From contig NC_067398.1 in the NCBI RefSeq assembly GCF_016432865.1, positions 654,968,001 through 655,032,000 of the forward strand: DNA of 64,000 nt, given 5' to 3'. The notes beneath the pieces are model-generated. The model searched no databases. It was not told the DNA's origin and saw nothing but the letters and a program-made list of their open reading frames with translations. This stretch comes from Antechinus flavipes. Taxonomy: Eukaryota. Below are positions 1 to 64,000 of this stretch, piece after piece. Position numbers and translations under genes: made by a program. The first letter of the stretch is position 1, and each line of letters starts with the position of its first letter.

Positions 1-74
1 AGGGGCCCGTGGTACGGAAGGGAGAACCGAGTACGTACTGAGGGACCTCCCCGCCGAGCCACCCCACCTCCCAC

Positions 75-200
75 CTGTCACCCGCTCGGGCGCCGCCGCC
101 GCCCCAGCTGCATTTCGTCTCCAAGGCACCGAGACGTTACTTCCGGCACCGACTGATGACGTAGCACAGCAGCTGTAGAACAGCCCGCAAGCCGGAAGCA
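75..200 (-). promoter_or_regulatory. CpG-rich promoter and probable first exon of the next minus-strand gene (FBXW9 by synteny only)
   Basis: ETS-type CCGGAAGT (revcomp of 139-146), CRE-like TGACGT at 157-162 and CpG-rich sequence. Candidate donor CAG|GTGGGA at 75/74. No recognisable FBXW9 protein sequence in the window. Confidence 0.4.
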
Positions 201-369
201 GGACACCTCGATTCCGATGCTTCTGGGTGGAGCCTTGAAACTGCTCCTCCCTTCTCGGACTCCAGGATAACCCCCCAGCGCACTTCCCACCAGACTGCGG
301 CCCGTTCATTATCCCGGGAAAGGGACCCCACCCCAGAGAGACAGACACAAAGGTGGAGACCAAAAAACT

Positions 370-2975
370 TGAGTCACAAGAAACTGGTTTTTAGTCAACA
401 AAAAATTATACATAAAATGAGAAAAATCTCATTGGAGCAAAGGTGCAAGCAGTTGCTTCAACACTAATCCACAGCAGTTTTACCATAGGAAACATTACAG
501 CACATTTACAAATGTACAAATCGAGGATTCAACAGACAGGAGGCTAAAAACTAGAGTCAGCACCGTCACCCAGGCCAAGCAAACTCCCGAAATCAGAAAC
601 TAACTCAAACAGAGGCAGAGGCAGTTGGATCATGGAGCTTTAACTTCATTGTGCAAAAAACCGAAAATTTTAAATAAAACAAATTAAAAAATTAAATAAT
701 CTGGAAAAAAAAAAAAAAAAAAAAACACTTGCTCCCCCCGTCCCTTTCTCTGGGCCCCGCGGAGGCTAAATCCGGATCTCTCACCCTGAGCTGAGCAAAG
801 GCATAGGCCAGATTAATACCAAGGCTATGTCTCCAGCAACCCAGGGGAAAAAGCTTCTCCAAAATAACCAGAATTTTAAAAATAAAATTAACAAAAAATA
901 AAAACAAAAAAAAAAACAAAACAAAACAAAAAAAAACATTTGTAAACGGCTCCCAGAGACCTGCTCGAGTTTTTACGCGATTTTAAAAAATTAAATTAAA
1001 AAGCTGAGCTGAGGAATGTGCGTGACAAGACGCTTGAAATGGTGAGTGAAGGATGGAAGAAATGGAAGGGGCAGACAGGCCCTGATTCAGATACAGGGTT
1101 CCCCATCCTGAGGTGGAAGGCAGGCAGAAAGCGTAGGGCATCAACCAAGAAAGGGAGATCTTAGCCCCTTGGGAAGGGCTGACGAGACACGGAACCCCAA
1201 TAACAGAGGAGACGTGAGCGGGCACAAAGCCGCTGGAGGGGGAATGTTTCCCTCAAAGCCCATGAGTAAAATCTCCACAGGGGGTTGATCCCTCCTCATT
1301 GTAGTCCCCCCAGCCCCCTTCACCCACACCAATCTGGAGTCTTCCAGGGCCCTGACAGTCCTCAGGCCCAGGAAAATCACCAGACTTGGATTCCTTCCTT
1401 CCTTCCAGGCTGGGCAGCGTTTATGAAGGTCCCTGTCCTAGTTTCTGGAGAGCAAGCAAGCAATCTACTTCGACTAACCACTTTTCCCTTCTATGCTCTT
1501 GAGGACTTGAGGGAATGAATAAGTGGAAATACCATGAGTCACAGGTCCATCCATCCATCCATTTCACTTTCCCCTCACTGATTCACTAGGCTCTGAATGA
1601 GATTCCTGCTGCCACTTGGCTGACTTAATTTCCCCACAAATAAAGCACCCAGAAGAAAGCCTTTCTTGGCTACTGCCAAAGCTGGTTCCAGCCACTATCC
1701 CAGGACCAAAAATGTTAAATAAAATGAGACAAGAAAAGGATAGCCTCGAGGCCATAACAGGACAGAAAAGGAAACAGGAATGAAGCCCTAAGACTGTCCT
1801 ATCAACATTTCTAGAAGAGAGAAGAGATACTAAAGTTGTATTCAGTTACACTCAGATATCTTAGGGCTCATCCACATATAGGGAACCAACAGTGGTAGAG
1901 AAGCACAGTCCTCCTCCCAGTGGGAAGATTGCTAGGCAGCCTCATGACTGAGGCTAGGAGACAGCAGACCCAGGCTGAGGGGCTCACCATATGCTCCAAC
2001 CCCCCCTATCTCCCAGCTGCTACCTCCCCACCCCCCAATGGGTTTGAAAGGGAAAGGTGAAGTAAACGCAGCAGCAGCAGCAGCACGGATACGGGTGCAC
2101 AACCAGTGAGAGGAGAATTGGCTGAGCAGTGGCTTTAGAAGCATGCGTCTCTACAGTGCTGACCAGCAGAGCAGGGCCCAGGGCCCAGGAAATGGCTCTC
2201 CTCCTGGATGAATTGCTGGGCTAGGCAGCCCAGAGGAGGCTCTGTACCTTCTTCTTCTCCTCCCTCCCCACCCCTGGCCCCAAGGCCCTGGACTCTCGCC
2301 AGCTGGGACCCTCTGTCACGGCCTTCTTCGGACCATTGCACAGCACCTATTACAGAAGCATCTTAAACTCTAGATGAAGGTTACATTAAGTCATTATGGC
2401 CTAACTCACAGGATTCGCTACTCTAAATGTCACCATGCAGTCAGGGAAAAAGGTGGGAGAAACAGGCAAAGCCCCCTCCCACCAATCTGGATGCACCATA
2501 ATCCCCACAGCGACACCCCCCACCCCGCCAGACTGATGGGCAGTACCAGAATAGTGGCTGCTTGTTCTATTTGTCCTTTCGTTTTTAAACATTTTTTAAC
2601 CCTACTCTGTGCACACTCGAGAGACCATCTATCAGCGTCTCTCGGATCACGAGAACAATTCCCTTTCCCCGTTTGTTTCCCCTTCCTCTTCCTCCTCTTC
2701 CTCCTCCAAAACAAGATCCTGCTGCAGCGAGTCCTCCCCCCACCCACCGCCCCCCGTGTGGCTGGCACTGCTCAGGCTTCTGCCAGAGATGAAAGCCCCT
2801 GGTTTGTAGAATGAGCGTGGAGGCCCCCCCACCCCCCACCCCCGCAATGGCAGGAAGACGGGAAGTCGTTTAGTTTTGTGTCCCACGTACTCCTCCCTAA
2901 CCCCCCACTGACAGGGCACTGCAACACCTGGATGCTGATGAGCTCCCAGCAACCCCTCCCAACGCCGTCAGGAAC
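370..2975 (-). other. TNPO2: TNPO2 terminal non-coding exon / long 3' UTR (about 2.6 kb)
   Basis: Acceptor (pyrimidine tract)ccccag|GTTCC at 2976/2975. Donor CTAG|gtaag at 3066/3065, 25 nt after the stop codon. U-rich tracts in the mRNA sense at 660-940. Confidence 0.7.
390..395 (-). terminator. TNPO2: Candidate TNPO2 poly(A) signal (variant ACTAAA)
   Basis: tttagt at 390-395 reads ACTAAA on the minus strand. U- and GU-rich sequence follows (revcomp of 340-367). I found no canonical AATAAA nearby. Confidence 0.5.
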
Positions 2976-3090
2976 CTGGGGACAAGGAGGTAGAGGGAGG
3001 AAGCGTCAGCACCCGGGTCTCTCGGCTCCTGTCTCGGCCCCGGCTCCCAGAGGCCCAGGACTTACCTAGTGCGTGGTCTCTCTGCTTCGC

Positions 3091-11511
<8,421 letters not shown>

Positions 11512-11650
11512 TCAAACAACTGGACATAGGGCTACCCCGCACCCCCACGGGGGAGGGAGGGATGAAGAGGCAGAAAAGCCCCTGCGGCCACGTGGGGAGA
11601 GGGGGGAGCAACAGCAAACACAGAGCCTGAGGGGGTGCCCCCCCCCGCAC

Positions 11651-11733
11651 TCCCTTTCCAGCTGAGGGGCCCCAAAGCTCCAACTCCGAGAAGAAGGAGG
11701 AAGGCCGGGGCCCTTCCCGGGCCCGGGTAAAGC
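11651..11733 (-). other. TNPO2: Candidate internal 5' UTR exon of TNPO2
   Basis: Strong acceptor ccgctccttctag|GCTTTAC at 11734/11733. The donor is uncertain; GGGA|gtgcgg at 11651/11650 is one option. Confidence 0.35.
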
Positions 11734-12021
11734 CTAGAAGGAGCGGAGGGGGATGGGGGGGAGGGGAGGTGCCGGGATGTGGGTGCACGCCGGCCTGAGG
11801 CCTCGGCCCTCATCGCCCCCATCGAGACGAGCTGCCGCTGCCGCCGCCACCGCCGCCACCGCGCCCAGCCACCCCCTCGCTGCCTGCCCAGCTTTCTCCG
11901 GCCCCGGGCCCTCGAATAGGCCTGGCCGCTCCCCGAGGCCCAGCCCCGGCCCGGCGCGCCTGCTCCTCCTCCACAGGCCGCGGCCGACAGCTCCGACCAG
12001 GGCTCGGGCCGAGCCACTCAC

Positions 12022-12230
12022 CGGGACCCGACGGTGACCGGGGCGGCGGAGACGACGGCGACAGACGCGGGGACGGCGGCGGCGGCGGCGGCGACTCCTC
12101 GCTCTGCGACTTCTCCCGAGACACACACGGGGAGGAGCGAGGAAGCGAATAAAAAAAAAAAAAAAAAAAAAAGAACGCGACTTGGCCTGAGCCGCAGCGG
12201 CTTCCGTCCGCCGTTCAAACTGTCTCCCCC
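12022..12230 (-). other. TNPO2: TNPO2 first (non-coding) exon in a CpG island
   Basis: Donor CCG|gtgagt at 12022/12021, GC/CpG-rich, promoter motifs just upstream. TSS position is approximate. Confidence 0.7.
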
Positions 12231-12400
12231 CAGCCAATCAAGACGCTGGGCGGGCCCTGTGACTCGAGAGGAGGGAGGAAGACTAAAGACGGCGAGCGGT
12301 GGTGGGAAAGGAAGGAAGGGCGGAGCACGTCCTCGAGGGCGTCACGTGGTCGGCGACCGCCATCGCGAAACCAGAAGAGGATTTCTCGTCACGTGATTAG
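12230..12400. promoter_or_regulatory. TNPO2 core promoter
   Basis: CCAAT at 12234-12238, GC box at about 12248-12254, and two GTCACGTG E-boxes (CACGTG at 12343-12348 and 12390-12395). Confidence 0.7.
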
Positions 12401-14029
12401 GGAGACCGCTATGTCTTGAATCTCTGGCTTTGGGGTTCTCCAGTCTCGTTTTCTTCTCTGGCATCTGTCTTGGTGCCTGGTACCGGGGACGATCCCTGGG
12501 TCCTGGAAGAGTTCAGGAATTCTCCGGTGAAAGCACCTGGCTCGTTTCCTCTCTAGGACAACTCTTTTACGTGCTCCAACTCCCTTCTCCCATCCTTCCT
12601 GCTTTATGACTTCGGACAGAACAGTTAACATGCCTGGGTCTGAGATCCCTCATGCGAAAAAGGAGGAATCTCTAAGGCCTCTCTTCCACTGTCTCTGACT
12701 CCGTTACCCTGCAGATGCAGGGGCACTCTAGGTACTACAGCGCATGGTACCTCTCCCAGACTGGCCTTCCAAGTTCCCTGGTTTGTTTTCTTCTAGATTA
12801 AGTGGAGGAAGTGACTGCAGATTCCTTGGCACACACTCACAGCCTTGCCTTCCCCAAGCCCTTCTCTCTTCCTGCCTCCATCTCACCCCGGGCTGTTTCT
12901 GCTCCCAGCTTCCTAAAACCCTCCTCTTCTCTTCCCCGCCCCCCTCCCCAGCAGGCAGGTGCAGAAGGTGGCTGGCATTTTGTTTGTTTTCTGGGTTGTG
13001 CCCTCACGCTGGGAGATCCAAAGAGCCATGATTCCCCCAATTGCTGCCATCTATCAAGTATCTCAAACATTCCAGAGTTTAGGAAATAGGGGAGGATGGG
13101 AACAGTAAACACAAAGACCTAAGGGAGAACGAATTGGCCGTTGTTGCTCACCCTTAGTGAGGACAGCCAGAATGGGGGAGGGAATTAGAGTGATTAGGTT
13201 GCCTGGGACTCCTCGTGGCACCTCTAGATATGAGGATCTTGGATTTAGGCTCCTGGGCAAGTGGGAAGTGGCAGTGCTTGGGGAGATGAATTAGAAGAAC
13301 AGGTCTTGCTGGAATTTCCATTGTTTGGGGCACAAGAAGGAACCGGGAACTTAGATTCTGAGGAATATGGCCCTCATCCCTAAAGTTGGAGGGAGTACAG
13401 AGAAAAGAGCAATATGAAGTCAAAGATCCTGAAACCGAATCCTTGCTTTGCTGTGTAACTTTAGATAAAGATCTCCCTTGCCTCAGTTTTCATCTCTCCA
13501 AAATAAAAGAAGTTCTAAGTCATGATCCTATGAACACCCCTGGATGCCCAGGCTTTGCAGCCTAAGTCCAAGGAAAGCCCTTCGCTTTCCTGGGACTCTC
13601 CTAGGTTTAAAAGAAGGATCCTGAAGGGTATCGCCTAGGGTGGGACAAGGGATCAAGGACCCTACTTGCTCCAATGAAAGGATTGTTATGATAAGAATGA
13701 GGGAGGGCAGGGAAAAGACACTCTTCTATCCTACCCAGGGCTCAAGGCCTTTGCCTTCATTCTTTCCACAAATATTTCTCAAAACTAGGACGCCCTACTC
13801 GCAGCATGGGGGGAGGGAGGAACGGACCAGGATGAAAGAATGAGCTCAGTCCCAGGCTGGGAGTTCCCAATCACCCAAGGGAGTTAAGAAAGATTCAAAA
13901 ATAATTAAAATATAAGGCAGGATGCTGTCCAAGCGGGTTACCGTCCCTCCCCCCAGATCACCGCTGCAGTCAGCTTAGGTGTCCAGGGTTTACAGAACCT
14001 TGGGGACTCGGCACAGGATAGAAGCAAGA

Positions 14030-14370
14030 ACACGTGGTTCCCGCCCCTCTACCTCCGCCCGCACGGAAGCTAGTGGAGGTGAGGCACCTGCGCGTGCACA
14101 TGCGCATGACGAACTCAGTTCATCGCTCAGTTTCACGCCCCTTCCCCGAGAGCGCCGGTAACTACATCCCCCGCGATCCTCTGCGCCTCGAGCCGCAGCA
14201 CTTCCGTCTGGGATTGTAAACAGCGGTGAGTCCAAGTTGGGCCCAGAGCCCCCGCGGCGGCGGAGGGACGATGGCGGGGCTCCGCCTGTCCGGGGTCTCT
14301 GGAGCTGAAACGGACGCCGGGGCCTGGGAGCCTAGAAGGAGGGGCCTCGGCCGCCTCTGAGTGGACCGGG
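14030..14370. promoter_or_regulatory. CpG-island promoter of the RNF11-like gene (possibly bidirectional)
   Basis: NRF1-like tgcgcgtgcacatgcgcatg (about 14089-14108), ETS cores on both strands, and ZNF143-like aactacatcccc (about 14160) and ctgggattgta (about 14208). Confidence 0.6.
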
Positions 14371-14376
14371 CCAGGC

Positions 14377-16576
14377 ATGGGGAATTGCCTGTCTTCTCAG
14401 CGGTCCGGCATCAGGGCTGGGGACGAGGTGGGGACCGGAGCCACAGACAATCTGTCGTTGCTCAACGACTCTGGGGAAGGAAGCGGCTTCCCCGGGGACC
14501 CGCCGCCTCCCCCACCTTCCCAGAGGGCGGGCACCCCGCTGGACAGGCCAGGCTAGGAATCGAAGAACCGGGGCATCTGCCACCCGCCGCGACCCAGAGA
14601 GGCAGGGAAGGGCTGAGCACAGAAGAACCCGGCCCTCTGCCATCACCCCCAGGGCCCCGGAGAGGCAGGGCAGGACTGGGTCAGGGGATCCCTGTGTCCG
14701 CTATCACCCCCGAGAGACCAGGCAGAGCTTTGTTCTAAAGAACTCCGGCAACTGCTATTGCCCATCCCCTGCCCCAGAGAAGCAGAGCAGGACTGGCAAC
14801 AGGGACCAACCCCCTAGTTCCCCAGAAAAACAAGGCAGGGCCAAGCATAGGGAGCCCCAAGCATCTCACCCATCACCCCCAGAGATGGGGGACTGGGCTG
14901 GGCACCACCCCGCCCTCCAGGGAGGGGCAGGCAGAACTGGGGACAGAAGAACCTCAGCTGTCCACTTCCGCAACCCTGAGGATCAGGCTGTACTGTAGTC
15001 AGAGGAAGCCTTTGGAATCTACTCTTTTCATGCTACAGAGTGAAGGACGTGATAGAACAGAAGGGAAAAGGAAGAGAACTGGGTTGGGAAGGGGGGACTT
15101 TGGAATTTACCAAGCCAGACAAGGTCGGGACTGGGATTAGGGGGACTGACTCTAGAAATCCCAAAACAAGAGAAGCACAGAAGCCCTCCAATTGAATAAG
15201 CTCATTAGGCAGGAGGAGTAAGGATTCAGAAAGACCTGTTTAAATTCTCTCTGCCAGTTACCAGCCCTGTGAACTTTGCCAAGTCTGTTTCCCGGTTTTC
15301 CTCTATGGAAAATGAAAGTGTCGGTTTAAATGATCTCTCAGGCCTTTCCAGCTCGAGGTCCTATGGTCAGACCCAGCGATGGGGGAGTGTATTGCAGTCA
15401 GCAGGACAGTAGTGAACATAGAGGAATGAGGTCTTGGTCCCATTCTGAAGTGAGCATTGGAGTTTGTGAATATTAGGATTCCTAGGGAACAGTAGAAGAG
15501 GTGCAAAGGGTACAGGGTTCATAGATCCTTTAAAGCAGACCTCAAGCTAGACCCACTTGAAGCCCCACAGGGAACTAGACACAGGCAGGTTGAAAGAGAA
15601 GTCCCAGAGACAAGTTGCCATGTATATCCTGTCCCCATCCCCCAGGGACGGGAGCCAATCCCAGTGTACCACCCATCTCCAAGCCAGAGCCGACTGGCCG
15701 CACAGCTCACAGAGGAAGAGCAGATCCTCATCGCCCAGAGAATTGGCTTCATCCAGCACCTGCCCAAGGGCATCTTCGACCCTGGCTCTGAGGGGTCAGA
15801 AAAGAAAATGAAAGAGTAAGGGTGGGGAACAGGATGAGGATACCCCAGGCACCTGAAGGGAATGTTGTCAGCTCGCAGCCTAGTCCTCCTGGGAGCTGCA
15901 ATCTGAGGTTGCTCAGTAGATGAGGCTCTCAATCTTTTTTTTTTTTTCTTTTTAGGAGGGAAGTCTGGGAAAACACCCAGGCCCCGAGACATACCCATGT
16001 TGTTCTTGACCATATCCTTGAGCTCAATCCCAACTGGGTTCTCTTTGGAGTTCATCATCTAAATTCACTCCAGCCCCACCCCACCCCTCAAGTTTGACAG
16101 CTTCAAGGTTTGGGGTCTGTCCCAAACTGTGAAATAAAAGGCAGGGCCAGGATCTTCTACTTTTCTGTTTTCTCCAGATTCCCAAGAGCAAGGCCAAGGT
16201 CTGCCATTCCTTGACTCCCCCAGGCTGAGATCCTTGAAGGCAGGCCCTAGTCTCTTCAGTCAACAGTATAGTTCAAGTCTGGGTACACAGTGGGAGGCTT
16301 CTATGGCAATCAGAGCCGAAATGTTGGGCATGGAGGGGGTGGGTTGTGGATGGGTGAAGAGGGTGAGAACTGGTGCTACATTCATCCATCCCTGGTCCCT
16401 GCAGGTGTGTGATCTGCATGTTGGACTTTGTGTATGGGGATGCCATACGCTTCTTGCCATGCCTGCACACCTACCACGTCCACTGCATTGATGACTGGCT
16501 CATGCGCTCCCTCACATGTCCCTCTTGCATGGAGCCAGTGGACACAGCCCTGCTTTCCTCCTATGAGACAAGCTGA
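14377..16576 (+). CDS. RING finger protein 11-like (RNF11 paralogue, RING-H2 E3-ligase family), 3 coding exons
   Basis: Exon 1 starts at ATG 14377 (MGNCLSSQ...DNLSLLNDS...GDPPPPPPSQ); donor probably GAG|gtgggg at 14427. Exon 2 is 15646-15815 (170 nt, GREPIPVYHPSPSQSRLAAQLTEEEQILIAQRIGFIQHLPKGIFDPGSEGSEKKMKE). Exon 3 is 16405-16576 (172 nt, CVICMLDFVYGDAIRFLPCLHTYHVHCIDDWLMRSLTCPSCMEPVDTALLSSYETS*). All 8 RING-H2 ligands are intact. Confidence 0.88.
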
Positions 16577-17755
16577 ATATGGAGCCTGGCAGCCAACATA
16601 TCCCCCAGGCCTACTCAGGTGAGTCCCAGGGGGAAAGCAGCAGCCACTGCAGCTAGACATTTTTCACATTTGGGGAACATACCAAAGAGTGCCAAAGACA
16701 GACTTGGCGCCCACTCAAGAGATGGTGGCTTCATGGGTGTCCTGGCCTGAGGCAGGCCAAGTGCACATTAAGTCCTCCCTAGCTCAGTTTGACTTTTTTG
16801 GGGTTAAGTAACTAGTTTCCTCCCCCATCCCATCATGGACTTTTTTACTGCTGAATTTTTAAAGATCCTGAAAACTAATCTTTCTCACCCCAATAACATT
16901 GAGTCCTGAAGCCCCAGTACCTGAGCTGCTTCTAAAGGTGATGGAAGAAAAATCTTTTTAAATCCTGATTCCAGGAATTATGTCCACTGTGGCTGAAGGC
17001 CAGTAGGATTGGGGTGGTAAGGGTATGGGAGGAACAGATTACCTTGGTCCCCTCTCTGCTTGGGCTTTTGCTGGTGAGACAATGATAATCAGAAAACTTT
17101 TATTAACAAGCTTGATATTTTGGATCTTGTAACCTGCCCCTATACATCTGGTGATGTGAGAAGGGACCTTTAGTCTCTCTTATTCTACCTCACTTCGACC
17201 AGACATACCTTTTTGGGTCAGAATCCTGGTCCCTCCCAAGCTGGGTCAACTTTGGTCAGTCAGAATATCTACTCTGTTCTTTCATAATCCTGAAAACTGG
17301 GCAGATAGGATTGGGATATTCATCTGTCCTTCCCTCACTCCCTGGACAGGTTGAATCTTGCTTGCCTTAAAGCCCCTGGTTTAGTACTGAGGACAGTGGG
17401 GTCATGTATGACCTGCTTTGGGGAACAGGGGTCCTTAGGTTTGGGTTTATTTTTTAAGCTAAACTAATTCTGTGGAGCAGGGATGCAGAGAGGGAAGCAG
17501 CATGACATGATTTCACACATAATGGCTCACCAGAGGAGGAACTACTGCTTTCAACATAGACGAGACCCTCTCCCCAATCCCAGGGTATAGCCCTCCTTTC
17601 TGCTGGCAGGGGCTCTTGTCTAGTCACTTTGGGTATTCCCAGGCTAACCCCAATGTAGGGGAAGAGTGACTAGAGAGGAGCTTCATATATGATTATCTCT
17701 GGGCTATTTCCAGTAGAAGAGATGAACTGGGCCCCTGATCATGTAAAAGATAAGC

Positions 17756-17777
17756 AATAAAATGTGTTGCAAATAAA
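17756..17777 (+). terminator. Tandem AATAAA poly(A) signals of the RNF11-like gene
   Basis: AATAAA at 17756-17761 and 17772-17777, followed by GU-rich ctgtgctgtttg. Confidence 0.6.
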
Positions 17778-18516
17778 ATGGGACCCCCTGTGCTGTTTGC
17801 AATGGGAATCAGAATTGGAGAAAACCTTCAGGGGCATTCAGTCCCTACTGTTGTATCAGATCCAAAGGAACAAGATTAAGCCCAAAATGAATTGAGAATC
17901 CAAATCCTAATGGTTTCCTAAGAAGAGATGATCACAGCCCATTCTAAGCATGATACTTGTACAGGGATATCTTGGAAGACCACAATTTGGCTCACTCCAA
18001 ACAGTGGATAGAGTTACTCTTCACTTCTGAGCACTTCTGTAAAGACTAGGATCTGAGCTTAGTACAACACCCTGCAAGATCCTATCTTCTTATCCCATTA
18101 TTTTCCTGATGAACCTGGGGCAGAGCTCAAGAAAACTTAGGCCTCAAATCCACAGCCTGGTGAAAGCTATTTAGGATGCGGATTCCCATAGGGCCTAGAG
18201 CACTCCCAGAAAACAGCTGCCAGGGCACCAAGTTATCAGCAGACTTGATTCTCCCGGGGCCTAGCAGTTAAGAAATGAAAGAATAGCTAATCAAGGTGTT
18301 TTCTGGATTCAAATCCAGACTTTTTGCCTCTTGTAAAAGTGTGACCTTAAGCAAGTCACTTGAATCTTTTACAGAGTTTCCTAATTGATAAGATGGGCAC
18401 TAAGGTCCCTTCCAAGCTCAACATTTATGAGCCTGTGATCTCAAGGCTGAGACTCCAAGCAGGGGTCAGAAGCTGCCTCCAGAAGGAACACATACAGGCA
18501 GCTCTTAGGTCACTTT

Positions 18517-18522
18517 TTTATT
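18517..18522 (-). terminator. TRIR: Candidate distal TRIR poly(A) signal
   Basis: tttatt reads AATAAA on the minus strand. A proximal ATTAAA candidate lies at 19866-19871. Confidence 0.35.
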
Positions 18523-20200
18523 TTCATTTAAAGTCAGCACTTTTAAACATTAATTCCTTGGGGAAAGGAAAAGGAGCCACACAAAGGGACATGTGTGGGG
18601 GTAGAGAAAGGGAGCCAGAAGAAGGAAAAGTAACCAGTGGCTACTCCAAATTCAGACAAGAAGAGCAGCACCACAGGAGAGTAGGAACTACACCCCTATT
18701 ACACCTCTTACCACCCCTTGCATCCCGAAGCATTACCTCACTGTCCAGGGACAAGCACCATCCATGCTATGGGAGAGGGGAGGGAGAAGAAGGGGCCTTT
18801 GAGGAAAGAAAAAGGAAAAGGACAAGGAGCAAAAGCCCCAACCAGCCTTTGGGGGCAAAACTTGCTCCCAAAGCTACCTAGGGCATCAAACTGGGATTAG
18901 AGAAACATCATTCAGAGGCAAAGGGCAGTCTTCACTTCCCAGTCAGGTTCACTTTCCCTAGCCAAAGGGCAAGAGACACCCTGGGTCAAAGGAACTGTCC
19001 CTTCAACATTTTCCCAATAGAACACACAGAAAATATTTGCCCCACCACAATTCCCCAGGCACCTAAACATAGGCTGAAGCGGATAGTTCCAATAAAGGCA
19101 AAAATCAGAAAGTTAAATTTGAGGTATCCCTGAAGCATGGCCTTAGACAAGAACCTTCAGAGGAAAATACATACTCAAAAGCATCACACTGGTGAAGGGG
19201 ATGCAATGGGACAAGCCAGAGGTTTAAGTGTGATGTGGGCTGAGGGTAAAGGGAAACATGGACACTTGGATTTAGGGCACGTGGACACCAAGTTATTTTT
19301 TAAAAAATAAGTTTTAGAAGAGTCTTGCTTGCCCTGAAGGTGAGGGGTTGGCACAGATACTGGCCTCACAGCAGGCCAACCAGTTACAATAGAAGTCTCT
19401 GATGTTGGAACTCCCTTTAAAGGTCATAAGAATTCAAAGGGGTCCCAGAGAAGGAGATAAGGACATCTGGAGGGAGGGAGAAATAAAAGACTAGGGCAGA
19501 CAAATGTCACAGGGGAACCTTGGGCAGAGGAGAGAAGTCTAAAGAAAAAGTGAGGAACATGTCAAAACTCCTTTGAGCTCCAAAGTCCAGTGCCACCTGC
19601 CACTACCACCCACACTACCAGAGCCCAATATATTACAGGATGAAACAAAAGGGGAGCCACTAAGAACTCCAACAAAACCCACTAGGCCCCATCTCCAGAA
19701 GAGATGTTTCTGACAAGCCCTTCCCATATCCCGAGGACAAAGATTTCCCCAAAAGATACCATTAGCGTATCAAATCAGAGAGACCCCTAGAAAAGATGGC
19801 AGCACCAACACCGGACTTGGGTACAACTCAGGGAGAAGTCATTTCTCAATTTCCTAACCTGTCTTTTTAATTAAAAAAAAAAAAAGAAGAAACAAAAATC
19901 CTCCAACTATTTAGTTGAGTTCTTTACTTCCCAGAAGTGATGAGGAAGAAAGGGAAGGGTGGATGAAGGATTGGAAAGGAGGGTAATAGGGAGGAAAAAG
20001 ATCGAGAGAAACAGTAAACCACATACTAATAAGTCTCAGAAGTCAAGTGCTCAAGGTATAAAAAGTCTTGAAGAATCATCCGCTGGCGCCAGAAAGCTAC
20101 AAGTTTGTCATCTGTGTTTTGAGTCCTTGGTGAAAATGCTATTGTTCTTTTGCTGCGTTAAATAAGTATGTACAATGCAGAAAGTCCTTGGCGGAAAGAG

Positions 20201-21872
20201 TTATTTCACCAGGGGCCGGGTTTTGTCATCATCACTGCACTGATGTGCCTTGTATTTTTTCACTTCCGCCATGTACTTGGCCCAAGCGTCTCCTTTACTT
20301 GTCATAACCTGGGGACAAAAGGGGAAGACAGGCATACAAGCCATGAGGTCTAGAAGCAAGGAGCTTCAGGATGCCCAAAGCCCACCTTTCCTCCTAGGCC
20401 TTAGACCCTGAGCCACTAGATCAGCAGCCAGGTTCACAGCAGCCCAGTGTTTCTAGCCCTGAAGTTTGCACTTTGTGGCCACTCAGGCCAGCCAGTCCTA
20501 TTCCCCCCAGACTGCCTAGGAAGCAGACACTCACCTCATCCTCCGTCTTCTGCTTCTTGGCTACTATTCCTGTCTTGAGGGCTAGCTTGTTCCCGCCTCT
20601 CCGCTTGCCCACCTGGGTGAAGGGATAGAAGACTGCAACCATTATAGGAGCCCTGGGGGCTGCCCTGGCGGCCATGTAGCCCACTACACAACGGGACAGG
20701 GAGTCCTGGCCTTAGATCATCTTAGCTCCTCATGCCTGTCGTGTAGTACCAAGCAGTGCCCAGCCTGGCCAACCTACGCAGCAATCAGAGAGGAGCACAA
20801 GGGACTTCTCAGGACGATGCAGCCCGAACCTGCTCAGTCAGCCCCCGGCAGGGCAGCAAGCTGGATGATAAGCCTGGCTCCCACTGATACCGCCCGCGTA
20901 CCCCAGCCACATCCCCCGATCCCCAAAAGAACCCTACGGCTAGCCACCGAGGCCGGTACCACTTGGTCATCTCAATGGCCAGCCTCGGAGAGCCGTGGAG
21001 GCCGCAGCTCCAGCATCTGAGATCTCAGCATCAGTCTGCCGGGTTCGCGCGCATCTTTCTGAGGACGTCTCCCTTCCTTCCCCGCCAGAGTCCCTTCCAC
21101 GGCCTCGCCAGCCGCGGCACGCACCCGCCCGTCCCGCCCCCTTCCATCCAGAGCAGGCCTGGTAGCAAAGGTCAAATTTCGGGGACTGAGGATGACGACG
21201 CAAGCGGGGGCCCCAGGTCGGGGCGCTGCCGGATTTAAAAGGCGGGGAGGGGAAGCGCTGCGAGCGACTGCCCCATCCCGCCCTGGCCCGACCCGCACCG
21301 TGGCCCCGCCCGAGGGGAGGCCCGTGCTACGGGGCCCTCGGCGGCGGAGGCGCCCGATCTGCCCTCCCCCGCTCCCGGGATGGGCCCTCCCTCTGTCTGT
21401 CTCTCGGTCTGTCTGTCTGTCCCGGCGGCGCGGCGCGGCCCGTCCCGCCCTCCCGCGGGCGGCGGCTCCTTACGAAGCTGAGCGCCGCCGGGCCGGGCCC
21501 GCTCCTCTTCTTCGGCTCGCCGCCGCCAGCAGGGGCGGCGGCAGGGGCGGCGGCCCCTGGGGGCGCGGGCGGTTCATCCGGACTCTGCTGCTGCTGCCGC
21601 TGCCGCCGCCGCTCCTCCTCCTCCTCCATCTTCCGCTTGAACAGCTCCAGGAAGCTGCCGTCGTTGGCGAACAGGTTCACGCCCCCCGAGGCCGGGCCCG
21701 ACGCCGCCGCCGCATCTTCCTCCTCTTCCCCGGCTCCCGAGCCCGCTCCGGACTCGGCCCCGGCGCCACCCGGCCCGGGCCACCGGCTCCCGCCGCCTCC
21801 GCCAGTGCCGCCGCCCGCGGGGCCCGACGGCTCCCGGCCCGCAGGCTCCGCCCGTCTCCCTCGGGCCGCCAT
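20201..21872 (-). CDS. TRIR: Telomerase RNA component interacting RNase (C19orf43), 3 exons, 194 aa
   Basis: Exons 21474-21872 (MAARGRRAEP...GVNLFANDGSFLELFKRKME...LSF), 20535-20612 (VGKRRGGNKLALKTGIVAKKQKTEDE) and 20201-20308 (VMTSKGDAWAKYMAEVKKYKAHQCSDDDKTRPLVK*). GT-AG introns; start codon in a YY1-type AAAATGGCGGC context. Confidence 0.96.
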
Positions 21873-22649
21873 TTTGTGACCAGGTGCCGCGCAAAGGAAG
21901 CTGGGAAGGCTTCGGACCCCGCGCAAAGCCCTCCCTCCCGGCGGCTTGCGGGCAAAGGATTCTGGGAAGCAACACCCTTTCTCTCGGTGAACTCCGCTGC
22001 TCCTCCCACCTCAGCGCCTTCCCTTAGAGGGGTGGAGACCTCTGAGATTCTTTCCTCTGTCTCGGACCGCCCCTCTGCCTTTAGCCTGTCTGAGCTTCAG
22101 TTTCTCCATCTGTAATAATGTAGACGGAGCTTTACGGAGTCGGTCTTTCAACGTTCCATCCAAATCTGCCCCAACCATCCTGAAAGACTTGCACGACCTC
22201 CGGCAGCCCCAAGCAATTTATTATATAGGACGAGTGCCTCCTTCGGGCACTTTACCTGATAGGTGATCCGAAGCACATAGAACCTCTCTGAGCTCGCGTT
22301 TCTGCCTGCAAGAAAGAGAATAAAACTTGCGACTCCTAAGGTGGTTGTGCATATAAACGTTAATTATTATTGGACACGATGCTTCCCCTAGCTAGACCTA
22401 TTTCTTCAAGGTCCTGGCTGGTCTAAGGCGACATGGCCCCCATTCGTTGATTCACTCAATAACTCTTTATTAAATGCCTATATACAATCCACTAAACTTT
22501 GACCCCCATAAGGGAAAGAAAAAAAGACCCTGATCTCAGTAAGATTTTTTTTTTTCTAGCAGAGAGAACATAAATGAATGAAAATCAAGTATTAAGTACT
22601 CATCAGGTACTTACTATACTATACTATCAGCTTTCATGGATTCAATTAA

Positions 22650-23500
22650 CTTCTCAGTGCTGATGATTCTCAGGTCCCAAGCTCCCTTTTGACTTCCAGT
22701 CTCACGTGTCCAGCTAGGCATTTTAAACTCAACAGGGTTAAAACTGAACTCGTTGTGTCTTCCTTGATCCCTTTCTTCTTCCTAGTTTGCTATTACTGTC
22801 ACGGGTATCATCTTCCCAATCATCCAGACTCACAACCTAAGTGTCATCCTCAACCCCACATTCTCTTCTATACACAATCAGTGCCAAACTCCCTCTTTTC
22901 TGCCTTTCTAACATCGGTCAGATATGTCCTCTTTTCTCCTCTGGCACACTAGTAATTTAACTACTGTGCTAAGTATGTACAAAAGCAACAGTCTCTGCCC
23001 TCAAGGGTCTTTTAATTGGGAAAGACAACACATATTGAGGAATATGTTTGCTAAGGAGGAATATTTAAATCTAGGGAGGCCAGCCAGAGAGATGATGGGT
23101 GAAGACAGGACTAGAAATCTAAACATACAATAAATGTAGAATTACAGTGCCAAAGCACAGAATTTTAAAGCATTAGGCAAGTCATGATTGTTGACATGTA
23201 GTGCTTTAAGATTTACATTGTTTCTCAGTTTAATAGTAATGAGGGCAAAGAAGGAATAGTCATTCAGAAGAAATCTGGAAGGGTGAATGGAGATGTCACC
23301 TGAACTTGGATTTGGAAGATGGCTAGATCTCTGAAATTGAAGATGGGGGTGGGGAGGGACATCTGAGATAGACCATACAATGACCAAAGTTGCAAGCAAG
23401 TGTAAATTGTTTATATAAGGTTTAGCAAACAATCCAGTTTTGCGGGTAGCATAAGTGAAAAGGAATATTAAGATGAGATAAGCCTGGAAAGGTAGGAAAA
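22650..23500. mobile_element. L2 LINE fragments
   Basis: Typical L2 3'-region phrases (cacgtgtccagctaggcattttaaactcaacag; purine-rich reverse segments). Boundaries approximate. Confidence 0.5.
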
Positions 23501-26329
23501 GTAGGGGAACCACTGCATGATCTCAAATCCTGGATGCATGCAGAAGCTACAATGCTTGAGCAACAAGCGTGTGACTTGACATCCCAAAGCATGAGGGTGG
23601 GAGTTGGGAGTTAATGGCTCCCGGGTCCTTTTCTCAGCAGTTCCTTTGGCTTCTGCCCAAGTAATCTGAAGGACAATGGAAAGGTGCCAGGACTCATAAG
23701 TCAGAAGTCCTGACTTTAAGAAATATAATGAATAATGCATGAAACTTGCAAAGAGGCAGTTTTCAACAACAAAAATCCCACATTTATTACGCCTACACTG
23801 TGGAAGGTACAATGCTAGCCGCTAAGGATAAAAAAGCAAAAACTAGATCTGTTCTGTCCACAAAGCTTACATTTTACTGAGTGGTAGGAGAAAATAGGGA
23901 CGTGTACATATTTACCTATGTTAGGATAGATAGATAATAGATAACGAGATAATGTAAGGAAGGACAAAGGGTCTAAGAAGCTTTCTGGACAAATTGGCTA
24001 AACCTTGAAGGAAGATAAGTATTGAGAGGCAGAGATGAGGAATTAATTCACTCCAGGCAAAGGGGAATAGTTATTGTCTAGATTGTCTAGATTGTCGAAT
24101 GAATATCCACTGAGAATGTTGTCTTTTATACTAAATACAATCAGAAACCATTGAAAATTTTTAATTAGGGGCTTGCTGTGGACAGATATGTTCCTTTAAA
24201 TTATTTTAGTAGCTGTTTTGAGGACAGTGTGAGGGACTGGAAGCAAGAAGACCAGTAAACAATAATCACATTTTTTTCTATGTGCAGACTATGCAAGATC
24301 CCTAGGGATTCACATGCAAATGTTTCCTGACCATATGGAGCTGACACTTTACAGGGAAAGATGCCACATATACAGGGAACAATAAAAAGGCTAGAGGTGA
24401 TCACTGCTGGAATTAGTACTTGTGAGTACAATGAAAAAGAGAATGGCTCTAGAGCTGGGCTTGTAGGAACCTCAGGATTCTAAGAGGCTGACTAAGGAGA
24501 GAGAAGACAATATTCCAGAAATAGGTATAGTCTATGCTAAGGAACAAAGACAGGAACAATTGTGGGGGTAGAAACCAGTAGGCCATTTGACTGAAGCTTA
24601 GAATGCATGTTGAAGAGTAAAGGGAAAGAAATCTGTAGAGTGACCAGAAGAATTTTGTCAAGGGCTTTAAATATCAAACTCAAGTTTCCTGCTGCCATGG
24701 AACAGACCCAACTCTTTTACATCCTTATGTGATGGGATTGGAATCACCCCATTTTAGCTCTGATACTTTAACTAGGTAAGAACTTTCTGATGGAATCAAA
24801 GGATCAGAACTGAGCTGTGAACAATGCCTGTATATCTTCTGCAATCAGTCAAAGCCATTATGTCAGGGACTAAGTCAACCAGAAATAATAGGAATAGAAA
24901 TAAAAAAGAAATAAATGGAAAATACCATTTCAGAATTGGAGAGAAATTGTGAAGGTCTGAATTTGAGAGAATACAAGCTCGGCATTTTCAAGCACACCTA
25001 AAAGGAACAAAGGGACCTTAAGATTAGATTAGATAAAACATTTAATAAGCACTTACTAATGCCAAGCATCCAGATAAATATTAGGAATAAAAATGCAAGC
25101 AAAGAGAAAGATGGCTCCTTCACTCAAAGAGCTTATATTTTAATGGACATAACACATAAAAGAGAGTTGAAAATGGAGAGGGTGCTAAGTGCCAGGTAGA
25201 AAAGTAGTCTAGAGAATTGGGAACTAAAAATGAGCATGACTAGCAGGAGTATTTTCTCAAATGGAGGTTCTGAGGAATATCTCACCTATCAGAGAGCCAA
25301 GAAGCCCCTGGGGATAAAGATACCTCCTGCATGAGAAGGCTACTGGGGCAGAGTTGGAATGTAGTAAGAACTGACCAGAGAAGAAATATGCAGATGTCAT
25401 TGGCTTTCTAGGCATCCCAGAGAAGAGAATCCAGGTCAGCTTTTTTCCCCATGTTCTCTTGCTGATGCCTGTTTGGCCATAGATAAGATAATCTAATCTG
25501 TTGTTCTGTTACCTAAATATTTCCACTAAATTGAATTTTGCCTCAGTCAATAAGAAATCAGAGGTTAATTGGAGATGGATATAAATGTAAAGTTAGAGAG
25601 CCCAACCTCCACTGAGATGTTAAGAATTTTCCTAATTGGGAGTTCAGAGTGATTTGAACTAAATTCAGAACTTTTCATCTAAAATAAATACTTTAAAGGT
25701 GAAAGAGAGGAAAGCCAGGCCCTTAAGGGCCACTGTATATATATGTATAGCCTCCTGGACTTCTATTATTTATTTTTATCTTTTGTGATTGTTTCATCTT
25801 TGGTTGAGAATTCACTTCCTACTCATAGATAGAAGCTATATATAATCTGCTTCTTTCTAATCTATTCTGATACAGTTTTTTAATATTTTTGAAATTTATA
25901 TTTGTGTATGACTTAAGATGTTTGTATAAAACTAATTCTATCAGACTGATCTAAGTTTTCCCAAATAAACAATTTTTCCCTAGGTAATTTATGTTTGTTA
26001 GTTTATTGAACTAGGTTATTGAGTTCAATTATTTCTGATTTTCCCTTGTCCTGTTCCAAGTGAATTTGATGACTACTCAAATGAATGTGATCTCATTGAC
26101 TTGGAACATGAGATAAAGACTGAAATTCTTCAATGCTTTCCCATCCCATGTGATGTTTGTTCATGTGTCCTCAAAAATTTGACATAGACACCCACATTTC
26201 TCATTAAATATTGGCATTTGTTGCTATAGGAAGCTTTGACATTTATAATTTCTGGAAAGCAGTCTAGTTTGCTGTCCTCCTTTTTAATTCTAAGCTCAAG
26301 TATATAGTATATCCCTGATTAATATACTT

Positions 26330-27060
26330 TTAGGCAAGTTCTGTAGAGTATCCCTTGAGATACATGTTGAAATCTAGACAATAAACATTCTTCCTCCATT
26401 TTTTCTTTCTTGTATGGATGAACAGATCATACTACTGTAAGTGATCATAGATCTCTTCCATATAGCTTAACAATGGCTCAGGCAACCAATATCTCACCTA
26501 TAAACAGGAAGATCTGAATGACCTCTTAATTCATAGATAATCCCCTTCCTGACCTGAACATTGCATTGGATCTACCCCTATCACTGTGGTGAGCATATTT
26601 TTAGTGAGTATACCTCTCCTTATTTATGTCTTACCTAATTTCTTTTTCAATCAGAGGACCGTTGAACAGGTTTATTTCTGTTGTTAAATCTGACAGAGAG
26701 AATTTTAAGTGATTTTGATACATGGATGGGATACAGCTTTTAAAAAGAACCTATGAAATGACATTTTGTTCTATAGTGAAATGATTTTTCATAATTAATA
26801 GTAAACACAATACAACTTTATATTTTTATATCATTTAGTCATTGGTAAGATGGCAAAGATGTGGTCCATTGTTGGATATCATTTTCTGAAGTCTGACCAT
26901 TTTGCATTAATACTTTCATTGAAGAAGTCCTCAATTTGTGTGGAGGACCCAGACTTACCAATCATTTCCCTCCCCCACAGAGATTCTGTATAGATGAGAA
27001 AGTAGACATATAGCTTGATCATTGTGGATGCTTTCTTATTCAATCCTTTTGGGCATCAGT
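26330..27060 (-). mobile_element. Degenerate RTE-clade LINE ORF fragment
   Basis: Minus-strand remnants of reverse transcriptase motifs: MDHIFAI at 26849-26869 and an (F)xDDIVL-like relic near 26490-26510. Many stops and frameshifts. Confidence 0.6.
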
Positions 27061-27318
27061 TAATTCTGAAGTTTTAGGTTCCCCCCCCCCCCCACAACTT
27101 TGATATCTTCGTCCTCCTGTAGGAAGCATCTGGGTAGCAAGCACACATTGGATAGAGCAATTCAGAAAGATCTGAATTAAAATCTAATAACACCCAATTT
27201 ATAGAGCAGTTGTGAGTATCAAATGAGATATTTTTAAGTGCTTAGCTTAGTGCCTGGCATAGAGTAAGTACTTAATAAATGCATGTTTTCTTCCTTCCTT
27301 CTTTTAGATATTTTATAA

Positions 27319-27972
27319 GTTGTCTACTCCATGTCCTCAAAATTGCATCAAAATGTTTGTGGCAGCCATTTTTGTAGAGGCAAGAAACTGGAAACTGAAT
27401 GGATGCCCATCAGTTGGGGAATGGCTGAATAAGTTGTGGTATATGAATGTTATGGGATATTGTTGTTCTGTAAGAAATGACCAGCAGGATGATTTCAGAG
27501 AGGCCTAGAGACTTACATGAACTGATGTTAAGTGAAGTGGACAGAACTAGGAGATCATTGTACACAACAATAACAAGATTATACAATGATCAATTCTGAT
27601 GGACAATCAACAGATGATTCAAACCAGTTCCACTTGTTCAATGAGAGAGAACTGTGGGAACTGAGTGTGGCTCACAACGTATTCTTTTTATTCTTTTTGT
27701 TGTCGTTTCCTTGCATTTTCTTTTCTTATTCATTTTTTCACCTTTTTGATCCAATTTTTCTTATGCAGTAAGATAATTGTATAAATATATTTACATATGT
27801 TGGATTTAACATGTATTTTAACATGTTTAACATATATTGGATTACTTGCCATCTAGGGAAGGGTTGGGGGGAAGGAGGGGAAAATTTGGAACAGAGGGTT
27901 TTGTAAGGGTCAATGTTGAAAAATTATCCGTCCATATGTTTTGAAAATAAAAAGCTTTAATTAAAAAAAAAA
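27319..27972 (+). mobile_element. 5'-truncated marsupial L1 3' end
   Basis: ORF2 C-terminal remnant (MFVAAIFVEARNWKLNGCPSVGEWLNKLWYMNVM), followed by the 3' UTR, AATAAA and an A-tail at about 27962-27972. Confidence 0.85.
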
Positions 27973-28914
27973 AGAAATTGCATTGTATCCAAAAATGGAT
28001 CTCCTATGTGTATACTTAACCCAATATGGTTGGTTTTCCTGTTTTTATTCTCTTTAATGCCATTTCTACTTCATCTGAAAACACCTCAGGGATTGATAAT
28101 AGAGTCTGAGTGTACTGGTTCCAAATTTTTTGATGGAGAAGTTAGAAGTTTATTACAATTTTTGCTAATCTCTTCCATTTTTATTGTTTGTTGTTCTTTT
28201 TCTCCTTCTTTGAGTGCTTCAATAGTAATTATGCTTAGTTGGATATTTTGCCAAATTTTCTTGACAGATTTTTGCCTTCCAATATTTCTCTCTACTTTAT
28301 CAGATAATATAGTTCCTAATTGTCCATCATCCTTCTATAAAAGGTATCATCTTATTTGATGACAACAACCCTATGAGGTAGTCCAATAGCTACTAATTAC
28401 CTTAGGCAGGAATTGAACTCAGGTCTTCTTGATTCCAAATCTGCCTCACTATCCACAACATCACCTACCTTCCTATGTTCTAAACTGATGTTGCCTTTGG
28501 CAGCCTTCTCTCTGTATTTGGTCAGTAATTCAAATGTTTTCTGAGAAAGGCATTTTCTGGACAATTTTCATTTCCTTGTTATAGCAATTAATTTATATTG
28601 ATTTAATGAAATTATAGTTGGTATACATGTCATTTCTGTTGTCCATTTCCCATTTTCTAATTCTGGCAGATAATTTAAATAAATCAGAGTTAAAAACTTT
28701 TTAACTATATACTATACATTTTCCTCATTATTATTCTTTTCAAAATTATTACAAATTCTGGTCAAGGGTCTGACTGTAAGTCATAGAGAGCTAACAGAGA
28801 TAACTCATATGTGCACAACTCTTTTTCTTTTGTGTTAAAATGTAATCATTTTCATTCTATGTGATGTTTAGTGCTCACTATGTCCAGTACTTATCAAGTC
28901 TATTTTTATAAAAA

Positions 28915-29236
28915 CTTTTTATTTTTAAATACAAACATAGTTTTCAACATTCACCCTTGCAAAACCTTGTGTTCCAAATTTTTCTCCCTTCCTCCCTTCT
29001 GCTCTCTCTCCTATAGAGCAAGTGATCCAAATTAGCTTAAACACGCACAATTTTTCTAAGTTTATTTCCATACTTATCATGCTGCACAAGAAAAACCAGA
29101 TCAAAAAGGAAAAAAATGGGAAAGGAAAAAATAAGCAAGCAAGCAACAACAAAAGTGAAAATACTATGTTGTGATCCACATTTGATCCCCATAGTCCTCT
29201 CTCTGGATGCAGAGAGCTCTCTCCATCACAGGTCTA
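28915..29236 (-). mobile_element. Marsupial L1 3' UTR fragment
   Basis: Reverse complement matches the 3' UTR of the L1 at 27319-27972. Similar fragments lie at about 36440-36575 and 48130-48460. Confidence 0.75.
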
Positions 29237-32200
29237 ACCAATTGTATTTTTGTAATGTTCAAGATACATAGAGGTATGGGGGTTCTGTATAATTTACAAT
29301 TCATGTCATTGACCTCTCTCTCTGTCTCTTTTTTAACTTAACCATCCTTTCTAATATATTTCTCCCCAACTTTTCATTGAAGGCACCAAGTATCAGAGTT
29401 TATATTGGTTTGATTTGGAGAGTCTTAATGAAGTTTTTCATAGAATTTCTTATCTACTTAGTCCTCAGCAACTACTCTACCAACTTCTTTCTTTGCCGTC
29501 TCTTATTCAAGGAATATCTATAAGTCATCTTCCATTTACCTGCAACTTTCTTAGGTTTTCATTTATAGCAGGAAAATTAAACTCCTCTAGTAATATGTCT
29601 ACTTAATGGTCACTGAATTAGGATCTCAGAGTATCTGAGATTAACAGTCTAATTAAAGTTTACTGCTGATCTAAAAGTTGTGTAATTTTTAGCCCCATTT
29701 CTCCCAATCCTACCACTTTGCCACTGTTGATGTAGAAGCAGAAAGGGGACCTCACAGCACTGAGGTCTATTATTTATTTTCTCCAGTTATACAAGTTGCC
29801 ATGGTCAAAAAGGTTTCATGACCACGAGCTTAGCCTACTGATGATGTGCCTCTCCTCAGTTAGCTAAGCTGATGTTCAAAAAAGAGAATTCTCTGCCAGA
29901 GCTCATGTTCCTCTGCTATAGCATTTTAGAACCTGGGGTCATTTCCATGCCAGAGTGAGGCAATGGAATCACACTTTTATGGAGACTTTAAATAATTTGA
30001 TGATTATTGATTTATATAATATAATTTGAGGTCTCTCCTTTATTCCTACCTTTATTTTCATTATTTCCTTCAATTTTTTAGAACTTTTGTGGCTCCAGAT
30101 GAATTTCATTTATTTTGTGTTGTTCTTTAAAATGAACCTTTGACAATTTGATTAGCATAGCAATAAATCTGTACCTGAATTTCAGTAATATTGTCACTTT
30201 TTATATATTTGCTCAGTCCATCTGAAACCCAACTGAATTTCCCTTTAGTTATTTAAATTGTTTTTTATTTCTTTAAAGAGTATTTGTAATTGTATCTCTA
30301 TGGATATTGAGTGTGTCCCGATATTTTCTTCAGTTTGTGTTTATTTGAATGGGTTTCCCTTTCTATTATTTTCTCCTGAATTTTATTCTTTGTATATAGA
30401 AATGCTATTGATTTTTGTAAACTAATTTCATAGGCTGCAATTTTAGCGAAGCCATTAATTGGTCATTTAAAAAACATACATTTTATTAGCTTCCCAAGCC
30501 TGTCCTTATTCAGCATGCAGAAAGCAAACCTTCCAGGAGAGGAAGATAATGGGATTCAGAGCACTAGGAAATTTGAAGGGATAGAAGTGAAATTTGAAAT
30601 ATTCAGGAAATATGAAGGTCCAGAATGGCAGCTACTGGCCTCATAGAGTATGTCCATTTGAATGCTGGTAGGGAGATAGGGGAGGTTCTATCCAGCCAGA
30701 AGGTAGATTCCTAACTTTTCCTCCTGGAGGCTCAAGTTTTCCTGGGGGCTCTTCATTATGCTGCTTCTGGAATCTCTCCTAGTCTAATGCTAGGGTTTCA
30801 CTGTTCTTCCTTGAGTTTCCTGGTTTCTAGTGGAGCTCCAGGTGGCTAATTTTTTTTTTCCTCTTCTTCCTAGGGAGTTCAAGAAATCCTTAGATCCTGA
30901 TAATGCAGCTATTGCCACCAGCTGATCTGAGAATGCCGTTTAAGACACTGATAGGAAATCTAATATCCTGTAGACCCTTTTCAAGCTAGATAGTCTTCCT
31001 CCAGCCAAAGGAGATTATGTGTGAAAAATCCTGTCAAAAGCCTAGCCAAAGTATTTCTTTCCTTCCCAGGTGATCCTCCTCATGCATGGACTGAGAAGCC
31101 CCATTTCCAATTTTTGGATTTCTTCTATAAACTATTCCAAACTGGTTCTATCATAGATTCAAACTTAGCATATTTCAAACATGACAACTACAAAACCTCT
31201 ATATTTCTTCTCCAAAGTATTCTTCTAAGTCATCCTATTTCTGTTGAGGCACAGGAATTCCAACAATCACTCAGGTTCAAAATCTGAGTCATTCAACATT
31301 CTTCATTTTCCCTCAATAAATAAGTGAACCAGAATTTAATGGTTCAAGCTAGACAATGGAGATACAAAGACAAAAGGGTTCTTGCCCCAAAGCAGTCTGT
31401 ATTCAGTAAGTGATCAAAATATATTCATATTAAGGCATACAGAATTTTTTTTTGGGAGGGGGAAGGTGGGGAAGACAGCATCTATGGCAGAAGCAAAAAG
31501 CTTCTTCATTCAGAGTGACATTCCCAAACTTACTCCCTGCCAAAGCTTTTTTGAGCCTTTTCTCATTAAGTTTCCTATATTTTTTCCTCAGGGGAAAGGA
31601 TTTTGCCTCTTGCTGAGAAAAGTTAAGCTATTAACAATAAGTTCCCTCTTATATATTCTCCTCATCTCACAATCTCTTGTCATCATTATCAGTTTTTTTT
31701 TTCCATTTCCTTTTTTTTTTAAACGATAAGCTGGCCCTTTTCTTTGCAAAACCAAACCCATTCTAGATAGAGAGAGAGATGGTGCAAAGAGTCTAAATGT
31801 GAAAGGATTAATGATTAACAAGGCTGCAAAGATAACCTGGAATCAGATTGTAAAGGGCTTTTAATTCCAAACAAGGGATTTTATATTTTATCCAACAAGT
31901 AATAGGGAACTCCTGGAGTTTGTTGAAAAGGGAATGGCATGGTCAGATTCACACTTTAGAAATGACAGCCATGGATTGAAGTTATTAGTTATTTGAAGCA
32001 TGGAGATCTATAAGATAACTTCTGGGAGGCTGCTACAATAGCCCAGGAGAAAGGATATTTGGGTTCACATTGGGGGGGTAACTCTATGAATCAAAAGAAG
32101 GGGATAACCTTGGTAAAGTCAACAAGATTTAGCAACTGATTTTCACTCAGAAAATGAAGGTCATTTCTTGAGAGCTCTTTTTTCTCCCTGTCTTATTTCA

Positions 32201-32271
32201 CAATTCCCTCACAACATCCCTCATTCTCTTCTCCTTTCCCCAGCCTGTGATAGTGAAGTGGCCCTCTTCTT

Positions 32272-32658
32272 TTTTTTTTTTTCCAGAGATTTTTTTCTTT
32301 CTTTTTTTTTTTAATAACTTTTTATTGATAGAACGCATGCCAGGGTAATTTTTTACAACATTATCCCTTGCACTCACTTCTGTTCCAATTTTTCCCCTCC
32401 CTCCCTCCACCCCTTCCCCCAGATGGCAAGCAGTCCTATACATGTTAAATAGGTTACAGTATATCCTAGATACAATATATGTGTGCAGAACCGAACAGTT
32501 TTCTTGTTGCACAGGGAGAATTGAATTCAGAAGGTATAAATAACCCGGGAAGGAAAACAAAAATGCAAGCAGTTTATATTCATTTCCCATTGTTCTTTCT
32601 CTGGGTGTAGCTGCTTCTGTCCATCTTTGATCAATTAAGGCTCTCTTTATGGAAGAGA
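32272..32658 (-). mobile_element. Young 5'-truncated L1 insertion with an 18-bp TSD
   Basis: TSD tgaagtggccctcttctt at 32254-32271 and 32659-32676. Two T-runs (poly(A) tails) are separated by ccagagatttttttctttc. The body closely matches the copy at 63569-64000. Confidence 0.9.
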
Positions 32659-32699
32659 TGAAGTGGCCCTCTTCTTGCCAAGACAAAGTCCTTTTCATG

Positions 32700-33900
32700 T
32701 AACCTTAATGCCATCCCATATTTTCTAGAAAATTGAAACCCTTCAGACTCTTATCCTGCTAGCTCCTCTCCTACTTTCTTCAAACAATCCCAATTCTCTC
32801 CTTCCTTTGCTTAAAATCTCTCAATGGACCCTACTATTTCCTAATATCATCATATGATCCCCCTCCTCCCTTTCTCAGACAGACTCTTAGGGGAAAAAGT
32901 GTCTACATTCACTGTCATTGATTCTTACTTCACTCTCTCCTCAATCCTCTGTAATCTGGCTTCCAACCCCACCACTTGACTGAAACTGCTCTCTTAAAGG
33001 TTACCAGTGATCTTTTAAATTGCCAGATCCGATGGTCTTTTTTCATTGCCTTTTCTACCTTTTGGCTGCCTTCCATGCTGTTGACCATGTTCTCCTCCTT
33101 GATATGAGTATCCTTCAACATTTTGTTCTCTCTTGGGTCTCCTTACCTAATTGATCACTGGTTCTTGGACTCCTTTACTGGATCATTTTCCACATCGTGT
33201 TCCCCAAAGTGCTGTCCTTAATCTTCTCTCTTTACACTCTTTCACTTGGTGACATCATCAGCTTCCATGGAGTTAGCATCTTTATGCAGATGACTTCTAG
33301 ATCTATAAAACCAGCCCTAGCATCTCCCCAGTTCCCTCATGGATATTTCAAACTGAACATATCCAAAAGAGAACTTAATTCTTTCTCCCCAAATCTACTC
33401 TTCTGAATCTCTCCCTTTGTAATTCATCATCAACCTCCCCAAGACCTAAACTGGACGACTGTGAAGTTATCCTCCACTTCTCTTTCCCTCACCCCACATG
33501 CTCAATTAGTTGTTAAATTTTACCATTTCTACTTCCACAGCAATTCTTGTACCTGTCCCTTTCTCCCTGCTCACACACAGCTATCATTTTACTTTGAGCC
33601 CTCATCCCCTCTCAATTTATTTCAATGGTCTCCTATTTAGTCTCTTTTCCTCAAGTATCTTCACTTCATTCTTCATTGCTGCCAAAGAGATTTTCCTGAA
33701 GTGCTTATTCACAACATCACTCACCTACTCAATAAACCTTGAGGATGCTATTACCTTTAGAATCATATACAAATTCCAGTTGGCTTTTAAAGCCCTTCAC
33801 AATCTAGTTCCAGCCTATTTTTCCAGCCTTTTTCTTTTTATATTGCTCTCTTCCTGCATCTATTGGTGTCCTACCTAACTATCATCCATCTCTTTACCTT
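32700..33900 (+). mobile_element. L2 LINE 3' region
   Basis: Canonical L2 phrases (ctctggcttccaaccccaccacttgactgaaactgctctc, aaactgaacatatccaaaa, tggcttttaaagcccttcacaatct). Confidence 0.7.
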
Positions 33901-36900
33901 TGCAGACCCTCTGTTTGGTGTGCTTTTTCTCCTCACCTCTACCTCACAGAATCCCTCTCTTCCTCAAAAGGTAGCTCAAGCATCCATCATCTCCTATGGG
34001 AAGCCTTTGCTAATTGGTATAACTTCTAGGGTCTTCTATTTCAAGTTACATTGTATTTGCTTTATATTTACTATGTTAATATTTATTTTATTCTTACATG
34101 TGTACTTATCTCCCTTTTTACAATGTAATTGCATTATTGGTAAATATTTTCATTCTTGTCAATTAAGTGTTTTATTTATTGTGTTTTTTCCATTTAAAAA
34201 ATTCTGTTGTGAGGGTAGTGTCAAAACTACTCTATCCCATTTTAGCTTGATAAAGAACAATACTTAACTAAGAACATGTCTCAGTTCATCAAGACACTTT
34301 AGACAAGGTATCTTTGAATGCCATTGGATGAAATCTGTTCAATTGGCCATGGTATTTCATTGAGTTCTCTGCGTTCTGCATAAAAACATCATGTTAGCTG
34401 GTTAGTATCTGGGAGAATTCACCAGAAATTGGGGCATGTCCCTTTCTAGCAAGTCCTTGAGAAAGAACTGCCTGGAAGGAAAGGAAAAGTTCATCGTTTC
34501 AGCTACTGAGTAGTTCCCCTCCCTTCTGATTCAGACCAGAGAATGATCTGGATCTGATGGGTCCAGAGGATGTGGCCGTTCTGATCTTTCTATAAGCATC
34601 TTGAATAGGGTCCCCAAATCACTGATGGGTGTTTTGATGCATGGAGAGTCAAGGACAAATTGGACATAGATTCATCCATTATACTTTAGGGCATCTTCTT
34701 GTGCAGCCCACAGATGGAAATAAAGGGCTTTGAAGGAAATAAAGGAACTTGAAGATGTGAGTTATCTCCCTTTACCAAGTATACCTTCTAAGCTGGAACT
34801 CACTTTCCCTATATTCTCCCAGGCAGCTAGGTGACATGTTGGATTGGCCTAGAGTCAGGAAAACCTAGATTCAGCTCTTGCCTCCAGTAATTCCTAGGTG
34901 TGAGACTCTGGACAATTAATTTACCTTTATCAGATTCAGTAAAACAGAGATAATGATAGCATCTGCCACATGAGGCTGTTGTGGCAATCAACAGAAATAA
35001 CTTATAAAGCACTTTGAAAACAAAAAACTAAGTGAACACTAGCTTTAAAACTTTAGTAAATACCTCTTTCTACAAAGCTGCTTAAGGAGAGCTAACTAAA
35101 TTAATTCCTAATTGATACTCTTTAGAAGGAGGTTTGAAGGGTTGAGGAAGCAAACCAATAAATTATCCTAGAAACCTGAGGGACCTGAAGTCTGGGGACC
35201 TGACTCATCAGTAGGAATGGGAGATGGGGTAAGGATTTTCAGAGATTACATATAAACTTAACCAAAATCAACTACACAAGCGTTTCTATATACTCAGTAG
35301 GTTTGTCCATCAACTTGCCCATCTCTATTATATACAGCTTGCTTCTTTTTAAAAAGTCTAAAGTAAATTTATCAGGTGTCTTTCAAAGCTGTCTTGCCTT
35401 TCTGTAATTCCTTCTCTCCTTTTCTATAGTAAAATTTCCTTTTCTTTTTAGCAACACTATCTTGCTCTCCCCATCTCCATTCTCACCCCCTTCTGAATTT
35501 CTCTATTTGTAAGACACCATCAACCTCCACAAGATCTAAACTGGACAACCTCCTCTTCTCTTTCCCTCACCCCATATGCTCAATTAGTTGTTAAATTTTA
35601 CCATTTCTATTTCCACAGCAATTCTTGTACCTGTCCCCTTCTCCCTGCTCACACACAGCTACCATTTTACTTTGAGCCCTCATCCCCTCTCAATTTATTT
35701 CAGTGGTCTCCTATTTAGTCTCATTTCCTCAAGTATCTTCATTTCATTCTCCACTGCTGCCAAAGTAATTTTCCTTAAGTGAAGAAGAAGAAAAGTGCGA
35801 CTTTTGTAAGAAATATATGTAGTCAAGAAAAACAAATTCCCACATTCACTATCTGGAAATGTGTAATTCCTATTGAAACTTAAATCTTGGTCACTTCTTG
35901 GTCAGGATGTAGGTAGCATTCTTCATTATTGGCCCTCTGGAATTGTGGTTGGTGACTGTAGTGATCAGATTTCTTAATTTAAAGTTGTTTTACAGCATTA
36001 TTTTTTATAACCTGTCCTAATTCTGCTCATTTCACTATGTATCAATTTACACAAGTTCTCTTAGAATCTCCTTGTCATAATTTCTTATAGTGCAATAATG
36101 TTCTGTTACATTTACATGCCATAATTTGTTCAGCCATCCCCCAAATGACAGGTAACCACTTAGCTAAAAGTGTTGCTATTACTATTTTTATACATGTAAC
36201 GCCTTTTCCTCTTTCTTTGAACTTTTTGGGAATAGGCCTAGTCAATAAACAAAAATAATTTATTAAATGCTATGTGTCAGGCATTATGCTTAGAGCTGAG
36301 GGTACGAAGTAAGGCAAAAGTCAGTCTCTGCCCTCAGGGAGCTTAAAATATAATGGGAGAAATGACAAGCAAATAAGTATGTACAAACAGGATAAATACA
36401 TGATAAATTGGAAATAAAGAGGGAAAGCACTAGAATTTAAATAATAGCCTTTTATTTTCAAAACACATGATAGTTTTTAGCATTCATCCTTGCAAAATCT
36501 TGTGTTCCAAATTTTTCTTCCTCCTTTCCACTCCTTCCTCTAGACAGCAAATAATCCAATATAGGTTAAACATAGCACTAGAATTATTAAAAAGCTTTTG
36601 GAAAGGTTTCCTGTGAGAGGTGAGATTTTAATTGGAACTTAAAACAAGCAAAGGAAGCCAGTAGAGAGTAATGAGTTTAAAAAGCATTCCAGGCAGAGAA
36701 AATGTCCAAAGCCTAATCAAGTATCTTGTTTGTGGACCAGCCAGAAGGCCAGTGTTGCTGGACAAAGAGTATGTGGTGGGAATGATGCAAGGTATGAGAA
36801 ACTAGGAAAAGTAGTAGGATGGTTATGAAAGGCTTTGAATGCCAAAGAATTTTTTTATTTGATCTTGGAGATGATTGAGAGACACTGAAATTTATTGAGT

Positions 36901-37147
36901 TGGGGAGATAAGGTGAGATGGTCTGATCTGTGGATGTAGGAACATCCGTTTGATGGTTGAAAGGAGGGTGGGCTAGAATGGGAAGAGATTTGAGGCAAGC
37001 AGAATAGAAAAGGTGTCTTTTCCATGGCAGTCTCATAGTCGGGACAGTGAGAAGTCGTTAAGGTAGGAAAATCACCACTGTTTTCTCTCCTCTCTTAGTT
37101 TTGTCAGTTTTTCCATATCAGCTGTTGTTTTTTTCTTAATGATCTGG

Positions 37148-37917
37148 TGTGTCAAAATGTTGTGTTTTTCTTCTTTAAAATAATAGTTCTCTCTGGGAGA
37201 AAGCAGGTTTCTTGGGGAAGTTTTCTGGAGGCAGCCTTAGTTTTGGTCACCTAAAATGCATCCAGCTGGTAAAAATGCAAACTTTATTTTTTCCTTCCAA
37301 AACAGCCCGGTTAGTTGAGGGCTCTCTGCTTGGTTCCAAGAGCTCTTGCAGATTGTCCTTTGCTTCTGTCTCTGCTTTCTTCAGCCTCCAACCAGCCAAG
37401 TGGAAAATGGAATGAATCTCTCTTGCCTCGGACAGAGGGCTTGTGGGCTTCCTCCCAGAGTGCTCCTTTCCGACCCAGTCAATGTTCCGAAGTAACTCTC
37501 TCTAACACGAAGTAACTCTTTTCCGAGAGAGGGCTTCTGGCTGAATTCACTTGACAGTCCCCTCTCAATCTAATTCAGCTGAACTCTCTTGACAGGGCCT
37601 CTGTCTGCTTTTTATATCTGAGAGTGGGATTGTGGGTTTTCTCCCATAGTGCTGCTCTCTGGCCCTAAGAGCTTCAAGGGAGGTGTGAATTCGGATATCT
37701 CATACTAAACCCTGAAATCTCCCAAACGTGTTAACTCCAATGAGTAAAGGTGTGAACACAAGCATTGTATCAATTAGTTCTACTTAGTACCTTGTTTCAG
37801 ATTCTGGCCCAAAACAGCTCCTTGTAAGATCAGATCAATGATACTGAACCTTGCTAAATTAGATAATTATTGTCTCTATGAACTCTAATGATTTAACAAT
37901 TTGTAAAGATTCCAACA
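37148..37917 (-). mobile_element. Solo LTR (770 bp) with a 6-bp TSD
   Basis: TGT...ACA termini flanked by atctgg at 37142-37147 and 37918-37923. Minus-strand TATA (cttttatatc, about 37608-37617) and AATAAA (tttatt, about 37283-37288). Confidence 0.85.
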
Positions 37918-38122
37918 ATCTGGTCCCCATGCCCTTATTCCTGCCAGTTGCATTCAATATGAAAATTGTGTTAACTTAACAGAAATGTCTCTGGGTCAAA
38001 GGCAATGCTGTTGAGGGACTTTTAGCCATCATTCTAAACAGCTTTCCAAAATGTCTAGACCAGAGGTAGCAAGCATATTGTTGAGAGATTGAGGAGAGCA
38101 ATTGGCAACAAATGACACCAAC

Positions 38123-38675
38123 TGTTGGGGTTGGGGAGAAATTCACATGTGAAGAATTCTTAATGACTTTCTTCTTTGCTAAAAGGTAGGTTTATTTACA
38201 AGAAGAGATTATGGACAAAATGAAAAGGTAAAATAGGCACCAAGAGTGGCAAATATGAAACAGATTTGGGATAGCATCATAGTTAGCAAGGAAAGCGTTT
38301 TTACCAATAAAGGAAAAGAAGTTTCCCAGTGAAATTCCCAAGTAATAAGGAAAAAGGGAATATGCCATTGACTGGCAGGCTAAATCCAGACCAATTTAGC
38401 ACCTTAAAAGATCTGGTTATCTGTAAGAAGGAGAAAGACACCATGAGGCAAGGGGGAAGGAAGGGATAAGGAGAAAGACACTGAGACAGATTGCTGAGGT
38501 GGGATAACCCAAAAGGGTTTCAGCAAAGAAGGCATAGGCCATGGGCAGATTTATAGGGGAAATTTAGACTTGCAGGGGTTGACATAACTTGGCTTCCTGA
38601 TTGGATATGGTAAAGTGGGCTTACCTAAAACTTTCACAGGGGGTGGGACTTTAAAGTTGAGCTGATCCCCATCGG
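38123..38675 (-). mobile_element. Probable older solo LTR
   Basis: Starts TGTTGGGG, with a minus-strand AATAAA near 38190 and TATAAA near 38552. No TSD found and the right boundary is uncertain. Confidence 0.4.
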
Positions 38676-40519
38676 TGCCCTTCCATGCTTGGCTCCTGGA
38701 GTTATCTTATCAGTACTTCAAGCTTTCTCTGCCAGCCCTACCTAGTGACCCAGGACCTCAACACTGTAAATCTAGAAGCACTAAATAAATGCAAACTATT
38801 AGTATTAGTTGTATTACTATCATATCTATGTTTTCATGGATAGATTCCCAAATATTTTAAACATTCTGTACTAATATACAATGGAAATTCTATTTATAGA
38901 AATGGTTTATATGGATTTATGAAATTATGGCTTCAATTTATTACTAGTAATAGCTAACATTTATATAGTATCTATTATATGGCAGTTAAGTGACTTGATA
39001 AGGATCATAAAGCTATTATATGTCTGAAGCCAAATTTGAACTCAAGGGAAATTATTTAATTTCACTCTGCCTCAGTTTCTGCATCTACAAAATGGGAACT
39101 ATAACATCAAACTTACAGGTTACCGCAAGGACTAAACAAAACAATAGGTAAAACAATTGGCAAACCTTATAATACTTTGTTAATGTTAGCTACTGTTATT
39201 AAAATTGTTAAACTGTCACCATCTAATTCTCTTTACAATTTGATTAAGTTTTCTTTTAAGTATGTAAATGCTATGCCATTCAGTCAGCATATACACATAT
39301 ATCTTTACATATAGATTTTGGTTTGTTATCTGTGAGGCATTTAAGCTAAAAGTTTTTAGGAATCCATGATTTAAAAAAAGCCCTTGATAACTGCATTTTA
39401 ATATAATTTGTTTCCTTTTAAAATTCTATGTGTTTTACTTTATGAATTTAATATCATAATGCTGAGAAGAGATTCATAGCTTTCAGAAGAATCACCCTCC
39501 CCATCTCTTTTTCTCTTATCTGTTTTTCTTGTTGCCTTGACTAACACTCCAACTACCCCAATTTCAGTTCACCTGATGTATGATACATGATTCTCTGTAT
39601 TTGTTTCTGCAGAGCTTAGCATAGTGCCTGGCACATAGTAGACACTTAAGAATTACTGATTGATGAAAGAAAATCAGGGATTATAAAAGACACAGTTGAT
39701 AAGATAAAGCATTTCAGAAATACGGAATAAGCCGATCAGAGGAAGGGATGGGAGACATATACTGTTGTTTGGGAAGAACAGAATAAGGATAGTATGACTA
39801 GACTGGAATACATGAAGTAGATTAACGTATAATACTTTTGGAAAGGTAGATTAGAACAAGATTGGGAAGAGCTTTAAATGTTAAATAAAGGAGTTCATAT
39901 ATGATTCCTGTTGTTTGTCTTTCATTCTGGAAGAGGTTCATGAGTTGTAAGTAAACTGTATTTAAATGAGGGAGGGCTGCCTCACTTTCTCCTCCAGAGC
40001 CATCTATTATAACACAAGTGATTGCTTTTTACAATCACTCGAGTCAATCAGGACCCAAACAAAAATCAATTAGAGCTTGGCGTGGGACCTATTGTTGGCC
40101 AGTGAAAGAGTTTAAGTAGTTTGGTTTAAGGCTAGGTCCTTAAGAAATCTAGTTCTGCTTGTTTAAGCTCAGCACCAGTTTGTGTAAATCTTTCTAGGCC
40201 TTTCTAAAATTAGCTTGTGCATTATTTTTTTTTAATATAAAACAATAAGATTCCATTACTTTCTGATGGGTCTCTATTCATTTTCCAATTCTTTACCACC
40301 ACAAAAAGAGCTGCTACAAACTTCTCAGCAGTTCAGGTAATCCCAATAAACTTTGGATAGAAAATTGCCATCTACATTCAGCCAGAAAAAAACAAATCCA
40401 GCTGTTTGCAATTTTACTCTTTATATGGGTCTTCCTTCTCTGCAAATAAAAAAGTACTCTGGAAGAAAAAAATTTGGTTTGTAAGCTCCAAGGGGAGTTA
40501 TATGATCAAATTTTCTGGC

Positions 40520-41230
40520 TTCAGGAAAATCAGTTTTAGCAGCAGTGAGAGAATATACTGAAGGAGGGACCCCTTAGGAGGATGCTAAAATAATCTAGTG
40601 TTTTGGGACTTGAGCCTTAAGCTTAGGTATATAGACCCGGAAGTCATCTACAGAGAGATGATAACTAAACCTGTGGAAGCTGAGGAGGTTACCAAATGAT
40701 TGGGGATCACAATAGTTAGGGAACATGATATGAATGATGATCCAATGAAGGAAACTAAGAATTAGTGGTCAGTCAGGTAAGAGAACCAAGAAAGAATGTC
40801 AGAAAAGCTAAAAGTCATGAGAAGGTATCAAGGAGAAGAAGATGATCATGAATGTCAAATGCAGGAGATAGGTAGAGAAGGGTAAGGATTGAAAAAAAGA
40901 CCATCAGAACTGACAGTGAAAAGATTACTGGTGACATTGGAGTATTGAAGTCAGTCTCAGTAGTAAGAGGCAGTGAAAGTAGACAGCTTGTGATAGTATA
41001 TCTCCAGGGAATAGTAGCATCTATTGAAAGTTTTTAGGCTTGGGAGAGAATTAGACTTCAAGGTAGTCGGGGAGAAGCTAATAGAAAGGGAATAAAGATG
41101 AGCGTGGGACAGGAATGATTGAGATTGTAATATACTGGAATTGATGAGAAAGGATCTTGTGGGATCAAGGCCACATGCCCTTGGCCTTGCTCTCTCTCAC
41201 AGACTAGGGGAAAAGGGGGAGAGAATGAAG
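40520..41230 (-). mobile_element. L2 LINE fragment
   Basis: Purine-rich reverse L2 sequence (agaccatcagaactgacagtgaaaagattactggtgac). Confidence 0.55.
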
Positions 41231-41904
41231 GATGATGTCAGGGGATTGTGAAATGAGAAAACAGCTCTCAGTGAATGGCTTTCATTTTCTAATCACTTAT
41301 CTAATCAGCTGCTAATTCTTTGCGGTATCATCCCTTTCTCTTTACTCACCTGGTCACACTCCCTAATTTGGACCTTAATTCCCCTTCTCTTGGACTGTAA
41401 GAGCCTCCAGTGCCTTAATTGTCCCCATCCCTCCAATCCATTCTCCACATGGCTGCCATTCTCAAAGTGTGGGTCTGACCATGCTTTTCCCTACTAGATA
41501 AACTCCAGGGGTTGCCTATTACTTGTGGGATCCAACTCCTTCGTTTAGAATTTAAAACCATTTACAACCTGGTTCCAAATTATCTTTCCAACCTCATTAA
41601 ACATTTTTTTTCCTTGCTGAGGTAATTGGGGTTGTAACTTGCCCAGGGTCAACCTCACACTAAGACCCTTTGCACTAGCTCTCTCCCTATCCCTATCTGG
41701 AAATTAGTCCCTTCTTCAGTGTCACGGGCCACATTCCATATATACATGTGCCAGTGCGTGCATATTTGTGTAAGTATATTCCACAAGCAAGTACAGATGG
41801 GCTACATTACACATACACACCTTATGTGTGCATGTGTGTGATCATGTATGTATACATATGCATATAGACATACCTATACATACACATACACCAGTGTGTT
41901 TGTT

Positions 41905-42157
41905 GGGGCTCAGCTAGGTGGCAAAGTGGGTAGAGTGCTAGGCCTGTAGTCAAGGAAGGCCTGAGTTTAAATCCAATCTCATTTGAGTATTAGTTGGTGA
42001 CTTAGGCAAGTTATTTTATCCCATTTCCCTCAGTTTCCTAACCTGTAAAATTAACTAGAGAAGAAAATAGCAGGAAATAGCAAACCACTCCAAGATCTGT
42101 GCCCCCAAAAAACTTCATAAGAAGTTGGACAAGGCTGGAACAACTGAACAACAAAAT
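41905..42157 (+). mobile_element. MAR1-type marsupial SINE (MIR head plus RTE tail)
   Basis: Head ggggctcagctaggtggcaaagtgggtagagtgc; tail aaatagcaaaccactccaag...aactgaacaacaaaa. Flanked by degenerate (TA/CA)n. Confidence 0.75.
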
Positions 42158-43399
42158 ACGTTTATACATAAACACATACATTCCTTGTATATACTATGTA
42201 TATGTATGTGTGTGTATATATAGCTCAGGAATGTGTCCCATAACCTGAGCTTTTAGAAGAAAATAGATACACACACATATATACATAGGAAATGTATGAG
42301 TCATAGTTCATTGTTTGAAAGAATTCAAAGTGATTCTCTTAAAAATCACAATTTTATACCAAAGCCTCTTGCAAATTAGAAATGGTTAATTGGGGCTTAA
42401 ATAGCAAGCTACACGTCTACACAGTTGTAAATTATAAAAGAAAGCTAAGGAAGATCCGGAGACAAATAAGGTTTTTATTGCTCCACATTCATCAGTTAGA
42501 TTTGCAATTTTGATTAAACCCCGGGCTGTAACTCATCATTTCCCACACTTTGTCTTCTGGGGAGAAATTCTAGGGACAAGGGCCGAGGCTCCATCACATA
42601 TATGTAAACATATGGATAGAGGATATGTTCAAAAATATGTTTATATACACACTTATTTAATATAAACTTCTAATGGAATAGGTTTTTTAAAATGCATTTT
42701 TGTCTTTATATTCCCAAAGCCGATCTTGGCATATAAGGAGGTGTTAAATAAATTGCTCCTCGACTATTTTAACCTAGGAGCTATGGAGCGTTTTGGGTAG
42801 AGCCTGATGGGCTCTTAGGAATATTAATTTGGCATCCGAGCAGAGGACGGCCTGGGCTGGCCGGGATGTTAGAGAGAGGCGGCTCTCCCAGGGGTCCAGG
42901 CTTTCCCGTCAGTTGCCGTGTTATTTTTAGAAAGTGAGCTTTCCTCATCTATGAGATGAATAGCGTTTTTGCCCTGGTCCCTCGCAAGGAAGCCTTCTTC
43001 TGGGGAGGGGGAGGGGGCGGGCGCTGCGCTTGGAGACGGAGGGCCTGGGTTCGAGTCCCGCGCACCGTTCCTGCCCCCGTGAACAAGTCTCTCTGCACGC
43101 ATTTCTGCAGTATGTCCGTACGGGGATGGGGCCCAGGGTTCTCTGGGCTTGCCACGCTGCTCCCCGAAAGCACCACGAAAAAGAGAGCTCTCGCAACGTG
43201 TACACAGAGCGGCTCCAACACTTGGCAATGACCTTTGCTCCCGGAGCGCGTACTTTTCAATAGAACAAATGCTAACGGCGAGTAGCCAACCACGAGATGA
43301 GAGGCGGGCTCAGAGACCCCCCCCTGATAGACAATGGACTTTAGCCTATAGGCGGAGAAGGGGGAAGCCAGGGGCCCGCCCCCGCGGCTAGCGGCGTGG

Positions 43400-43803
43400 A
43401 TGAGTTTGTCTGGTTGCTAAGGCGAGGTTGGCTTCTAAAGTAAGCTGTTGGCGGTTGGAGGAGGAACGTTCGGTATCCCAGCCAATCAAGCGGGAGACTC
43501 TAGACATGGGCCCCAATCCACAAAGGAGGGACGGCATGGGTAGCACCATTGGTGGGAAAAGCCAGGGGAAAGAAACGGCACAACCGAGGACCCTTCCACG
43601 CACAACACGAGTGCACATAACCTTTCAATCGGGTTTCGCATTTCTTACAGTGTGTTATAGCCTTCCCTCGGGCACTGCCGTCCTTTCTCCCCGGGAGGCC
43701 ACGTGGCAACAATAACGCTCCATCACTAATCCCCCCATTCCGAAGAGGACGCCGGTAGTTTGTGCAGCGGTCGGGTCACGTGAGCCGGTTCCAAGATGGC
43801 GGC
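43400..43803 (+). promoter_or_regulatory. GET3 CpG-island promoter
   Basis: RFX X-box-like GTTGCTAAGGCGAG at 43413-43426, CCAAT near 43483, CACGTG at 43700-43705 and 43777-43782, and YY1 CAAGATGGCGGC at 43792-43803 overlapping the ATG. Confidence 0.65.
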
Positions 43804-46800
43804 TGGGGTGGCCGGGTGGGGGCTGGAGTCAGAGGAGTTCGAGGATGCGCCCGATGTGGAGCCCCTGGAGCCCACACTCAGCAACATCATCGAGCAGCGC
43901 AGCCTCAAGTGGATCTTCGTCGGGGGCAAGGGCGGCGTGGGCAAGACCACTTGCAGGTGGGGGCGGGTGGGAAGTACCACTGCGGGAGGGGACGGGCCAC
44001 GGGGATGGAGACCGGTGGGCTGTACCACCGCGATTGGGCCACGGGGGAAGCGGCAGGTGGTGGGAAAGGGGAGAGTCAAACCAAACCGTGGGGGGTGGAG
44101 GGAAGTCACGAATGAATGGGTTGTACCACTCCCTCCCCGCGGCGGTGGGGGGCTTCGGACTGTGCGGGGACTAGACCTGGGGAAAGAGAAAAAAGGGGGC
44201 GGGGAGCTGGAACGGAGCACCCAGCTAGCTGCTGGCCCAAGGCCAGCTTCCTTCCCGAGGCCTGGCGCGGCCCCGAGTTCCTCTATTCCCATTCTTCTAA
44301 CAGCCCCAGGGTGCAGTTTCTCTCTGGGTTCCAGGCATCCTTCCCTGGTGCCCCCTTCCTTCTTCCAGGGACCAGCTCTCCCGCCTTGGGGTCCTGAGCA
44401 TTCTACCCTGGGGTTCACTGTCCCCCACCCTGGGGTCCTAAACACCCTGCCCTGGGGTTCACTGTTCCCCCCTCCGCCCCCCGGTCCTAAACACCCTGTC
44501 CTGGGGTTCACTGTTCCCCCCTCCGCCCCCCGTCCTAAACACCCTGTCCTGGGGTTCACTGTCCCCCCAACACCCTGTCCTGGGGTTCACTGTTCCCCCC
44601 GCCCCCCGGTCTTAAACACCCTGTCCTGGGGTTCACTATCTTCCCCCAACACCCTGTCCTGGGGTTCACTGTTCCCCTCCGCCCCCCGGTCCTAAACACC
44701 CTGTCCTGGGGTTCACTATCCCCCCTACCCCTGGTCCTAACCACCCTGCCCTGGGGTTCACTATCTTCCCCCAACACCCTGCCCTGGGGTTCACTGTTCC
44801 CCCCCGCCCCCCAGTCCTAAACACCTGCCCTGGGGTTCACTGTTCCCCCCTCCGCCCCCCGGTCCTAAACACCCTGTCCTGGGGTTCACTGTCCCCCCAA
44901 CACCCTGCCCTGGGGTTCACTATCCCCCCTACCCCTGGTCCTAACCACCCTGCCCTGGGGTTCACTATCTTCCCCCAACACCCTGCCCTGGGGTTCACTG
45001 TTCCCCCCCGCCCCCCAGTCCTAAACACCTTGCCCTGGGGTTCACTATCCCCACCCTGGGGTCCTAAACACCCTGTCCTGGGGTTCACTGTCCCCCCAAC
45101 ACCCTGTCCTGGGGTTCACTGTTCCCCTCCGCCCCCCGGTCCTAAACACCCTGCCCTGGGGTTCACTATCCCCCCTACCCCTGGTCCTAACCACCCTGCC
45201 CTGGGGTTCACTATCTTCCCCCTAACACCCTGTCCTGGGGTTCACTGTCCCCCCAACACCCTGTCCTGGGGTTCACCATGCCCTCCCCCTCGGAGTCCTG
45301 AACACCCCGTCCTGGCGCCCAGCCTGCTGTCCCCCTTGGGATTCTGAACCTCTCCTTCAAGGACCAGGGCCTCTTCCCTGCCGTCCTGAGCATTCTTTGC
45401 TGGGAATCAGCCTTCCCTGCCTCGGGGGTCTGTACTCCCCCATTTGGCCTCCCTCCCCTTCCCAGGCCCCGGATCTACCTGCCCTAAGGCCCACGGGTCT
45501 TTCCCCTCTGGGCATTTACCTTCTTCCCTCGAGGTCCCTGTCACCTTTCCTATAAATAACCCCTTTGCCCCTGGCCCATGCTTTTCCCCCAGGCCGGGCT
45601 TCCTTTCCTGGAATCATCCCTGTGCATCTATGTACTTTCTCCTATCTGGAGGATCTGTACGCCTGTTTTCTGCCTGTGGCCTGTCCTTTGCTCGAGTGCC
45701 ACGTGCTTTACTCCCTGGTTCTTTGGCTCCCAGAGTCCCAGCCCCTCCCGGGCCCATTCGGGGAGACCTCGGGGTAGGGTCTGAATGCCTTTCCTCCGGG
45801 CCCCCCTTTGGCACTTGTGGGGTCTCTGCCCTCTCCAGAGCTTTGCTTTTCCCTCTGGAGCCTCTTCTTTTCTAGCCTGCTTGGGACCAGAGCTGGGAGA
45901 GGGGGGTGGAGCTCTGCCCCTTCTGCCCCCTCCAGCTGGCTCCCCTGGCTCTCACTCTGCCCAGCTGCAGCCTAGCAGTACAACTGTCCAAGGGGAGAGA
46001 AAGCGTCCTCATCATCTCCACGGACCCCGCCCACAACATCTCTGACGCCTTTGACCAGAAGTTCTCCAAAGTTCCCACCAAAGTGAAGGGTTATGACAAC
46101 CTCTTTGCCATGGTGAGTGCCGGAGAGTCCTTGGGGTTGCTGTGAAAGGCTCATCTGCCTCGTAGACATCGAAGTTGCGATTTAGGGAGAAAAAGCGGAG
46201 GGAGGAGCCTTGGGGTCTGATCTCTGTGGGCCACGGACTCCCTTCCTCTCCCAGGCCCATGTACAAGGGGCACTTGGCTGGATGATTTCTGAGCCTGCTT
46301 TCTGATAGTCTGTGACTTAGGTGACAGGATGCTGCTTGTCTCAGTGCTGGCTCAGGAAGAGGCAAGGGAGAAAAAGATTAGGAGCTCAGGGCTTCTAAAG
46401 TCAAACCATTGTCTCCCCAAGTAAATTGGGCCTCCTACTGCCAGACTGAAACTCCCTGCATTCTCTGATTCTCCACTATCACTTTCCATTGTTGATTCTT
46501 TATCCTGAAATGACCTTTCCTTACCAAGTCAGCACCTTAGCTCAAACCATGCCAGCACTACTGCAGTAGCATCCTCACGGGCATCTTCCTCTCCTAGCCC
46601 ATCCCACCAAATACGGATCTCCCCCAAACTAGCCCTGATCACATTTTCCCCTGCCCAAACCCCCTCCCCCCGCATAGATTCCCCTGGCCAGCTGGGCTTC
46701 CCCCCCTCCAACAGTTATCCTCTTCCTTGAGTTTGAGGGTCTTGACTCCCTTGTGCCCTGCCCAGCCTCTCTTCCGGGGCCCTTTGAAGACAGAATGAGA

Positions 46801-49800
46801 TGCTGTGCCTGTGAAGGAGTTTTGTAACAGTGCAGAGCTCTGGGGAGGGGAGGCCAGGGACCTAGGTCATCCCTCCCTCTCTCCCCACCTTCAAGGCTCC
46901 CTCTAGCCAGGTTGTTTCATGCTATTAGAGGTAAGAGACTGCAGGGCAGTAGCAAAGACTATGGGTCCCATGGGCAGATTCTCGAGTTTTTGCGCTAGAA
47001 AAGACCTCAGAATCAAATATATTTTGTAAATAAAGTGAGATGAGAATGATTTATAATGACCAAGGTCATTCCCAAATAACAAAGCCAGGGCCGCACAGCC
47101 AGCATTTTTACCCAGAGATGGACACAGGACAGGGATTTTTCATATGAAGAAAGTGAAACATTTAATGATTTGTCTTAGATTAAACATGTGATAAATGATA
47201 AATCAGAATTCTTAAACTTTGGAGTTGGAAGCGACCAGAGATAATTTAGTCCAGCCCCCTCCCTTCTCCCAATATCTCAACTTCTGCTTCTCCCCCATCC
47301 TGCTATCCAGACTATTTCTGCCACACCCAACCCCAACTCCCCTCCTCTCTCCTACCTGATATCTCACCTTACCTCTCCCTAGGCTAATATCTACCCTGCC
47401 CTCCTCATAGTCTGACTCTACTCAGATTGACCTCTGGGGCCTAGAATCTCATTGTCATATTTATTTCTTCCCTTACCTGTACCTCAGGAGAACTTTCCTA
47501 TAGGAGGCAACTTCCTAACCCAACCCTTTCCTGCCACTGAGAAAGCCAAGTTTGGGTCATAAAGTTTTTCCTATATGGATTTTTGAGTCAGCGCCACACC
47601 TAAACCAGTGATGTCAAATTCTTTTAAAAATGTTTTTAAGCTTTAAACTCCATTTTTCATATGAAGAAATTGAAACATTTAGTCATTTGTTTTAGGTAAC
47701 ATAGGTGGTAAATGATAAACCAGAATTCTTAAACTTTCAGAGTTGAAAGGGACCAGAGAGATAATTTAGTCCAGCCCCCTCCCTTCTCCCAATCTTTCTT
47801 CTCCCCCATCCTGCTGTCCAGACTCTTTCTGCCACACCCAACCCCAGCTCCCCTCCTCTCCCCCACCTGATATCCCACCTCACCTCTCTCTAGGCTGATA
47901 GCTGCTCTGCCCACTTGATAACTGACTCTTCTCGGACTGACCTCTGGAGCCTAGAATCTCTCTGTTGTATTATATTTCTTCCCTCACCTGCACCTCAGGA
48001 GACTTTTCCCATATGAGGCGACTTCTTAATCCAATCCCTTATTGCCACTGAGAAAGCCAAGTTTAGGTCATACAGTTTTTTCTATGTGGATTTTGAGTTA
48101 GACCCATGCCTAAACCAGTGATGTCAAATTTTTTTTTAAGCCTTTTGTTTTCAAAACATATGCATAGATAATTTTCAACATTTACTCTTGCAAAATCTTG
48201 TGTGTCCCCTCTCTTCCCACCCTCCCCCAATCCCTTAGACAGTAAATAATCCAATATATGTTTAGCATGTGCAATTCTTCTACAAATGTCCACAATTATA
48301 TTGCACCAAAAAAAAAATCAAAATGAAAAATATGAGAAAGAAAACAAAATGCAAGCAAACAACAGTAACAAAAAAAAAGTGAAAATACTATGTTGTGATC
48401 CACATGTGGCTCCCACAATCCCCTTTCTGGATGCAGAGAGCTCTCTTCATCACAAGACCATTGTCAAATTCAACTAGGAAAGAGTGCCACCAATCTGTAC
48501 AAAAGAATCCCTATGGGTTGTATATTAACTTAGTTTTAAAATGTAATATTATCTGTATTTTATTGTATTTTTATTTTGTTAAATATTTCCAAATGACTTT
48601 TCATTCTGACTTGAATCACAGTTGGGAATGTGCCCTAGCCCTTCCTTTCCCTTCCCTTTTTCAGAAGGCCTACCTTAGCCATAGTACCTTTTCTCTTGGA
48701 ATAGTTTTCCTGTGTCCCTGGCCCAGTCCTGGGCTGAGAAGGCAGCTTTTTGTTGCAGGATAAAGATCTCACTTGGGGAGCAGAGAAATCCCTGCTCTAA
48801 CTGAGTGAAGCTGAGATCAGTCACTTACTCCTTGAGTCTCACTGTCAGCATCTCCTTTATAGGGCTCTTCTGAAGCAAATCATAGCTCTAAAGCTGGTTA
48901 TTGAGTCCATCTGTCCTCATTTTACAGAGAGGGACGTGGAGCTCCGTCTCAGTGACCTGTGTCGTCCACAGCAGCAGTGTGGATAGGGCCAGGATTTGAC
49001 CTCAGACTTAATGCTGGGTGATTTTGCCCCTTCAAGAGCCAGGTGAGATCGTGGGGGTCGGATGTTCACTCAAAGGTTATTTTATTATTCCCCGTGGCTT
49101 CTGCAGGAGATTGACCCCAGCCTGGGTGTGGCCGAACTTCCTGATGAGTTCTTTGAGGAAGACAATATGTTGAGCATGGGCAAGAAGATGATGCAGGAGG
49201 CCATGAGCGCCTTTCCCGGCATTGATGAGGCCATGAGCTATGCCGAGGTCATGAGGTGAGTGAGTTGGGCGGCAGGGCCAGCCGGGGGGCCAGGGCAGCT
49301 CCAGCTAGCTGCCTCATGTGGCTGCTCTCAACAGGCTGGTCAAAGGAATGAATTTCTCGGTGGTCGTGTTTGACACAGCCCCCACTGGGCACACTCTTCG
49401 GTTGCTCAATTTCCCAACCATTGTTGAGCGGGGCCTGGGTCGCCTCATGCAGATCAAGAATCAAATCAGCCCCTTCATCTCACAGGTAGGGAGGAAGCTC
49501 ATCATCTGGGATGGAAGCAGGGTGGAGCGGAGGGAGGGAGAGAGGAGCCTGGAGGAGGTTGTGGCTCTGGGCAGGCCCTGGGTGGAGAGTGGAGGGAGAT
49601 GGGTAGCAGGCGAGGAAGTGCCCTCTTCTCCCTCCCTCCCTAGATGTGCAACATGCTGGGCCTGGGTGACATGAATGCTGACCAGCTGGCCTCCAAGCTG
49701 GAAGAAACCCTACCTGTTATCCGGTCTGTCAGCGAGCAGTTCAAGGATCCGGTGAGGAAGGCAAAAATCCTACCCCCCAGAGCCCTGAGACAGCTGTAGC

Positions 49801-51414
49801 AGTACCTGCCCGGCACTATTAAGTGCTTCAGGCTTTGAACTTTAGGCTTTTGATCTAATGATCTCCCCAGGGAGACAGTGGGGTCCAAAGGAAAGGACCT
49901 TGGTTGTGGAGTCTCAGAATCCAGATTCCAGCCCTGCTTCTGCTGCTTAGTACTTGGGTGACCCTGGGACCCGGACCTCCGCTTCCTCTTTTGTAAAATG
50001 AGCCCTAAGGCCCCTGCAGCACTGGAGCTCTCTAGGAGCCTGGAATCTGTTCAATTCAGCAAGTGACTTATTAAACATTGAATGTATTAGGTGCCAGAGA
50101 AAAGGGAGCGGTGACACCGACCCTGCCCTCAAATTGTGTGCAGTCTAATAATCAAGGGGACTCAGCTGGTACTTAACAGATACATTGGGGCCAAAGCCCT
50201 CTAGAAGAATTTGAGGAGAGAGAAATTGAAGTTGTTGGCTCAGGACGAGCTTCATGACACAAATGGCACCTGAGTTGTTCTTGAAGGAAGATCAATCAAA
50301 ATTGAGATGAAGGGGGAGGCCTTCCAGCCACCATTGAGGCAGCCTGTTCCTAAGAGGCAGGAGATTGAGTTTGGAGGCTGCCCTTCCCACCAATATGTGA
50401 TCTTGGTCCAATCACTTCGTTGCTCCCACTTGGCTTTCTTGTCTTTGCAGTGAGAGGTGACATGCAACATATCAGTCCCTGAATCTGTGATTGTCTGACT
50501 AGGTGTTCTTCATGAGCCTAGAATATTAATCTTTGAGCATTATTCCACATTTCTTGAACTTACAGGCTAACTTGCATTGATAGAGGGACCTCCTTATAGG
50601 TAGGAAGTCCTAACCCCGGTCCCTTTCCCTGTCCCCATCTTTAATTATTTACTGTGTGCAGAATGCTGGGCTGAATCTTGGCCAGTTTGAAAAATCTTTT
50701 AAGTTCAGGGGCTTCTAAGGAGGAAACACGGAGAAGAATAGGAGAATTTGGAACTCAGAATTTTAAAAAATTGTTAAAGTTTGTTTTTACATATAATTGG
50801 TTATGGATGTGGGTGGATGAGTGTGTGGGTGTGTAAAATGTGGATCCTAAGAGAAAAAAACCCACAAGGTTTTTTGTGGAAATTGTGGAAATGACACAAA
50901 ATTTCCTTTGTTTTTCTCCTCCCCACTCCAACCCCAGGAACAGACAACCTTCATTTGTGTCTGCATTGCTGAGTTCCTGTCACTGTATGAGACTGAAAGG
51001 CTCATCCAAGAGCTGGCCAAGTGCAAGATAGACACCCACAACATAATCGTCAACCAGCTGGTATTCCCCGAGCCCGAGAAGCCCTGCAAGATGTGCGAGG
51101 CCCGGCACAAGATACAGTCCAAATACCTCGACCAGGTGGGTCTGCCCCAATGTCTCTCCCCTGCCCTCGCTCCCAGTCACTGACCTGGGACCCCTTCCGA
51201 CCTCACCACCCTCACTTACCCAGGGGCTGACCCCCTGACCTCCCCAGGGTTGAGCTCTGACCTCGCCATGTGGCCCCCTCAGATGGAAGACCTCTATGAA
51301 GACTTCCACATTGTGAAGCTGCCGCTGCTGCCCCATGAAGTTCGAGGGGCTGACAAGGTCAACACTTTCTCCAGCCTCCTGTTGGAACCCTACAAACCAC
51401 CCAGCGCTCAATAG
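43796..51414 (+). CDS. GET3: ATPase GET3 / ASNA1 / TRC40, 7 exons, 348 aa
   Basis: Exons 43796-43956, 45965-46112, 49107-49255, 49335-49485, 49644-49751, 50938-51135, 51283-51414 (1047 nt). P-loop [23 protein letters not shown] and CKMC motifs; ends PYKPPSAQ*. Confidence 0.98.
44400..45300. repeat. Complex VNTR/minisatellite in GET3 intron 1
   Basis: About 22 copies of the core accctg(t/c)cctggggttcact, with about 5 spacer types giving units of roughly 29-50 bp. Confidence 0.95.
47136..48140. repeat. Old tandem duplication (period about 517 bp) in GET3 intron 2
   Basis: 47136-47640 and 47653-48140 align end to end (ttttcatatgaagaaa ... aaaccagtgatgtcaaatt), about 80% identical by eye. Confidence 0.9.
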
Positions 51415-51794
51415 CCCCGAAAGACCGCTTGTCCACCCTTGACCCCAGCTCCTCCTGGCATTTCCCTGGAACTCTCCTCTGCCCTAGGGCAGTTTGCACA
51501 GACGTTCCTGATGTCCCACAGGGGAAGCTGCTGGTTTTGAGGGAGGAAAGGAGGATAGGGGCAGGGAAAGGAAGGTATTTATTTCTCCTTGGGGGCAGGA
51601 GTGGAACTGAGTAGGGCCAATTAGGGAATGGGGGGAAATACAAATTCAGCTAGCCTGCCTCTGTCTCTGAGGTTCCAGGCTGCAGTCTGTCTGCTGAGGA
51701 CCCTGCTGCCTGGCACCCAGACACTGACTCTGAGCAACCTTGTTCCCTCCCTGCCCCCCTCCCTCCAGTCCAATAACTTCTCTCCCCCATCCCC

Positions 51795-51800
51795 AATAAA
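51795..51800 (+). terminator. GET3: GET3 poly(A) signal
   Basis: AATAAA about 380 nt after the stop codon, followed by GU-rich ctgtttggttgg. Confidence 0.8.
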
Positions 51801-54274
51801 TATGATCTCTAATAACCGTGGCTGAGCTGTTTGGTTGGAGAGGCTGGGGGGTGGGTGGGGGTGGGGTGAGAATAGAGACAGAGGTCCGGTAAATGGGCAC
51901 ACTTGACCGAAGGCTGTCTGCTACGGAGTAGGAGGTGACACAGTTGGAAGAGCAGAATACCAGCCCTGCAGAGGAGGCCCAAATCTGAGTGCTGGCTGTG
52001 GGTGCTGAGAGCAGTCACCTCAAGCCTCAGTTTCCTCATTTGCAAACAGAACGGGCACTTTACAGACATCTGACTCCCAGCACTCCTGTGATGTTACTCC
52101 CTTTTTACAGAGAGAGGCTGAATGGCAGAGTTTGAGCCCAGGTGCTCCTGGCTCTCGTCACTACTGTCAGCCCCCCGCGCCCCTTCTGATAATACTCTGC
52201 AAGGGTTCTTGGGAGGAAAGCACAACGTGAATCCTAAGATGCCTCCCTTAAAAACGATGATGCCAGAAGGTCTGTGAATGGGCTCCCGAATGGAGATAGG
52301 AAGAGGTGGTGATTGTTAGTTCAAAATAAGGAGTGGTAGCTATGAGAATGGAAAGGGACAGATGACACAGTCAGTGGGAAAAATTGGGCCTCAGCCCCTT
52401 AGCTGGGCAGGGCAGGCTACAATGTTCCCAGCCCCTCCCTGGCACAGGACCTGCCTTGTCCCTGGGAATCGAAAATCAGAACAGGGAAACCCTCCCCCTT
52501 CCTCCAGCATCTTTGGCTGGGAACCAACTTATTTTTGATGCCCCCTGCCTGCCTCCTCTCCCCCTACACACACACTCCTTCCAACCTGAACATGAGAAAG
52601 GTCAAGGGGCCTGGGAATGGGGTGGCCGTTTCCCTAGGCCATGAGTACAGGGATAGTTGAGCACGGCAGGACACGGGAGCAGGATTAGCTGGCCCTGCTG
52701 GGGGCCAGGCAGTGCCAGCTGTTTGGTTAGGGAATTAACAGCCGCCTGAGGTGAGGGCTGGCCCCACCTTTCTTGGAAGGGGAAATTGGACCCTGGTCTC
52801 AGCCAGGGGATTAGCAGCTGTGGTATGCCCTTCACCCCCCTCCGCCTTGAAACCCAAGTCTGGAGATGTACCTACCTAGTTCTGTCTACACCTGAGCCAA
52901 GCAGCTTCTGCTTCAGGGCAGAACACTGCCTGCCCGAGACAGGTTTGATGTCCCAGTCTCACAGAGAAAGAGGGAGAGAGCTCTCCATGAGCTGGGGACC
53001 AGCTTATTCCACAAATAAGTCCAGACAGAGGAATCAATGGGAGAAGGACCCCAGCAGCCCCTCTGTGCCCTCAACCTCTGCTTCCTAACTTGAAGCGCGG
53101 AGGGATGGGGATGGTAAGACTCTCAGATCCCAGGAGTCTTGGAATCCCTCAGGGAAGAAATGTCAAGTGGCCCACCTTTAACTGTAGCTCACAGTGGTTT
53201 CCTTTAGTCTCCTGGACCCCTATAAAGTGATGTCCGGTGAAAAGGATGGCCTAGCCAGGGGCTAATACACCACACAGCCGTGTGCATCACTTGCTTTTTG
53301 TGCAAGCCTTTTATTCTTTAACCGGAGCAGGCCAAGAGCAGGTTATTGACTTTGGAACACAAGGTTAAAGCCTTGTGATAGGCCTCAGACCAGAATCTAG
53401 CAGTTTGACTCCGGAGCAGGGCTGGGGAAGATTGGGGGGAGGAGGGTCTGTGCCACTGTCTGGAACACTCTGTCTGCCCCAGCAGGGGTGACCCATAGTT
53501 GGCCCGTTGGTCAGCCCAGGTTGCGAGAAGGAGGAACAGCCTTTCTTAAAGGGCTCCTCCCTCGTTTATGTCCCGAAGCGCAGCTGGCCAAGCATCCCAG
53601 CCCCACGCCCCCGCCCAGCCGAGCTCCACCCCAGAGCTGCAGCAGCTGGACAGTGGGAGACGGGCGCGTTTATGGACCGGCCTGCACCTTGCGGGAGCTC
53701 CGCCACTTTACAAGGAGCCTCAGCTGGATCATTCTGGCTCCTCGATTGCCCCCCACCACATGGCATGGGCGGTGCCTTCCCCCTCACACGCACACCCTCG
53801 TGATTCCAGGATGGGGCAGCACACCCTGATTCCAGAACAGGACGTCTCGTCCGGCCGGGCTCCGAGCCGCTCACCTGAGGGAGGGATGCTGTGCGGGGTG
53901 CCATCCTCACCCTGACCCAGAGCTCTCACTAGCAGGAGAAGGGCGGGGCCGACCGGGGATTTCACTGTTGAGAGCTTCCCGGAGAGAGCAGCCCCGCTCC
54001 CAACGCCGGCCCGCACCTCCTCCACCTCAAATTTAGCTTTGCCGGGAAACGAGAGGCTGTGATTTGTCCAGAGTCCCGCAGCCGCTACGGCCCAGGCAGG
54101 GCCGAGCTTCGAGGTGGGCTAGCCAGTGTGTGCGCACCCGCCACCCCCGTCCCTCTCACCTCTTCCCCCCTGTACTCGAATACAATTCTGCTTGTTACCC
54201 ACTTTATCGGAAGGAAGACCGAGGGGTCGTGAGGGAAGCCGGGTAAAGTTAGATTGGGTGGGGGAAGAGAAGGG

Positions 54275-54655
54275 GAGAGAGGGAGAGAGAGACAGACAGA
54301 CAGACAGAGGCAGANNNNNNNNNNNNNNNNNNNNNNNNNNNNNNNNNNNNNNNNNNNNNNNNNNNNNNNNNNNNNNNNNNNNNNNNNNNNNNNNNNNNNN
54401 NNNNNNNNNNNNNNNNNNNNNNNNNNNNNNNNNNNNNNNNNNNNNNNNNNNNNNNNNNNNNNNNNNNNNNNNNNNNNNNNNNNNNNNNNNNNNNNNNNNN
54501 NNNNNNGAGAGAGACAGACAGACAGAGGCAGAGAGAGAGAGACAGAGACAGAGAGGAGAGAGAGAGACAGAGAGCGGAGAGAGAGACAGAGACAGAGAGA
54601 GACAGAGAGACAGACACGAGACACGAGAGACAGAGAGGGAGAGGGGATAGAAAAA
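54275..54655. repeat. (GA/GACA)n microsatellite spanning an assembly gap
   Basis: Purine-rich GAGA/GACA repeats on both sides of 192 N (54315-54506). Confidence 0.9.
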
Positions 54656-55136
54656 GAGCGCGCGAGTGTGTGTGTATGCGCGCGGTGTGTACGCGCTCGA
54701 GCGCGGTTATCTACAGCATTGTGATTTTCTGTGTCCGCAGGTGGGGAGGAACTGGAACGCAGCGGTAACTGCGAGGACGCTTCAGCCCCTTTCTTTCCTT
54801 GGATGACCTGATCTAAAAAGGAGAGAGGGGAGTGGGGGGAGCGGGGGACTGCGGCTAATAATCCCCAGGCTCCTGCAGCAGCTGGGGCACTAGTCGGGGG
54901 TCCGCCCATAAATTACCTTCCGTACCCCCTTTTAGAACTGGTTGCAAAAGAGGTACCACGGCCGGACTGGGGTGCGCGGGAACAAGAGACTTCTCCAAAA
55001 GAATGCCAAAAGTAAAGACTGTCAGTGACTTCACAACCAGGAGAGGGGCGGACGGAAGGGGTTATTGAGGGTTCAAGGCCCGGTACTGGGCTGGGGGGAA
55101 GGGGAGAGGGAGGAGGCTAGGAAGATAGTGTCATTG

Positions 55137-55137
<1 letters not shown>

Positions 55138-55198
<61 letters not shown>

Positions 55199-55199
55199 G
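55138..55199. repeat. (GT)n(GC)4(GT)n microsatellite
   Basis: Uninterrupted alternating purine-pyrimidine tract. Confidence 0.95.
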
Positions 55200-56842
55200 G
55201 TGTGCTTCCCCTCCCCCATAACCATGGGGCGGGGCGGGGCGGGGCTGGTGGTACAGGGAGGAGCCCCCCTCACTCTCTCCAACCCCCAGCCTGGGGCACA
55301 GCCCCTGTCCCGAGCTGCTTCTGTCTCCTAGCTCAGCTCCCTGCCGCTCTTGTGACTACTGGTGAGCTGGGGTGCAGACTCGGGGGCTTCGGAATAAGAG
55401 GGCAGGGGGACGCTGGGAGCTGGAGATCCCGGGAGGCTTCACCTGAGGCTGATATTTTACAGGTTATAGGATTCAGTCTAGTAAATTACAGACTAGGGTG
55501 TCGGATATCCATTAGCTATCTCATCTATCACCCCGTAAGACCGGGGAAACAGGCTTCAATGGGGGGTCAGAGCGACCTGGGACTATTGATTGGGAATTGA
55601 AAAGGCTTTTGAAGTCTTCTGGTCCAATCCTCTCGCTTTAAAGAGTAGACTGAGCGCAGGAGGATAAATGACTTCTTCAATGTCATGCAGGTTAAGTAAG
55701 TGTCAGAATCGGGATTAGAATTCAGGTCCTCTGACACCAAATTCCGGACTCTCCGCTGCGTCGCGCTCGCTCCCTGGGCAAGTTTGAGGAGAGCCGGTTC
55801 TGTAACTCAGTTCTCCTTGACTTGGACGTTCTCCTGGGTACGCTGGCTTTCAGAGACTCGTGGCAATCGGTGAATGACTGAGGTGGGGTCGCAGAAGGGG
55901 GGACCGAGGTGGCCTGAAAACGGGAACCCAGAAGAAGAAATGGGACTCGGAAACCGAAGAGGGGGAGGGATACCTGGGAGTGAAGAACGAGGACGAGGCA
56001 GGAAAACCTAGACTGGGGGGGTGGGGGAGGTGAGGGGCAGGAAGAGAATAAATTCCGGAGAACTAGAAGGTTTTGACCGGGGACTGGACATGGAAAGTCC
56101 AAATTCTAATCAACGAGTGAACAAGCGCTTGTTACTAAGCCACAGTATCAGGCTAAGCGTTGGGATACAAAGAAAAGTAAAAAAAAAAAAACAAAAAACA
56201 ACAAACTCCTGTCCTCAAGTAACTTACAGTCAAATGGAGGGAGACCACATTAATCAAATATGTACAAACAAGATCTATAAAAGATAAACTGGAGAAAAAT
56301 CGATTGAGAGAAAGCAGTAAATTGAAGTTGGGGGAAGCGGACTCGAGAAAGGCCATCTTGCAGAAGGCAGGATTTTTTTTAGCTGAAACCAGAGAAAATA
56401 GAGAAGATGAGGAGGGAGAGAGTTCCGGGCATCGGGGACAGCAGAAAATACCCCGAGAGGGGGAATGTCTAGTGGTGGGGGCGACACAGCAAGTTTCATT
56501 GTGGCTTGGAAAGCCGAGAACAGGGAATGAGGACGAGATACGGAGACGCTGGCACTGAGGATCAGCCCCGGGGCCAGAAAAGATCGGGGTTCGAAGGATG
56601 TGCACCCGAATGACAGGAGATCGGGACGGCCCCGGCCAGGACCGGCTGGGGACTGTCTTTCTCTTTCTTGGCTCAGGTGGGATTCAGGAGACCTACTCCT
56701 GGGGCGCTGAAAGATCAGCAGAGGCAACCCCGACTGTGGCGGGCAGCGCTGGGGAAGAGTTCTGGGACCTGGGTGACCTGTTCAGCAGAGTGACTCTCAC
56801 CCGCTCCTTCGCTCGGCCCTCAGCCCCAGCCCGACCCCCGGC

Positions 56843-59800
56843 ATGACCGTGACGTACACAGCCCGCGTAGCAAATGCTCGCTTCGGGGGGTTCTCCAAGC
56901 TGCTGCTGCTTTGGCGGGGAAGCATTTACAAATTACTCTATCGAGAGGTGCTGGTCTTCCTCGGGGGGTACCTGGTCCTGAGCGCCATCTATCGGTGAGG
57001 ACAGGCCTTGGGTCAAGAGGATGGGATACAGGGGAATCTGGAGGGTGGAGGGATGGAGTGGGATGGAAACTCTCCGAGAGATGAGGGTCTCCAGTGCAAA
57101 GAGACGGTCACGGGGGGAGAGAGGAGGTGGTGCTCAGGGAGAGATGTGCCTCTAACTTTCCCCGCTCCACCCACCCAGCTTTATCCTGACGGAAGACCAA
57201 AGACCCTACTTCGAGAAATTAGTCATGTACTGCGACCAGTACGCCAACCTCATTCCTGTCTCTTTTGTGCTGGGTATGAAATCACTCCCTCTCATCTCAA
57301 CCCCAACCTCGGGACGCACTTAGCTTTCCTTACCCCTCAGCCCAAGCACCCTTCAGTCCTAGAACTCCTATTCCCAGGCAACCCCTAGAGCTCCCCACCG
57401 CCCCCCGACTTATCCCATGCAGACCTAGAACCTTCAATTCTATAGTCCGGAGCCTTAACCTCAGCTTCTCCATTTCGTCCGGATCATTTGTGCTGAGCCC
57501 CTCCCTAACCTAGACCTTTTACAGCCCTCAGTCGCTACTAGGGACACCAGGAACTTCCTTTTAACCCCTTTCAGAACTCAGACCCAAGAATTTATCCAGG
57601 GCAGACCCTGTGCTAGTTCGCAATGAAACAACTCCTGCCTTGAAGGAACTATTGGAGGAAGGGAGGAATGTAAACATCAAAATAAATAGAAACGCTTCCT
57701 AGCTGTGTGACCCTGGGAAAGTCGTTTAATCNNNNNNNNNNNNNNNNNNNNNNNNNNNNNNNNNNNNNNNNNNNNNNNNNNNNNNNNNNNNNNNNNNNNN
57801 NNNNNNNNNNNNNNNNNNNNNNNNNNNNNNNNNNNNNNNNNNNNNNNNNNNNNNNNNNNNNNNNNNNNNNNNNNNNNNNNNNNNNNNNNNNNNNNNNNNN
57901 NNNNNNNNNNNNNNNNNNNNNNNNNNNNNNNNNNNNNNNNNNNNNNNNNNNNNNNNNNNNNNNNNNNNNNNNNNNNNNNNNNNNNNNNNNNNNNNNNNNN
58001 NNNNNNNNNNNNNNNNNNNNNNNNNNNNNNNNNNNNNNNNNNNNNNNNNNNNNNNNNNNNNNNNNNNNNNNNNNNNNNNNNTATCAAAATAAGTAGAAAA
58101 AGATATATAGATACAAAAATGATGGAGAGGGAAAGACACTGGAGAGATTCAAAATGCACTTAAGCAGAGCTTTGAAAAGGGTTAGGGATTCTGAGAGACT
58201 GTAGGTGAAAAGGGAGGATATTTATTCTAGGCAAAGCAGACAATGAATGCAAAGTCCCTGAGGTGGAAATGGAGTATCTAGTCCAAAAGAACAACAAATA
58301 GGACAGTTTGACTGGACTGCTCGGTGCTTGAAGGAAAACAAGATGAAATATGCTTGAAAAAGTAACTTGGGAAGGTTTTTACATGCCAAATAGAGAAATT
58401 TGTATGTTATCTGAGAGACAAGAGGGAACCACTGGAGTTGGTGTAGTGGTGCTGGTGGGGGATTTGTGGATTAGGAATATGCACTTGGCAAGGAAAGACT
58501 GGAGAGGAGGGGAGGTATGACACAATTGGTAATTGGGCAATGATTGCAGTCAGGCAAGGGATGATGAGGTTTTCACTTATGACAAAGGTGATATAAAGTG
58601 ATGGATGTGAAATGTATTGTGAAGACAGAATAAGATTTGACAACTGATTGGATATAAGAAATGAGGGATAGTGAGGAATCTAGGATGACTCTAAATTTGG
58701 AAAGTTGGTTGCCCAGAAAGATGATGGCATCCTCAAGAGAAATAGAAGGAAGAGTTTGGGGGTTTGAAAATTAGTTTTCTTGTGGGATTATGAAGCTTGA
58801 GATGTCTATGGAACGCGTGGAACTGGATTTAATGAAGACACAGCTAGATTTATGTAGATGTAAGAGATATTGCACAGAGATGGTTGTTGATGAGCTCATC
58901 AAGACAGGGTAGAGAAAGCAAATGGTCCAGAACAGAACTCTGGGGTAGTGTACACCCAGGTATTAAGAGACCATAGATCTCTATGTATCAGAGGAGACTC
59001 AGGACTGGTCAGAAAAGTAGGAAAAGAACCAAAAGAGAAGTCTCATGAAAACTCAAGGTAGAAACTTTTTTTTTTTTTTGGAGGCAATTGGGGTTAAGTG
59101 ACTTGCACTGGTGCTCTATTCACTACACCAACTAGCTATCCCTTAATTTTTTTTTTAAAGGTGGAAACTCTTAACCTGAGGATAGATTTCAGGGGATCTA
59201 TGGAACATGGATGGGGCCAAAATTTTCTCAATGAGCACAAAAGATTTATCTGAGAAGGGACCCATGAGTTTCATTAAACTGCCAAAGGGATACATAACAC
59301 AAAAAAAGATCCCTGGTGTGGAAAGTGTGGTCAATATTTTCAAATTATGGAAAGAGTTCAAGAAAGAAAAGGACAGAGAAAAGGATTTCCAATGTGACAA
59401 TTAAAAGGGTTTATAATCTTGAGAAGTAAGTGGGAATAGACCAAAGCATAGACACCTTTGTTCTAGGAGCTTGGCTATCAGTCAAGAAATGTTAATTAAG
59501 AGCTTCTAGTGTGCTGGGCACTATGCTAAGAGCTAGAGATACAAAAAGAAGCAGAGGACAATTCTTGCCTGGAATCTTTTTGGGGGGAATTACCAGGAGG
59601 CCAGTGTCCTTTTGGATAGAAAAAATGATAGACAATAAAAGCTGGAACGAAAAGAAAAGGCTGGCTTATGAAAGGCTTTGAATGCCAAACAAAGCATTTG
59701 GATTTGATCTTGAAGGTGTTATAGAGTCACTAGAGTTTACTGAATAAACGGGTGATTTGAGAAGGTCATTTTGATAGCTGAGTGGAGGATGGATGCAGTG

Positions 59801-62800
59801 GGAAGAGAGAGACTTGAGGCTAACAGACCCACTAGCAACCTATTGCAATAATCATGTGTGAGATGAGGGCTTGCATCTGAGTGATGGGAGTGTCAGAAGA
59901 AAGAATGTGAGATAAAAGATAGGAATCAAGAACGACACTTAAGTTTCACGTCTTGGGGACTAGAAGGATGTTGTTCTCAACTGTAATAGAGGAAGCAGTA
60001 GAATTTCGGCTTAGGGGAAAATATGATGAGCTCTATTTTGGACATATTGAGTGTAAGGTGTCCACTGGATATCCAGTTTAAAATGTCCAAAGAACTTTGG
60101 AAATGGGAGATTGAAGATCAGCAGGGAGATTGGGATGGGAAAATTAGATTTGAGAATCATGAACACAAAGCTGAAAAATCCATTTGAGCTGATGAGGTTA
60201 TCAGGTGTAATACAGAGGGAGAAAGAGGACCCAAGCAGAATTGAATGCTTATGGTAAGAAAACATGATCTGATTGAGGATCCAGCAAAGGAGACTGAGAA
60301 AGAGAGAGTTAGGAGAGTCAGGAGAAAGGAATGTCCCTAAAACCTAGAGAGAAGGAGTGAGTTTTAGTGTCAAAGGCTGCAGAAGAATGAGGATTGCAAA
60401 AAAAGTCATTGGATTTGGTAATTAACAGGATCTTTAGTGACTGAGGAGAGCAATAGTATTGGTTGTAAAATGCTAATAGAGGGAGAAGAGAGAAAGTGGA
60501 GATTGTGAAAGGGAGGAGATTGGACTTTAACCTAAAAGAATGGTAGGATCAAGTGAAGGTTTGGGGATTTTGTTTTATTTTTTTAAGATAGGAGAGAGCT
60601 GGACATGTTTATAGACAGTAGAGCAGGCAATGGATAAAGATTGAAAATTGGGGAGAGGAGCCAATTGAAGAGACAAACTCCCAGTGATAGATGGGAGTGG
60701 ATAGGATTAAGTACACAAGGAGAGGCTTTGTCCTTTGTAAGGAAAAGGTCCACCTCCTTTGAGATGGAACAAAGGAGACCGGTAAGCTGCGGACAGGGAT
60801 TTAAAGCATAGCTGTAGAGTTGTGGTCAGATAAGCACAGATTTTTTCAGTGAAGTATGAGGCAAGGAGAGGCAGAAAGGGGGAGTAGTGATAGAGTGGGG
60901 GACTCTGAGGAGAGATTTGTAAGGGAAGAATATACTGCATCAGAGAAGCGTGATTACAAAATACCCCTGTCGTCGCAGACCTGTAGATTGGTGGGAGTAA
61001 CCTTGGGTGGGGAGCTGGAAAGGAACAAGAGAAAAGGACAATTTTAAAGCGAGACCAGAGCAAGTGGAAGGCCCAGAGAAGCAGGGAGGAATGGTATGAA
61101 TTATTGGAGTTTATTTTGAGGACACTCCTTGAAGAGCAGCTAGGTGGCCCAGTTGATAAGAGCAGCAGCAGAACTTGTTCAGGTCTACCCTCTGAGACTC
61201 GATACTTATTAACGGTGTAACACGGGGCAAGATACTGTCTCACAAAAAGCTGCTGACCGTGTTCTGGATGAGAGTCTCAGCACAGACCTTGAATCTTGGA
61301 AATACCTGACCTTCTCCCCTCAACCCCATCATATTTCTATCTCCTGTCCCTGGTAGCTTTTGATTTTGTAGCTTTATACTCCCATCCCTGACCCAGTTGA
61401 CATTTAACTTTATTTTTCCTGCCTACTACATAGGATTTTATGTGACACTGGTGGTGAATCGATGGTGGAACCAATACTTGTGCATGCCCCTGCCTGACGC
61501 CCTCATGTGTGTGATCTCGGGCTCGGTGCATGGACGGGATGAGCGAGGCCGACTGTACCGGCGCACACTCATGCGCTACGCGGGCCTGTCCGCCGTGCTC
61601 ATCCTTCGCTCTGTCAGCACTGCTGTGTTCAAACGCTTCCCCACCATCGACCACGTGGTGGAAGCTGGTGAGATTTGTTTCCTAGGACACTCCAGGGATC
61701 TGGGAGAAGGTGGAGCTTTGATCTCGGGGTGGCGTGGGGAGGGTTTCTCCCCATTCTGCAGAAGAGGAAGAGGGGTATGGGAAATCTAGCAGCTTGCCTC
61801 CGAGGTGACCTTCTAGTCTTTCAGGCTTTATGACCCGGGAGGAGAGGAAAAAATACGAGAGCCTGAATTCTTCCTACAACAAATATTGGGTACCGTGTGT
61901 CTGGTTTGCCAACCTTGCTGCCCAAGCCCGCAAAGAGGGGCGGATCCGAGACAGCAGCACTTTCAAGTTGCTTATGGAGGTAGGGACAGCAGGGATTAAG
62001 AGCTGGGCCATACATTCCCCTAGCCCGTCCTGGAAGGGAGGCACTCGCACTCACCACCTTCTCCCGGTCTTCCCCCTCTCCCCATTATTAACTCTAGGTT
62101 CTTTCTTTTTTCTCTTTTTTTCTTTCTTTCTCAGGAAGATGAATCTTGCTGATTCCAATCTGGGTGTTCTATTCACTATGCCACCTAATTCTCTCCAATA
62201 ATTATTCACAATTAATTACTAGATATTAACAACAATAATTAACATTTACTTTTACAAAATGTTTTACATATGTTGTCTTATTTCATTATTACAATACGCC
62301 ATCTAGCTGCCCCAACTCAAGGCTTTTTCTAAAGATGGCCCCTTAAGGGGGGGGTCTTAAGCTCCTTTGCTACTCTCTGACCCCATTGTCCTCTCTCACA
62401 GAAACTGGAGGAGTTCCGGGGCAAGTGTGGGATGCTGTTTCACTATGACTGGATCAGTGTGCCCCTCGTCTACACTCAGGTACCCACTATGACTCAGTTC
62501 CCTTCCCACCAGGTTCTTGGGGATTGAGAATATAAGACTAAAGTTGGAGGGGAGAAACGAGGGCAATGGAACTCTTCCAAGAGTCAGCAATGCTCCCTTG
62601 ATGTGTCCCCCCCATCCCCTCATCAACTTGAGATGATGACTCTGCCTCTAGGTAGTAACAATTGCTGTGTATAGCTTCTTCCTGGCTTGCCTTATTGGAC
62701 GCCAGTTCCTGGACCCGACCAAGGGATACAAGAATCATAACATGGACCTGTGTGTTCCTGTTTTCACCCTGCTCCAATTCTTCTTCTATGTTGGCTGGCT

Positions 62801-63351
62801 CAAGGTAAACCTACAAAATAGAGGATGCGGGGAAAAGTTTGGGAGGCACCAAGATCTCAGGAAGGTGGCTGGAGGCTGGGGGAGAGGGAAGGCCTCAGGA
62901 CAAAACACAGGCATCCAGGGGTGGGGTTTGATTCCTTTGTGGAAGAACCCTCCTTTCCATTGTCCACTTTTCACTCCATAGGTGGCTGAGCAGCTCATAA
63001 ACCCCTTTGGGGAGGATGATGATGACTTTGAGACCAACTTTTTGATTGACAGGAATTTCCAGGTGGGGCTCCATTCCCTCTCCAAAATGAATTCCCCAAG
63101 CGTCACCCACTCCTGCTATCTGAAAGCCTCTTCATCGGGGTCTCCTTACGACCCCTTCCCTGACCCTGTAGCCGTACCCTGTCATCTCCACACCAGGTGT
63201 CGATGCTGGCAGTGGATGAGATGTATGACGACCTGCCGCTGTTAGAGAAGGACCTGTACTGGGATGCTGCAGATGCCCGGGCCCCTTACACAGCAGCTAC
63301 TGCTTTCATGATGCACCAGCCTTCCTTCCAAGGCTCCACTTTTGACATCAC
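56843..63351 (+). CDS. BEST2: Bestrophin-2, first 8 coding exons (partial; last exon outside the window)
   Basis: Exons 56843-56994, 57179-57273, 61434-61667, 61825-61979, 62402-62479, 62652-62804, 62982-63062, 63197-63351. Starts [30 protein letters not shown]; contains the RFP motif and Ca2+-clasp EDDDDFETN. All introns GT-AG with phases consistent. Confidence 0.96.
57732..58081. other. Assembly gap (350 N) in BEST2 intron, beginning inside a SINE
   Basis: The N run is preceded by SINE-like ctagctgtgtgaccctgggaaagtcgtttaatc. Confidence 0.95.
58150..61100 (-). mobile_element. Long fragmented L2 LINE in BEST2 intron 2, with SINE and DNA-element inserts
   Basis: Extended purine-rich reverse L2 sequence (ggatgactctaaatt, gatatccagtttaaaatgtcca). 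Short WSINE1-like piece at about 59065-59145. Confidence 0.6.
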
Positions 63352-63568
63352 GTGAGCTAGGGTGGGGGGGAGGATTAGGGAAGGAAGAAGAGTGGATATT
63401 AGGAGTCCAGAGCATCCAAGTTCTAGTTGTCTGTGAGACCTTGGACAATCCCTAGCCCTCTCTAGGACTTTTATTCCCCACATGTGAAATGAGAACATTG
63501 GACTAGGTCCCCTCTAAGCTCTTTCCATCTCTGAGATTCTTCACAGGGAAATGGGTGGGGGACTATGC

Positions 63569-64000
63569 TTTTTTTTTTTTTTAATAACTTTTTATTGACA
63601 GAACCCATGCCAGGGTTATTTTTTACAGCATTATCCCTTGCACTCTCTTCTGTTCCGATTTTTCCCCTCCCTCCCTCCACCCCCTCCCCAGATGGCAAGC
63701 AGTCCTTTACATGTTGAATAGGTTACAGTATATCCTAGATACAATATATGTTTGCAGAACCAAACAGTTTTCTTGTTGCACAGGGAGAATTGGATTCAGA
63801 AGGTATAAATAACCCGGGAAGAAAAACAAAAATGCAAATAGTTCACATTCATTTCCCAGTGTTCTTTCTTTGGGTGTAGCTACTTCTGTCCGTCCTTGAT
63901 CAATTGAAACTGAATTAGCTCTCTTTATCGAAGAGGTCCACTTCCATCAGAATACATTCTCAAACAGTATCGTTATTGAGATATATAATGATCTCCTGGT
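63569..64000 (-). mobile_element. Young L1 3' end (continues past the window)
   Basis: T-run at 63569-63582, then aataactttttattga..., the same family as 32272-32658. Confidence 0.88.

Follow-up and report, generated by a model that had tools for sequence, protein, structure and literature searches.

An ancient second RNF11 gene in the Antechinus genome

We analysed a window of 64,000 nucleotides from the genome of the marsupial Antechinus flavipes and found in it an RNF11-family gene with three exons (14377-16576, plus strand), which lies between TNPO2 and TRIR, both on the minus strand. The locus is very probably the A. flavipes copy of a second, ancient vertebrate RNF11 gene, which has been kept by marsupials and sauropsids and is missing in the placentals examined (pig and elephant). 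The gene is real and already part of the public annotation. What the first-pass annotation of this DNA had reported is correct and largely known from databases; the remodelling of exon 1 in dasyurids, described below, is the sole part that goes beyond database content. The window corresponds to A. flavipes GCA_016432865.2 CM028217.1, with 22200 of 22200 bases identical in the 22.2 kb fetched around the gene. RefSeq annotates the A. flavipes product as 'RING finger protein 11-like' (XP_051827575, 130 aa) and lists orthologues in at least nine further marsupials (koala, wombat, brushtail possum, sugar glider, tammar, Dromiciops, Gracilinanus, Monodelphis and Tasmanian devil).

Studies of RNF11 have treated it as one invariant gene of vertebrates, yet most of the vertebrate groups sampled here carry a second conserved copy. 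Our literature search on a second RNF11 gene (rnf11a, RNF11-like, ohnolog, marsupial gene loss) found no paper treating the paralogue, and the name 'RNF11B' occurred in the literature only as a typo for RNF144B. The word 'paralogue' is likewise absent from an RNF11 review of 2020 (PMC7697665).

Structure of the gene and its neighbours

The 5' end of the gene lies in a CpG-rich region (14000-14600; GC 0.64-0.70 and CpG observed/expected 0.69-1.01 in 200-nt bins), which is a putative promoter and 5' UTR and is distinct from the TNPO2 CpG island at 11800-12400. The ATG at 14377 opens a protein that starts with MGNCLSS and thus encodes an MGxC motif (Gly2/Cys4), for which acylation is predicted. 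The annotated coding part of exon 1 (14377-14427, plus strand) comprises 17 codons, MGNCLSSQRSGIRAGDE, and ends at the donor GAG/GTGGGG. Exon 2 (15646-15815, plus strand) is 170 nt long, runs from phase 0 to phase 2 and is flanked by a cccccag/ acceptor and a /gtaagg donor, both canonical. It encodes the conserved RNF11 central block PVYHP...QLTEEEQ...IAQRIG.IQHLPKGIFDPGSE. The coding part of exon 3 (16405-16576, plus strand), which follows a cctgcag/ acceptor, is 172 nt long including the TGA and encodes the RING-H2 domain and the C-terminal DTALL tail. Neither exon 2 nor exon 3 contains a stop or a frameshift, and splicing them to exon 1 gives a translation that equals XP_051827575 exactly. 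A pattern scan additionally recovered two putative AATAAA poly(A) signals at 17756 and 17772 (17756-17777, plus strand), about 1.2 kb past the stop codon. The CpG-rich 5' end, the MGNCL start, the open 170- and 172-nt exons, the C3H2C3 RING and the poly(A) signals are hence all present where the first-pass annotation had placed them.

It had also named the two neighbours, and both were found. Upstream and divergent lies the N-terminal coding exon of TNPO2 (11341-11439, minus strand), whose peptide gives tblastn matches of 97-100% in koala, lizard, turtle and pig; the TNPO2 gene calls at those loci carry IBN_N/HEAT domains. Downstream and convergent lies TRIR (telomerase RNA component interacting RNase; 20201-21872, minus strand; exon 1 CDS 21474-21872; 194-aa gene call). 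The peptide of its exon 1 is 89-98% identical to marsupial TRIR, with E-values down to 4e-67. Past TRIR, the window continues with GET3 and then BEST2.

Membership in the RNF11 family is evident from both downstream exons. Exon 3 matches the Pfam family zf-RING_2 (E 4.9e-13; 3e-13 to 5e-13 across searches), and all eight zinc ligands of an intact C3H2C3 RING can be read from the sequence (C-x2-C-x14-C-x-H-x2-H-x2-C-x10-C-x2-C). Exon 2 has no match among Pfam families. Queried on its own with phmmer against 1.8 billion representatives, exon 2 retrieved 165 sequences at E<=0.001, 78 of them at E<=1e-10, the best with 85% identity; reading P0001-P0070 and those of P0071-P0150 that bear a RING showed RNF11-like sequences throughout. 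A PDB search at E<=0.001 returned no RNF11-family chain. It is the RING-H2 structures of RLIM, RNF38 and Arkadia that can be aligned (E 2e-14 to 5e-12, none of the eight zinc ligands missing), and their likeness to the Antechinus protein is confined to the RING.

Two vertebrate types of RNF11

RNF11-family proteins split into two groups, which we label here by their start peptides. K-type proteins (MGNCLKS start), which are RNF11 proper, have the signatures MGNCLKSPTSDD... and KGVYDPGRDGSEKKIRE. S-type proteins (MGNCLSS start), annotated as rnf11a or 'RNF11-like', have the signatures MGNCLSSQ, SLLNDS, KGIFDPGSE.SEKK.KE, CMLDF and LPCLH.YHV. RNF11 proper (teleost rnf11b) shares with the S-type the MGNC start, the central PVYHP...QLTEEEQ...IAQRIGLIQHLPKG block, the RING-H2 domain, a C-terminal DxxLL and the same structure of three coding exons with the same intron phases. 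The two types are about 65-70% identical overall and 81-88% identical over exons 2-3, but RNF11 proper falls outside the S-type clade and lies in another chromosomal neighbourhood.

We inferred a maximum-likelihood tree from 57 proteins, seven of them invertebrate-like outgroups; the protein is very conserved, and the alignment spans about 155 columns. Because a first tree had placed the long-branch outgroup P0117 inside the S-type clade, a second tree was built without P0117, P0107 and P0130. The S-type sequences form one clade with support of 96/97, which comprises sharks and rays, teleost rnf11a, three frogs, squamates, turtle, alligator, emu and ten marsupials. Within it, the S-type of bony vertebrates is supported by 98/93 and that of marsupials by 98/100. 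The K-type sequences are near-identical, the base of the K-type has no resolution in this tree and a hagfish sequence is not placed. The composition of the S-type clade indicates that the split between the two types predates the divergence of cartilaginous and bony fish. The split may stem from the 2R genome duplications, a reading prompted by the many paralogous gene pairs that human 1p32 and 19p13 have in common; RNF11 proper presumably lies at human chromosome 1p32.3.

The same data bear on the alternative of a recent DNA duplication of RNF11, specific to marsupials, whose product landed by chance between TNPO2 and TRIR; the roughly 65-70% identity to RNF11 might be cited in its favour. The marsupial proteins do not group with amniote RNF11, and an AU test rejects a clade of marsupial S-type and amniote RNF11 (p=0.00013, delta lnL 53). 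Moreover, the diagnostic residues are common to sauropsid, amphibian and fish rnf11a proteins, lizard and turtle have this gene at the corresponding position, and in frog it lies beside TRIR. A recent duplication is thus extremely improbable, and the phylogeny and the synteny bear out the first-pass claim of an old duplicate kept in marsupials.

Fish and shark rnf11a and tetrapod RNF11-like genes (Varanus, Pangshura, Xenopus, Cyclopterus) share with the marsupial gene the clade, the signature residues and the 170/172-nt exons. They retain PPPPYQ and DDLSLL, whereas in the marsupial S-type seven residues of exons 2-3 are replaced clade-wide and the PPxY tyrosine has been lost in many species. 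A resemblance of the Antechinus gene to fish rnf11a had been proposed from individual residues. This holds in that the gene falls in one clade with fish and shark rnf11a, but one of the stretches invoked, SLLNDS...PPPP, is most likely spliced out in Antechinus.

Lengths of 170 and 172 nt for exons 2 and 3 recur in Antechinus, devil, koala, Varanus, turtle and Xenopus. The layout is that of the RNF11 family: three coding exons with one intron in phase 0, which follows the PPxY-Q/R codon, and one in phase 2, which lies within the KE/C codon. The codon positions of the introns are the same in S-type genes from frog to marsupial, and it is at these two places, too, that read-through isoforms of the K-type are interrupted. 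In the dasyurids (Antechinus and devil) the exon-1 donor has shifted upstream with phase 0 retained. A processed retrocopy of RNF11 mRNA is, in principle, a possible source of such a gene, since bats with extra K-type RNF11-like copies (P0228, P0230) indicate that such copies arise in mammals. The Antechinus gene, however, has two introns of 1218 and 589 nt at the ancestral positions of the family, both with canonical acceptors, and a CpG island of its own. As had been argued in the first-pass annotation, the conserved positions and phases of the introns exclude a retrocopy, and we give that origin practically no credence.

The locus in other vertebrates

The order TNPO2 (minus), RNF11-like (plus), TRIR (minus) recurs in koala, sugar glider (from gene calls), devil, the monitor lizard Varanus and the turtle Pangshura. 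In Xenopus tropicalis the order is RNF11-like (plus), TRIR (minus), GET3 (plus). In the teleost Cyclopterus rnf11a adjoins an NFI-family gene and a heme oxygenase gene, away from TRIR. As part of the overall explanation, and with the same high confidence, we conclude that the S-type gene has been a neighbour of TRIR from the tetrapod ancestor onwards, if not for longer, and that in amniotes it has been located between TNPO2 and TRIR.

When the koala protein was used as the query, the best 120 of 907 matches included no S-type protein from a placental or a monotreme. The only placental 'RNF11-like' entries among these matches come from two bats, and both are K-type. In the pig, the locus has the order GET3, TRIR, TNPO2, and the interval between TRIR and TNPO2 is 7.5 kb long, contains no N and has no gene calls. 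In blastn comparisons of the marsupial and pig loci the first exons of TNPO2 and the 3' end of TRIR align, with no alignment between them. Searching the pig interval by tblastn with five S-type proteins returned just proline-rich, low-complexity noise, and nhmmer searches of it with DNA profiles of exons 2 and 3 gave nothing above threshold. As a positive control, a teleost left out of the profiles scores 3e-35 and 5e-48. The corresponding interval of the elephant (6.3 kb) is empty by gene calls. Thus, loss of the S-type gene in placentals is supported by the pig sequence, the elephant gene calls and the protein search, and the earlier proposal of a loss in eutherians stands for the two placentals covered. 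In platypus and echidna there is no S-type exon in the 10 kb beyond TRIR, and TNPO2 is more than 10 kb away from TRIR. The case is one of ordinary differential loss of an old duplicate.

One 37-nt stretch of the pig interval resembles the end of exon 3; it was considered as a relic and rejected because the match is too weak (E=0.027, sub-threshold, 25 of 37 bases). It is on the expected strand, 3.5 kb from TRIR.

A shortened exon 1 in dasyurids

Non-dasyurid marsupials use the ancestral exon-1 donor and have proteins of 163-173 aa that include SLLNDS and a proline-rich segment, whereas the dasyurid proteins are annotated with 130 aa. In Antechinus, the ORF of exon 1 (14377-14556) meets a TAG at 14554 and has no in-phase GT donor past the proline stretch. 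Its sole phase-0 GT donor is GAG/GTGGGG after codon 17 (14427/14428), which is the junction used by RefSeq. What was the 3' part of exon 1 in the ancestral gene (14428-14526, plus strand) is now abandoned; it is still in frame and encodes ...TDNLSLLNDS...PPPPPPSQR. Beyond it, the ancestral donor site (14527-14528) reads GC instead of GT: AGG/GCGGGC in Antechinus versus AGG/GTGAGC in koala, where exon 1 has 54 codons and ends in ...PPPCR. The devil (Sarcophilus) has kept the GT at the ancestral donor, but a deletion of 1 nt upstream puts it out of frame. The donor after codon 17 is common to both dasyurids, and the RefSeq models of both use it. Residue 18 is Ala in all other marsupial proteins. 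Since its codon is GCG in koala (the only one read at the DNA level) and GTG in the dasyurids, a single C-to-T change would have created the new 5' splice site and, with it, the 130-aa product.

A 163-aa model for Antechinus that uses the GC site (14526/14527) is disfavoured by the RefSeq model and by the weak GCGGGC context, and was retained solely as a row of the tree. Some use of this weak GC site, at 14527, is conceivable. The SLLNDS...PPPP stretch is nevertheless probably spliced out and not part of the Antechinus protein, a donor choice that follows the RefSeq models.

The 130-aa product retains Gly2/Cys4, the central block, the RING-H2 domain and, after it, the C-terminal DTALL, which is of the DxxLL type. 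The N-terminal acidic di-leucine, which is present in the non-dasyurid marsupial RNF11-like proteins, is absent from it, as TDNLSLL (~14440-14465) lies downstream of the annotated donor. Antechinus also has no PPxY motif: its PPPPPPSQR is without tyrosine, and the segment is outside the annotated product. RNF11 proper, in contrast, has both an N-terminal DxxLL and PPPY. Among the other marsupials, wombat, Monodelphis and Gracilinanus have kept the PPxY tyrosine. In five other australidelphians it has given way to one of four residues: Cys in koala and Trichosurus, His in Dromiciops, Ser in tammar and Gln in glider.

Selection on the coding sequence

The same-locus orthologues of other marsupials (koala XP_020850742, Monodelphis XP_001362925, devil XP_012397555) differ by 0-5 residues in exons 2-3. 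Over 390 aligned coding bases, the comparison of Antechinus with koala gives dN 0.020, dS 0.109 and dN/dS 0.19 (one-sided Fisher p 0.0016), with 0.25-0.27 substitutions per site in the introns. The comparison with devil, again over 390 aligned coding bases, gives dN 0.010, dS 0.059 and dN/dS 0.17 (one-sided Fisher p 0.017), with 0.05-0.07 substitutions per site in the introns. The RNF11-like coding sequence is under purifying selection with a dN/dS of ~0.2, far from the neutral value near 1 that would have spoken against a maintained gene. Because the value between the two dasyurids is 0.17, constraint must have persisted after the change in exon 1.

These figures have to be weighed against the view that the Antechinus gene is a decaying unitary pseudogene, in which loss of the ancestral donor was the first lesion and the remainder is drifting. 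The change of that donor from GT to GC fits such a decay, and so does an annotated product from which PPxY and the N-terminal DxxLL are missing. The abandoned segment of exon 1 diverges between Antechinus and devil at an intron-like level, with 7 substitutions and one indel, counted by eye, in ~99 nt. Four replacements on the dasyurid branch (T to A, R to L, L to F and A to T) affect positions that are near-invariant in 43 other vertebrate sequences, although the L-to-F replacement is also found in Monodelphis; they could reflect a partial relaxation of constraint. Exons 2 and 3, however, are open and their splice sites intact in both dasyurids, both have the in-frame GT donor that the RefSeq models use, and the low dN/dS between them (p=0.017) is not that of drifting sequence. 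We therefore regard decay as unlikely, though clearly less remote than a recent duplication or a retrocopy. The selection data suggest instead that the dasyurid form without both motifs does something.

Predicted function of the ancestral and the dasyurid forms

RNF11 is myristoylated on Gly2 and palmitoylated on Cys4, and its di-leucine and PPxY motifs are treated as central; the protein is membrane-bound, and its PPxY docks NEDD4-family HECT ligases (PMC7697665). By analogy with RNF11, the ancestral S-type product would be an N-myristoylated and palmitoylated, endosome-associated RING-H2 protein, whose PPxY would engage WW-domain NEDD4-family HECT ligases and whose acidic di-leucines would serve in sorting; a role as a ligase or an adaptor is likewise predicted. 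The dasyurid protein might then be a natural separation-of-function form under purifying selection, which would be acylated and RING-competent but would recruit neither HECT (NEDD4-family) ligases nor GGA/AP-2 adaptors. The marsupial S-type would accordingly have moved off the HECT-adaptor role and been kept for a function of the RING or the central domain. We propose this tentatively, thinking it somewhat likelier to be wrong than right.

The second copy bears on how RNF11 knockouts in fish and frog are compared with those in mouse. In addition, the natural variants, one set without the PPxY tyrosine and the other without both PPxY and the di-leucine, are useful for working out on which of the motifs the conserved core depends.

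Intron 1 also contains degenerate direct repeats. TRF reported no tandem repeats in this intron, the ~60-nt degenerate repeats being below its threshold, and a seed-based repeat finder identified them at 14519-14953 (plus strand) as families D1-D6 with a spacing of ~57-63 nt. The first of these repeat units overlaps the ancestral exon-1 donor.

Exon 1 and the PPxY motif in marsupials

The Tyr of the PPxY motif, which is encoded near the end of ancestral exon 1, was compared across the marsupial orthologue proteins P0166, P0175 and P0273-P0278. It is present in wombat, Monodelphis and Gracilinanus, and is replaced by C in koala and Trichosurus, by H in Dromiciops, by S in tammar and by Q in glider. 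Since wombat, the sister of koala, retains the Tyr, this distribution of residues implies that it would have been lost several times independently among marsupials.

In dasyurids, whose annotated models splice from a newer upstream donor, the abandoned part of exon 1 was examined by comparing Sarcophilus (L010:10001-10160) with window 14377-14530. The lesions are not the same in the two species. Sarcophilus carries a 1-nt deletion (GGCTTCCCC -> GGCTCCCC), with the old GT donor unbroken; in Antechinus the frame is preserved and the old donor reads GC. Intron 1 contains degenerate direct repeats of ~60 nt (window 14519-14953), the first unit of which overlaps the ancestral exon-1 donor. One of these repeat units supplies the first coding exon of the devil model P0261 (Ensembl/UniProt); the homologous stretch of the window, at about 14752-14833, ends AAG|GCAGGG.

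The TRIR-TNPO2 interval and the gene family in other vertebrates

In pig, nhmmer returned a sub-threshold 37-nt match to the final portion of exon 3 (L008:16444-16480, minus strand; E=0.027, 25/37 bases). It lies about 3.5 kb from TRIR in the expected orientation, and could be either what remains of the lost gene or a chance match. Platypus and echidna have more than 10 kb between TRIR and TNPO2, whereas pig, elephant and marsupials have 6-8 kb. Neither a gene call nor an RNF11-like exon lies within the initial 10 kb of the monotreme interval (platypus L006:12426-22425, echidna L007:12349-22348). In the teleost Cyclopterus lumpus (L005:1-15052), rnf11a has a heme oxygenase gene and a member of the NFI family as neighbours, and no TRIR match was found in the 22-kb locus.

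The archosaur S-type (rnf11a-like, MGNCLSS start) proteins of emu (P0159) and alligator (P0180) have long terminal branches of about 0.21-0.24, whereas those of the turtle and the squamates measure about 0.01-0.04. Among the matches listed, emu is the only bird with an S-type protein. The bat proteins named 'RNF11-like' in Pteronotus (P0228) and Sturnira (P0230) are of the K-type; they have longer branches and cluster with the RNF11 of tetrapods. Both are probably RNF11 copies specific to their lineages that bear no relation to the TNPO2-TRIR gene. A divergent RNF11-like protein, P0100 (146 aa), starts with MGNCLRC, has a degraded PPxY motif and is altered at its C-terminus, downstream of the RING.

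N runs near BEST2

Two N runs are found upstream of and within BEST2, at window 54315-54506 and 57732-58081. Sequence surrounding the former translates as low-complexity in several frames. A dinucleotide run, of (CA)n type to judge by its own translation, follows at about 55150, in the region of about 55120-55200.

Follow-up and report, generated by a model that had tools for sequence, protein, structure and literature searches.

The window, the whole stretch of 64,000 nucleotides of Antechinus flavipes DNA that was analysed, matches A. flavipes CM028217.1 with no differences. It holds a gene, on the forward (+) strand as are all its parts described below, that is the TNPO2-linked paralogue of RNF11, called 'RNF11-like' in RefSeq and 'rnf11a'-type in coelacanth and fish. 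Membership in this paralogue group is seen in signature residues, tree position and synteny. The signature MGNCLSSQ...LSLLNDS is common to paralogue members; the gene falls inside a marsupial 'like' clade (100/99), which is joined by squamate 'like' proteins, and outside the canonical RNF11/11b clade (97/95); and an 899-aa importin-like gene lies upstream, on the opposite strand, at the koala and glider copies. A canonical RNF11 with DDISLL and PPPPY (P0145) coexists in the devil. A literature search for RNF11 together with marsupial gave no relevant paper, the matches being to RNF113B and other unrelated subjects only.

Exon 1 opens with a 5' UTR (14210..14376) that is covered by an unbroken RNA contig of sample X21 from 14210 to 14428, position 14210 being a lower bound for the transcript start. 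The UTR contains a conserved upstream open reading frame of 29 codons (14270-14359), whose start, length and stop are common to Antechinus, the devil, koala and Dromiciops. A candidate donor within the UTR, CGG|GTGAGT at about 14227, was rejected, given that the contig is unbroken there and that koala has GA at this place. From the ATG at 14377 the frame reads MGNCLSSQRSGIRAGDEVGTGATDNLSLLNDSGEGSGFPGDPPPPPPSQRAGTPLDRPG, and reading the sequence onward through the unspliced exon closes this frame at a TAG (14554..14556). Much of exon 1 was found as the original prediction had described it: CAG (14521-14523) is followed by AGGGCG, PPPY has become PPPS (S48, TCC at 14518-14520), a remnant DNLSLL (D24-N25 at 14446-14451) can be read, and the sole phase-0 GT inside the frame is that of GAG|GTGGGG (GT at 14428-14429), which leads to a protein of 130 aa according to sequence, RNA joints and RefSeq alike. 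The ancestral junction had been placed after CAG 14523; alignment with koala, Dromiciops and the devil puts it one codon further 3', after AGG (14524-14526).

The retained coding part of exon 1 (14377..14427, defined by the RNA joint and by RefSeq) comprises 17 codons, MGNCLSSQRSGIRAGDE, with the Gly2 and Cys4 acylation signature, and MGNCLSS (14377-14397) is kept in the spliced product. Next come the derived donor GTGGGG (14428..14433), identified from alignments and the GT..AG joint in RNA, and the former exon-1 segment that is skipped in RNA and now intronic (14428..14526; 33 codons, VGTGATDNLSLLNDSGEGSGFPGDPPPPPPSQR), which holds the DNLSLL and PPPS remnants. The remnant of the ancestral donor, located by alignment, reads GCGGGC here (14527..14532). 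Degenerate repeats of about 60 bp occupy the start of intron 1 (14505..14960; families D1-D8 of the repeat search); TRF found no array there, and the koala alignment shows the same repeats. Organism D (X23, 99.4% alike) has a 21-bp insertion at 14902, among these repeats. The idea that a minisatellite overwrote the old donor was rejected, as koala has the same repeats together with an intact GTGAGC, and point substitutions account for what changed in dasyurids.

Splice use was read from two RNA runs. X21 is a separate sample of the same organism; its library kind is not on record, and it was taken as an RNA library because spliced joints are present. X1 comes from a dasyurid about 94% alike, which agrees with the devil locus where it differs at 14356, 14365 and 14385. 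Contigs of both runs carry the joints 14427|15646 (GT..AG) and 15815|16405, and in X21 the depth at the 14427|15646 joint is 203 vs 22 for the unspliced contig (roughly ten times), figures that come from assembled contigs, as does all RNA evidence here, by which isoforms are not quantifiable and rare variants are dropped. The junction from exon 1 to 15646, named in the original prediction as a check, is thereby seen in both runs, and the proposal that 14428-14523 is now intronic agrees with contig joints in two dasyurids and with two RefSeq models.

Exon 2 (15646..15815), delimited by these two joints, encodes GREPIPVYHP...KKMKE with a UIM-like stretch, EEEQILIAQRIG. Exon 3 (16405..16618) encodes the RING-H2 domain and the C-terminal DTALL, has its stop TGA at 16574-16576, and continues with 42 nt of 3' UTR to a CAG|GTGAGT donor. 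Loose ends of X21 contigs at 16618/16619 map to 17459 and 17481 (sequences at 17459-17486 and 17482-17507), which are alternative acceptors of a non-coding exon 4 (17459..17790). An AG precedes both acceptors, and the 3' end of this exon is approximate, lying just past AATAAA signals at about 17756-17775. An alternative exon at 15961-16282, spliced to exon 3, is also real in X21 and has no ATG-initiated frame into the RING domain.

Exons 1 (to 14427), 2 (15646-15815) and 3 (16405-16576) join into an open frame of 130 aa, and this spliced product is RefSeq XP_051827575.1 (P0124). The devil RefSeq protein XP_012397555.1 is also of 130 aa, with 100% protein identity in exon 2, and both RefSeq models are correct. 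The Ensembl/UniProt devil model A0A7N4PYS5 (Ensembl model P0001, 145 aa) is probably wrong. Its N-terminus maps to the intron-1 repeats (about 14740-14834), it starts directly after a stop and without an ATG, it requires a non-canonical AAG|GC junction to exon 2, and no joint supporting it is present among the contig joints.

Pfam zf-RING_2 matches residues 74-115 of the 130-aa product (E = 3.1e-13) as a RING-H2 domain, with the full set of RING Cys/His residues. The MGxC signature (Gly2 myristoylation, Cys4 palmitoylation) is present at the sequence level, and the protein is presumably acylated. PPxY is absent from the product, the genomic remnant being PPPS, and the N-terminal acidic dileucine (DxxLL or DxxxLL) is spliced out, with remnants DNLSLL here and DSLSLL in the devil. 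The C-terminal DTALL of exon 3 fits DxxLL. The predicted loss of DxxLL thus holds for the N-terminal copy, which is spliced out, but not for the C-terminal one, which is kept; both the RNA joints and RefSeq give an acylatable 130-aa RING protein that lacks the stretch with the PPxY-like and N-terminal DxxLL-like motifs.

With human and mouse RNF11 (154 aa; reviewed in PMC7697665) the product shares the MGNCL start, PVYHP...EEEQI.IAQRIG.IQHLPKG, the RING-H2 domain and a C-terminal DxxLL, and the phase 2 intron before CVICM has the same position in the dasyurid gene. It is nevertheless a distinct paralogue, of 130 rather than 154 aa, that lacks PPxY and the N-terminal DxxLL/DxxxLL, which in RNF11 are the WW-domain and GGA/AP-2 contacts; the review likewise covers the roles of Gly2/Cys4 and of the C-terminal DAALL (PMC7697665). 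Orthologues of the RNF11-like/rnf11a type in turtles, squamates, coelacanth, cyprinids and marsupials have the same N-terminal MGNCLSSQ...DDLSLLNDS and the same exon 2-3 residues IFDPG, CML and LH.YHV. They are 153-173 aa long with a whole exon 1, and splicing at codon 17 occurs only in the two dasyurids.

All eight other marsupials examined (Monodelphis, Gracilinanus, Dromiciops, koala, wombat, possum, glider and tammar) have forms of 163-173 aa with Ala at codon 18. The DNA alignment comprised koala, Dromiciops, the devil and Antechinus; donor and codon-18 states in glider, opossum, wombat, tammar, possum and Gracilinanus were taken at the protein level. In the DNA alignment codon 18 is GTG in both dasyurids (the T at 14429 is its second base) and GCG in koala and Dromiciops, and the old donor is GTGAGC in koala, GTGAGC in Dromiciops, GTGGGC in the devil and GCGGGC in Antechinus. 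The devil assembly reads TCC CAG AGG as here, with GT instead of GC at the old donor, and has a 1-bp indel in the skipped segment that shifts the old frame.

It could be supposed that the changed bases at 14505-14530 are an assembly or sequencing error and that the real sequence is TAC CAG|GT, in which case the long form exists. The region is GC-rich (65%) and repetitive in proline codons, and GC-rich, repetitive regions are where such errors tend to occur. This explanation, which the original prediction had kept as an alternative, is extremely improbable: an X19 DNA-like contig spanning 13900-17100 (possibly the assembly's own source) and an unspliced X21 contig from a different sample (14399-15673) both match the window with zero differences, TCC CAG AGG recurs in the independent devil assembly, and no spliced contig uses the old site.

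Exon 1 was very probably shortened when a donor arose in an ancestor that Antechinus and the devil share, and the expressed product is 130 aa long without PPxY and the N-terminal dileucine. In the proposed history, a CpG C-to-T transition in this ancestor changed codon 18 from GCG to GTG and so created the phase-0 donor GAG|GTGGGG within a marsupial-specific insertion in exon 1. Here, too, the old donor lost strength at +4 (GTGAGC to GTGGGC), and splicing shifted 99 nt upstream, turning the last 33 codons of exon 1 into intron. The abandoned codons then decayed neutrally, through a 1-bp deletion in the devil and the change of the old donor from GT to GC in Antechinus. The expressed mRNA gives a 130-aa protein with MGNCLSS, a UIM-like helix, RING-H2 and the C-terminal DxxLL. 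The deciding event is the gained donor; the old GT was lost secondarily and later, in Antechinus alone, because the devil still has GT there. Of this account, the structure of the gene, the use of its splice sites and the sequence in which the mutations arose are shown by the data.

The gene shows the marks of a splice-site shift, or partial intronisation: a derived donor, its use in RNA, and intron-like evolution of the skipped part, in which Antechinus and devil are 93.9% identical with a 1-bp indel, vs 93.3% in the rest of intron 1. Published cases of partial intronisation (PMC3002245, PMC2901347, PMC2740785) share a donor arising by point mutation in a coding exon, in-phase loss and neutral decay. 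They differ from the present case, where an existing intron was extended 99 nt 5'-wards and no new intron arose, and where the removed stretch held two short linear motifs in the ancestral paralogue.

Whether the N-terminal region was lost or only became optional bears on this history. Antechinus could make a 163-aa form as well, through AGG|GCGGGC at 14527; GC-AG introns exist, the old segment is in frame to 14526 (phase 0) in Antechinus, unlike in the devil, and contigs drop rare variants. Such dual isoforms are nonetheless quite unlikely. No joint from 14526 was found among the contigs, which drop rare variants, of either RNA run (X21, X1), the GCGGGC site matches 3/9 donor consensus positions, the frameshift rules out a long form in the devil, and in any case the long form would carry PPPS and DNLSLL, which are not functional motifs.

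The shortened exon 1 might also signal early pseudogenisation, that is, a paralogue dying in dasyurids whose short frame arose by chance from a cryptic donor, and there are features in favour of this. Exon 1 has lost 33 codons; on the dasyurid stem exons 2-3 accumulated 4 non-synonymous vs 3 synonymous changes; and no inner branch of the marsupial clade is longer than the dasyurid one (0.032). The replacements on the stem are T>A, R>L, L>F and A>T, at positions of which three are otherwise invariant in the aligned set, in which L>F is shared only with Monodelphis. These four amino-acid changes may reflect a relaxation of constraint on the gene as a whole during that period. Between the two dasyurids, however, exons 2+3 differ by 1 non-synonymous and 3 synonymous changes (omega 0.09), and identity is 98.2% in exon 2 and 99.4% in exon 3 as against 93-95% in introns. 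Exons 2-3 are under purifying selection, and therefore pseudogenisation, also listed as an alternative in the original prediction, is unlikely. With a 130-aa frame intact in two genera, a complete set of RING Cys/His residues and spliced X21 mRNA about ten times deeper than the unspliced contig, the gene does not look like a unitary pseudogene; we regard this explanation as largely refuted and its probability as very low.

Members of the paralogue in turtle, squamates, coelacanth and cyprinids carry DDLSLL and PPPY, and both motifs are therefore ancestral; PPPY is present in the turtle, squamate, coelacanth, opossum and wombat orthologues. Comparison with opossum, wallaby and koala, suggested in the original prediction, places the codon-17 splice in dasyurids only, but not the loss of the PPxY tyrosine, which is replaced in koala and wallaby too. 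The replacements are Cys in koala, His in Dromiciops, Ser (TCC) in the dasyurids, and Cys, Pro or Ser in the possum, glider and wallaby group. The D of the dileucine motif likewise has changed to N, H or S in several other australidelphians with the long exon. Since both kinds of change recur in this way, motif decay is not a peculiarity of dasyurids, and it may be earlier than the splice shift. With the tyrosine already replaced in both dasyurids and five other australidelphians, the skipped stretch may have been functionless beforehand, and the splice shift may have removed such a stretch rather than caused the uncoupling.

By analogy with RNF11, the 130-aa protein is expected to keep its membrane anchorage and its capacity to cooperate with E2 enzymes. 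The WW domains of NEDD4-family HECT ligases would neither recruit it nor mediate its ubiquitination, and an N-terminal GGA/AP-2 sorting signal would be missing. Because the motif is absent, we infer uncoupling from HECT ligases, and the loss of WW and GGA binding, with any functional consequence, is put forward on the same footing. Mutation of the PY motif in RNF11 abolishes NEDD4-family binding and stabilises the protein, and engineered mutants (Y40A and related; PMC7697665) likewise lack a functional PPxY. The dasyurid protein differs from them as a natural, lineage-fixed variant of a paralogue, in which the N-terminal dileucine and about 33 linker residues are gone as well.

A broader reading is that the paralogue was freed from NEDD4-family control across Australidelphia, with the tyrosine replaced at least four times independently and dasyurids completing the process by deleting the motif-bearing linker through the new donor, together with the four substitutions on their stem. 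On this view the protein, neofunctionalised, would be a stable 'minimal' RING-H2 ligase anchored at the membrane, with canonical RNF11 unchanged alongside it. We consider this a tentative and rather doubtful proposal; if true, the PY, dileucine and RING modules of RNF11 would have a natural allele series in which their functions are separated.

In summary, the change is a tidy but modest lineage-specific remodelling of one gene, of small but real value for annotation, and a clean, datable instance in which a single CpG transition cut a coding exon short and the segment left behind decayed neutrally. In TGF-beta, EGFR and NF-kB signalling RNF11 is studied for its roles as adaptor, substrate and inhibitor of NEDD4-family HECT ligases, and nearly all of this biology has been attributed to PPxY and the sorting signals. 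The marsupials offer a series in which opossum and wombat have PPPY, koala, possum, wallaby, glider and Dromiciops have the tyrosine replaced, and dasyurids have the linker spliced out. The RING half hardly changes from one of these groups to the next, which opens what an RNF11-type protein does independently of PPxY to direct testing.

The exon-1 frame of the RNF11-like gene, the TNPO2-linked RNF11 paralogue of Antechinus flavipes, runs from the ATG at 14377 as MGNCLSSQRSGIRAGDEVGTGATDNLSLLNDSGEGSGFPGDPPPPPPSQRAGTPLDRPG and stops at a TAG (14554–14556), with AGGGCG directly 3' of the CAG at 14521–14523. A scan of all GT and GC dinucleotides in this frame yielded a single phase-0 GT, in GAG|GTGGGG (14428–14429), and a phase-0 GC at 14527, in AGG|GCGGGC. 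Exon 2 (15646–15815) is entered in phase 0 and left in phase 2 at GA|GTAAGG, while exon 3 begins at 16405 and carries the stop TGA at 16574–16576; when 14377–14427 is joined to exons 2 and 3, an open frame of 130 codons results. On re-reading and scanning, the sequence description of the original prediction (frame, AGGGCG, TAG, in-phase GT and 130-aa product) proved accurate. The old junction, which it had set after CAG 14523, was placed one codon too far 5', as in the alignment the ancestral junction of marsupials falls at AGG|G (14526/14527). Upstream, a 29-codon uORF (14270–14359, MAGLRLSGVSGAETDAGAWEPRRRGLGRL) ends 17 nt 5' of the main ATG, and its start, length and stop are kept in Antechinus, devil, koala and Dromiciops; koala and Dromiciops are 91% identical in the 5' UTR versus 83% in the exon-1 coding linker.

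Contigs of four public runs were aligned to window positions 13900–17100. The run X21, taken as RNA from its spliced joints, is from the same organism but another sample and has 0 differences. Its first joint, aligned as 14425 to 15644 (cut +2), corresponds to 14427|15646 (GT..AG, depth 203), and its second is 15815|16405 (depth 265); the exon-1 contig spans 14210–14428, and an unspliced contig (14399–15673) reaches a depth of only 22. The run X1, labelled RNA and ~94% alike, has both joints and agrees with the devil locus where it differs from the window at 14356, 14365 and 14385. Joints from 14523 or 14526 were found in none of the contigs, nor was any other junction restoring a PPxY motif seen among them, and contigs could miss rare isoforms. 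The alternative that the old donor and tyrosine are missing through an assembly error is not borne out, because neither X21 nor X19 differs from the window; X19 covers the whole stretch with 0 differences and may be the assembly's own source. Runs of N occur in the window at 54315–54506 (192 bases) and 57732–58081 (350 bases).

The transcripts have further features. A consensus donor, CAG|GTGAGT, lies 42 nt 3' of the stop codon (16616–16624) and is spliced to a non-coding exon 4 (17459–17790) with acceptors at 17459 and 17481 and AATAAA signals near 17756–17775; an unspliced 3' UTR contig is also present. Within intron 2, an alternative exon (15961–16282) is joined to exon 3 in X21 at a depth of 47, versus 265 for the main joint, and it offers no ATG-initiated frame leading into the RING domain.

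The DNA alignment comprised koala, devil (Sarcophilus harrisii), Dromiciops and Antechinus, six other marsupial loci being known at the protein level only. Codon 18 is GCG in koala and Dromiciops and GTG in devil and Antechinus, and it encodes Ala in 8 of 8 non-dasyurid marsupial proteins, so a C-to-T change at a CpG made the new donor's GT in the ancestor shared by both dasyurids. The old donor reads GTGAGC in koala and Dromiciops, GTGGGC in devil and GCGGGC in Antechinus; weakening at +4 is thus common to both dasyurids, and loss of the GT is Antechinus-specific and secondary. In the devil, a 1-bp deletion in the skipped segment (GGCTTCCCC to GGCTCCCC) shifts the old frame, and therefore a RING-encoding mRNA is no longer possible from its old donor. 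Antechinus and devil are 93.9% identical (plus one indel) over the skipped segment, 93.3% over the rest of intron 1, 98.2% over exon 2 and 99.4% over the coding part of exon 3; by this measure the segment acts as intron in both lineages. The codon-18, old-donor and segment-identity comparisons thus place donor gain and old-donor weakening first and independent neutral decay after them. Mechanistically, this is an ordinary shift of a splice site, or partial intronisation, a concept described previously (PMC3002245, PMC2740785). The start of intron 1 (14505–14960) contains degenerate ~60-bp repeats (CCCAGAGAGGCAGGGCAGGACTGG... / CTCTGCCATCACCCCCAG) common to koala and not detected by TRF; in organism D, 99.4% alike, 21 bp are inserted at 14902.

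In turtles, squamates, coelacanth and cyprinids the paralogue carries MGNCLSSQAADDLSLLNDS...PPPYQ, and the N-terminal dileucine and PPxY are therefore ancestral to it. Marsupials have a 13–14-residue insertion after MGNCLSSQ (RSGTxAGDEAGAG), inside which the new donor lies. The PPxY tyrosine is kept in Monodelphis, Gracilinanus and wombat, and is Cys in koala and possum, Ser in tammar and in the genomic remnant of both dasyurids, His in Dromiciops and Pro in glider; mapped on the accepted marsupial tree, these residues imply that the tyrosine was lost independently at least four times. In DDLSLL, Asn replaces the second Asp in Dromiciops, possum and Antechinus, as do His in glider and Ser in devil. 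Koala and Dromiciops both retain the long exon; over the equivalent of the skipped segment their identity is 82.9%, compared with 81.1% for the intron and 99.4% for exon 2, so the motif-bearing linker is weakly constrained across Australidelphia; its indels in australidelphian long forms are in-frame only. The dasyurid splice shift may have taken out something already functionless.

A word search with exon 2 retrieved marsupial 'RING finger protein 11-like' proteins. Among the 90%-identity clusters, RefSeq models of 130 aa exist for A. flavipes (XP_051827575.1) and S. harrisii (XP_012397555.1), and models of 163–173 aa for Monodelphis, Gracilinanus, Dromiciops, koala, wombat, brushtail possum, sugar glider and tammar. 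The A. flavipes locus (GCA_016432865.2, CM028217.1, 654,981,377–654,985,576) equals window 13377–17576, identical over 4200 bases, and the A. flavipes model matches the spliced translation exactly. The 130-aa form is thus already an automated RefSeq prediction; a literature search found no paper on it. The devil RefSeq model agrees with the RNA. The Ensembl/UniProt devil model A0A7N4PYS5 (145 aa, without an ATG) has an N-terminus made of intron-1 repeats (devil locus 1363–1458, window ~14740–14834) and a non-canonical AAG|GC junction to exon 2, for which the contigs show no RNA joint; it is probably a mis-model.

Nei–Gojobori omega over exons 2 and 3 (113 codons) is 0.09 between both dasyurids and 0.14–0.24 to koala and Dromiciops, and the RING-H2 domain match has E = 3e-13. 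Pseudogenisation, by which the lost donor and motifs would mark a decaying gene, is unlikely. The dasyurid branch, the longest inner branch of the marsupial clade, has undergone three synonymous changes and four replacements, namely T>A (RLATQ), R>L and L>F (both EEEQIRIAQRIGLIQ) and A>T (DAALL); three of the four replaced positions are otherwise invariant in a 16-protein alignment from shark to mammal including both paralogues, and the L>F change also occurs in Monodelphis. This fits a brief burst of change near the splice shift and subsequent purifying selection, the numbers being too small for a test. Antechinus–koala dS is 0.07 in exons 2–3 (15646–15815 and 16405–16573) versus ~21% intron mismatches; synonymous divergence so far below that of the intron suggests nucleotide-level constraint besides that on the protein.

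In RNF11, Gly2 myristoylation and Cys4 palmitoylation are required for membrane localisation, DxxLL/DxxxLL (residues 11–16) contacts GGA VHS domains and AP-2, and NEDD4-family WW domains are contacted mainly through PPxY, PY mutants losing these interactions and being stabilised (PMC7697665). RNF11 has another acidic dileucine at its C-terminus, 144-DAALL-148 (PMC7697665), which the original prediction did not mention and which the dasyurid paralogue retains as DTALL. The devil also has canonical RNF11 with DDISLL and PPPPY, so the classical functions are still covered. The dasyurid 130-aa protein itself was known from RefSeq; new are the reconstruction of the event, its confirmation by RNA, the finding that the change is confined to dasyurids and the observation that australidelphians lost the PPxY tyrosine repeatedly. 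The dasyurid protein belongs to the RNF11 family by its RING domain, acylation signature, conserved core and gene structure, but lacks PPxY and the N-terminal dileucine. By analogy with RNF11, it is predicted to be a membrane-bound RING-H2 protein with both acylations and without WW-domain recruitment or turnover, whose sorting would proceed via acylation and the C-terminal dileucine.
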